Shown: positions 1 through 34,694, counted from the stretch's first letter. The stretch is DNA of 34,694 nucleotides from Candidatus Firestoneibacteriota bacterium (GCA_038042445.1 JBBTED010000050.1:1-34694), one strand, 5' to 3'. The notes: generated by a model not told the origin, from the letters alone. Numbers and translations: made by a program.

Positions 1-2288
1 GATACAGTTACCCATTGACCACCAGTTATGATAGTTTCAGCAGCAAATTGTAATGGTTCGCTATGCGCAAAATTTTCAAATCTGCCATATCTTGCAATAC
101 AACCATCAACAGGAAAATTATATTTAGGAAATACATCTTCATAAGTTCCAATACCCCAGCCAATTAACATTTTATCCTTAATCATCTCAATTGTGCTTTT
201 CCAGATGCTAATTCTACCATACGCAAAAGGGTCTGTATTCATTCTATTTAAAAGCTGTGGAATAACAATTGCAGAAAAAACTACAAAACAAATTAAAATT
301 ATGAGCAATATTTTTCTCTTTTGTTTCACCAACAACATTCCAGCTAATGTTATAAGTAATACTATAAATAATGCTAAAAAACCTCCGCGTGATTTTGTCA
401 AAAACAAAGCAGGCAAAGACACTATCAGTAATACAATAGCAATCAATTTCTCGCTTTTCTTTGTTTTATCATTATATAGCAAAAAGTTTATTGCTAATCC
501 AATTGCAGAAACTATATATCCTGCTAATAAATTTGGATTTGGAAAACAAGCACTTATCCTGACTTTATTAAAAAATAAAAATTCGGATATGCCCCATATA
601 GACACAATTACAGATGAACCAATAATAACATAAAACAAATTTACTGTAGTTGCTGATTTATCAGCTATTTTTTTTGCCGATAAATCGGCAACTACAAATG
701 ATGAATTTATTATTACATAATAAAATAATACATATATATATATCTGGACAATTTGTGCCAAACTGGCATATTTATGGACAGAATAAAATGCAGAAAAACT
801 CACCCATACAAGAAAAACCAATAAAGGCAAACTAATTGAAGAAATTTTAATCTCCTCTTTTGTTTTCAAAACAAGATATGCAAGTAACAGGATAGATAAA
901 TTTATAATAGTAAGTGCCAATGGCGTTTTCCCGCCTTGCAAAAAAGGAGCAAAGAACAAAAGAAAATACAATAAAAAATTCAGCAACCAGTCTTTTTTCA
1001 ATTTCAAATTAAAAGAATTAGATAAAGATTTTAAACCGGATATTGGGTATATTATCGCCATCATTACCCACCATATAAAACTTAATTCCCACAAATATGC
1101 ATCAAAATCAAAAAAATTATGAACCAAAAAACCAAAACATGCAGAAATAAGTGCAATATAATGTTGTGGCAAAGACACTGTGTTTAACCTTTTAATGGCT
1201 TTGAATATTGCATATACTGCAAATACAATAAATGAAAACATACCTAAAATTCCAACTTCTGCTCCAAGTTGAAGATAAAAATTATGTGCATATTGCGCAT
1301 AAAATATTTTTTCGGATTTTAAATTCAAAAACTCAGCACCATAAGTGCCAAGTCCTTTTCCTAAAAAAGGGCTATCCATCATAAGTACAAGTGCAGATTT
1401 CCAGTAATGCAAACGTGCTATTACTGAATTAGCAGGGCTATGTATATCCTTGAAAACATCTATACGCTCTTTTAATATAAAAATACCACCTACCAAAAAA
1501 ATTATACTTATTATTAAAAGAAATAATGGTTTTATTTTCCCTGTTTTGCCATACAAATTATTCAGCAAAATAAAAAATATTATTGTGCAAAAAAAAGCAA
1601 ACCATCCTGCAACTGAATGTGTAAGATATAAAGCAAAAACAAAAATTGCAGTAAGGATTATATAAAAAACTTTTAAATAAGAATGTTTTTCAGTCAAAAC
1701 ACTGCTTATAGCAATTGGAATTATCATAATAAAATATCCTGCAAGTGAATTTGGATAAAGAAATGTTGAAAAAATTCTCTTTGCTATTAAATTCTTCTGT
1801 ATTTCACCGACATCAGAAATACTTTTCCAATCAATAGATTTTAGAGTATCCGCAAATCCATAAAAATATTGGTATAATCCATATAGTGCAACAAATATAC
1901 CGGTAAAAATTATTATAAAATTTATACGTTTAACACTATTAAAGTCATTAAACAAATCCGAAACTATTACATATATTAAAAAATAATATAATATTTTTTT
2001 TACCTCATAAAATGTTGTATTCAAATAAGAAGACACAAATATTGAAATAATTGACATAGATACAAAAACTATCAATGCTTTATCCGGGATGGAGAATTTT
2101 TGTGCAAAAAACTTTCTGGATAACAGCCATAAAAGCGATGCACATAAAATTAATATTTGAATCAGGTTTAAAGAACTTAAAAAAAGTCTTTCACTGATTA
2201 ATGGAGTTAAAAATAATATTGCAAGAAGAATTTTTCTAATTAACTCATTAAACGTAAAGCTTGTGCTGGTAAATGTATTTTTCAACAT
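1..2288 (-). CDS. Membrane protein with two tandem O-antigen ligase/polymerase (WaaL/Wzy_C-like) modules; 3' end runs off the window
   Basis: Absent from the ORF track, consistent with no in-window stop. I translated the start, both motif regions and the linker by hand from ATG 2288 (MLKNTFTSTSFTFNELIRKILLAILFLTP...). Module 1: RIFSTFLYPNSLAGY, RLHYWKSAL, PFLGKGLGTY, YAHNFYLQLGAEVGILG, VHNFFDF. The linker at about 1075-960 stays in frame. Module 2: RISACFPNPNLLAGY, LTKSRGG, RISIWKS, IGWGIGTY, FAHSEPLQFAAET. Confidence 0.85.
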   Translation of the reverse strand, partial: MLKNTFTSTSFTFNELIRKILLAILFLTPLISERLFLSSLNLIQILILCASLLWLLSRKFFAQKFSIPDKALIVFVSMSIISIFVSSYLNTTFYEVKKILYYFLIYVIVSDLFNDFNSVKRINFIIIFTGIFVALYGLYQYFYGFADTLKSIDWKSISDVGEIQKNLIAKRIFSTFLYPNSLAGYFIMIIPIAISSVLTEKHSYLKVFYIILTAIFVFALYLTHSVAGWFAFFCTIIFFILLNNLYGKTGKIKPLFLLIISIIFLVGGIFILKERIDVFKDIHSPANSVIARLHYWKSALVLMMDSPFLGKGLGTYGAEFLNLKSEKIFYAQYAHNFYLQLGAEVGILGMFSFIVFAVYAIFKAIKRLNTVSLPQHYIALISACFGFLVHNFFDFDAYLWELSFIWWVMMAIIYPISGLKSLSNSFNLKLKKDWLLNFLLYFLLFFAPFLQGGKTPLALTIINLSILLLAYLVLKTKEEIKISSISLPLLVFLVWVSFSAFYSVHKYASLAQIVQIYIYVLFYYVIINSSFVVADLSAKKIADKSATTVNLFYVIIGSSVIVSIWGISEFLFFNKVRISACFPNPNLLAGYIVSAIGLAINFLLYNDKTKKSEKLIAIVLLIVSLPALFLTKSRGGFLALFIVLLITLAGMLLVKQKRKILLIILICFVVFSAIVIPQLLNRMNTDPFAYGRISIWKSTIEMIKDKMLIGWGIGTYEDVFPKYNFPVDGCIARYGRFENFAHSEPLQFAAETIITGGQWVTV

Positions 2289-2850
2289 CTGAATGGACCA
2301 AACATTTTATATTCTTTCCTGTTTTTATACGCACTCTGATTTCTGTAGAAGAAATATTGGTATGTGTCACTTTCATAAAATGAACTTTTTCTGTTGAATC
2401 CAAATACTTCGCAATTTTCTTTTTTAAATGTAGAGTGTCATATCCCGGCCTGCTTACTACTATAAAGTGACATATATCAACTAACTCATTAAAATTTTTC
2501 CATGTATGTATTTCCTGCATTGCATCTACACCAAGTATAAAAAAAATATGCGCTTTGTTTTTATATAATTTTTGTATATATTTTACAGTGTCTATAGAAT
2601 ATGATTTGCCTTTTCTATTTAATTCAACAGGAGAAATTTTAAAATTGGGATTTTTAGATATTGCAAGTTTAACCATTTTATATCTATGTTTAGCATTTGT
2701 ATCTTTAATTACTTTATGTGGTGGTAAATAAGAGGGGATGAAAATTATTTTGTCTAATTTAAATTTACAAAGGACATCATCTGCAACTATCAAATGACCC
2801 AGATGAATAGGATTAAATGTTCCTCCAAATATTCCTATTTTAGAAGGCAT
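2248..2850 (-). CDS. nadD: Nicotinate-nucleotide adenylyltransferase
   Basis: GIFGGTFNPIHLGH (HxGH motif), PPHK, SYSIDT, ILGVDA, ISSTEIR. Confidence 0.96.
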   Translation of the reverse strand: MPSKIGIFGGTFNPIHLGHLIVADDVLCKFKLDKIIFIPSYLPPHKVIKDTNAKHRYKMVKLAISKNPNFKISPVELNRKGKSYSIDTVKYIQKLYKNKAHIFFILGVDAMQEIHTWKNFNELVDICHFIVVSRPGYDTLHLKKKIAKYLDSTEKVHFMKVTHTNISSTEIRVRIKTGKNIKCLVHSDVEKYIYQHKLYV

Positions 2851-5644
2851 GGCCTATAGCAATATAATAAACTTCTCCTATAGATGAATCTGTGCGCTTT
2901 GCTATATCAAAACGCAATATAACCGGCATAGATTCAAGTAAAAAGGTATGTAACCGTAAACCAACACCAACACTATTTTTAAAATTGCTCCATGAAAATT
3001 GAGAACCATCCATCCATGCAATACCATTATCCGTAAATACAGCAGCTTTTAATTTTTTTATTAAAAGCCAGTTGTATGGCCAGAGCAAAAAATCTATTTT
3101 TTTAAATAATACAAATCTAAATTCACCATTTAAAAGGAGCAATTTCTCACCGTTAATCTCTCCATTTTTATATCCCCTTAAATCACTTCCACCGCCCGTA
3201 ACAAACACTCCACGGTCTGTATCTGTACTTATTCCAAAAAATGGTCTGAATGCAAACACATTTTCTTTTGCAACATTCCAATAATATTGATGCTCTGTAA
3301 ATACATTAGTAAATCTTTTATTAGCTGACAACCAATTATCTGCACGTAGGACAGTAATATTTTGTGCTGAATTATCAATTGGCTCATCTATATTCCAGCT
3401 CATTTTATCACGAACAAATGATACTCCAACACTATTCACACGGTCAGTACTACTGCTATCCCCGTCAAAATGTTCTTCTATACGGTTATATGCTGAAAAA
3501 CTCAAGTCTACACGGTAATACCTGTCTAAAGGATAACGTGTAATCAAACTAACACCTTCATCCTGAACAAAATATTTTGTAATATAATTGTCGTCATTAT
3601 CATAACCTTTAACATAAGTTCTCCACCTGAAAACACTTGCACCAAAATTAATTCTCCATTTGTAGCACAAATAATTAATCTGATATCCAAAATGATAGTC
3701 TTTTAAATAATCCCCCATTAACTCTATTGAATGATCCCCAAATAAATCACTTAGAGATGTATAAACCCCTCCAAATAAACCACTTGCAGTATCATACGAA
3801 AATAACAAATATATCAAATCAAATGACAAACCAAATTCATAAGGTCTACTTGGGGATTTTGAATATTTCCTGTATGCCCCTTCTTCATTTTGAGATCCTT
3901 CGCTTCGCTCAGGATGACCCTTTGGGTCATTCTCATTTTGCGATATTTCTATTTTGTCTTTTTTAAACTCTGGAGTATCCATTATATAAATATTACTGCA
4001 TCCATTTTCAAAAGAACTAAAAATTATTCGCTTTCCATCATAAGAAAATTTTGGAGTTAAAACCCCTATTCGCACATCAGTCACCTGCATAATCGCATGG
4101 TCTGTAATATCTATAATATATAGATTGTATTTTCCGTTTCTATCAGATGAAAAAATTATATGTTTGTTATCAGAATTCCAAAAAGGAGATATATTTTCAA
4201 AATTATCTGCAACAAGTGGCGAAATATTATTATTATCCAAATTTATAAGATAAATACCTCTGCCTCTGTTTCTCTCTGAAACATACGCAATTGTTTTACC
4301 ATCAAAAGAACAAACAGGATAATCATCATCATATCTATCATTTGTCAGTTGTTTTATTTCTTTAGTTTTTAAATTTGCTATGTATATATCGCTTATACCA
4401 TTTTTTGTTCCCACAAAAGTAATTCTCTCGTTATCAGACAACCAAGATGGCGAACTTACAAAATCACAACCCCAATTTTCCTCATACTCAATAGAAGAAT
4501 TTTCAATGTTATATATATAAATATAATATTTGCCATTTGCTTTTGCTGAAAAAACAAGATATTTGCCATTTGGAGAGTATGAAACTGCATTTCCGAAACT
4601 TGAAATACTCTCAAATTTTTGTCTGAATAAAGGTTTTGTAGAAAAATTCGTTAAATCCACAGTATATATATCAAGATAATTATCCATGTCAGAAAGAAAT
4701 ACTGCCTTTTCTCCATCAGGTGAAAATGAAGGTTTAATATTAAATGTAAGATTGTCTTTTGTGTCAAGAGTAACAGCATTTCCATAAAATTCTGCATCTT
4801 TTTTACCCTGAACCTGCCCCCAGTATTTTTCTTTCATATAAAAAAGCCATTTCCTGTTTAATTCATCAACCCCTATACCTATAGTATTTGTAAATGCCTG
4901 ATTTAATGTCATATATGGCTTTTGATACTCTCTCATAAACTGGCCTATTTTATCTTCTCCATAATTTTGTGCTATATAATCAAATATACTTTGTGCTTCT
5001 TTATACATCAATACCACTTCTCTCCCATCAAAATGATTAAAACTTTCTAATTGTATTATTGGCTGTAATCTTTCAGAAATTGCAGCATCACGCAGTATCA
5101 TCTCAGTATAACTTTTATCAGAATCTTCGGCATAATACTCAGCCATTCCTTCCATAACCCATAATGGAATAAAAGGAGAGCGTAAAAGTCTGTAGGATTT
5201 TGCAAGCCCCCCATAAAGCACTTCAAATTGAATTCTGTGCACGAATTCATGTGTGATAACTTCTTCAACACGTCTTGGAGAACTTACAAGTGGAAGAGAA
5301 ATTCTATCTTTTAAAGCTTCTGTAAATCCACCTGTTCCTTCACCAATATATCCAGAAATAATATTGGTCTGCTCAAATTCAGGATGATTACGATATAGAA
5401 ATAATAACACTGGTGCATCAGGATAAACCTGTATACTTTTTGTAACTTTTTTATAAGCTCTTTCAGCCATAAATGCAGCTTCTCTTACAACATCTTCTTC
5501 TTCAGGATAAAAATACAATTCAAAATTATCAGTTTCAAGGATTTGCCAGTCAAATGTACGATATGTAACTTTATTCTGGCCAAAAGGTAATATTGCAAAA
5601 GCCAAAGATGGAAATAAAAAAATAAAAGTTAATATTTTTAACAT
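2840..5644 (-). CDS. Omp85/BamA-TamA family outer-membrane protein with N-terminal gluzincin-like peptidase domain and TolB-like PD40 beta-propeller
   Basis: Signal peptide; FGQNKV; HEFVH...PLWVMEGMAEY; repeated PSFSPDG/YSPNGK/PVCSFDGK propeller blades; barrel motifs DLRGY and SVGVGLR; C-terminal Phe (AIGHAF). Confidence 0.85.
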   Translation of the reverse strand: MLKILTFIFLFPSLAFAILPFGQNKVTYRTFDWQILETDNFELYFYPEEEDVVREAAFMAERAYKKVTKSIQVYPDAPVLLFLYRNHPEFEQTNIISGYIGEGTGGFTEALKDRISLPLVSSPRRVEEVITHEFVHRIQFEVLYGGLAKSYRLLRSPFIPLWVMEGMAEYYAEDSDKSYTEMILRDAAISERLQPIIQLESFNHFDGREVVLMYKEAQSIFDYIAQNYGEDKIGQFMREYQKPYMTLNQAFTNTIGIGVDELNRKWLFYMKEKYWGQVQGKKDAEFYGNAVTLDTKDNLTFNIKPSFSPDGEKAVFLSDMDNYLDIYTVDLTNFSTKPLFRQKFESISSFGNAVSYSPNGKYLVFSAKANGKYYIYIYNIENSSIEYEENWGCDFVSSPSWLSDNERITFVGTKNGISDIYIANLKTKEIKQLTNDRYDDDYPVCSFDGKTIAYVSERNRGRGIYLINLDNNNISPLVADNFENISPFWNSDNKHIIFSSDRNGKYNLYIIDITDHAIMQVTDVRIGVLTPKFSYDGKRIIFSSFENGCSNIYIMDTPEFKKDKIEISQNENDPKGHPERSEGSQNEEGAYRKYSKSPSRPYEFGLSFDLIYLLFSYDTASGLFGGVYTSLSDLFGDHSIELMGDYLKDYHFGYQINYLCYKWRINFGASVFRWRTYVKGYDNDDNYITKYFVQDEGVSLITRYPLDRYYRVDLSFSAYNRIEEHFDGDSSSTDRVNSVGVSFVRDKMSWNIDEPIDNSAQNITVLRADNWLSANKRFTNVFTEHQYYWNVAKENVFAFRPFFGISTDTDRGVFVTGGGSDLRGYKNGEINGEKLLLLNGEFRFVLFKKIDFLLWPYNWLLIKKLKAAVFTDNGIAWMDGSQFSWSNFKNSVGVGLRLHTFLLESMPVILRFDIAKRTDSSIGEVYYIAIGHAF
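3892..3930. repeat. Palindromic repeat, family A (GTCATCCTGAGCGAAGCGAAGGATCTC type) with ATGACCC-N3-GGGTCAT cap, in frame within the Omp85 gene
   Basis: GAGATCCTTCGCTTCGCTCAGGATGACCCTTTGGGTCAT; near-identical copy at 19400-19439; encodes NDPKGHPERSEGS. Confidence 0.9.
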
Positions 5645-5654
5645 ATATGTCTAT

Positions 5655-5690
5655 AAAAAATTATGGTTTGGTGAAAGAAGACAAACCATA
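5655..5690 (-). terminator. Hairpin with U-rich tail downstream of tRNA-Met
   Basis: TATGGTTTG (5662-5670) and CAAACCATA (5682-5690) form a 9-bp stem, followed by ATTTTTT on the minus strand. Confidence 0.55.
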
Positions 5691-5703
5691 GTCAAAAAAT
5701 AAA

Positions 5704-5777
5704 TAGCGGCGCAGGGACTCGAACCCCGGACAAGCGGATTATGATTCCGCTGCTCTAACCAGCTGAGCTACGCCGCC
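5704..5777 (-). tRNA. tRNA-Met(CAT), probably elongator; CCA not encoded
   Basis: GGCGGCGTAGCTCAGCTGGTTAGAGCAGCGGAATCATAATCCGCTTGTCCGGGGTTCGAGTCCCTGCGCCGCTA folds as a cloverleaf with anticodon CAT and a TTCGA T-loop. It lacks the initiator C1:A72 mismatch and the three-GC anticodon stem. Ile2 is not fully excluded. Confidence 0.93.
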
Positions 5778-5787
5778 GTATTAGGAA

Positions 5788-5817
5788 ATTATAGCAGAAT
5801 CAAATAGTTTTTGTCTA
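5788..5817 (-). promoter_or_regulatory. sigma70-type promoter for tRNA-Met
   Basis: TAGACA-N18-TATAAT with extended -10 (TGC TATAAT), 10 nt upstream of the tRNA. Confidence 0.7.
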
Positions 5818-5886
5818 TTTGATTTTTTCATTTTTGGAAATATGATGATTATGAATATGAAATAGAGCAAATACATTATAAATATA

Positions 5887-6561
5887 TCAATATTTTATAC
5901 TACAAATAATTCTGTTGCCTATAGGGTCAAAACTAAACAGTAAGCTTGATGTTTTAGTTGTTTCGTAAGACAAAGAAATATCTACTACTTCAATAATTTT
6001 TGTTATTGCAAATGCTCCAACACCTATATACCAAAGAACAGGTTTATTTTCTTTTTCCCAAGCAATAACTGGAAAAAGCATGGCACTTTCAAGCCCTAAA
6101 TAAATCCACCCTTTATGGACCTGTCCTGTATAAAAGTGCCCTCCCCCAGGAATTATAATTGATAATATACTACTTGTTAATGTTGAATTTGCTGTTTGTG
6201 TAGGACATTGTTCGCTTGTATTTTCCCATAGATGTGTCAATGCCAATCCAAATAATCCTCCAGTTACTCCTGATGATACATCTTTCCAATCAAAACTTCC
6301 ACCTGAATTACTATCATATATTTCTTTTCCCAAATTACTCGCAATAACTGTACCTATAGGAAATAGATGATATTTATCATTCCACCCCCATTTTTTTTCA
6401 AATTGGGTTATACTTGCAGACAAAGAAAAAGATACACTAAAATGCAACCACTTGTCATAATCTATTTCTAAAAATTGGTCTTTTGCAAAACCTATACCTG
6501 ACGCAATAGTTACCAATAACAATATTGCAATCACTAAATTTTGAAAATGTATTTTTCTCAT
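5887..6561 (-). CDS. Hypothetical exported/membrane protein (YfiM/VanZ-like DKxxH region plus IPGGGHFY-type region)
   Basis: Signal peptide; DKWLHF...GKEIYD...FDWKD; SIIIPGGGHFYTG. Confidence 0.6.
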   Translation of the reverse strand: MRKIHFQNLVIAILLLVTIASGIGFAKDQFLEIDYDKWLHFSVSFSLSASITQFEKKWGWNDKYHLFPIGTVIASNLGKEIYDSNSGGSFDWKDVSSGVTGGLFGLALTHLWENTSEQCPTQTANSTLTSSILSIIIPGGGHFYTGQVHKGWIYLGLESAMLFPVIAWEKENKPVLWYIGVGAFAITKIIEVVDISLSYETTKTSSLLFSFDPIGNRIICSIKY

Positions 6562-6694
6562 ATTTTTTTGTTATTTAATTATACATATTATAAAAAATAA
6601 AATCAAAATAAAAAATTATGCTCCTTGTTTCACAGTATAACATAATAAGTATATTGATTTTTGCTTTAAATATTACTATAATTTATAATTAATA

Positions 6695-7360
6695 ATGAAT
6701 AGACATACAAAAAGAATAATTTATGTTTTTGTTTTTTTGCATTTTATTTTGTTTTTAAGAATTCCTTCTATATATGGATACAATAATCCAAAACCAGAAG
6801 AAGGATTGAGTGCTTATTTTAACTTTAGAACGCAAACCATTGACAAAATAGACGTTCTGGATTGTTATGCTTCTCCTATAACTTCTGCTGAAGCAAATGT
6901 TCCCTTGAAATATTTCTCTGAAATTTTGGAGGATTTTGGACTTTACATATCAGCAGATTTTTATGGTTCTATAGTACGGATAATAGGAACACCTTTTTCA
7001 GAAAGCTATTCATTGCATTTAAAACATCATTTTTATAAATCAGAATCATTTAATACCACTTTGTTTACTGGAATTGCTTATAATAACAACATCTTAGATA
7101 ATTCTGGTGGACTTTCCTTGGACACAGGAATTATTTTGGGCTACGATGTATTTGACTGGATAAGATTATATTCTCCTTTAACATTATCATTTTATTCAGA
7201 TGGTTTTGCTTTTAATACACAAGTAGGAATTAGACCTTATGCTTTTTTTATGGTAACAGGTTTAGATATTTCTATTGGATGGAAAATTATTTCAAAATAT
7301 AGCTTTTCAAGAACAGACAATTTCGTATACTCCAAATTGGGGTTAGGTTTTGGATTTTAA
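6695..7360 (+). CDS. Hypothetical protein, possible outer-membrane beta-barrel
   Basis: N-terminal hydrophobic signal, alternating amphipathic segments, C-terminal KLGLGFGF. Confidence 0.55.
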   Translation: MNRHTKRIIYVFVFLHFILFLRIPSIYGYNNPKPEEGLSAYFNFRTQTIDKIDVLDCYASPITSAEANVPLKYFSEILEDFGLYISADFYGSIVRIIGTPFSESYSLHLKHHFYKSESFNTTLFTGIAYNNNILDNSGGLSLDTGIILGYDVFDWIRLYSPLTLSFYSDGFAFNTQVGIRPYAFFMVTGLDISIGWKIISKYSFSRTDNFVYSKLGLGFGF

Positions 7361-7361
7361 G

Positions 7362-8063
7362 ATGAAAAATATAATCCTGCTTACAGTAGCAATATTTATT
7401 ATCATAGGATGTTCAAAAGCTCCGTTTGATATTATTCCTGTATCTTCTGATTATATAATTCCTAAATTTGCGAACAAAGACTTTGTAGATATTGATAAAA
7501 TTATGGAAATAAGCAAATTCAGATCCTCTACAGGACATGATTATTCAGACAGTTTTGAAAGCAACCGTTCTATGAAGCATTATTATTATCCTTATGATAA
7601 ATATAAAGGTGATGATAATACAATAAAAATTTATTCTCCGGTTGATGGTTTTATTAATAGAACTTCCTTAGAGAGTGCTAACCAAGCTAACGATGAACAA
7701 GTACATATTAATCCTTATGGACATCCTTATATGACTATTATTTTGTTTCATATTAATTGTCTTATTAATCCAGGAGAAAAAGTAACCGCAGGACAGCATA
7801 TTGGATATGCTAGTCTTTCTCCAAAAAATGGAATTGTTATTGGAGGATTTGATATAGCTATTAAAATAAGCACAAAAAAAGGCAGTAAACTTATCTCATA
7901 TTTTGACATAATGACTGATGAATTGTTTGCTATCTATCAAATAAAAGGTATTCCAAATCGCGAAACATTAATAATAAGTAAAGAATGGCGTGATAATAAT
8001 TCTGCTAATTTTTCTGGCAGGGATGAAAATAATTTTGTAAGATTTACAGAAATCTCTTACTGA
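7362..8063 (+). CDS. Lipoprotein with M23-peptidase-like (hybrid motif) fold
   Basis: Start better placed at ATG 7362 (MKNIILLTVAIFIIIG-C lipobox); KIYSPVDG, LFHI, GEKVTAGQHIG. Confidence 0.55.
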   Translation: MKNIILLTVAIFIIIGCSKAPFDIIPVSSDYIIPKFANKDFVDIDKIMEISKFRSSTGHDYSDSFESNRSMKHYYYPYDKYKGDDNTIKIYSPVDGFINRTSLESANQANDEQVHINPYGHPYMTIILFHINCLINPGEKVTAGQHIGYASLSPKNGIVIGGFDIAIKISTKKGSKLISYFDIMTDELFAIYQIKGIPNRETLIISKEWRDNNSANFSGRDENNFVRFTEISY

Positions 8064-8064
8064 A

Positions 8065-8421
8065 TTAATACCCGGTTTTTCTTATTTGTTTCTCATCAAG
8101 ACCAAAATAATGTGCAAATTCATGAATTACTACTTCTTTCACTGTATTATCTACATCCTCTTCTGAATTACACAATGACTCTATGTTATTTTTAAATATA
8201 GTAATCTTGTCTGGAAGTACATTATTATACCAAAATCCTCTTTCTGAAATAGGAACTCCCTGATATAACCCCAGCATTATCCCTTTATTTTTTTTTGTTT
8301 TTTTAGGATAATCTTCTATTACTATATCAATATTTTCTAATTTGACTTTGAATTCATCAGGTAAAGTTTCAATACACTGAATAACTAATGATTCTATTTT
8401 TTCTCTGGTAATTTCCATCAT
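8065..8421 (-). CDS. Zincin-like metallopeptidase family protein (Zincin_1)
   Basis: LGLYQGVP, LPDKITIF, VVIHEFAHYFG. Confidence 0.88.
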   Translation of the reverse strand: MMEITREKIESLVIQCIETLPDEFKVKLENIDIVIEDYPKKTKKNKGIMLGLYQGVPISERGFWYNNVLPDKITIFKNNIESLCNSEEDVDNTVKEVVIHEFAHYFGLDEKQIRKTGY

Positions 8422-8438
8422 TCATTTATCTGAATCTT

Positions 8439-9008
8439 TCAGTCTGTTGCAATGACTGTTTTAAGTGATAGATTTGTTAGCCAAATTATCCCTATGCTGT
8501 TTAATTTAATGCTAACATTATATTCGCTGTATTCTCCTGAATTAAATTTGTTTTCAAAATAATGCCACTTATTATCAAGGACAGTTTCTATTTTGGATAT
8601 TATTGTTCTTGGCATTGTTTCAAAAAAAGGAGTTGCCAAAATAGCAATTGATGATTTAGTTGTTCCTGTATCAACCTTATACCAGCCTGAAAAAATATAG
8701 TCAGCATTTTCATCAAGAATTGGTTTCTGAACTATTAAAACATACGCGCTTTGGTATTTGGAACAATTTAATTTGCCACTGTATTTAACTTTACTATCCG
8801 GAGTATCTATATCCTGTATAAATTCGCCTGTATTCTTTGACTGGTCAAAAACCCAATTGCTTAGTTTACCAGCTACAAGCACCGACATATCTCCATTGCT
8901 CAAAAATTCCTGTATTTTTTCACACCAAGAATTTGTAAACCAAAGAAATATAATTAAAAAAGGGGAATACAGCAACATTGTATTCCCCCTTGAAAAAATC
9001 TTACACAT
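8439..9008 (-). CDS. Exported protein with carbohydrate-binding (CBM4/9-like) jelly-roll domain
   Basis: Signal-like LLYSPFLIIFLWF (true start may be the second Met); LSNGDM, YIFSGWYK, KWHYFENKF, IWLTNLSL. Confidence 0.55.
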   Translation of the reverse strand: MCKIFSRGNTMLLYSPFLIIFLWFTNSWCEKIQEFLSNGDMSVLVAGKLSNWVFDQSKNTGEFIQDIDTPDSKVKYSGKLNCSKYQSAYVLIVQKPILDENADYIFSGWYKVDTGTTKSSIAILATPFFETMPRTIISKIETVLDNKWHYFENKFNSGEYSEYNVSIKLNSIGIIWLTNLSLKTVIATD

Positions 9009-9013
9009 TAAAC

Positions 9014-9730
9014 TTATTCAGCCAACAAAAGATTTAATATTTCTTCATCAGAAGCTCCAGATGAAGCAGAATTACCTTGTGGAGCACCTTGTTGTGAACC
9101 TTGTTGAAGATTTTTTCTTTCACCTTCAAAATTACCCTGAGGACCTTTTTTGTCACCCTCAAAATTACCTTGTGGCTTTTGCTTGTCACCTTCAAATCCT
9201 GGCTTTGGACCTCTCATTTCACCTTCAGGACTACCCATTTTTCCAGAATGCATTCCACCAGACATTCCACGCTCAGATTTATTACCAACCTTTAAAGCCA
9301 TAAGTTTAAATATCTCTTTATATGTCTTTTTTTGATCAGGTGTAAGAATTTTCTGAATATCTATCAAACAGGCAAAATTATTTTTTTGAACACTTGCACT
9401 TATTTCTGCAGCTTTATCAATTTTCTTTGAAATTTCTTTCTGGTCAAGTTCATCTTTAGCAAGTAACGATTGCAATTCCATTTGCGATATTTCCAAATCA
9501 GCAGATAACTGAATGTTTTTCTTGTCTGCCTCTAAAGTTAATTTATCTATTTGCGTTTTCTGATCATCTGTGAGCTGAAGCTTTGTACTTAACATCATTG
9601 ATAAATGGCTAAGTTTACCACCACCTTTTCCACTAGGCATCTCACATACGCCTACAGAACTAAAAACAAGCAAATTCAACAAAGCAATACTTGCTACAAT
9701 ACATTTTTTATACATAATTTTCACCTCCAT
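9014..9730 (-). CDS. Spy/CpxP-family periplasmic chaperone with repetitive C-terminal tail
   Basis: Signal peptide; two LTxxQ motifs (LQLTDDQK, ILTPDQK). Confidence 0.8.
   Translation of the reverse strand: MEVKIMYKKCIVASIALLNLLVFSSVGVCEMPSGKGGGKLSHLSMMLSTKLQLTDDQKTQIDKLTLEADKKNIQLSADLEISQMELQSLLAKDELDQKEISKKIDKAAEISASVQKNNFACLIDIQKILTPDQKKTYKEIFKLMALKVGNKSERGMSGGMHSGKMGSPEGEMRGPKPGFEGDKQKPQGNFEGDKKGPQGNFEGERKNLQQGSQQGAPQGNSASSGASDEEILNLLLAE
9120..9236. repeat. About 3.5 copies of a 33-bp coding tandem repeat
   Basis: Units start TCACC(T/C)TCA at 9120, 9153, 9186 and 9219; encode GPKPGFEGDKQ, KPQGNFEGDKK, GPQGNFEGERK. Confidence 0.85.
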
Positions 9731-9748
9731 AAGAAAATTATTGTTGTT

Positions 9749-9785
9749 AAATCTCCCCTCACCCCTCTTTTCAAAAGAGGGGGAA
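9749..9785. repeat. Palindromic repeat, family C (C-rich tail plus CCCCTCTTT hairpin)
   Basis: AAATCTCCCCTCACCCCTCTTTTCAAAAGAGGGGGAA; related copies at 15767, 17648, 27072, 30041. Confidence 0.8.
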
Positions 9786-9820
9786 AAGTTGAGAACTAAA
9801 GCTTAAAACTCATATGACTA

Positions 9821-9850
9821 TTAGACGAAAGATTTAAATAAAAGTTTACA
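9821..9850 (-). promoter_or_regulatory. ECF-sigma-type promoter upstream of the Spy/CpxP gene
   Basis: Minus strand TGTAAAC-N16-CGTCTAA, matching the AAC-N16-CGTC pattern of SigW/SigM/SigX-like ECF promoters. Confidence 0.65.
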
Positions 9851-9908
9851 GGTAGCCGCAAGCTAAAGCTTGCGGTATTTTTTTCGCAGGCTAAAGTCTG
9901 CGACTACC
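9851..9908. repeat. Inverted doublet of GTAG-type REP sequences (family D)
   Basis: GGTAGCCGCAAGCTAAAGCTTGCGG-N9-CGCAGGCTAAAGTCTGCGACTACC; the second copy overlaps the malic enzyme stop. Confidence 0.85.
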
Positions 9909-11090
9909 TTCTGCCCCATTACGTGCTACGCCACTTTTAACAGCAGCTTTTGCAACTGCTAAAGATACCGCCTTAACTACTCTTTTATCAAATGGCGAAG
10001 GTATTATATAATCATTTCTTATTTTTTTTGCAGGTATTAAATTTGCTATTGCGTATATTGCAGAAATTTTCATTTCTTCATTTATTTCACTAGCACGCAC
10101 ATCAAGAGCCCCACGAAATATTCCCGGAAAACCAAGAACATTATTTACCTGATTTGGATAATCTGAACGGCCTGTAGCAACTATAGCTGCACCTGAGCTT
10201 CTCGCATCATCAGGTGTAATTTCAGGATCAGGATTTGCTAATGCAAAGATTATTGAATCGTTATTCATCTGCTTTACATCTTCCTTTTTTAATACATTTG
10301 CCGCAGAAACACCTATAAAAACATCTGCATTAGTTAAAGCATCTTGTAATTTGCCTTTTATTTTTCTGGGATTTGTATATTTTGATGCTTGCTCTTTTGC
10401 AAAATTCATTCCTTCTTTTCTATCTGCATAAATTATACCATGCGTATCGCATAGAATTATTTCTTTTACTTTAAGTTTATTTGAAATCTTTGCAATTGCT
10501 ATTCCTGCAGCACCAGCACCATTTATTACAATTTTAATTTTTTCTAATTTTTTGCCAACAAATTTAAGTGCATTCAATAATCCTGCAAGTACTACCACTG
10601 CTGTGCCATGTTGATCATCATGAAAAACAGGTATATTCATTTCTTTTTTAAGACGTTCTTCTATATAAAAACATTTTGGACCTGAAATATCTTCCAAATT
10701 TATACCGCCAAACACAGGCTCTAAAAGTTTCACTGTATTAACTATTTCATCTTTATCCTGCGTATTCAAACAAATCGGAAATGCATCAATCCCAGCAAAT
10801 TTCTTAAATAAAATAGCTTTCCCTTCCATTACAGGTAATGCAGCAAAAGGACCAATATTACCAAGCCCAAGAACAGCACTACCGTCACTTACAACAGCCA
10901 CCATATTAGATTTTGAAGTATAGGTATAGATTTTACTTTTATCTTTTGCAATTTCCCTGCAAGGCTCTGCAACACCCGGAGAATATGCCAAACTCAAATC
11001 GCGAGCATTTCTGATTTTAACTTTTGAAAGGACAGAAATTTTTCCTTTGTTTTTTTTATGCAATAATAAAGCTTCTTTATATATATTCAT
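9891..11090 (-). CDS. NAD(P)-dependent malic enzyme (short form, no PTA domain)
   Basis: LSLAYSPGVA, DGSAVLGLGNIG, MEGKA, GINLEDI, FHDDQHGTA, GAGAAG, ATGRSDYPNQVNN. Confidence 0.95.
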   Translation of the reverse strand: MNIYKEALLLHKKNKGKISVLSKVKIRNARDLSLAYSPGVAEPCREIAKDKSKIYTYTSKSNMVAVVSDGSAVLGLGNIGPFAALPVMEGKAILFKKFAGIDAFPICLNTQDKDEIVNTVKLLEPVFGGINLEDISGPKCFYIEERLKKEMNIPVFHDDQHGTAVVVLAGLLNALKFVGKKLEKIKIVINGAGAAGIAIAKISNKLKVKEIILCDTHGIIYADRKEGMNFAKEQASKYTNPRKIKGKLQDALTNADVFIGVSAANVLKKEDVKQMNNDSIIFALANPDPEITPDDARSSGAAIVATGRSDYPNQVNNVLGFPGIFRGALDVRASEINEEMKISAIYAIANLIPAKKIRNDYIIPSPFDKRVVKAVSLAVAKAAVKSGVARNGAEGSRRL

Positions 11091-11650
11091 AGTTTTAAAA
11101 AGTTTTTAAGCAACTGTTTTCCATATTTTGTAAGTATAGATTCAGGATGAAATTGCACACCTTCCAAAGGAAATTTTTTATGCCGTATTCCCATTATTTC
11201 TTTTTCTTTTGTCCATGCAGAAACAACAAAACAATCCGGCAAAGTATTAGGTTTAACAATTAATGAATGATACCGAGTCGCTTCAAATGGATTTTCTATT
11301 CCTTTATAAATTCTTTTACCATCATTATAAATCATTGATGTTTTCCCATGCATTAAACGTGGAGCTCTCACAACTTCTGCACCAAAGCTATACGCAATAC
11401 ACTGATGCCCAAGACAAACACCCAGTATAGGAATTGAGCTGGAAAATTTGGATATTATTTCATTTGAAATACCTGCTTCATTTGGAGTTTTTGGACCAGG
11501 AGAAATAACAATTTTATCCGGTTTAAGGTTGATTACATCATCAATTGTAACTTTATCATTACGGTAAACAACTAATTTTCCACCAAGTTCGCCCAAATAT
11601 TGGACTAAATTATAAGTAAATGAATCATAATTATCTATCATTAATATCAT
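11087..11650 (-). CDS. trpG: Anthranilate synthase component II (glutamine amidotransferase)
   Basis: IDNYDSFTYNL, SPGP, GVCLGHQ, RYHSL, GVQFHPES; 4-nt overlap with trpE. Confidence 0.92.
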   Translation of the reverse strand: MILMIDNYDSFTYNLVQYLGELGGKLVVYRNDKVTIDDVINLKPDKIVISPGPKTPNEAGISNEIISKFSSSIPILGVCLGHQCIAYSFGAEVVRAPRLMHGKTSMIYNDGKRIYKGIENPFEATRYHSLIVKPNTLPDCFVVSAWTKEKEIMGIRHKKFPLEGVQFHPESILTKYGKQLLKNFLKL

Positions 11651-13122
11651 ATCAAACCTCTCTCCGCCATTTCAATAGCACGTATTAACCCTTTTGCTTT
11701 GTTTAATGTTTCCTCATATTCTTTAGATGGCACAGAATCTGCAACTATACCTGCACCAGCCTGCACGTAAGCAATTTTACCTGAAACAACTATTGTTCTT
11801 ATTGTAATACAGGTATCTAAATTCCCTGAAAAACTAAAATATCCAATAGCTCCCGCATAAGGACCTCTTTTAGTTGGCTCAAGTTCGTCTATTATTTCCA
11901 TTGCACGTATTTTAGGAGCACCTGAAACTGTTCCAGCAGGAAAACAAGCTCTTAATACATCAAACTGATTTTTTCCTTTTTTGAGAACTCCCTGCACATT
12001 AGAACTTATATGCATTACATGAGAATACCTTTCCACAGACATAAACTCATCTACAACTACAGTTCCATATTTACAAACCCTGCCCAAATCATTTCTTGCA
12101 AGGTCAACCAACATTATATGTTCAGCTTTTTCTTTTGGATCTGCCAAAAGTTCTTTTTCTAATTTTTTATCCTGCTTTTCATTTATACCTCTTGGCCTTG
12201 TGCCTGCAATTGGCCTTGAAATTACAGTTTTATCTTCAACTTTTACCAAGATTTCAGGAGAAGACCCTATAAGTTTAATATCACCAAATTTTAAATAAAA
12301 CATATATGGTGATGGATTAACAATACGCAATGCCCTATATATATCAAATGGATCAGCTTCAATTTTAACCTGCCACCTCTGTGAAGGAACCATTTGAATT
12401 ATATCACCTGCTTTTATATATTCTTTTGCACATGAAACTATTCCTTCAAAATCTTTTTTCTTAAAGTTAGACTTCATTTTAAAATTATGGAATTTCTTTT
12501 TGTTCAAAGTTTTTCTAATCACTTGTTTGTTCAATTTTTGAACTATGTTTTCTATTTTTTTAATTGCCGTTTTATATGCTTTGGCAGAATTATTGTCAAC
12601 ATAAGCATTTGATACAATTTTAATTGTATGCTTTAAATGATCAAATATTAAAATTGTATCAGTAACACCGAATATTAAATCCGGCAAATTCAAATCGTCT
12701 GGATTTTTATCCGGCAAATTTTCAAAAAACCGCACTGTATCATAATTTATATATCCAACAGCACCTCCAACAAATGGAGGCAAACCTTCAATTAAAACAG
12801 GTTTATACTTTTTCATAATATCAGAAAGTAATTCCAGAGGGTCTTTCTCAAAAGCCAATTTTTTGCATTTTCCAGCACTGTATAAAACCGCATCTCTATC
12901 CTTTGTCTTTAAAAGTACAGATGGTGAGGTGCCAAGAAAAGAAAATCTTCCTACTCTTTCTCCACCTTCCACACTTTCCAACAAAAAAGCATTATCGTCA
13001 TTATTAAGCTTTAAGAATGCAGAAACAGGAGTTTCTGTATCTGCAAGCATTTCTCTATATACAGGAATTAAATTTCCCAATTTCGCCTTGTTTTTAAATT
13101 CTTCGTAAGTCGGCTTATACAC
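11647..13122 (-). CDS. trpE: Anthranilate synthase component I
   Basis: [54 protein letters not shown]. Confidence 0.95.
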
Positions 13123-13543
13123 CGTAAACCTCTTTCGGATTAAACATTTTTTTGCCTGTGATTTTAACGAATTTACTGTGATTTTTTTGCACTGGACTAA
13201 AAAGTTTTGAAATATTTTTAGCTGTCACCTTAGAAATATGAAATTTTCTATAAAAACAAGATCTGTAACCTGTATGACAAGCAGCTTTATTTGTAAATTT
13301 TACTTTAATAAGAATAACGTCTGCATCGCAATCAGTATAAATTTCTCTAACCAGTAAAATATTGCCGGATGTTTCACCTTTTTGCCAAAGTTTTTTTCTG
13401 CTTCTACTATAAAAGTATACTTTGCCTGTATTTATTGTTTTAATTATTGCTTCTTTATTCATATATGCAAGCATTAAAACATCAGAATTATTTATATCCT
13501 GTATTATTGCCGGTATTAAACCATCTTTATCAAATTTAAACAT
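13115..13543 (-). CDS. hisI: Phosphoribosyl-AMP cyclohydrolase
   Basis: [46 protein letters not shown]. Confidence 0.94.
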
Positions 13544-13562
13544 TTGTTACTTCTCCGCAAAT

Positions 13563-13620
13563 GTCATCCTGAACTCGTTTCAGGATCTAAAAGAGATGCT
13601 GAAATAAATTCAGCATGACA
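13563..13620. repeat. 58-bp double-hairpin element, family B, providing the galK stop codon
   Basis: GTCATCCTGAACTCGTTTCAGGATCTAAAAGAGATGCTGAAATAAATTCAGCATGACA; 56/58 identical to 28860-28917. Confidence 0.92.
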
Positions 13621-14785
13621 AATCTGTTATTTCTCCTGCACCATCTTCAGCAGTACAAACATATATCTCAGGTTCAATATTAAATGTATTGTAATATCCT
13701 TGAGTGACTATCTTTTGAAAATCTTCTATAGCATTTGATTTAACTACGCTTATAGTGCACCCTCCAAAACCTCCACCAGTCATCCTGGAACCAAAAGTTC
13801 CTTGTATACCTTGCGCAAGTTGGACAAGTTTATTTAGCTCAGGACAACTTATTTCATAAAGATTAGCCATACTTTCATGAGATGCATTTAATAACTTTCC
13901 AAATTCTTCCAAATCATTTTTTTCTAAAGCATTAATTGCAGATATTACTCTTTCATCTTCATAAATTACATGCTCACATCTTTTTTTTATAACTGTTGGA
14001 ATATTATCTTTGTATTTTTCGAAATCAGCTTTTGTAACATCACGCAATAGCGTTATTCCCGGTAAAAACTTCTCAAGTATACGGACTCCAGTTTCACACT
14101 CCTGCCTGCGTTGATTATACGAAGAATCTCCAAGCGCTCTTCTTTTTTTTGTATCGCAAATTATGATCTTCGCATCTGCCAAATTTAAAGGTATATGTTT
14201 ATAATCTAAAGTTTTGCAATCTATAAATAATGCATTATTCTTTTTGCCTAATCCTGATATAAATTGGTCCATTATACCACAATTAACACCAACAAATTTG
14301 TTTTCTGCACGTTGACAAAGCTTTATAACATTTATCATATTTATATCTAATTTATTTAGTAATTTTGCTGTTATGCAAAATACTATTTCCAAAGCAGCAG
14401 ATGAACTAAGTCCTGAACCTACAGGCACATCACCGGCAAAACATGCTTCAAAACCAGATAATTTAAATCCTTCTTCTTGCAGAAAATGCAAAACACCTGC
14501 AGGATAATTACTCCATTTTTTTTCAGAATTATATTTTAAAGCATCAAGTGTCCACTCCGCTTTCTGATTAAAATCCATTGAATACAAAACACATTTGTTA
14601 TCAGACCGATTTCTTGCTACTACAACTACTTCTCTGTCAATAGCAGCAGGCAAAACAAAACCACCATTATAATCTGTATGTTCCCCAATAAGATTTACTC
14701 TTCCTGGTGCTTTAAAAATTCTAGTTTCATTAAGTGAACCAAAATTTTCCTTAAATTTTTCTTGGACAATCCCTATATTTACCAT
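13610..14785 (-). CDS. galK: Galactokinase
   Basis: APGRVNLIGEHTDYNGG, PVGSGLSSSAA, CGIMDQ, GSRMTGGGFGGC. Confidence 0.97.
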   Translation of the reverse strand: MVNIGIVQEKFKENFGSLNETRIFKAPGRVNLIGEHTDYNGGFVLPAAIDREVVVVARNRSDNKCVLYSMDFNQKAEWTLDALKYNSEKKWSNYPAGVLHFLQEEGFKLSGFEACFAGDVPVGSGLSSSAALEIVFCITAKLLNKLDINMINVIKLCQRAENKFVGVNCGIMDQFISGLGKKNNALFIDCKTLDYKHIPLNLADAKIIICDTKKRRALGDSSYNQRRQECETGVRILEKFLPGITLLRDVTKADFEKYKDNIPTVIKKRCEHVIYEDERVISAINALEKNDLEEFGKLLNASHESMANLYEISCPELNKLVQLAQGIQGTFGSRMTGGGFGGCTISVVKSNAIEDFQKIVTQGYYNTFNIEPEIYVCTAEDGAGEITDLSC

Positions 14786-15750
14786 TTTATTTTCCGTAAT
14801 TCTTTAGCTTTTTCTTCTGCCATTGTATCATTTATGAATGTTCCTGCACCTGATTCACAACCTGCAAGAAACTTTATTTTATTTTTTGTCCTATATGGAG
14901 GATAAAACTCTATGTGCCAGTGATAATTATTGTATTTTTTGCCATCTGTTGGCTTTTGATGCATTACCATTATATATGGAAAAGACATTTCAAAAAGATT
15001 ATCATATTTTTTCATTATCACTTTTAAAATTTTTGCCAGATTCAAACATTCTTTTTCTGTAAAATCTGAAATAGCCTGAATATGGCGATTAGCATAAATA
15101 TGAACTTCATAAGGATACCTTGCAAAAAATGGTATAAATGCCGTAAAAGATTTATTTGTATAAACTATTCGTTTCTTAAATTTAATTTCCTTATCTAAAA
15201 TATCGCAGAATAAACATTTTTTCAGCTTATTCATATATTTTTGACTTGATAGTAATTCTTTTTGTATTTTTGGAGGAATATAAGAAAACGAATATATCTG
15301 ACCATGAGGATGATGCAATGTTACTCCAATTACTTCGCCTTTATTTTCAAATATGAAAACATATTTTATGAACTTGTGACTGCCTAATTCCTCATATCTA
15401 TCTTTCCACACATATACTAATTTATGAATTTGTTCTACTGACTGATCAGCCAAAGTAGTATTGTGTTCAGGGGTATAAACAATAACTTCACAAATACCTC
15501 TTGATTTTTTTACCTTGTATAATTCATCACCTAAAATTGCAGGAACAGACGCATTTCTATTAAATGATGGAAATTTATTTTCAAAAACAACTATGTCATA
15601 ATTCTCAGAAGGAATTTCTGTTTCAAATTTCCCTTTTTTAGTTGGACAAATCGGACAAAAATCCGGTGGCGGGAAAAACGTCCTATCCTGTCTATGTGTA
15701 GCAGTTACAACCCATTCTTCTAAAACCGGATTCCACCTTAATTCAGACAT
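14779..15750 (-). CDS. galT: Galactose-1-phosphate uridylyltransferase
   Basis: ELRWNP...HRQDRT, CPICP, FENKFP, FENKG...HHPHGQI (HPHxQ active site), HWHIEF; RBS AAGGAG. Confidence 0.95.
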   Translation of the reverse strand: MSELRWNPVLEEWVVTATHRQDRTFFPPPDFCPICPTKKGKFETEIPSENYDIVVFENKFPSFNRNASVPAILGDELYKVKKSRGICEVIVYTPEHNTTLADQSVEQIHKLVYVWKDRYEELGSHKFIKYVFIFENKGEVIGVTLHHPHGQIYSFSYIPPKIQKELLSSQKYMNKLKKCLFCDILDKEIKFKKRIVYTNKSFTAFIPFFARYPYEVHIYANRHIQAISDFTEKECLNLAKILKVIMKKYDNLFEMSFPYIMVMHQKPTDGKKYNNYHWHIEFYPPYRTKNKIKFLAGCESGAGTFINDTMAEEKAKELRKIKW

Positions 15751-15892
15751 TACTTTTTCTCCTTCTAACTCCCCTTTGATTCCCCTCTTTAGTAAAGAGG
15801 GGAACTTTGTTTTTTTTTACAGATTTATCCTCTTCGTAATAAACCAAATATCTGCCATCTGCTTTTATAATTTTTGTCTTTTTGATTTTCAT
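15743..15892 (-). CDS. Unannotated 49-aa ORF resembling the N-terminus of long-form GalT
   Basis: MKIKKTKIIKADGRYLVYYEEDKSVKKNKVPLFTKEGNQRGVRRRKSNV*; RBS AAGGGA; stop overlaps the galT start. Confidence 0.7.
   Translation of the reverse strand: MKIKKTKIIKADGRYLVYYEEDKSVKKNKVPLFTKEGNQRGVRRRKSNV
15767..15804. repeat. Palindromic repeat, family C, inside the small ORF upstream of galT
   Basis: AACTCCCCTTTGATTCCCCTCTTTAGTAAAGAGGGGAA. Confidence 0.8.
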
Positions 15893-15938
15893 ATGATTCT
15901 TTCCCTTATGGTTGATATTTTTTCCACCAGACCATAAT

Positions 15939-16976
15939 TTATGGTTTTACTATAACCTTGAGTGATTCACCTTTTTCTACAAAATTTATTCCTTCTAAAA
16001 GTCTCTCTAAATTTATCCGATGTGTTATATATTTTTTTACAGAAATTTTTCCGCTTGCAATAAGCCCAATTGCTATTTCATTATGTTTTGGTGATGAACC
16101 ATGTGTTCCAACTACGGAAAATTCTTTGTAGTGCAATAAATTACTATCAAAATTTATTACTGACTTGTCTTTCGGCAAACCTCCAAAGAAATTAACATTT
16201 CCTCTTTTGGCAACTATTTGCAACGCCTGCTCCTGAGCTTTTCCTGAAGCACACGCAGTTATCACAACATCCGCACCTCTGCCATTTGTCTCTGATAAAA
16301 CTCTTTTAATAACATCTTCTTTTGACGAATTGATAAAAATATCAGCGTTTGAAATTTTAGCCATTTCAAGTCTTAAATCTGACATTTCAGTAATAATTAC
16401 TTTAGAAGCACCTTTGGCTTTCGCAAGGTCAACGTGAATACAACCAAGTGGCCCGGAACCTATTATTACTACAGTATCTCCAGATTTTACTCCTGAAAGT
16501 TCCTGACCATTTATAGCACAAGCAAGTGGCTCTGCTAAACTTGCTTCTTCATAAGAAATATTGTCTGGCAATTTGTTTGCACATCCATTTTTGATTGCAA
16601 TTGCAGGAACTTCCATATACTCTGCAAAACCACCATCATAATGGAAACCTATTGCAGTTAAATTATCACACATACCCTGAAAACCACGCTGGCAATAATA
16701 ACACTCACCACAAGGAACTGCAGGGGCTACTGCAATTCTATCTCCTTTTTTAAAAATTTTTACATCTTTCCCTATTTCAATAATTGTCCCCGCAACTTCA
16801 TGACCTGTAACTCGCGGCAAAACCATCAATCTATGACCATAGTGATAAACCTTTATATCAGTTCCACATATAGCGCAAGCTTCTACTTTCATTACAAAAG
16901 TATCAGTCTTAACAATTGGAACAGGTATATCCTTATATACTATTTTACCTATTTCCTCCAAAACACATGCTTTCAT
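15939..16976 (-). CDS. Zinc-dependent polyol/sugar dehydrogenase (MDR, sorbitol/iditol DH-like)
   Basis: AICGTD, GHEVAG, CGECYYC...C, LAEPLAC, GSGPLG. Confidence 0.9.
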   Translation of the reverse strand: MKACVLEEIGKIVYKDIPVPIVKTDTFVMKVEACAICGTDIKVYHYGHRLMVLPRVTGHEVAGTIIEIGKDVKIFKKGDRIAVAPAVPCGECYYCQRGFQGMCDNLTAIGFHYDGGFAEYMEVPAIAIKNGCANKLPDNISYEEASLAEPLACAINGQELSGVKSGDTVVIIGSGPLGCIHVDLAKAKGASKVIITEMSDLRLEMAKISNADIFINSSKEDVIKRVLSETNGRGADVVITACASGKAQEQALQIVAKRGNVNFFGGLPKDKSVINFDSNLLHYKEFSVVGTHGSSPKHNEIAIGLIASGKISVKKYITHRINLERLLEGINFVEKGESLKVIVKP

Positions 16977-16982
16977 AATTTT

Positions 16983-17630
16983 TTATTTTTTAGGAACTTT
17001 AGCCCAATCTTCCAAAAATTTCTTGATACCTGCATCTGTCAATGGATGTTTTACCATACTCTCTATTACACTTGGCGGAATAGTTGCTACATGTGCACCA
17101 GCAAGTGCAGCATCAATAACATGTTGTAGATTTCGGACACTTGCTACTATCACTTGTGTTTTAAATCCATAATTATTATAAATAACAACTATATCCCTTA
17201 TTAAATCCATACCAATATTTGAAATATCATCCAATCTTCCAACAAACGGACTAACATAAGTTGCTCCAGCTTTAGCTGCAAGTAATGCCTGAGTAGCTGA
17301 AAATATCAACGTAACATTGGTTTTTATTCCCTCAGATGATAATACTTTAACTGCTTTCAAACCTTCTTTTAACATAGGAATTTTTATAACTATATTTTTG
17401 TGTATCTTGATAAGCTCATGTGCTTCCTTTATCATTCCTTCTGCTTGCAAACTTATAACTTCTGCATTTATAGGGCCATCTACTATAGATGCTATTTCCT
17501 TTATTGTTTCAACAAAATCTCTTCCCTCTTTTGCAATAAGTGAAGGATTAGTTGTAACTCCATCCACTATGCCAAGACTATTTGCCTCTTTTATGTCTTT
17601 TACATTAGCAGTATCTATAAATATCTTCAT
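16983..17630 (-). CDS. tal: Transaldolase (short FSA/Tal family)
   Basis: [26 protein letters not shown]; Glu in NAEV and Phe in SPFVGR favour transaldolase over FSA. Confidence 0.9.
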
Positions 17631-17647
17631 TTCTTTCCCCCTTTTAT

Positions 17648-17682
17648 AACCCTCTCTATCTCCCCCTTATCAGGGGGAGGAA
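17648..17682. repeat. Palindromic repeat, family C, just upstream of the tal RBS
   Basis: Minus strand TTCCTCCCCCTGATAAGGGGGAGATAGAGAGGGTT versus TTCCCTCCCTGATAAGGGAGGGTTAGGGTGGGTT at 27072. Confidence 0.85.
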
Positions 17683-17730
17683 GGATTTATTATATAATAA
17701 AACTACTGTAATTTCATAGAATAAATTTTC

Positions 17731-18456
17731 CTACTTCATTACAACTTCTTCAGAAAACGCACTTTCATTTAAAAGTTCTGAAACTGTTAAAAATTGATAG
17801 CCCTGTGATTTTAATGTTTTAAGAATATCAGGAAGCGCAGTAATTGTTGCCTCAACTCCAGAATGCATCAATATTATATCTCCATTATATGCATAATCCA
17901 AAACATTGTGTTTCACTTCTTCAGCAGAATTTGAACCGAAATCTCTTGAAAAAACTGACCACATAGTAATAAGATAACCTTTTTTCAAAACAATTTTTTC
18001 TACATTTGAATCTATTCTTCCTGAAGGAGGCCTGAATAAATGAACAGTTTTGCCTGTAACTTTTCGTATAGCTTCACTTGTATTTTCAAGTTCTAAAACT
18101 ATCTGATCCGAATCAAGTGATGTAAGTATTGCATGAGAATAAGTATGATTGCCAATCTCATTCCCAGCAGTATATTCAGACATCACAAGTTCCGGATGTA
18201 ATTCAACCATTTTACCAACCACAAAAAAAGTGGCTTTAGCATTATATTTTGCAAGTATATCTAAAATCCTTGGCGTATACGCAAGATGTGGACCATCATC
18301 AAAAGTTAAAGCAACTGCTTTTACAAATCTACTACCACATAGAACCTTAGAATCTGGAGATTTTACACGCGCAAACTGATTATCAGAAAGCCCGGTTACC
18401 ATTAATAAAGTAACCACCAAAATTGCTATAAATATACTATTCGTCCGCATTATCAT
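17731..18456 (-). CDS. Polysaccharide deacetylase (CE4/NodB), exported
   Basis: ALTFDDGP, ATFFVVG, IGNHTYSH, FRPPSG, IILMH; N-terminal signal/anchor. Confidence 0.93.
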   Translation of the reverse strand: MIMRTNSIFIAILVVTLLMVTGLSDNQFARVKSPDSKVLCGSRFVKAVALTFDDGPHLAYTPRILDILAKYNAKATFFVVGKMVELHPELVMSEYTAGNEIGNHTYSHAILTSLDSDQIVLELENTSEAIRKVTGKTVHLFRPPSGRIDSNVEKIVLKKGYLITMWSVFSRDFGSNSAEEVKHNVLDYAYNGDIILMHSGVEATITALPDILKTLKSQGYQFLTVSELLNESAFSEEVVMK

Positions 18457-19357
18457 TAGATAAATTCCCTATAATTATTTTGTATAAACATTGAAATGTT
18501 TTTTCAGGTTCTAATGACAATATTCCTTCTTTTGTTTTTAAGTCAGCATCTTGACCTTTTGTGGAAGGAAGCCCATACCAGGGTTCTATACAAACATACG
18601 GAGCATTCGGCATTGTCCAGATGCCCAAATAAGGAAATCCTGCAAACATAACACTAACATTTTTTTTACATTTCTTACTCTTTAAAGTAATTTTATTTGA
18701 TTTTAATTTTTTTAAAATTATAGCTGATTTTTCAAAAAGTTTAGCTGACAATTTTATTTCTTTTTCATTATTTAAAAAACTCTCTTCTCCGTTTGTCATA
18801 AGACAAAGACCACCGTCAAGCAAAAGCCGATTAACAGTTTCATTATGTTCAAATATCAATGAATAATCATCAAAGCTTTCATTTTTATCCAGCGGACAAT
18901 TAAAACCTGGATGTGCACCAATAGAAAACCATATCATTTTATTATCAACATTTTTAACTTCAAAACTAACTGCAAGTTCTTTTTTTTCTAATTTATATTT
19001 AATCCCCAATTCAAACTTATAAGGATATTTTTTAAGTGTTTCACTATTGCTACACAATTTATAAGTCAGTGAATTATTTAATTTCTCTGTTAAAATGAAT
19101 TCAGAATTCATTGCAAAACCATGTATCCCTAACTCATATTCTTTATCATCTATTTTGTATTTATTATTCTCAACCCTTCCTACAATAGGGAATAAAATTG
19201 GAGATTGCCCAGTCCAATATTTAACATCACCCTGCCACAAATACTCACAATTATCAGAAATAGTTTTTAAACTCGTCAATTCAGCACCCAAACTCTTCAC
19301 TTTAATTTCCAAACTTTCATTTCTTATTGTTACAAAATCTTCATTTATCTGTTTCAT
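18437..19357 (-). CDS. Aldose 1-epimerase family protein (LacX-like)
   Basis: GAELTSL, EYLWQGD, SPILFPIVG, HGFA, GAHPGF, VCIEPWYG. Confidence 0.92.
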   Translation of the reverse strand: MKQINEDFVTIRNESLEIKVKSLGAELTSLKTISDNCEYLWQGDVKYWTGQSPILFPIVGRVENNKYKIDDKEYELGIHGFAMNSEFILTEKLNNSLTYKLCSNSETLKKYPYKFELGIKYKLEKKELAVSFEVKNVDNKMIWFSIGAHPGFNCPLDKNESFDDYSLIFEHNETVNRLLLDGGLCLMTNGEESFLNNEKEIKLSAKLFEKSAIILKKLKSNKITLKSKKCKKNVSVMFAGFPYLGIWTMPNAPYVCIEPWYGLPSTKGQDADLKTKEGILSLEPEKTFQCLYKIIIGNLSNDNADE

Positions 19358-19370
19358 TTTATCCCCCTTT

Positions 19371-19439
19371 AATTTTGCATTTTACACTTTTAAATATTTG
19401 AGATCCTTCGCTTTCGCTCAGGATGACCCTACGGGTCAT
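19371..19439. repeat. Degenerate 7-bp tandem repeats plus a family A palindromic element
   Basis: TTTTGCA TTTTACA CTTTTAA, then GAGATCCTTCGCTTTCGCTCAGGATGACCCTACGGGTCAT (19400-19439). Confidence 0.85.
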
Positions 19440-19444
19440 TTTTA

Positions 19445-20164
19445 TTACAGCCATCCACTTTCCCTTGCACTAGAATATCCTTTACTTCCAATAATAATAT
19501 GGTCATGAACTGATATATTAATTGAAGTAACTGCTTTTCTTAAATTTTCAGTTAATTTACGGTCTGCATCCGACGGAGTTGGATCACCACTTGGATGATT
19601 ATGAACAAATATTAAAGCAGTAGCATTATGTTTTAAAGCATTTTTAACTAATTCACGTGGATAAACTGCTGATTGATCCACAGTTCCCTCATAAAGAATT
19701 TCATCATCAATAATTTCATTTCTTGAGCTCAAATATATCACCTGAAATTTTTCTTTCTTCGCACCGGAAAGTGCATAATTGCAATAATTAAGCACATCTT
19801 TAACAGAACTTAAAATATTTTTCTTTTTAATCTGCTCTTTCAAATAAACACTTGCACTTTCTTTCACAAACTTAATAAATACAGCAGTATATTTTCCAAT
19901 ACCATCAGTTGCAACAAGTTCATTTAAATCAGCATCAAATATCCCTCTAATTCCGCCAAATTTATCAATAAGAGCCTTTGCTATTGGCTTTACATTTTTT
20001 CTTGCAATTGTAAAAGTCAAAAGCAATTCTATAATTTCATAGTCATTAAAAGCATTAATACCAGCCCTCATAAATTTTTTTCTTAACCTTTCCCTATGCC
20101 CTTTTGTAGTTTCCTGATTACTATAACCAACCATATTTTTTATACCAACTAACAGTCCTTTCAA
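19445..20164 (-). CDS. radC: RadC/JAB-domain protein
   Basis: GHRERLR, YEIIELLL, HhH (DGIG), GTVDQSAVYPRE, HNHPSGDPTPSDAD, HDHIIIG; start may be ATG 20134. Confidence 0.93.
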   Translation of the reverse strand: MKGLLVGIKNMVGYSNQETTKGHRERLRKKFMRAGINAFNDYEIIELLLTFTIARKNVKPIAKALIDKFGGIRGIFDADLNELVATDGIGKYTAVFIKFVKESASVYLKEQIKKKNILSSVKDVLNYCNYALSGAKKEKFQVIYLSSRNEIIDDEILYEGTVDQSAVYPRELVKNALKHNATALIFVHNHPSGDPTPSDADRKLTENLRKAVTSINISVHDHIIIGSKGYSSARESGWL

Positions 20165-21125
20165 TGCCTTCTTTAATTGAATATTGTGTATGAAATTTTA
20201 ATTCATTTTTTGCTTTGGAAACATCACATATCCAACATCTTTGCAACATTTCTTTTGCTTTATCTCTGTTAAAAATTGGAGATTTATTACTTAATTTACC
20301 TGTAAGCTCACTAATTAGAGCAGCCATTTTTGTAATTGTAGAAGGCATTTTAATCTCAAATGCATGGACATTTAAAACTTTGCTTATTTCATCTAAAAAT
20401 TCACATAATTTATATGGCTTTTCATCAGCCATAAAATAAATCTTCCCTGTAGAAATATCGCTTTCAGCTGCAATGATTATACCACGTACAAGATCATCTA
20501 TATAAATTACGTTTACTGTAGTATCACATATTATTGGCTTAATTCTACGTTTAACAGCCTTAAAAAAGAAAAACATATCTTCATCTCTTGGACCATAAAC
20601 TGATGGAGGACGAATAATTACTACAGGAATATGTGGCATATATTTTTTTAGTGTTTCTTCCCCTTTAAGCTTGCTTTTACCATAATATGAAATTGGGTTA
20701 CAAAATGAATCTTCATTTACTGGTTTATCATCACAATTTGGTCCAACTGCTGCCTGACTACTTAAAAACACAAATTTTTTTATATTCTTTCCATATTTTG
20801 AACATGCATCAATTAAATTCAAAGTTCCCTTATAATTTATATCGTAATATGTTTTTTCATATTTAGCAGTTTTAACTGCAGCAATATGAAAAATGTAGTT
20901 CACACCCTCAATAGCAGCTGGTAACGTTTCAGGAAATATAATATCACCTTGTACAAAATCAAGATTTAGATGTTTAAGCCACCTTAAATTACTGGTTTTT
21001 CTTGTTAAACATCTTACTTTATAGCCTTTATTTAATAATTCCTGAGCTAAATGACTACCTACAAAACCCGTAGCACCTGTAATCAAAACGGCTTTATCCC
21101 TTGACATAACTACAAACATTATCAT
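20121..21125 (-). CDS. Extended SDR (NAD-dependent epimerase/dehydratase); candidate ceramide/3-keto-sphinganine reductase
   Basis: ITGATGFVG, FLSSQAA, YGKSK (YxxxK), RPPSVYGPRD; likely start ATG 21107; divergent from spt. Confidence 0.85.
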   Translation of the reverse strand: MIMFVVMSRDKAVLITGATGFVGSHLAQELLNKGYKVRCLTRKTSNLRWLKHLNLDFVQGDIIFPETLPAAIEGVNYIFHIAAVKTAKYEKTYYDINYKGTLNLIDACSKYGKNIKKFVFLSSQAAVGPNCDDKPVNEDSFCNPISYYGKSKLKGEETLKKYMPHIPVVIIRPPSVYGPRDEDMFFFFKAVKRRIKPIICDTTVNVIYIDDLVRGIIIAAESDISTGKIYFMADEKPYKLCEFLDEISKVLNVHAFEIKMPSTITKMAALISELTGKLSNKSPIFNRDKAKEMLQRCWICDVSKAKNELKFHTQYSIKEGIERTVSWYKKYGWL

Positions 21126-21130
21126 ATAAT
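21101..21130 (+). promoter_or_regulatory. Consensus sigma70 promoter for spt
   Basis: TTGACA (21101-21106)-N18-TATAAT (21125-21130). Confidence 0.75.
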
Positions 21131-21153
21131 ACTGGCACTTTCAATAACAAATT

Positions 21154-21203
21154 CAGACCATAGACTATAGACTTCTAATAACTACAGTCTGTAGTCTGTT
21201 TTT
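21154..21203 (+). promoter_or_regulatory. Heptamer-derived hairpin with U-tract in the spt leader (attenuator-like)
   Basis: CAGACCA TAGACTA TAGACT...AGTCTGTAGTCTG TTTTT: a 13-bp stem (2 G-U) followed by T5 and then the RBS AGGGAGGT. Confidence 0.55.
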
Positions 21204-21219
21204 AGGGAGGTAAATATAA

Positions 21220-22566
21220 ATGGAAAGTACAGATTTTAAAGAAAAAACCAATCAGTTAAAACAAAAAACCAAAGAAGTATCAAATATCATTAAGCTAAAA
21301 ATGATGAAAGCTATTGAATGGGGCAAACGTGACACAGAAAAAAACTCATCTGTTATAAGCACACCAAAAACATTAGAAGAAACTGTTGATTTATTTGATA
21401 AATGCAAAAATTTCAATGTAGCCAAAAAAGTTATGGCAGCAGGTGTATATCCCTATTTTAGGGCAATAGAATCAGGACAAGACACTGAAGTGGTATATAA
21501 AGGCAAAAAACTTATAATGATTGGCTCAAATAATTATTTAGGTTTGACATCTCATCCAAAAGTAAAAGAAGCTGCAATTGAAGCCATAAAAAAATATGGC
21601 TCTGGTTGCACAGGTTCCAGATTTTTAAATGGAACATTAGATATACATGAAGAACTTGAAAAAAGATTGGCAAAATTTATGAATAAAGAAGCAGCACTTT
21701 TATATTCTACAGGATTTCAGACAAATCTTGGTGCAATTTCTGCATTGGCTGGTAAAGACGACATAATAATATGTGACAGAGCAAATCATGCAAGTATTTT
21801 TGATGGATGCAGACTGTCATTTGGAAAAACTATTAAATTTAAGCATAATGATATGGAAGATTTAGAAAGAATACTAACAAATATTAAAAATGACAAAGGA
21901 AAACTAATAGTAGTAGATGGAGTATTTAGTATGGAAGGAGATTTATGCAATCTTCCTGAAATAGTAAAATTAAGCAAAAAATATAACACCAGAATAATGG
22001 TAGATGATGCACATTCAATGGGTGTATTTGGAAAAAATGGCAGAGGCACTGCAGAACACTTTGACGTGGAAAATGATGTAGATGTTATTATGGGCACATT
22101 CAGCAAATCATTTGCATCTATTGGAGGATTTGTAGCTGCAAACGAAGAAGTTATACATTATTTAAAACACCATTCACGTGCTCTTATTTTTTCAGCAAGT
22201 ATGCCACCTGCTGCTGTTGCTACTGTTCTTGCTGCATTAGATATAATTGAATCTGAACCTGAGCGAAGAGAAAAACTATGGAAAATAACTAAAAAAATGG
22301 TTAAAGGATTTACAGATTTAGGTTATAATCTTGGCACTACTGAATCACCTATAATACCAATACTCATAGGTGACGATATGCAAACATTTAAATTGGGAAA
22401 ACTTCTTGAAGATGAAGGGGTTTTTGTCAATCCAGTAGTAAGCCCTGCTGTTCCACCAGGATATGCATTAATTCGCACAAGTTATACAGCCACACACACA
22501 GAAGAAGAAATGGATTTTGTATTGGAAAAATTCAAGAAGATCGGGAAACAACTCGGAATAATTTAA
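21220..22566 (+). CDS. spt: PLP-dependent alpha-oxoamine synthase, most like bacterial serine palmitoyltransferase
   Basis: GVYPYFRAIES, MIGSNNYLGLT, GSRFLNGTLDIH, STGFQTNLG, NHASI, DGVFSMEGD, VDDAH, GTFSKSFASIGG, SRALIFSASMPP; strong RBS; about 55-aa N-terminal extension. Confidence 0.8.
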   Translation: MESTDFKEKTNQLKQKTKEVSNIIKLKMMKAIEWGKRDTEKNSSVISTPKTLEETVDLFDKCKNFNVAKKVMAAGVYPYFRAIESGQDTEVVYKGKKLIMIGSNNYLGLTSHPKVKEAAIEAIKKYGSGCTGSRFLNGTLDIHEELEKRLAKFMNKEAALLYSTGFQTNLGAISALAGKDDIIICDRANHASIFDGCRLSFGKTIKFKHNDMEDLERILTNIKNDKGKLIVVDGVFSMEGDLCNLPEIVKLSKKYNTRIMVDDAHSMGVFGKNGRGTAEHFDVENDVDVIMGTFSKSFASIGGFVAANEEVIHYLKHHSRALIFSASMPPAAVATVLAALDIIESEPERREKLWKITKKMVKGFTDLGYNLGTTESPIIPILIGDDMQTFKLGKLLEDEGVFVNPVVSPAVPPGYALIRTSYTATHTEEEMDFVLEKFKKIGKQLGII

Positions 22567-23389
22567 TTGATATCCCTGCTAAAACTACCCCTGATATCAC
22601 ATCTATAACATAGTGATATCTTAAATACACAGTTGAAAAAATCATTGCTATAACAATAGGTAATAATATATAAAATATCTTCCGTTCATATTTATAGCTA
22701 AAATACAAAACCACCAATGGAACTGCAGTATGCCCGCTTGGAAAAACATCTCTATGAATACCTTCCAAATTAGACAATCCATCTCTAATTAAAGATGTAA
22801 AAAAAATACCTGTCAAAGGAAATGATTGCAAATGATTTAATGTATAACGTGGACCTATAGCAGGAAAAATTATGTATAATATATAATTAAAATAAAAGGC
22901 ACATAATATACTGGAAAGCACTCTATGAAATTCAGTATGTTTCCCTTTTGACAATAGTATTACTCCAAAAAATATTGGCAGAAAAAAATAGGTGCAATAT
23001 ATTATTTGCAAAATTTCGGTAAGTATTGGAAATGTAATTTTTTCAAGCCATACAGTTGGATTAACACCGAATATAAAATAGTCCAATTTTATAAGCGTAT
23101 TATCTATATCCTGCGGATTAATATATTGTATAACCTTTCCAAGCACAAAAAATGAAATAAGCAATACAGCAATAGAATACCAGTGTCTTACCGAATTCAG
23201 GATTGGATCTTTATGGTCACAAGAAATTAATCTGACTAATGAAACCATTACAGTTATTGCCAAAGTAATAGATAAATATATTTCGAAATTTGGAATTTTA
23301 AAACGAAACAAAAATATCAGCCACGCTATTATAAGCTGATAAATAATAGTTATGATTTCTTCGTTGATTTTAGAATTTGAATTTTGCAT
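22532..23389 (-). CDS. PAP2-family integral membrane phosphotransferase/phosphatase, Aur1/IPC-synthase-like
   Basis: Multiple TM helices; FPAIGPR, DVFPSGHTA, STVYLRYHYVIDVISG; the ORF-track start (23419) lies inside the HU terminator, so ATG 23389 is preferred. Confidence 0.85.
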   Translation of the reverse strand: MQNSNSKINEEIITIIYQLIIAWLIFLFRFKIPNFEIYLSITLAITVMVSLVRLISCDHKDPILNSVRHWYSIAVLLISFFVLGKVIQYINPQDIDNTLIKLDYFIFGVNPTVWLEKITFPILTEILQIIYCTYFFLPIFFGVILLSKGKHTEFHRVLSSILCAFYFNYILYIIFPAIGPRYTLNHLQSFPLTGIFFTSLIRDGLSNLEGIHRDVFPSGHTAVPLVVLYFSYKYERKIFYILLPIVIAMIFSTVYLRYHYVIDVISGVVLAGISIKLFRVVSRSS

Positions 23390-23393
23390 TTTC

Positions 23394-23441
23394 AAAAAAG
23401 ATAAGCAGTCCTGTACCATATGATACAGGACTGCTTATCTT
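23394..23441 (-). terminator. Rho-independent terminator of the HU gene
   Basis: AAGATAAGCAGTCCTGTA-N8-TACAGGACTGCTTATCTT perfect stem, with a T-run on the minus strand. Confidence 0.85.
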
Positions 23442-23462
23442 ATAACTTCAAACAAATTTAAA

Positions 23463-23735
23463 TTATAATATGCTGTCTTTCAATACCTTAGCAACTCTAA
23501 ATCTTATTACTTTTTTTGCAGGAATATTTATTGATTCTCCTGTTTTTGGATTCCGACCTACTCTTGCTGGTCTGTCTTTCACTCTTAAAATACCCAATCC
23601 TGCAATAGCAACTTTCTGACCTGCTTTCAAGTCATCTGTAATTGCCTGCACAAGTGCATCTAAAGCTCTTCCTGCATCTGCTTTTGTAGTCTTTGCTGCA
23701 TCTGCCATCTTCTGCACTAATTCTGTTTTTGTCAT
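23463..23735 (-). CDS. hup: DNA-binding protein HU
   Basis: MTKTELV, GRNPKTGESINIPA; RBS AGGAGG. Confidence 0.95.
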   Translation of the reverse strand: MTKTELVQKMADAAKTTKADAGRALDALVQAITDDLKAGQKVAIAGLGILRVKDRPARVGRNPKTGESINIPAKKVIRFRVAKVLKDSIL

Positions 23736-23846
23736 TTCTTCCCTCCTTTTATTCTCAAAAAGTCATAGTTTCATCTAAGCTTTTTGAGTAATTAAATTTT
23801 TCTATTGTTTTTACTATACAAATTGTTCTATTTCCTATCAATATAT

Positions 23847-23875
23847 AATTTATATACAAAAATTAAAAAAGTCAA
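23847..23875 (-). promoter_or_regulatory. Putative sigma70 promoter for HU
   Basis: TTGACT-N17-TAAATT. Confidence 0.45.
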
Positions 23876-23901
23876 GCATTTTCCTGCACTTTTTACTACT
23901 A

Positions 23902-24918
23902 TTACTTCTTTTCATCCTTATTTAGAAAACTAAATTTTTGTTTAATACTCTCTTCTATTTCATTAGAAATTTCAGGACGATCTTTTAAAAATGCTTTTAC
24001 ATTATCTCTGCCCTGTCCTATACGTTCTCCTTTATATGAAAACCATGCACCACTTCTTTCAACGATATTCTGTGTAATTGCAACATCTAATATATCACTC
24101 TCTTTAGAAATTCCCTGACCAAAAAATATATCGAATTCTGCATCTTTAAATGGCGGTGCAACCTTATTTTTAACAACTCTGACTCTTATATGATTACCTA
24201 TAGTCTCAGTTCCTGTTTTTATGGATTCAATTCTTCTCATATCAAGTCTGACTGATGAATAAAATTTTAATGCTCTACCACCAGGAGTTGTTTCAGGACT
24301 TCCAAACATAACACCAATTTTTTCACGTAACTGATTTATAAATACAACACAGCTCTTTGATTTACTTATAACTGCAGTTAATTTCCGCAATGCCTGAGAC
24401 ATAAGCCTTGCCTGAAGCCCCATATGTGAATCACCCATTTCACCTTCTATTTCCGCTTTTGGCACTAATGCAGCAACTGAATCTATAACTACTATATCAA
24501 TAGCACCACTTCTAACAAGAGTTTCACATATTTCTAATCCCTGCTCACCTGTATCAGGCTGAGAAACAAGAAGTGCATCAACATCAACACCAAGTTTTTT
24601 AGCATATTCAGAATCCATTGCATGTTCTGCATCTATAAATGCTGCAACTCCGCCTGCTTTTTGTGCAGAAGCAATTATATGTAATGCTAATGTGGTTTTA
24701 CCACAGGATTCAGGACCAAATATTTCTATAACTCTGCCACGTGGAACACCACCAATACCAATTGCAATATCCAATGCAAAAGAACCTGTAGATATTGCAT
24801 TTGCATCACTAATTTTTGGAGCCTCGCCAAGCCTCATTATAGAACCTTTACCGAATTGTTTTTCTATCTGTGATAACGCTAAATCTATAGCCTTAACTTT
24901 TTCTTTATCCACTGCCAC
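23902..24918 (-). CDS. recA: Recombinase A
   Basis: [62 protein letters not shown]. Confidence 0.99.
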
Positions 24919-24983
24919 TTTATTCCCCTTTCTTTATTGAATATTAATTTGGATTAATCTCCAATCCACAATTATCTATTTAT

Positions 24984-25011
24984 ATTGTATATTACTGATA
25001 TATTTTGTCAA
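24984..25011 (-). promoter_or_regulatory. Putative sigma70 promoter for recA
   Basis: TTGACA-N16-TACAAT. Confidence 0.55.
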
Positions 25012-25018
25012 CATATTT

Positions 25019-26317
25019 TCAAATCCAAAAACAGAAATTTTGTGAAGGTATTATCTTTTTATCATTATACAATTCAGGAATAAACATTGCATAATAATGT
25101 GGAAAAAATACCACTTTCTTGTTTTTATATCTTATAATATCTTTTATATCATTATTTAATACTACGGCCATTTCAGTCTCAGGATATTTATCTATAAAAT
25201 TTTTTATTCCTGATGGCACCTCACGACCAAATATTTTTGATTTAACCTCAATTGGAATGGGTATTCTATCCTGAACCAAAATAAAATCTACTTCAAACTT
25301 TTCTCGTGTTCTCCAATAATATATTTCCTGAGATATTTTAATGTTTTTCTGTATTTCATGCAAAACAAAGGATTCTTGTAAAACACCTTTGTCCCGCCTA
25401 TTATTTAAGTCACTAAAATCACTTAAAATAGCATTTCGTATTCCACTATCAAAATAATATATCTTGTTTGTTTGTTTTAATTCTCTACTATGATTTGTAA
25501 AAAATGGCTTTAATACATCCAGTATAAACATTTGGCTTAAAATAGCGATGTCTTTTCTTACTTGACGCAAAGAATAATTTAGTGTTTGCGAAATACTGTT
25601 TTCACTTAGAAGTCCTCCCTCTTGTCCTGCCAATAAATTTATTAATCTATTAAAAGAAAGAATATCCTCTTCTCTTAACAAAGCTTTAATATCTTTTTGA
25701 ATATATGTAGAAACTAAATCAATAAGAAGTCTTTTCCTGTTTTCTTTATTTCTTTCATGAACAAGTCCAGGCATCCCGCCATAAATAATATATTCATTAA
25801 GATATTTCTTAAAAATATTATGTGATTGTGTACTAACATTAGAATGAATATCTTTTGGTAATTTAATATTTGATTTTTTGCTCGGCAACCACTCAGAAAA
25901 AGATAAGGAATACACTCTATAAACAAGTCTGCGTCCAGCAAGACTTTCTTTTAAATGTTTATGCATTTCAATTGCCGAAGATCCAGAAGCATATATTTTT
26001 ATACCTTTAAAACTATCGTAAACTGATTTAAATAATTTAGTGGCATTTGGCAAATAATGAAATTCATCTATTAAAACCACTTTATTTTTGTTTGATATAT
26101 CAGTTAAAATATCTTGAGTACTTCTTCCAAAATAATTTGCATCTGCAGGAGTTTCAAGATTAAAATATTTATACTTTATCTTTTGCTTTTTGCAATATGT
26201 TTCCACTTCTTTAAGAAGTGTTGTTTTTCCTACTTGACGCGGACCTACAATAATCCCAATTTCTTTACGACGCAATTCATAAATAATCTTATTACATAAA
26301 ATACGTTTTAAATTCAT
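25019..26317 (-). CDS. AAA+ ATPase (AAA_14) with DUF4143 / PD-(D/E)xK-like C-terminus
   Basis: GPRQVGKTT, LIDEFH, ASGSS, ESLAGR, YGGMPG, KIYYFDSG, YYWRT...EVDF...PIEVK. Confidence 0.92.
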   Translation of the reverse strand: MNLKRILCNKIIYELRRKEIGIIVGPRQVGKTTLLKEVETYCKKQKIKYKYFNLETPADANYFGRSTQDILTDISNKNKVVLIDEFHYLPNATKLFKSVYDSFKGIKIYASGSSAIEMHKHLKESLAGRRLVYRVYSLSFSEWLPSKKSNIKLPKDIHSNVSTQSHNIFKKYLNEYIIYGGMPGLVHERNKENRKRLLIDLVSTYIQKDIKALLREEDILSFNRLINLLAGQEGGLLSENSISQTLNYSLRQVRKDIAILSQMFILDVLKPFFTNHSRELKQTNKIYYFDSGIRNAILSDFSDLNNRRDKGVLQESFVLHEIQKNIKISQEIYYWRTREKFEVDFILVQDRIPIPIEVKSKIFGREVPSGIKNFIDKYPETEMAVVLNNDIKDIIRYKNKKVVFFPHYYAMFIPELYNDKKIIPSQNFCFWI

Positions 26318-26323
26318 AACGAC

Positions 26324-26352
26324 ATTCTATACGATACCGTATAATTTGTCAA
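26324..26352 (-). promoter_or_regulatory. sigma70 promoter predicting a leaderless mRNA, with an operator-like palindrome
   Basis: TTGACA-N17-TAGAAT-N6-ATG; TATACG-N4-CGTATA at 26328-26343. Confidence 0.7.
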
Positions 26353-26529
26353 AATATTTTTCCTGTTGTTGTGTGAATTTAAAAATTTGCATACTACATC
26401 AATTCCTAAAAACTATGATTGAAAGAATTTCACCTATGCGAATGACAGAAAAAACCAAACACCTCCTCATTTTCGATTTGAACAACAATATTTATAGAAA
26501 ATATTGTTGTAATATGCGATAATATTTTT

Positions 26530-28812
26530 ATGCTTAATATTTGTGGGATATTAATATTTTTCACTAATTTTTTCGTTTATCTAAAAACATTAACACCTAC
26601 AGTATATGTAGGAGACAGCGGAGAACTCATTGCAGCAGCTGCAAGTTTAGGTATTCCACATCCACCGGGATATCCATTATTTGTCTATTTAGGCAAATTA
26701 TTCTGTCTTATATTTCCGTTTGGTTCTATAGCATTTAGATTAAATTTAATGTCTGCTTTTTTCGCAGCAGCTGCTGCTGCACTTGTATATTTTTCAAGTG
26801 TCAATTTTTTAAAAATTGCATCATCATTTTCACAAAACAACCCACAAAAAAAGCAAAAAACAAAAATTATTGCTGAATTAAATCAACCTGTAACATCTAA
26901 CACTGAAATCAATTGGATAATCTTAATACCTTCAGTTTTCTCTTCATTAATTTTGGCTTTCTCAAGATTATATTGGTCACACGCTGTTTTCGCTGAAGTA
27001 TTTGCCTTAAATGCATTTATGGCAAGTCTAACTCTTTTTTTACTCATAAAAATAGGTATTTCTAAAAGCATTTCCCTCCCTGATAAGGGAGGGTTAGGGT
27101 GGGTTAATAAAGCCTCAAATGATAACCGTATACTATATTTGTTGATTTTTACTTATGGACTAAGTTTATGTAATCACCACACTATACTTCTTGTATTACC
27201 AGCTTATCTTTATTTGCTATGGATATACAAAAAGAAACTTCATCCAAACTGGAATATCTCATATTTATTATGCATATTAGTTTTTTTTCTTGGATTAGCA
27301 TTATATATTCATCTACCAATAGCCGCAAAAAATAATAACCTTATAAACTGGGGAAACCCTAGTAATTGGGAAAGATTTTTTAGAACAATAACAAGAGCAG
27401 ACTATGGGGGAACATTTTCTATTAATCCGGTAATTAATTCTATAACAAATATAAAATTTTTCATAGACAGACTCTGGATATATATATTCACTCTTTCAAA
27501 AGAATTTATTTTTATAGGATTTATTTTTGGATTACTTGGTTTTTGGTTTGACCGCACAAGATTTTTACTTCTTTTATTTATATGCACAGGCTTAAGTTTC
27601 CCACTATTACTTACTACACCCGTATACCCAAGCCAACAAATTTTAATTGAAAGATTTTATATTATATCAATGCCGTTTTTTGCAATAAGTATGAGCTATG
27701 GAATCAGCAATTTGTTCACAAAGTTCAAACAAAAAATTCGGATTTTCAGTGTTTTAATTTTACTCATAATTGTAGTCTTTCAATTAAGTTCTAATTATTT
27801 TAAAAATGATAGAAGCAAAAATACTTTAGTATTTGATTACGGAATGAATATATTAAAATCATTGCCTCATAATGCTATTTTATTTTTAAGTGAAGGTGAT
27901 GCAATTGTTAATTCATTAGTTTATTTAAACCTAATAGAAAGCATCAGGCCAGATGTAAACATCTATGAAGCAGAAGTAAGAATATTCAAAAATATTTATG
28001 GTAATGACTACATAGGTCTATCTAAACCACAAAGAAATTTAAGACGTGAAATGGTATATAAACAATTTATCTCAGAATCCAAAAGACCTATATATTTTTC
28101 AACACAGGGAAGAACAACTATTGAAGGTATTGAATTAGAACCTTATGGTATAACTTTTAGGTCAAAATTTAAAACTGACTTGAAGAGTCATTCCTTCACT
28201 TCGTTCAGGACAGGCTCTGAGCAAAGCGAAAGATCTCAGGCTAATACTGATATGATATGGCAAATGTATAGATTTGAAAGGGTTTATGACTCAGATATTC
28301 CAAAAGACTATAGAGCACGTACTTTAGTTGCAAATTATCATTATTATTTAGCAGAATCTTATTTTGCAAAAGGTAAAACAGAAGAAGGTATCATAGAATT
28401 TAAAGAAACTACCAAAATTGCTTATGATATGGAATGGATACTAAATAACATCGGAAATATCTATGGCAAATTGAACTTGCCAGAAGAAGAAATCAAAGCG
28501 TATGAATATTCAATTAAGATAAATCCCTACATGCCAGAAGCACATTACAACTTAGGAATATCTTATGATAAAAAAGGTGAATACAATCATGCAATTATTC
28601 AGTATGAAAATGCTATAGAAATAAAACCAGATTATACAAAAGCAATATGGAATTTAGCAAGATTATATTATATGCGATTCATAAATCAGCATATTGAACA
28701 AGACAGAATTTCAGCAATTAATTTATTTGAAAAATATATCAGATATTCGCCCTATGATCAGGAAGGAATAAAACAAGCAAAAAATATAATTTATTCACTA
28801 AGTGGACACTAA
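26530..28812 (+). CDS. DUF2723 / TMEM260-like GT-C glycosyltransferase with C-terminal TPRs
   Basis: GDSGELIAAAASLGIPHPPGYP, RLNLMSA, WSHAVFAEVFAL, NHHT, NWGNP, GD motif; TPR repeats. Confidence 0.9.
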   Translation: MLNICGILIFFTNFFVYLKTLTPTVYVGDSGELIAAAASLGIPHPPGYPLFVYLGKLFCLIFPFGSIAFRLNLMSAFFAAAAAALVYFSSVNFLKIASSFSQNNPQKKQKTKIIAELNQPVTSNTEINWIILIPSVFSSLILAFSRLYWSHAVFAEVFALNAFMASLTLFLLIKIGISKSISLPDKGGLGWVNKASNDNRILYLLIFTYGLSLCNHHTILLVLPAYLYLLWIYKKKLHPNWNISYLLCILVFFLGLALYIHLPIAAKNNNLINWGNPSNWERFFRTITRADYGGTFSINPVINSITNIKFFIDRLWIYIFTLSKEFIFIGFIFGLLGFWFDRTRFLLLLFICTGLSFPLLLTTPVYPSQQILIERFYIISMPFFAISMSYGISNLFTKFKQKIRIFSVLILLIIVVFQLSSNYFKNDRSKNTLVFDYGMNILKSLPHNAILFLSEGDAIVNSLVYLNLIESIRPDVNIYEAEVRIFKNIYGNDYIGLSKPQRNLRREMVYKQFISESKRPIYFSTQGRTTIEGIELEPYGITFRSKFKTDLKSHSFTSFRTGSEQSERSQANTDMIWQMYRFERVYDSDIPKDYRARTLVANYHYYLAESYFAKGKTEEGIIEFKETTKIAYDMEWILNNIGNIYGKLNLPEEEIKAYEYSIKINPYMPEAHYNLGISYDKKGEYNHAIIQYENAIEIKPDYTKAIWNLARLYYMRFINQHIEQDRISAINLFEKYIRYSPYDQEGIKQAKNIIYSLSGH
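27072..27105. repeat. Family C repeat, in frame (SLPDKGGLGWV)
   Basis: TTCCCTCCCTGATAAGGGAGGGTTAGGGTGGGTT; 33/34 identical to 30041-30074. Confidence 0.92.
28187..28237. repeat. Nested family A repeat, in frame (SHSFTSFRTGSEQSERS)
   Basis: GTCATT[CCTTCACTTCGTTCAGGACAGGCT]CTGAGCAAAGCGAAAGATCTC, 51 bp. Confidence 0.85.
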
Positions 28813-28823
28813 AAAAAATATTT

Positions 28824-28976
28824 AAAATGCAAAATGCAGAACCAAAAATGACCCAAAGGGTCATCCTGAACTTGCTTCAGGATCTAAAAGAGATGCTGAA
28901 ATAAATTCAGCATGACAATATGGTCATTCTGAGCGAAGCGAAAAATCTCAAAATGCAAAACGTAAAATTGAAAACT
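28824..28976. repeat. Composite repeat cluster: heptamers, ATGACCC cap, family B, family A, heptamers
   Basis: AAAATGC x2; ATGACCCAAAGGGTCAT (28848-28864); family B (28860-28917); GTCATTCTGAGCGAAGCGAAAAATCTC (28923-28949); AAATGCA AAACGTA AAATTGA. Confidence 0.9.
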
Positions 28977-31490
28977 GTAACAGGTATTTTAATTTTCTTT
29001 ATTAGTTTATTTGTTTACTTAATAACTCTATGCCCTACTGTATATGTGGGCGACTGCGGAGAACTTACAACATCTGTTTATCAACTTGGTATAGCACATC
29101 CACCGGGATATCCTATTTACTGTATTCTTGGAAAAATATTCTGTGCTATTCCTTTTAGTAATATTGCATACCGTGTAAATTTTATGTCTGCGTTTTTTGC
29201 AGCAGCAAGTATAGTTTTATTATTTCTTTCACTTTTAAAAATACAAGGATTTCAAAATACCATTTTAGACTATTTTATTGCAGGCTCTGTTTCACTTATG
29301 TTTACATTTTCCAACACTTTCTGGTCCCAATCTGTTTTTGCAGAAGTCTACACTTTAAATATATTTTTTGTTGCACTCACATTTTATCTAATATTATCAC
29401 TAAAAAATACTATTGGTTTATATGTCTTTTCATTAATTTATGGTATTGGTTTAGCAAATCATAATACTTTAATGCTACTTGGGCCAATTTATATATTGTA
29501 CATAATATTTCATACAAAAACTCTGTCTTTAAAACCGAGAAATTTTATAATTTCATTATCTTTGGCTTTTCTTGGAATGTGTTTTTATTTCTATCTTCCA
29601 ATACGCTCACTTGCAAACCCTCTTGCAGATTGGGGAAATCCAGAAAATTTTAAAAATATTTTAGCGCATGTTTTAAGACAACAATATGGTTCACTTTCTG
29701 CAATTGAAAGATCATTTGCATTAACCATTAAACAACTTATTGCTTATTTAAAAATTTTAAACAATGAATTTACTGTATTACCATTAATTCTATCATTAAT
29801 TGGATTGGCTATATCTATCGTTAAAATTATACAAAAAAAAGAAGATGCAAAATTTACAGGTCTTATCACTTTATTGTTTTTATCTACAAGTATTGGTATG
29901 ATTCTTTTATTGAATTTTAAGGTAACAACACATGAGATAAATTCAGTAAAAGAATTTTTAATACCTTCATATTTTTTCGCTGCCATATTCATAGGAATAG
30001 CCATAAAATATATAATTTCAGTTGTAAAATCAAAATTTTCTTCCCTCCCTGATAAGGGATGGTTAGGGTGGGTTGCTATTGCCTTATGCACTACCGTAGT
30101 TATTACACCAATTCTTTCAAATTACAAAATAAATGATTTAAGTAAAAATTATATTGCTTATGATTATGGTATAAACACATTAAACACTTTAGACAATAGC
30201 ACTATTTTATTTTCTGCAGGTGATAGTGCCACATTTGTATTAATGTATCTTCAAATGGTAGAAAAACTAAGACAGGACTTATCCATTTACGACGATACAG
30301 GAGTAACATTCAAAAATATTTATGGTGAACGTTATTTAAAAATGTCTATACAAGAACACCAAATTCAAATGAATACAATTCAGCAACAAATATTAAATGC
30401 AAATCAAAAATCTGTGACTGAAAAGAATGGTGGAACCATATATTTCATTCTTGGAAGTAATTTACACAATATGCTTGGACTTTTGGCAAAACCAATAGGA
30501 ATAGTTTATAAAGTAGTGTCTAAAAATACACAACTAACGGACACACAAAATATATGGCAATTATACAAATTAAGAGGAATATATGATTCTACTTCAGACA
30601 AAGATTATTTAACAAAAGACTTAATTGCACAATATCATATTGCACTTGGAGAAAATTATTTTGATGCAGGTGATACAAATAATGCTAAATTAGAATATAA
30701 AAAAGCAAGTCAAATAGGTAAAGATATTGACGCAGTTCAAAGTGCAATAGCAAGTATTTTCACTAAAAAAGGCTTAATTGAGGAAGCTTTTGAAGGAAGC
30801 AAACTTGCTGTAGAAAGAAATCAATGGGATCCTGATTTGCACAATAATTTAGCAACTGCATATTTAGGTAAAGGAATGTTGGATGAAGCAATAAAAGAAT
30901 ACAAAAAAGCTTTAGAACTTAACCCTAAACTTTCAGAAGTATATAATAATCTTGGAATTACATATCTTCAAAAAGGTGATTACGAAAATGCGAAACTCTC
31001 ACTTTCTAAAGCTTGTATGCTCTCTCCAGCAGATGCACAAGTATATAATAATTTAGGTATGACTTATGCTAAACTTAATAATTTACCTCTTGCAGTTTCT
31101 GCTTATAAAAAAGCTTTAAGTATAAAACCAAATTATGTTGATGCTCATTTTAACCTTGGAAATATATATTTACGTAGTGGTGAAAATGATTTGGCACTAC
31201 AAGAATACAAATATGCAATATCATTAGCACCTACCAAAGCAGAAATATACAATAATACAGGTGTTGCTTATGGCAATAAAAAAGATTTTGACAATGCAAT
31301 AGAGTTTTATAAAAAAGCAATAGACGTAAATCCTAAATATGCAGAAGCATACAATAATCTTGCCGGCGCATATTACAACAAAGGTGATTTTAAAAAAGCA
31401 AAGCTCTTTTGGGAGAATACACTTAAATTAGACTCAACACATAAAGCAGCAAAAGAATATTTAATACAACTTGGAAATATTAGAAATTAA
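28920..31490 (+). CDS. Second DUF2723 / TMEM260-like GT-C glycosyltransferase with a longer TPR array
   Basis: GDCGELTTSVYQLGIAHPPGYP, WSQSVFAEVYTL, NHNT, DWGNP; about 7-8 TPRs; MVILSEAKNL is repeat-derived, so the true start may be ATG 28953. Confidence 0.9.
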   Translation: MVILSEAKNLKMQNVKLKTVTGILIFFISLFVYLITLCPTVYVGDCGELTTSVYQLGIAHPPGYPIYCILGKIFCAIPFSNIAYRVNFMSAFFAAASIVLLFLSLLKIQGFQNTILDYFIAGSVSLMFTFSNTFWSQSVFAEVYTLNIFFVALTFYLILSLKNTIGLYVFSLIYGIGLANHNTLMLLGPIYILYIIFHTKTLSLKPRNFIISLSLAFLGMCFYFYLPIRSLANPLADWGNPENFKNILAHVLRQQYGSLSAIERSFALTIKQLIAYLKILNNEFTVLPLILSLIGLAISIVKIIQKKEDAKFTGLITLLFLSTSIGMILLLNFKVTTHEINSVKEFLIPSYFFAAIFIGIAIKYIISVVKSKFSSLPDKGWLGWVAIALCTTVVITPILSNYKINDLSKNYIAYDYGINTLNTLDNSTILFSAGDSATFVLMYLQMVEKLRQDLSIYDDTGVTFKNIYGERYLKMSIQEHQIQMNTIQQQILNANQKSVTEKNGGTIYFILGSNLHNMLGLLAKPIGIVYKVVSKNTQLTDTQNIWQLYKLRGIYDSTSDKDYLTKDLIAQYHIALGENYFDAGDTNNAKLEYKKASQIGKDIDAVQSAIASIFTKKGLIEEAFEGSKLAVERNQWDPDLHNNLATAYLGKGMLDEAIKEYKKALELNPKLSEVYNNLGITYLQKGDYENAKLSLSKACMLSPADAQVYNNLGMTYAKLNNLPLAVSAYKKALSIKPNYVDAHFNLGNIYLRSGENDLALQEYKYAISLAPTKAEIYNNTGVAYGNKKDFDNAIEFYKKAIDVNPKYAEAYNNLAGAYYNKGDFKKAKLFWENTLKLDSTHKAAKEYLIQLGNIRN
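30041..30074. repeat. Family C repeat, in frame (SLPDKGWLGWV)
   Basis: TTCCCTCCCTGATAAGGGATGGTTAGGGTGGGTT. Confidence 0.92.
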
Positions 31491-32351
31491 TAATTTCAGC
31501 AATTCTATTCCATCTTCTAAAGTATCCAAATCTACTATACCAACTATAAATTTACCTGAAATACTTATCAGTATATTTTTATGATATGGATCTGATGCAC
31601 CTATAGTTTTATCACCTAAATTTATAATTTCTTTTATTACAGATTTATTTTTAATTAAATATTCTTTATAATCTTCAAAAGACTTACTTGCACCTTCAGG
31701 TTGATTGTATGAAACAAACACTTTACAATCTTTCTCTTTTATCTGATATTCAGCTTCCACACCTTTACCTAAAAACTTATGGCCTAATAATGCCTCTGGC
31801 ACATAGTGAATACTATGTTCTTTTAATCCTTGTTTTATCAGGTAATTTAATTCCTTTGGATATGCAATATCTCCTTTTAACTGTTTTGTAAAAATTTCAG
31901 AAAATCTAAGTAAAGTTTTTTCTGGTTCAAGGACATTCTCAGAATCAGCTTCAATTTTTACAAAATATTTTCCTTTGATAAAATATAAAACTGGAGCTTC
32001 TAAATACCCTTCTGTTCCAATTTTTAAAAACTCTCCGCTTTTCCCTATATAATATGAATAAATTCCAAAAGCATTTATAGAAGTCCCCATATCATATATA
32101 TCAATAGTTACATCCTGATTCTTTTTAGCTAAATTTCTATATATAGTAGTATTTAATTTTTTAAAACCATAACCTATATACATTTCCGCTTCGCCATCTA
32201 TATATTTATGCAAATCTTTAGAAGCATACAAAACAGGTTTCTTTAACTGCTTCCAATTATCAAACTTAACAGGAAACAAATTTTCGTTTGCCCCTACCCA
32301 ATTAGCTACACATATAAGAATTATTACAAAACTAAATATCTTATATTTCAT
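31461..32351 (-). CDS. Exported protein, DUF6599-like
   Basis: Signal peptide; LHKYIDGEAEMYIGYGF, DIYDMGTSINAFGIYS, FIKGKYFVKI. Confidence 0.7.
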   Translation of the reverse strand: MKYKIFSFVIILICVANWVGANENLFPVKFDNWKQLKKPVLYASKDLHKYIDGEAEMYIGYGFKKLNTTIYRNLAKKNQDVTIDIYDMGTSINAFGIYSYYIGKSGEFLKIGTEGYLEAPVLYFIKGKYFVKIEADSENVLEPEKTLLRFSEIFTKQLKGDIAYPKELNYLIKQGLKEHSIHYVPEALLGHKFLGKGVEAEYQIKEKDCKVFVSYNQPEGASKSFEDYKEYLIKNKSVIKEIINLGDKTIGASDPYHKNILISISGKFIVGIVDLDTLEDGIELLKLLISNISKLY

Positions 32352-32617
32352 ATTTTTTTGTGCATCAAATTACGGGAATGCAATTTAGCTTTATCTGTAT
32401 CAATATAATCGGTATATTGAGCTTTTTTAATTTGACTTTGTATTATTTTATCAAATTTATCCCATTCACTATCTGTTATAATAGATTCATCCCCAGAATG
32501 TTTCACTATCAAATGTCGTAATATGATTCTATCTTTTTCAGGTTTAAATTCCACTAAATCTCCAGAATGTATATTTGCTACTCTTCTTATCGATTCAGGT
32601 ATAGCAACTGTTCCTCT
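32348..32617 (-). pseudogene. 5'-truncated AbrB/MazE/SpoVT-family (antitoxin-like) gene
   Basis: The frame is open upstream of the GTG to a TAA at 32618-32620 and reads RGTVAIPESIRRVANIHSGDLVEFKPEKDRIILR, with no start codon before the domain. Confidence 0.75.
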
Positions 32618-32682
32618 TTAATAGCAAGCATACTTACTGCTGAGCTAATATTTCCAGTTTCACCAATAAATAATGTCTTCAT
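32587..32682 (-). pseudogene. N-terminal fragment of an SDR/NAD-dependent epimerase
   Basis: RBS AGGGGA, then MKTLFIGETGNISSAVSMLAIK... (degenerate GGTGxIS Rossmann motif); stops after 31 aa. Confidence 0.7.
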
Positions 32683-32704
32683 TGTTAATTATCATCCCCT
32701 TATC

Positions 32705-33853
32705 TTAATATTTTCCATATTTTTCACAAACTTCTAATAGTTTAAAAATATTTTCATCAGGTGTATCACGGCCACATTGATCTCCTGTGGAAAGAATATA
32801 CCCACCTCCATTCATAGCGTCATCTAAACACTTACGAGCTTTTTGTTCAATATCTCCAGCAGATAATTTCAACATTTCTATGGTATTAAGACCGCCCTTA
32901 AGAGCTATTTTCTTTCCAAATTTTTCTTTGAGTTCTTTAAGCTCACAATCTCCCATTGGATGCATCTCAAGTGGATCAATACAATTAAGATCCGTTTCAT
33001 TTGCTGCAAGTTCAACAAGAACACGTTCCTTACCACAACAATGAAGTGAAGTAATTATACCTGCGTCTTTTAATATTTTGGTTAGCCGTTTAAGCGTAGG
33101 AAAAGACAATTCTTTCATTATGTTTTCCGATTGCATTGTTATCAATCCTGAGGTTGAAAAAAACACAAAATCTGGATGCACATTTTGGTCAATAATTGCC
33201 TGCGCAATATTAATAAGATAATTTTCATGTAATTCAGTGATTTCAGTCAGCAAATCATGGTTATCATAATAATCAAAAAATGCAGCTTCTACAGGCTCAC
33301 GAACCCCGGATAATAATCTAGGCAAAGGAATAGAAAGCCCTACTACCCCTTTATCTCCCATATCTTCTTTGATTTTTTTATAAGTAGTAAAATGTATATT
33401 TTTAACATCACGAAAAAGCAAATATTTTAAGCATTCAAATTGTTTTTCAAAATTTGTTATAAATCTTTTTAATTCTGCAGGTGGATTATCATTAAAATAT
33501 ACTGTTTCATTAGTTAACTCTCCCGCTGGACATTTGAATGTGTTGCGTACAACAATTCGTTCTTCAGTTTGATTTATAATTTCGTCTTTTGTTTCTGTAT
33601 TTGGATTTGGTGGTATATCACAAATACCATGATGAGAAAATCCATCTATGCCAAAATATTGCACACATTCATTATATGCTTTCCATAGTGAAGGATTTTT
33701 GTAATAGAATATTTCCCAGAAAGGCTTTCCTGTCATCCTGGCAGGAATCATAAAATTCGTATCAGGAGCACAAGGCACCCTATCCGGAATACCACCTTTC
33801 ATTGCTATCAACATTCTTTCACGTTTTGTTAAAACCTTGTTAATTTCCAGCAT
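32705..33853 (-). CDS. Uroporphyrinogen decarboxylase superfamily protein (URO-D/MtaA-CmuA-like)
   Basis: LTKRERM...PDRVP, CPAGEL, LHCCG, KEKFGKKIALKGG, GGGYILSTGDQ...TPDEN. Confidence 0.88.
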   Translation of the reverse strand: MLEINKVLTKRERMLIAMKGGIPDRVPCAPDTNFMIPARMTGKPFWEIFYYKNPSLWKAYNECVQYFGIDGFSHHGICDIPPNPNTETKDEIINQTEERIVVRNTFKCPAGELTNETVYFNDNPPAELKRFITNFEKQFECLKYLLFRDVKNIHFTTYKKIKEDMGDKGVVGLSIPLPRLLSGVREPVEAAFFDYYDNHDLLTEITELHENYLINIAQAIIDQNVHPDFVFFSTSGLITMQSENIMKELSFPTLKRLTKILKDAGIITSLHCCGKERVLVELAANETDLNCIDPLEMHPMGDCELKELKEKFGKKIALKGGLNTIEMLKLSAGDIEQKARKCLDDAMNGGGYILSTGDQCGRDTPDENIFKLLEVCEKYGKY

Positions 33854-33885
33854 TTTCCCTTCCTCCTCTTCATCGTTAATTTACT

Positions 33886-34694
33886 CTACCAACGCATATA
33901 TGCGTACGGATTATCACGTAATTTCCGTGTATCCAGATAATGATTAACAAGATACCTCTTTGCCATAGGTACTTCTATATTAACAGGTCCTACAAAACCT
34001 GCATCCATTAAATTGTTATTTATACGAATTGTCAAAATATTCTCTTCTTTGCCGAATTTTAATAGCCCATCAGAAATACTGTAATGCCTTTCAGCCGCCC
34101 ACCAACCAACTGTTGATTTACTAGTCTCGCCTATTTTCTCTCCATTTAACCATGCTTCATCTGTATCATCTATTGCTCCTGCAAGAAATTCAAGTGGCAC
34201 ATTTTTGTATTTTTCCGCAACTTTAAATCGTAATCTATACCACACATCTCCTATATATCCATTCCAATCAGGTTGTATTTCTCCCCACATTCCCGGCACT
34301 TTCATATCACTCCACTCTTTACTTCTCTCATCTGTTTCTGCTTTCATCCATCCTTCTTTTGCTCCTACACCATTTTTGTCCTGTCTCACACGCCATATCC
34401 CATGAAGCGATATATCATTCATACCTCCTTCTGTAACTGAAAAACAGGGCAACCACGATACCCCACTTTTTATTCCACAATTTGTCATAACCTGTGATAT
34501 AAGCCGACTTGTATTTACTTTTGTAAATATTAAATCTGGCCTGTATTCAGGATTAAAATCTGACGGTGAAACTGATACCCATATCAATTCACCTTTTAAT
34601 ATAGACACTTGTGCTAATACTCCTGTATCTGTTTTCCATCCACCTACAGAAACATCCGCAATTACAGGTATTGTTTTGCGTTGTTTCCAATGAA
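33886..34694 (-). CDS. C-terminal part of a large glycoside-hydrolase-like protein with a beta-galactosidase-type jelly-roll domain (5' end outside the window)
   Basis: Frame stays open to the window edge (HWKQRKTIPVIADV...); VPGMW...GDVWYRLRF, GAIDDTDEAWLNGEKIG, ENILTIRI, C-terminal DNPYAYMRW. Confidence 0.75.
   Translation of the reverse strand, partial: HWKQRKTIPVIADVSVGGWKTDTGVLAQVSILKGELIWVSVSPSDFNPEYRPDLIFTKVNTSRLISQVMTNCGIKSGVSWLPCFSVTEGGMNDISLHGIWRVRQDKNGVGAKEGWMKAETDERSKEWSDMKVPGMWGEIQPDWNGYIGDVWYRLRFKVAEKYKNVPLEFLAGAIDDTDEAWLNGEKIGETSKSTVGWWAAERHYSISDGLLKFGKEENILTIRINNNLMDAGFVGPVNIEVPMAKRYLVNHYLDTRKLRDNPYAYMRW

Follow-up and report, generated by a model that had tools for sequence, protein, structure and literature searches.

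The window analysed here, a stretch of 34,694 nucleotides from the genome of an uncultivated Candidatus Firestoneibacteriota bacterium (GCA_038042445.1, JBBTED010000050.1:1-34694), carries three neighboring open reading frames (ORFs), which encode an extended SDR, an alpha-oxoamine synthase (AOS), and an integral membrane protein of the PAP2 superfamily. According to the ORF listing of the contig, they are arranged as follows:

20121-21125, minus strand: SDR, 334 aa; CerR-family extended SDR that would reduce the 3-keto group in (dihydro)ceramide synthesis
21126-21219: SDR/spt intergenic region, 94 bp, with divergent genes on either side
21220-22566, plus strand: AOS, 448 aa, assigned as Spt of the "CFB" (Bacteroidota/Sphingobacterium) type, with an N-terminal extension of ~57 aa
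22532-22566: convergent 3' overlap of spt and the PAP2 gene, 35 bp
22532-23419, minus strand: PAP2_3 integral membrane protein, Aur1-like, 295 aa; predicted ceramide phospho-head-group transferase

The three ORFs lie far beyond chance, with Pfam scores of 215.7 bits (Aminotran_1_2), 134.3 bits (Epimerase), and 71.1 bits (PAP2_3, PF14378; cut-off 27) for the AOS, the SDR, and the PAP2 protein, respectively, the latter also matching PAP2 (40.3 bits) and PAP2_C (27.5 bits). The coordinates confirm the arrangement given in a preliminary description of this DNA, i.e., a divergent SDR/AOS pair and an AOS gene that overlaps the convergent PAP2 gene by 35 bp, and every motif listed there (YPYFR, GSRFLNGT, GTFSKSFAS, SRALIFSAS, FPSGH, and RYHYVID) was found in the translations. 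The promoters of both SDR and spt presumably lie within the intergenic region, and the divergent order recurs in L003 and L004, the two Firestonebacteria loci, as well as in many others. The overlap is no artefact of ORF calling, since the C-termini of Spt and of the PAP2 protein both align to the ends of their relatives. The true start of the PAP2 protein is probably Met11, the second in-frame ATG at position 23389, because the N-termini of its relatives align there.

The proposal that the AOS is a serine palmitoyltransferase (Spt), and not BioF or Kbl, is borne out by profile scores, structures, and phylogeny. Against the NCBIfam model of CFB-type Spt (NF047600) it reaches 618.6 bits, with the next-best model at 442.9 bits. 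This is 21 bits short of the curated equivalog cut-off of 640 bits; the same cut-off is missed by all 51 matches from the organism's own phylum and passed only by the B. thetaiotaomicron control, and the model appears to be tuned to Bacteroidota. Among PDB structures, SPT (8guh/3a2b) scores 476 bits, compared to 295 for Kbl, 220 for BioF, and 181-201 for ALAS, the comparison with ALAS being one of PDB scores only, as HemA was left out of the tree. In this tree, the AOS falls inside a clade of 38 Spt rows (SH-aLRT 100), which takes in E. coli BL21 spt and three sphingomonad Spts whose genomes pass NF047603. Five paralogues branch outside it, as do Kbl and BioF of E. coli; the genome's own second AOS is excluded as well. 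The fold is that of class-II aminotransferases/alpha-oxoamine synthases, and the PLP-lysine motif GTFSKS aligns with SPT 8guh. The alignment with S. multivorum SPT (3a2b, 8guh), a member of the same clade, extends over the full length and also retains DDAHS and VSPAVP...LIR. Judged by its sequence, the AOS is thus assigned as Spt. In contrast to the S. multivorum and Bacteroides enzymes, it carries ~57 additional N-terminal residues, which are common to Firestonebacteria relatives and also align in L004 (query residues 11-448). A further difference lies in the adjoining SDR gene: for Bacteroidota, the three ceramide genes are described as not clustered (PMC11334938).

The SDR shows the NAD(P)-binding motif GATGFVGSH and a Y-x3-K motif (YGKSK). 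Its top NCBIfam models, HpnA (171 bits, cut-off 368) and an OleD-type 3-oxo-lipid reductase (129 bits, cut-off 580), remain below their thresholds. It has a genomic partnership with spt: a homologue directly adjoins Spt in 50 of 80 related Spt loci from many phyla, and in eight of ten proteobacterial spt loci. The SDR matches "epi", an epimerase/dehydratase gene of the spt cluster of E. coli BL21, with 24% identity over 319 aa (E 4e-32), and PMC9386255 gives "epi" as the orthologue of Caulobacter CC_1164/CerR. A profile of Spt-adjacent SDRs scores the window SDR with 457 bits, the best paralogue of the genome with 163 bits, and proteobacterial spt-adjacent SDRs with 150-219 bits. The best SDR tree separates 25 rows of Spt-linked and proteobacterial CerR-like SDRs from 11 genome paralogues, at a weak support of 61. 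The earlier suggestion of a CerR-like reductase agrees with both the adjacency to Spt and the "epi" match, and the SDR can be regarded as a probable member of a Spt-adjacent, CerR-type extended SDR family, from which the split of the paralogues is weak (61). It shares this family and the partnership with spt with Caulobacter CerR and BL21 "epi". However, the Caulobacter enzyme reportedly resides in the periplasm (PMC11087976), whereas the Rossmann motif of the window SDR starts at residue 16, too early to leave space for a classical signal peptide.

The third ceramide enzyme, a GNAT-type ceramide synthase (bCerS), is encoded elsewhere in the genome. The preliminary description had correctly noted that the window holds no bCerS homologue, and the genome-wide search it called for yielded one on another contig (C56:5571-6701). 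With 550 bits, this is the one match in the genome to a profile built from the 376-aa GNAT that lies downstream of Spt in 24 loci. It is 34% identical to YghO, the CC_1154 orthologue in E. coli BL21, over the full length (376 aa, E 7e-76), and thus belongs to the same family as Caulobacter bCerS (CC_1154), both systems having a GNAT of ~376-380 aa. Unlike in the BL21 and Caulobacter systems, the gene is unlinked to spt in this assembly, and the dedicated ACP/acyl-ACP synthetase genes of the BL21 spt cluster have no counterpart beside spt in the window. In all three same-phylum genomes examined (L207-L209), a bCerS-type GNAT and Spt form a single fusion protein of ~800 aa.

The PAP2 protein represents an uncharacterized family. 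Across 42 sequences, G189-P190-R191, F226-P-S-G-H230-T, and R267-Y-H269-Y-V-x-D273 are invariant, and H230, H269, and D273 of the second and third PAP2 motifs align with the motifs of Aur1. The AF2 model (pLDDT 89.2) finds its top Foldseek matches in Aur1 with ceramide (9vj4_A), Aur1-Kei1 (9ivc_A), and SMSr with ceramide (8ijq_A), with PgpB behind. Aur1 is thus nearest in fold, as the initial label of an Aur1/IPC-synthase-like PAP2 enzyme had anticipated, although the identity to yeast Aur1 (9vj4, 9ivc) is only 18%, and Aur1 pairs with Kei1, while a Kei1-like partner of the window protein is not known. The best NCBIfam model is that of the Bacteroides PI-dihydroceramide synthase (NF052609; BT_1522 of B. 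thetaiotaomicron), which aligns with residues 99-290. At 30.8 bits versus an equivalog cut-off of 480 bits, however, the two proteins are non-orthologues, and the BT_1522 gene resides within an inositol-lipid cluster away from spt, whereas the window gene overlaps spt. Among bacterial Aur1-like enzymes, only BT_1522 has been proven genetically to transfer a head group to ceramide (PMC9246714). SMSr (sphingomyelin synthase-related protein) is a ceramide phosphoethanolamine synthase, and its reaction, PE + ceramide to CPE + DAG, is the one predicted for the window protein.

We estimate a probability of about 60% that a four-enzyme bacterial phosphosphingolipid pathway has three of its members encoded at this locus and the fourth, bCerS, elsewhere, and that the PAP2 protein is an Aur1/SMS-like transferase. 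Family identities, synteny, co-occurrence, and fold were observed; alongside these, we infer all catalytic activities, the order of N-acylation and 3-keto reduction, and the head group. Spt would condense L-serine with an acyl thioester to 3-ketosphinganine, which the GNAT-type ceramide synthase (bCerS) would then N-acylate, before the divergent SDR would form dihydroceramide by 3-keto reduction. The PAP2_3 protein would finally, in the manner of Aur1 or sphingomyelin synthase, transfer a phospho-alcohol head group from a glycerophospholipid to the 1-hydroxyl of the ceramide and release diacylglycerol, using a putative His-His-Asp triad of H230, H269, and D273.

An alternative that leaves the ceramide part intact casts the PAP2 protein as a lipid phosphate phosphatase acting on C1P, a sphingoid-base phosphate, or a phosphorylated head-group intermediate. 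The superfamily consists mostly of phosphatases, automatic annotation always yields "phosphatase PAP2 family protein", and the invariant R191 and R267 could bind phosphate. Moreover, the best sequence match of the family profile in the PDB, and the sole match of the single sequence, is B. subtilis PgpB (25.3 bits, E 7e-5, for the profile), compared to 17 bits (E 0.024) for Aur1. In structure, however, phosphatases match only residues ~103-295, whereas the match to Aur1 spans residues 16-292 and scores higher, and the best three Foldseek matches are all ceramide phosphotransferases. The motifs point in the same direction: the third one reads S-T...H-Y-x-x-D, as in Aur1, versus S-R in phosphatases such as PgpB, and the lysine seven residues ahead of R191 is missing. 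The first motif of phosphatases is K-x6-R-P. In ten Spt loci, the PAP2 gene adjoins a short ORF for a membrane protein that faintly resembles CTP_transf_1 (E 0.44). This could be a lipid kinase, but it has no homologue in the Firestoneibacteriota genome. Head-group transfer is therefore favored over dephosphorylation, and the phosphatase reading appears the less likely one, though not negligible.

It is improbable that the PAP2 protein is unrelated to sphingolipids and lies beside spt by accident, with another envelope role, e.g., in lipid A or undecaprenyl-phosphate metabolism, as its weak NCBIfam matches to LpxE (24.9 bits) and UppP (21.2 bits) might suggest. The distribution of the family bears on this from both sides. 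Among the 80 loci most similar to the PAP2 gene, only four (L175 and L177 being one MAG) have Spt within 7 kb, and the neighbors in the other 76 are housekeeping genes, the gene simply following a YacP-type gene in 53 of the 80. Conversely, a PAP2 gene is found near Spt in just 10 of 80 Spt-centered loci, and at E <= 1e-10 in none of 12 same-class relatives, all of which have Spt; the synteny of the three genes is partial. Yet the two genes track each other across genomes. In 151 Nitrospirota genomes, 44 have both, four PAP2 only, eight Spt only, and 95 neither, and in 99 genomes of the organism's own phylum the respective counts are 34, 4, 17, and 44, although these counts overstate independence, since the genomes are interrelated. 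Spt is hence present in 44 of 48 and 34 of 38 carriers, and undetected in four of each, while 95 of 103 Nitrospirota genomes lacking PAP2 lack Spt as well. Adjacency recurs in Nitrospirota (<=5 kb apart in 25 of the 44 genomes with both), Geobacterales, one Betaproteobacteria MAG, Planctomycetota, and the Firestoneibacteriota genome, and four of five genomes with an unlinked PAP2 copy carry Spt elsewhere. The family as a whole extends to Nitrospirota, Geobacterales, Planctomycetota, Calditrichota, Acidobacteriota, and a Firestonebacteria-like lineage, and five Spt-bearing Bacteroidales genomes gave matches of at most 27.6 bits. We regard it as very improbable that the AOS itself uses another amino acid and forms a different, sphingolipid-like product, such as a cysteate-derived sulfonolipid or an alanine-derived 1-deoxy base. 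Its score does lie under the curated Spt cut-off, and a cysteate-C-fatty acyltransferase is fairly close in the PDB list (287 bits), but SPT structures score far higher (476 bits), the AOS lies within the Spt clade, and the partners of the ceramide pathway are retained. Among the checks run, none gave an outcome set beforehand as refuting the sphingolipid-cluster reading of the locus, which is supported.

If the PAP2 protein is a ceramide phosphotransferase, its head group probably differs from that of Aur1, as inositol-phosphate synthase (PF01658) was not found in the genome, with positive controls in six genomes. This absence is not conclusive in a genome that is only 90% complete, but it makes an inositol head group unlikely here, and the protein is accordingly classed as Aur1-like and not as an IPC synthase. 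PS decarboxylase (PF02666) is present with 157.8 bits. Taken together with the missing PF01658, the most likely donors are phosphatidylethanolamine, which would give ceramide phosphoethanolamine, or phosphatidylglycerol. More tentatively, and at somewhat less than even odds, the whole PAP2_3 family may be an unrecognized SMSr/Aur1-like bacterial ceramide phosphotransferase that forms CPE or ceramide phosphoglycerol from PE or PG. This genome would have gained it separately, given that none was found in the same-class relatives searched.

The core of Spt, bCerS, and CerR adds one further lineage to a known pathway and is the ordinary part of these observations, as bacterial ceramide synthesis has already been predicted in ~40 phyla (PMC11334938). 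Our search of the literature found no enzyme for the attachment of phospho-head-groups to bacterial ceramides beyond Bacteroides BT_1522 and the Caulobacter phosphoglycerate route, and no paper that ties a PAP2 enzyme to spt. Phosphosphingolipids have reportedly been detected in the Black Sea. The head-group step is therefore the useful part: a compact, well-modeled, Aur1-like family whose occurrence follows that of Spt across phyla provides a concrete candidate, which would aid the reading of environmental lipidomes that contain phosphosphingolipids.

The window spans the entire 34.7-kb contig C50, which is part of a 2.8-Mb MAG that is 90% complete and has a GC content of ~30%. The three ORFs that the preliminary description had assigned to a putative sphingolipid cluster were confirmed in the ORF listing, and the overall interpretation of the cluster is supported by the evidence presented here:

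20121-21125, minus strand, SDR, 334 aa
21220-22566, plus strand, alpha-oxoamine synthase (AOS; Spt), 448 aa
22532-23419, minus strand, PAP2 protein, 295 aa

The SDR and synthase genes are divergent, with 94 bp between them, and the synthase and PAP2 genes are convergent and overlap by 35 bp. Position 23389, previously taken as the end of the cluster, corresponds to Met11 of the PAP2 ORF; the proteins of its relatives begin at this residue. The remaining genes of the contig have housekeeping functions (RadC, aldose epimerase, polysaccharide deacetylase, HU, RecA, trp and gal genes). The RadC ORF, listed with TTG at 20164 as its start codon, lies on the same strand as the SDR gene and shares 44 bp with the 3' end of the latter (20121-20164); RadC may in fact begin further downstream. 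Two large membrane proteins encoded next to each other (26530-28812 and 28920-31490, both on the plus strand) both carry a TMEM260-like O-mannosyltransferase domain and, at the C-terminus, TPR repeats.

By its sequence, the synthase is an Spt, as had been proposed, rather than a BioF or Kbl. Its closest relatives (73% and 70% identity) are Spt proteins of Candidatus Firestonebacteria MAGs. Among NCBIfam models, the CFB-type Spt equivalog scores highest with 618.6 bits, compared to 442.9 for the generic BioF/Kbl subfamily, 427.7 for Kbl, 408.5 for BioF and 282.3 for ALA synthase; the equivalog cut-off of 640 is narrowly missed, as it is by 51/51 matches from the phylum, and is passed by the Bacteroides control alone. 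The top PDB matches are Sphingobacterium multivorum SPT entries (476 bits, catalytic motifs aligned), followed by Kbl (295), cysteate acyltransferase (287), BioF (220) and ALAS (~200 bits). A tree was built with 46 rows: the window protein; every third of the 74 clustered Spt relatives, 25 in all; 10 Spts from Proteobacteria together with the annotated spt of E. coli BL21; a second AOS with a high score from one relative genome; BioF and Kbl of E. coli; and six AOS paralogues with lower scores, one of them from contig C77 of the window's own genome. In this quick tree, with long branches leading to BioF and Kbl, the window synthase falls into a clade of 38 rows (SH-aLRT 100), with Kbl, BioF and the six paralogues outside. 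The C77 copy (C77:5896-7020, minus strand), the second AOS of the genome, reaches 389 bits on the Spt model and is presumably a BioF/Kbl-type enzyme, given that it clusters with a paralogue from Firestonebacteria and not within the Spt clade.

The SDR, described earlier as CerR-like, has both a Rossmann and a Y-x3-K motif. It passed none of the curated NCBIfam families: HpnA (171 bits, cut-off 368) and the OleD-type 3-oxo-lipid reductase (129 bits, cut-off 580) were both rejected. An SDR homologue directly adjoins Spt in at least 50 of 80 Spt-centred loci, several of them partial, which span Firestonebacteria, Zixibacteria, KSB1, Nitrospirota, Aminicenantes, Planctomycetota, Verrucomicrobiota, Proteobacteria and others; among ten proteobacterial loci, the same holds for eight. 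The annotated cluster of E. coli BL21(DE3), which laboratory E. coli K-12 lacks, has the order yghO, acyl-AMP ligase, epimerase/dehydratase, ACP, spt, and its genes are orthologues of the Caulobacter ceramide genes according to the available text of PMC9386255. The window SDR is 24% identical to the BL21 reductase (E 4e-32). In a tree of 36 rows, Spt-linked and proteobacterial SDRs split from 11 paralogues of the window's genome with a support of only 61, and membership in the Spt-linked/CerR family is therefore taken from synteny, by which it is well supported, and not regarded as settled by phylogeny. The identities of CerR and bCerS are based on this annotated cluster and on excerpts of PMC9386255, PMC11324152 and PMC11087976.

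In 24 of the 80 loci, Spt is followed by a GNAT protein of 376 aa, and the same GNAT is found in 7/10 proteobacterial loci within a 20-kb stretch around Spt. The preliminary description had found no bCerS in the window and considered that its absence from the genome would count against sphingolipid synthesis. A search of the genome with a profile of this GNAT identified exactly one gene, C56:5571-6701, and this objection thus falls away. The match reaches 550 bits and is 34% identical to BL21 YghO over the full length (E 7e-76); the accessible part of PMC9386255 equates YghO with Caulobacter CC_1154. An NCBIfam search with this GNAT matched 0 families. In three genomes of the same phylum, Spt (N-terminal) and a bCerS-type GNAT (C-terminal) are fused into single proteins of 797-810 aa:

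L207:1888-4278, minus strand, Spt-GNAT fusion (genome G435)
L208:1810-4239, minus strand, Spt-GNAT fusion (genome G422)
L209:2939-5353, plus strand, Spt-GNAT fusion (genome G426)

Similar open frames of ~800 aa occur in two further genomes (G428 and G436).

The PAP2 protein matches Pfam PAP2_3 (71.1 bits) and PAP2_C (27.5 bits). Among NCBIfam models, that of the Bacteroides PI-dihydroceramide synthase fits best but reaches only 30.8 bits (cut-off 480); LpxE and UppP (24.9 and 21.2 bits) were rejected as matching the last 70 residues only. Automatic annotation gives "phosphatase PAP2 family protein" only, which likewise points away from an Aur1-like reading. Across a 42-member family alignment, G-P-R191, F-P-S-G-H230-T and R-Y-H269-Y-V-x-D273 are invariant, among others. 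In the printed alignments, the family resembles Aur1 in having S-T before H-Y-x-x-D, where PgpB has S-R; however, the family sequence profile scores PgpB (25.3 bits) above Aur1 (17 bits), which is evidence against an Aur1-like reading. The family forms a different, uncharacterised branch from the Bacteroides synthase, and it was absent from the five Bacteroidales genomes with Spt that were searched, where only two matches (27.5 and 27.6 bits) were obtained.

A PAP2 homologue lies within ~2.5 kb of Spt in 10/80 Spt-centred loci (Nitrospirota, Planctomycetota, Geobacterales and one Betaproteobacteria MAG). Conversely, among the 80 closest loci to the window PAP2 (L114-L193, Nitrospirota PAP2 loci), only 4 have Spt, SDR and GNAT nearby; in 53/80, a YacP-like NYN-domain gene (~139 aa) immediately precedes PAP2 on the same strand, among housekeeping genes. 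A response regulator and histidine kinase pair often follows PAP2 in these YacP-type loci. As this reverse synteny was mostly negative, co-occurrence was tested on whole genomes instead. Of 151 sampled Nitrospirota, 44 have both genes, 4 PAP2 only, 8 Spt only and 95 neither; for 99 genomes of the window's phylum, the respective numbers are 34, 4, 17 and 44, with much of the signal coming from one family (f12). Co-occurrence is thus strong, in genomes that are mutually related and do not constitute independent tests. In 25 of the 44 Nitrospirota with both genes, PAP2 and Spt share a contig and are no more than 5 kb apart, and genomes with an unlinked PAP2 copy carry Spt elsewhere in 4/5 cases. 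The window PAP2 was probably gained separately, because 12/12 same-class relatives have Spt and 0/12 have a PAP2 of this type, and because it forms an isolated basal branch of the family tree (≤44% identity to any other member), even though the gene has the base composition of the contig.

Between Spt or bCerS and PAP2, 10/80 Spt loci contain a small membrane ORF (~194-222 aa) with an N-terminus like MKHPGRKxYHLxGG:

L011:7201-7806
L014:7324-7908
L012:7753-8421
L053:8417-9016
six more loci

It matched no Pfam family beyond a faint resemblance to CTP_transf_1 (E 0.44), NCBIfam yielded nothing useful, and no homologue was found in the window's genome; the protein may serve the same pathway, either as a CTP-dependent lipid kinase or as a cytidylyltransferase. 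Aminicenantes-type Spt loci (L021-L062) show a different conserved block around SDR-Spt, with DUF885, a FabH-like KAS III and a 160-aa ORF without family upstream, and an S55-peptidase-like protein (~600 aa) and a beta-propeller protein (~720 aa) downstream.

Because the window's genome (90% complete) gave no match to a myo-inositol-phosphate synthase domain (control genomes were positive) and encodes a PS decarboxylase, we infer that, as far as this incomplete genome indicates, the head-group donor would be PE or PG rather than PI.

For Caulobacter, the pathway of Spt, bCerS and CerR is established, and predictions extend it to ~40 phyla (excerpts of PMC11334938, PMC11087976, PMC11324152); the survey in PMC11334938 may already include the window's phylum among Spt carriers. 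B. thetaiotaomicron has a proven PI-dihydroceramide synthase that is Aur1-like (excerpts of PMC9246714). Outside the Bacteroides work, we found no literature linking a PAP2 enzyme to spt, and the accessible sections of PMC12132519 and PMC10411912 contain no such link. The ceramide genes of the window are a further example of a known pathway, and the new part is the Spt-linked, predicted Aur1-like PAP2 family, which is worth a bench test.
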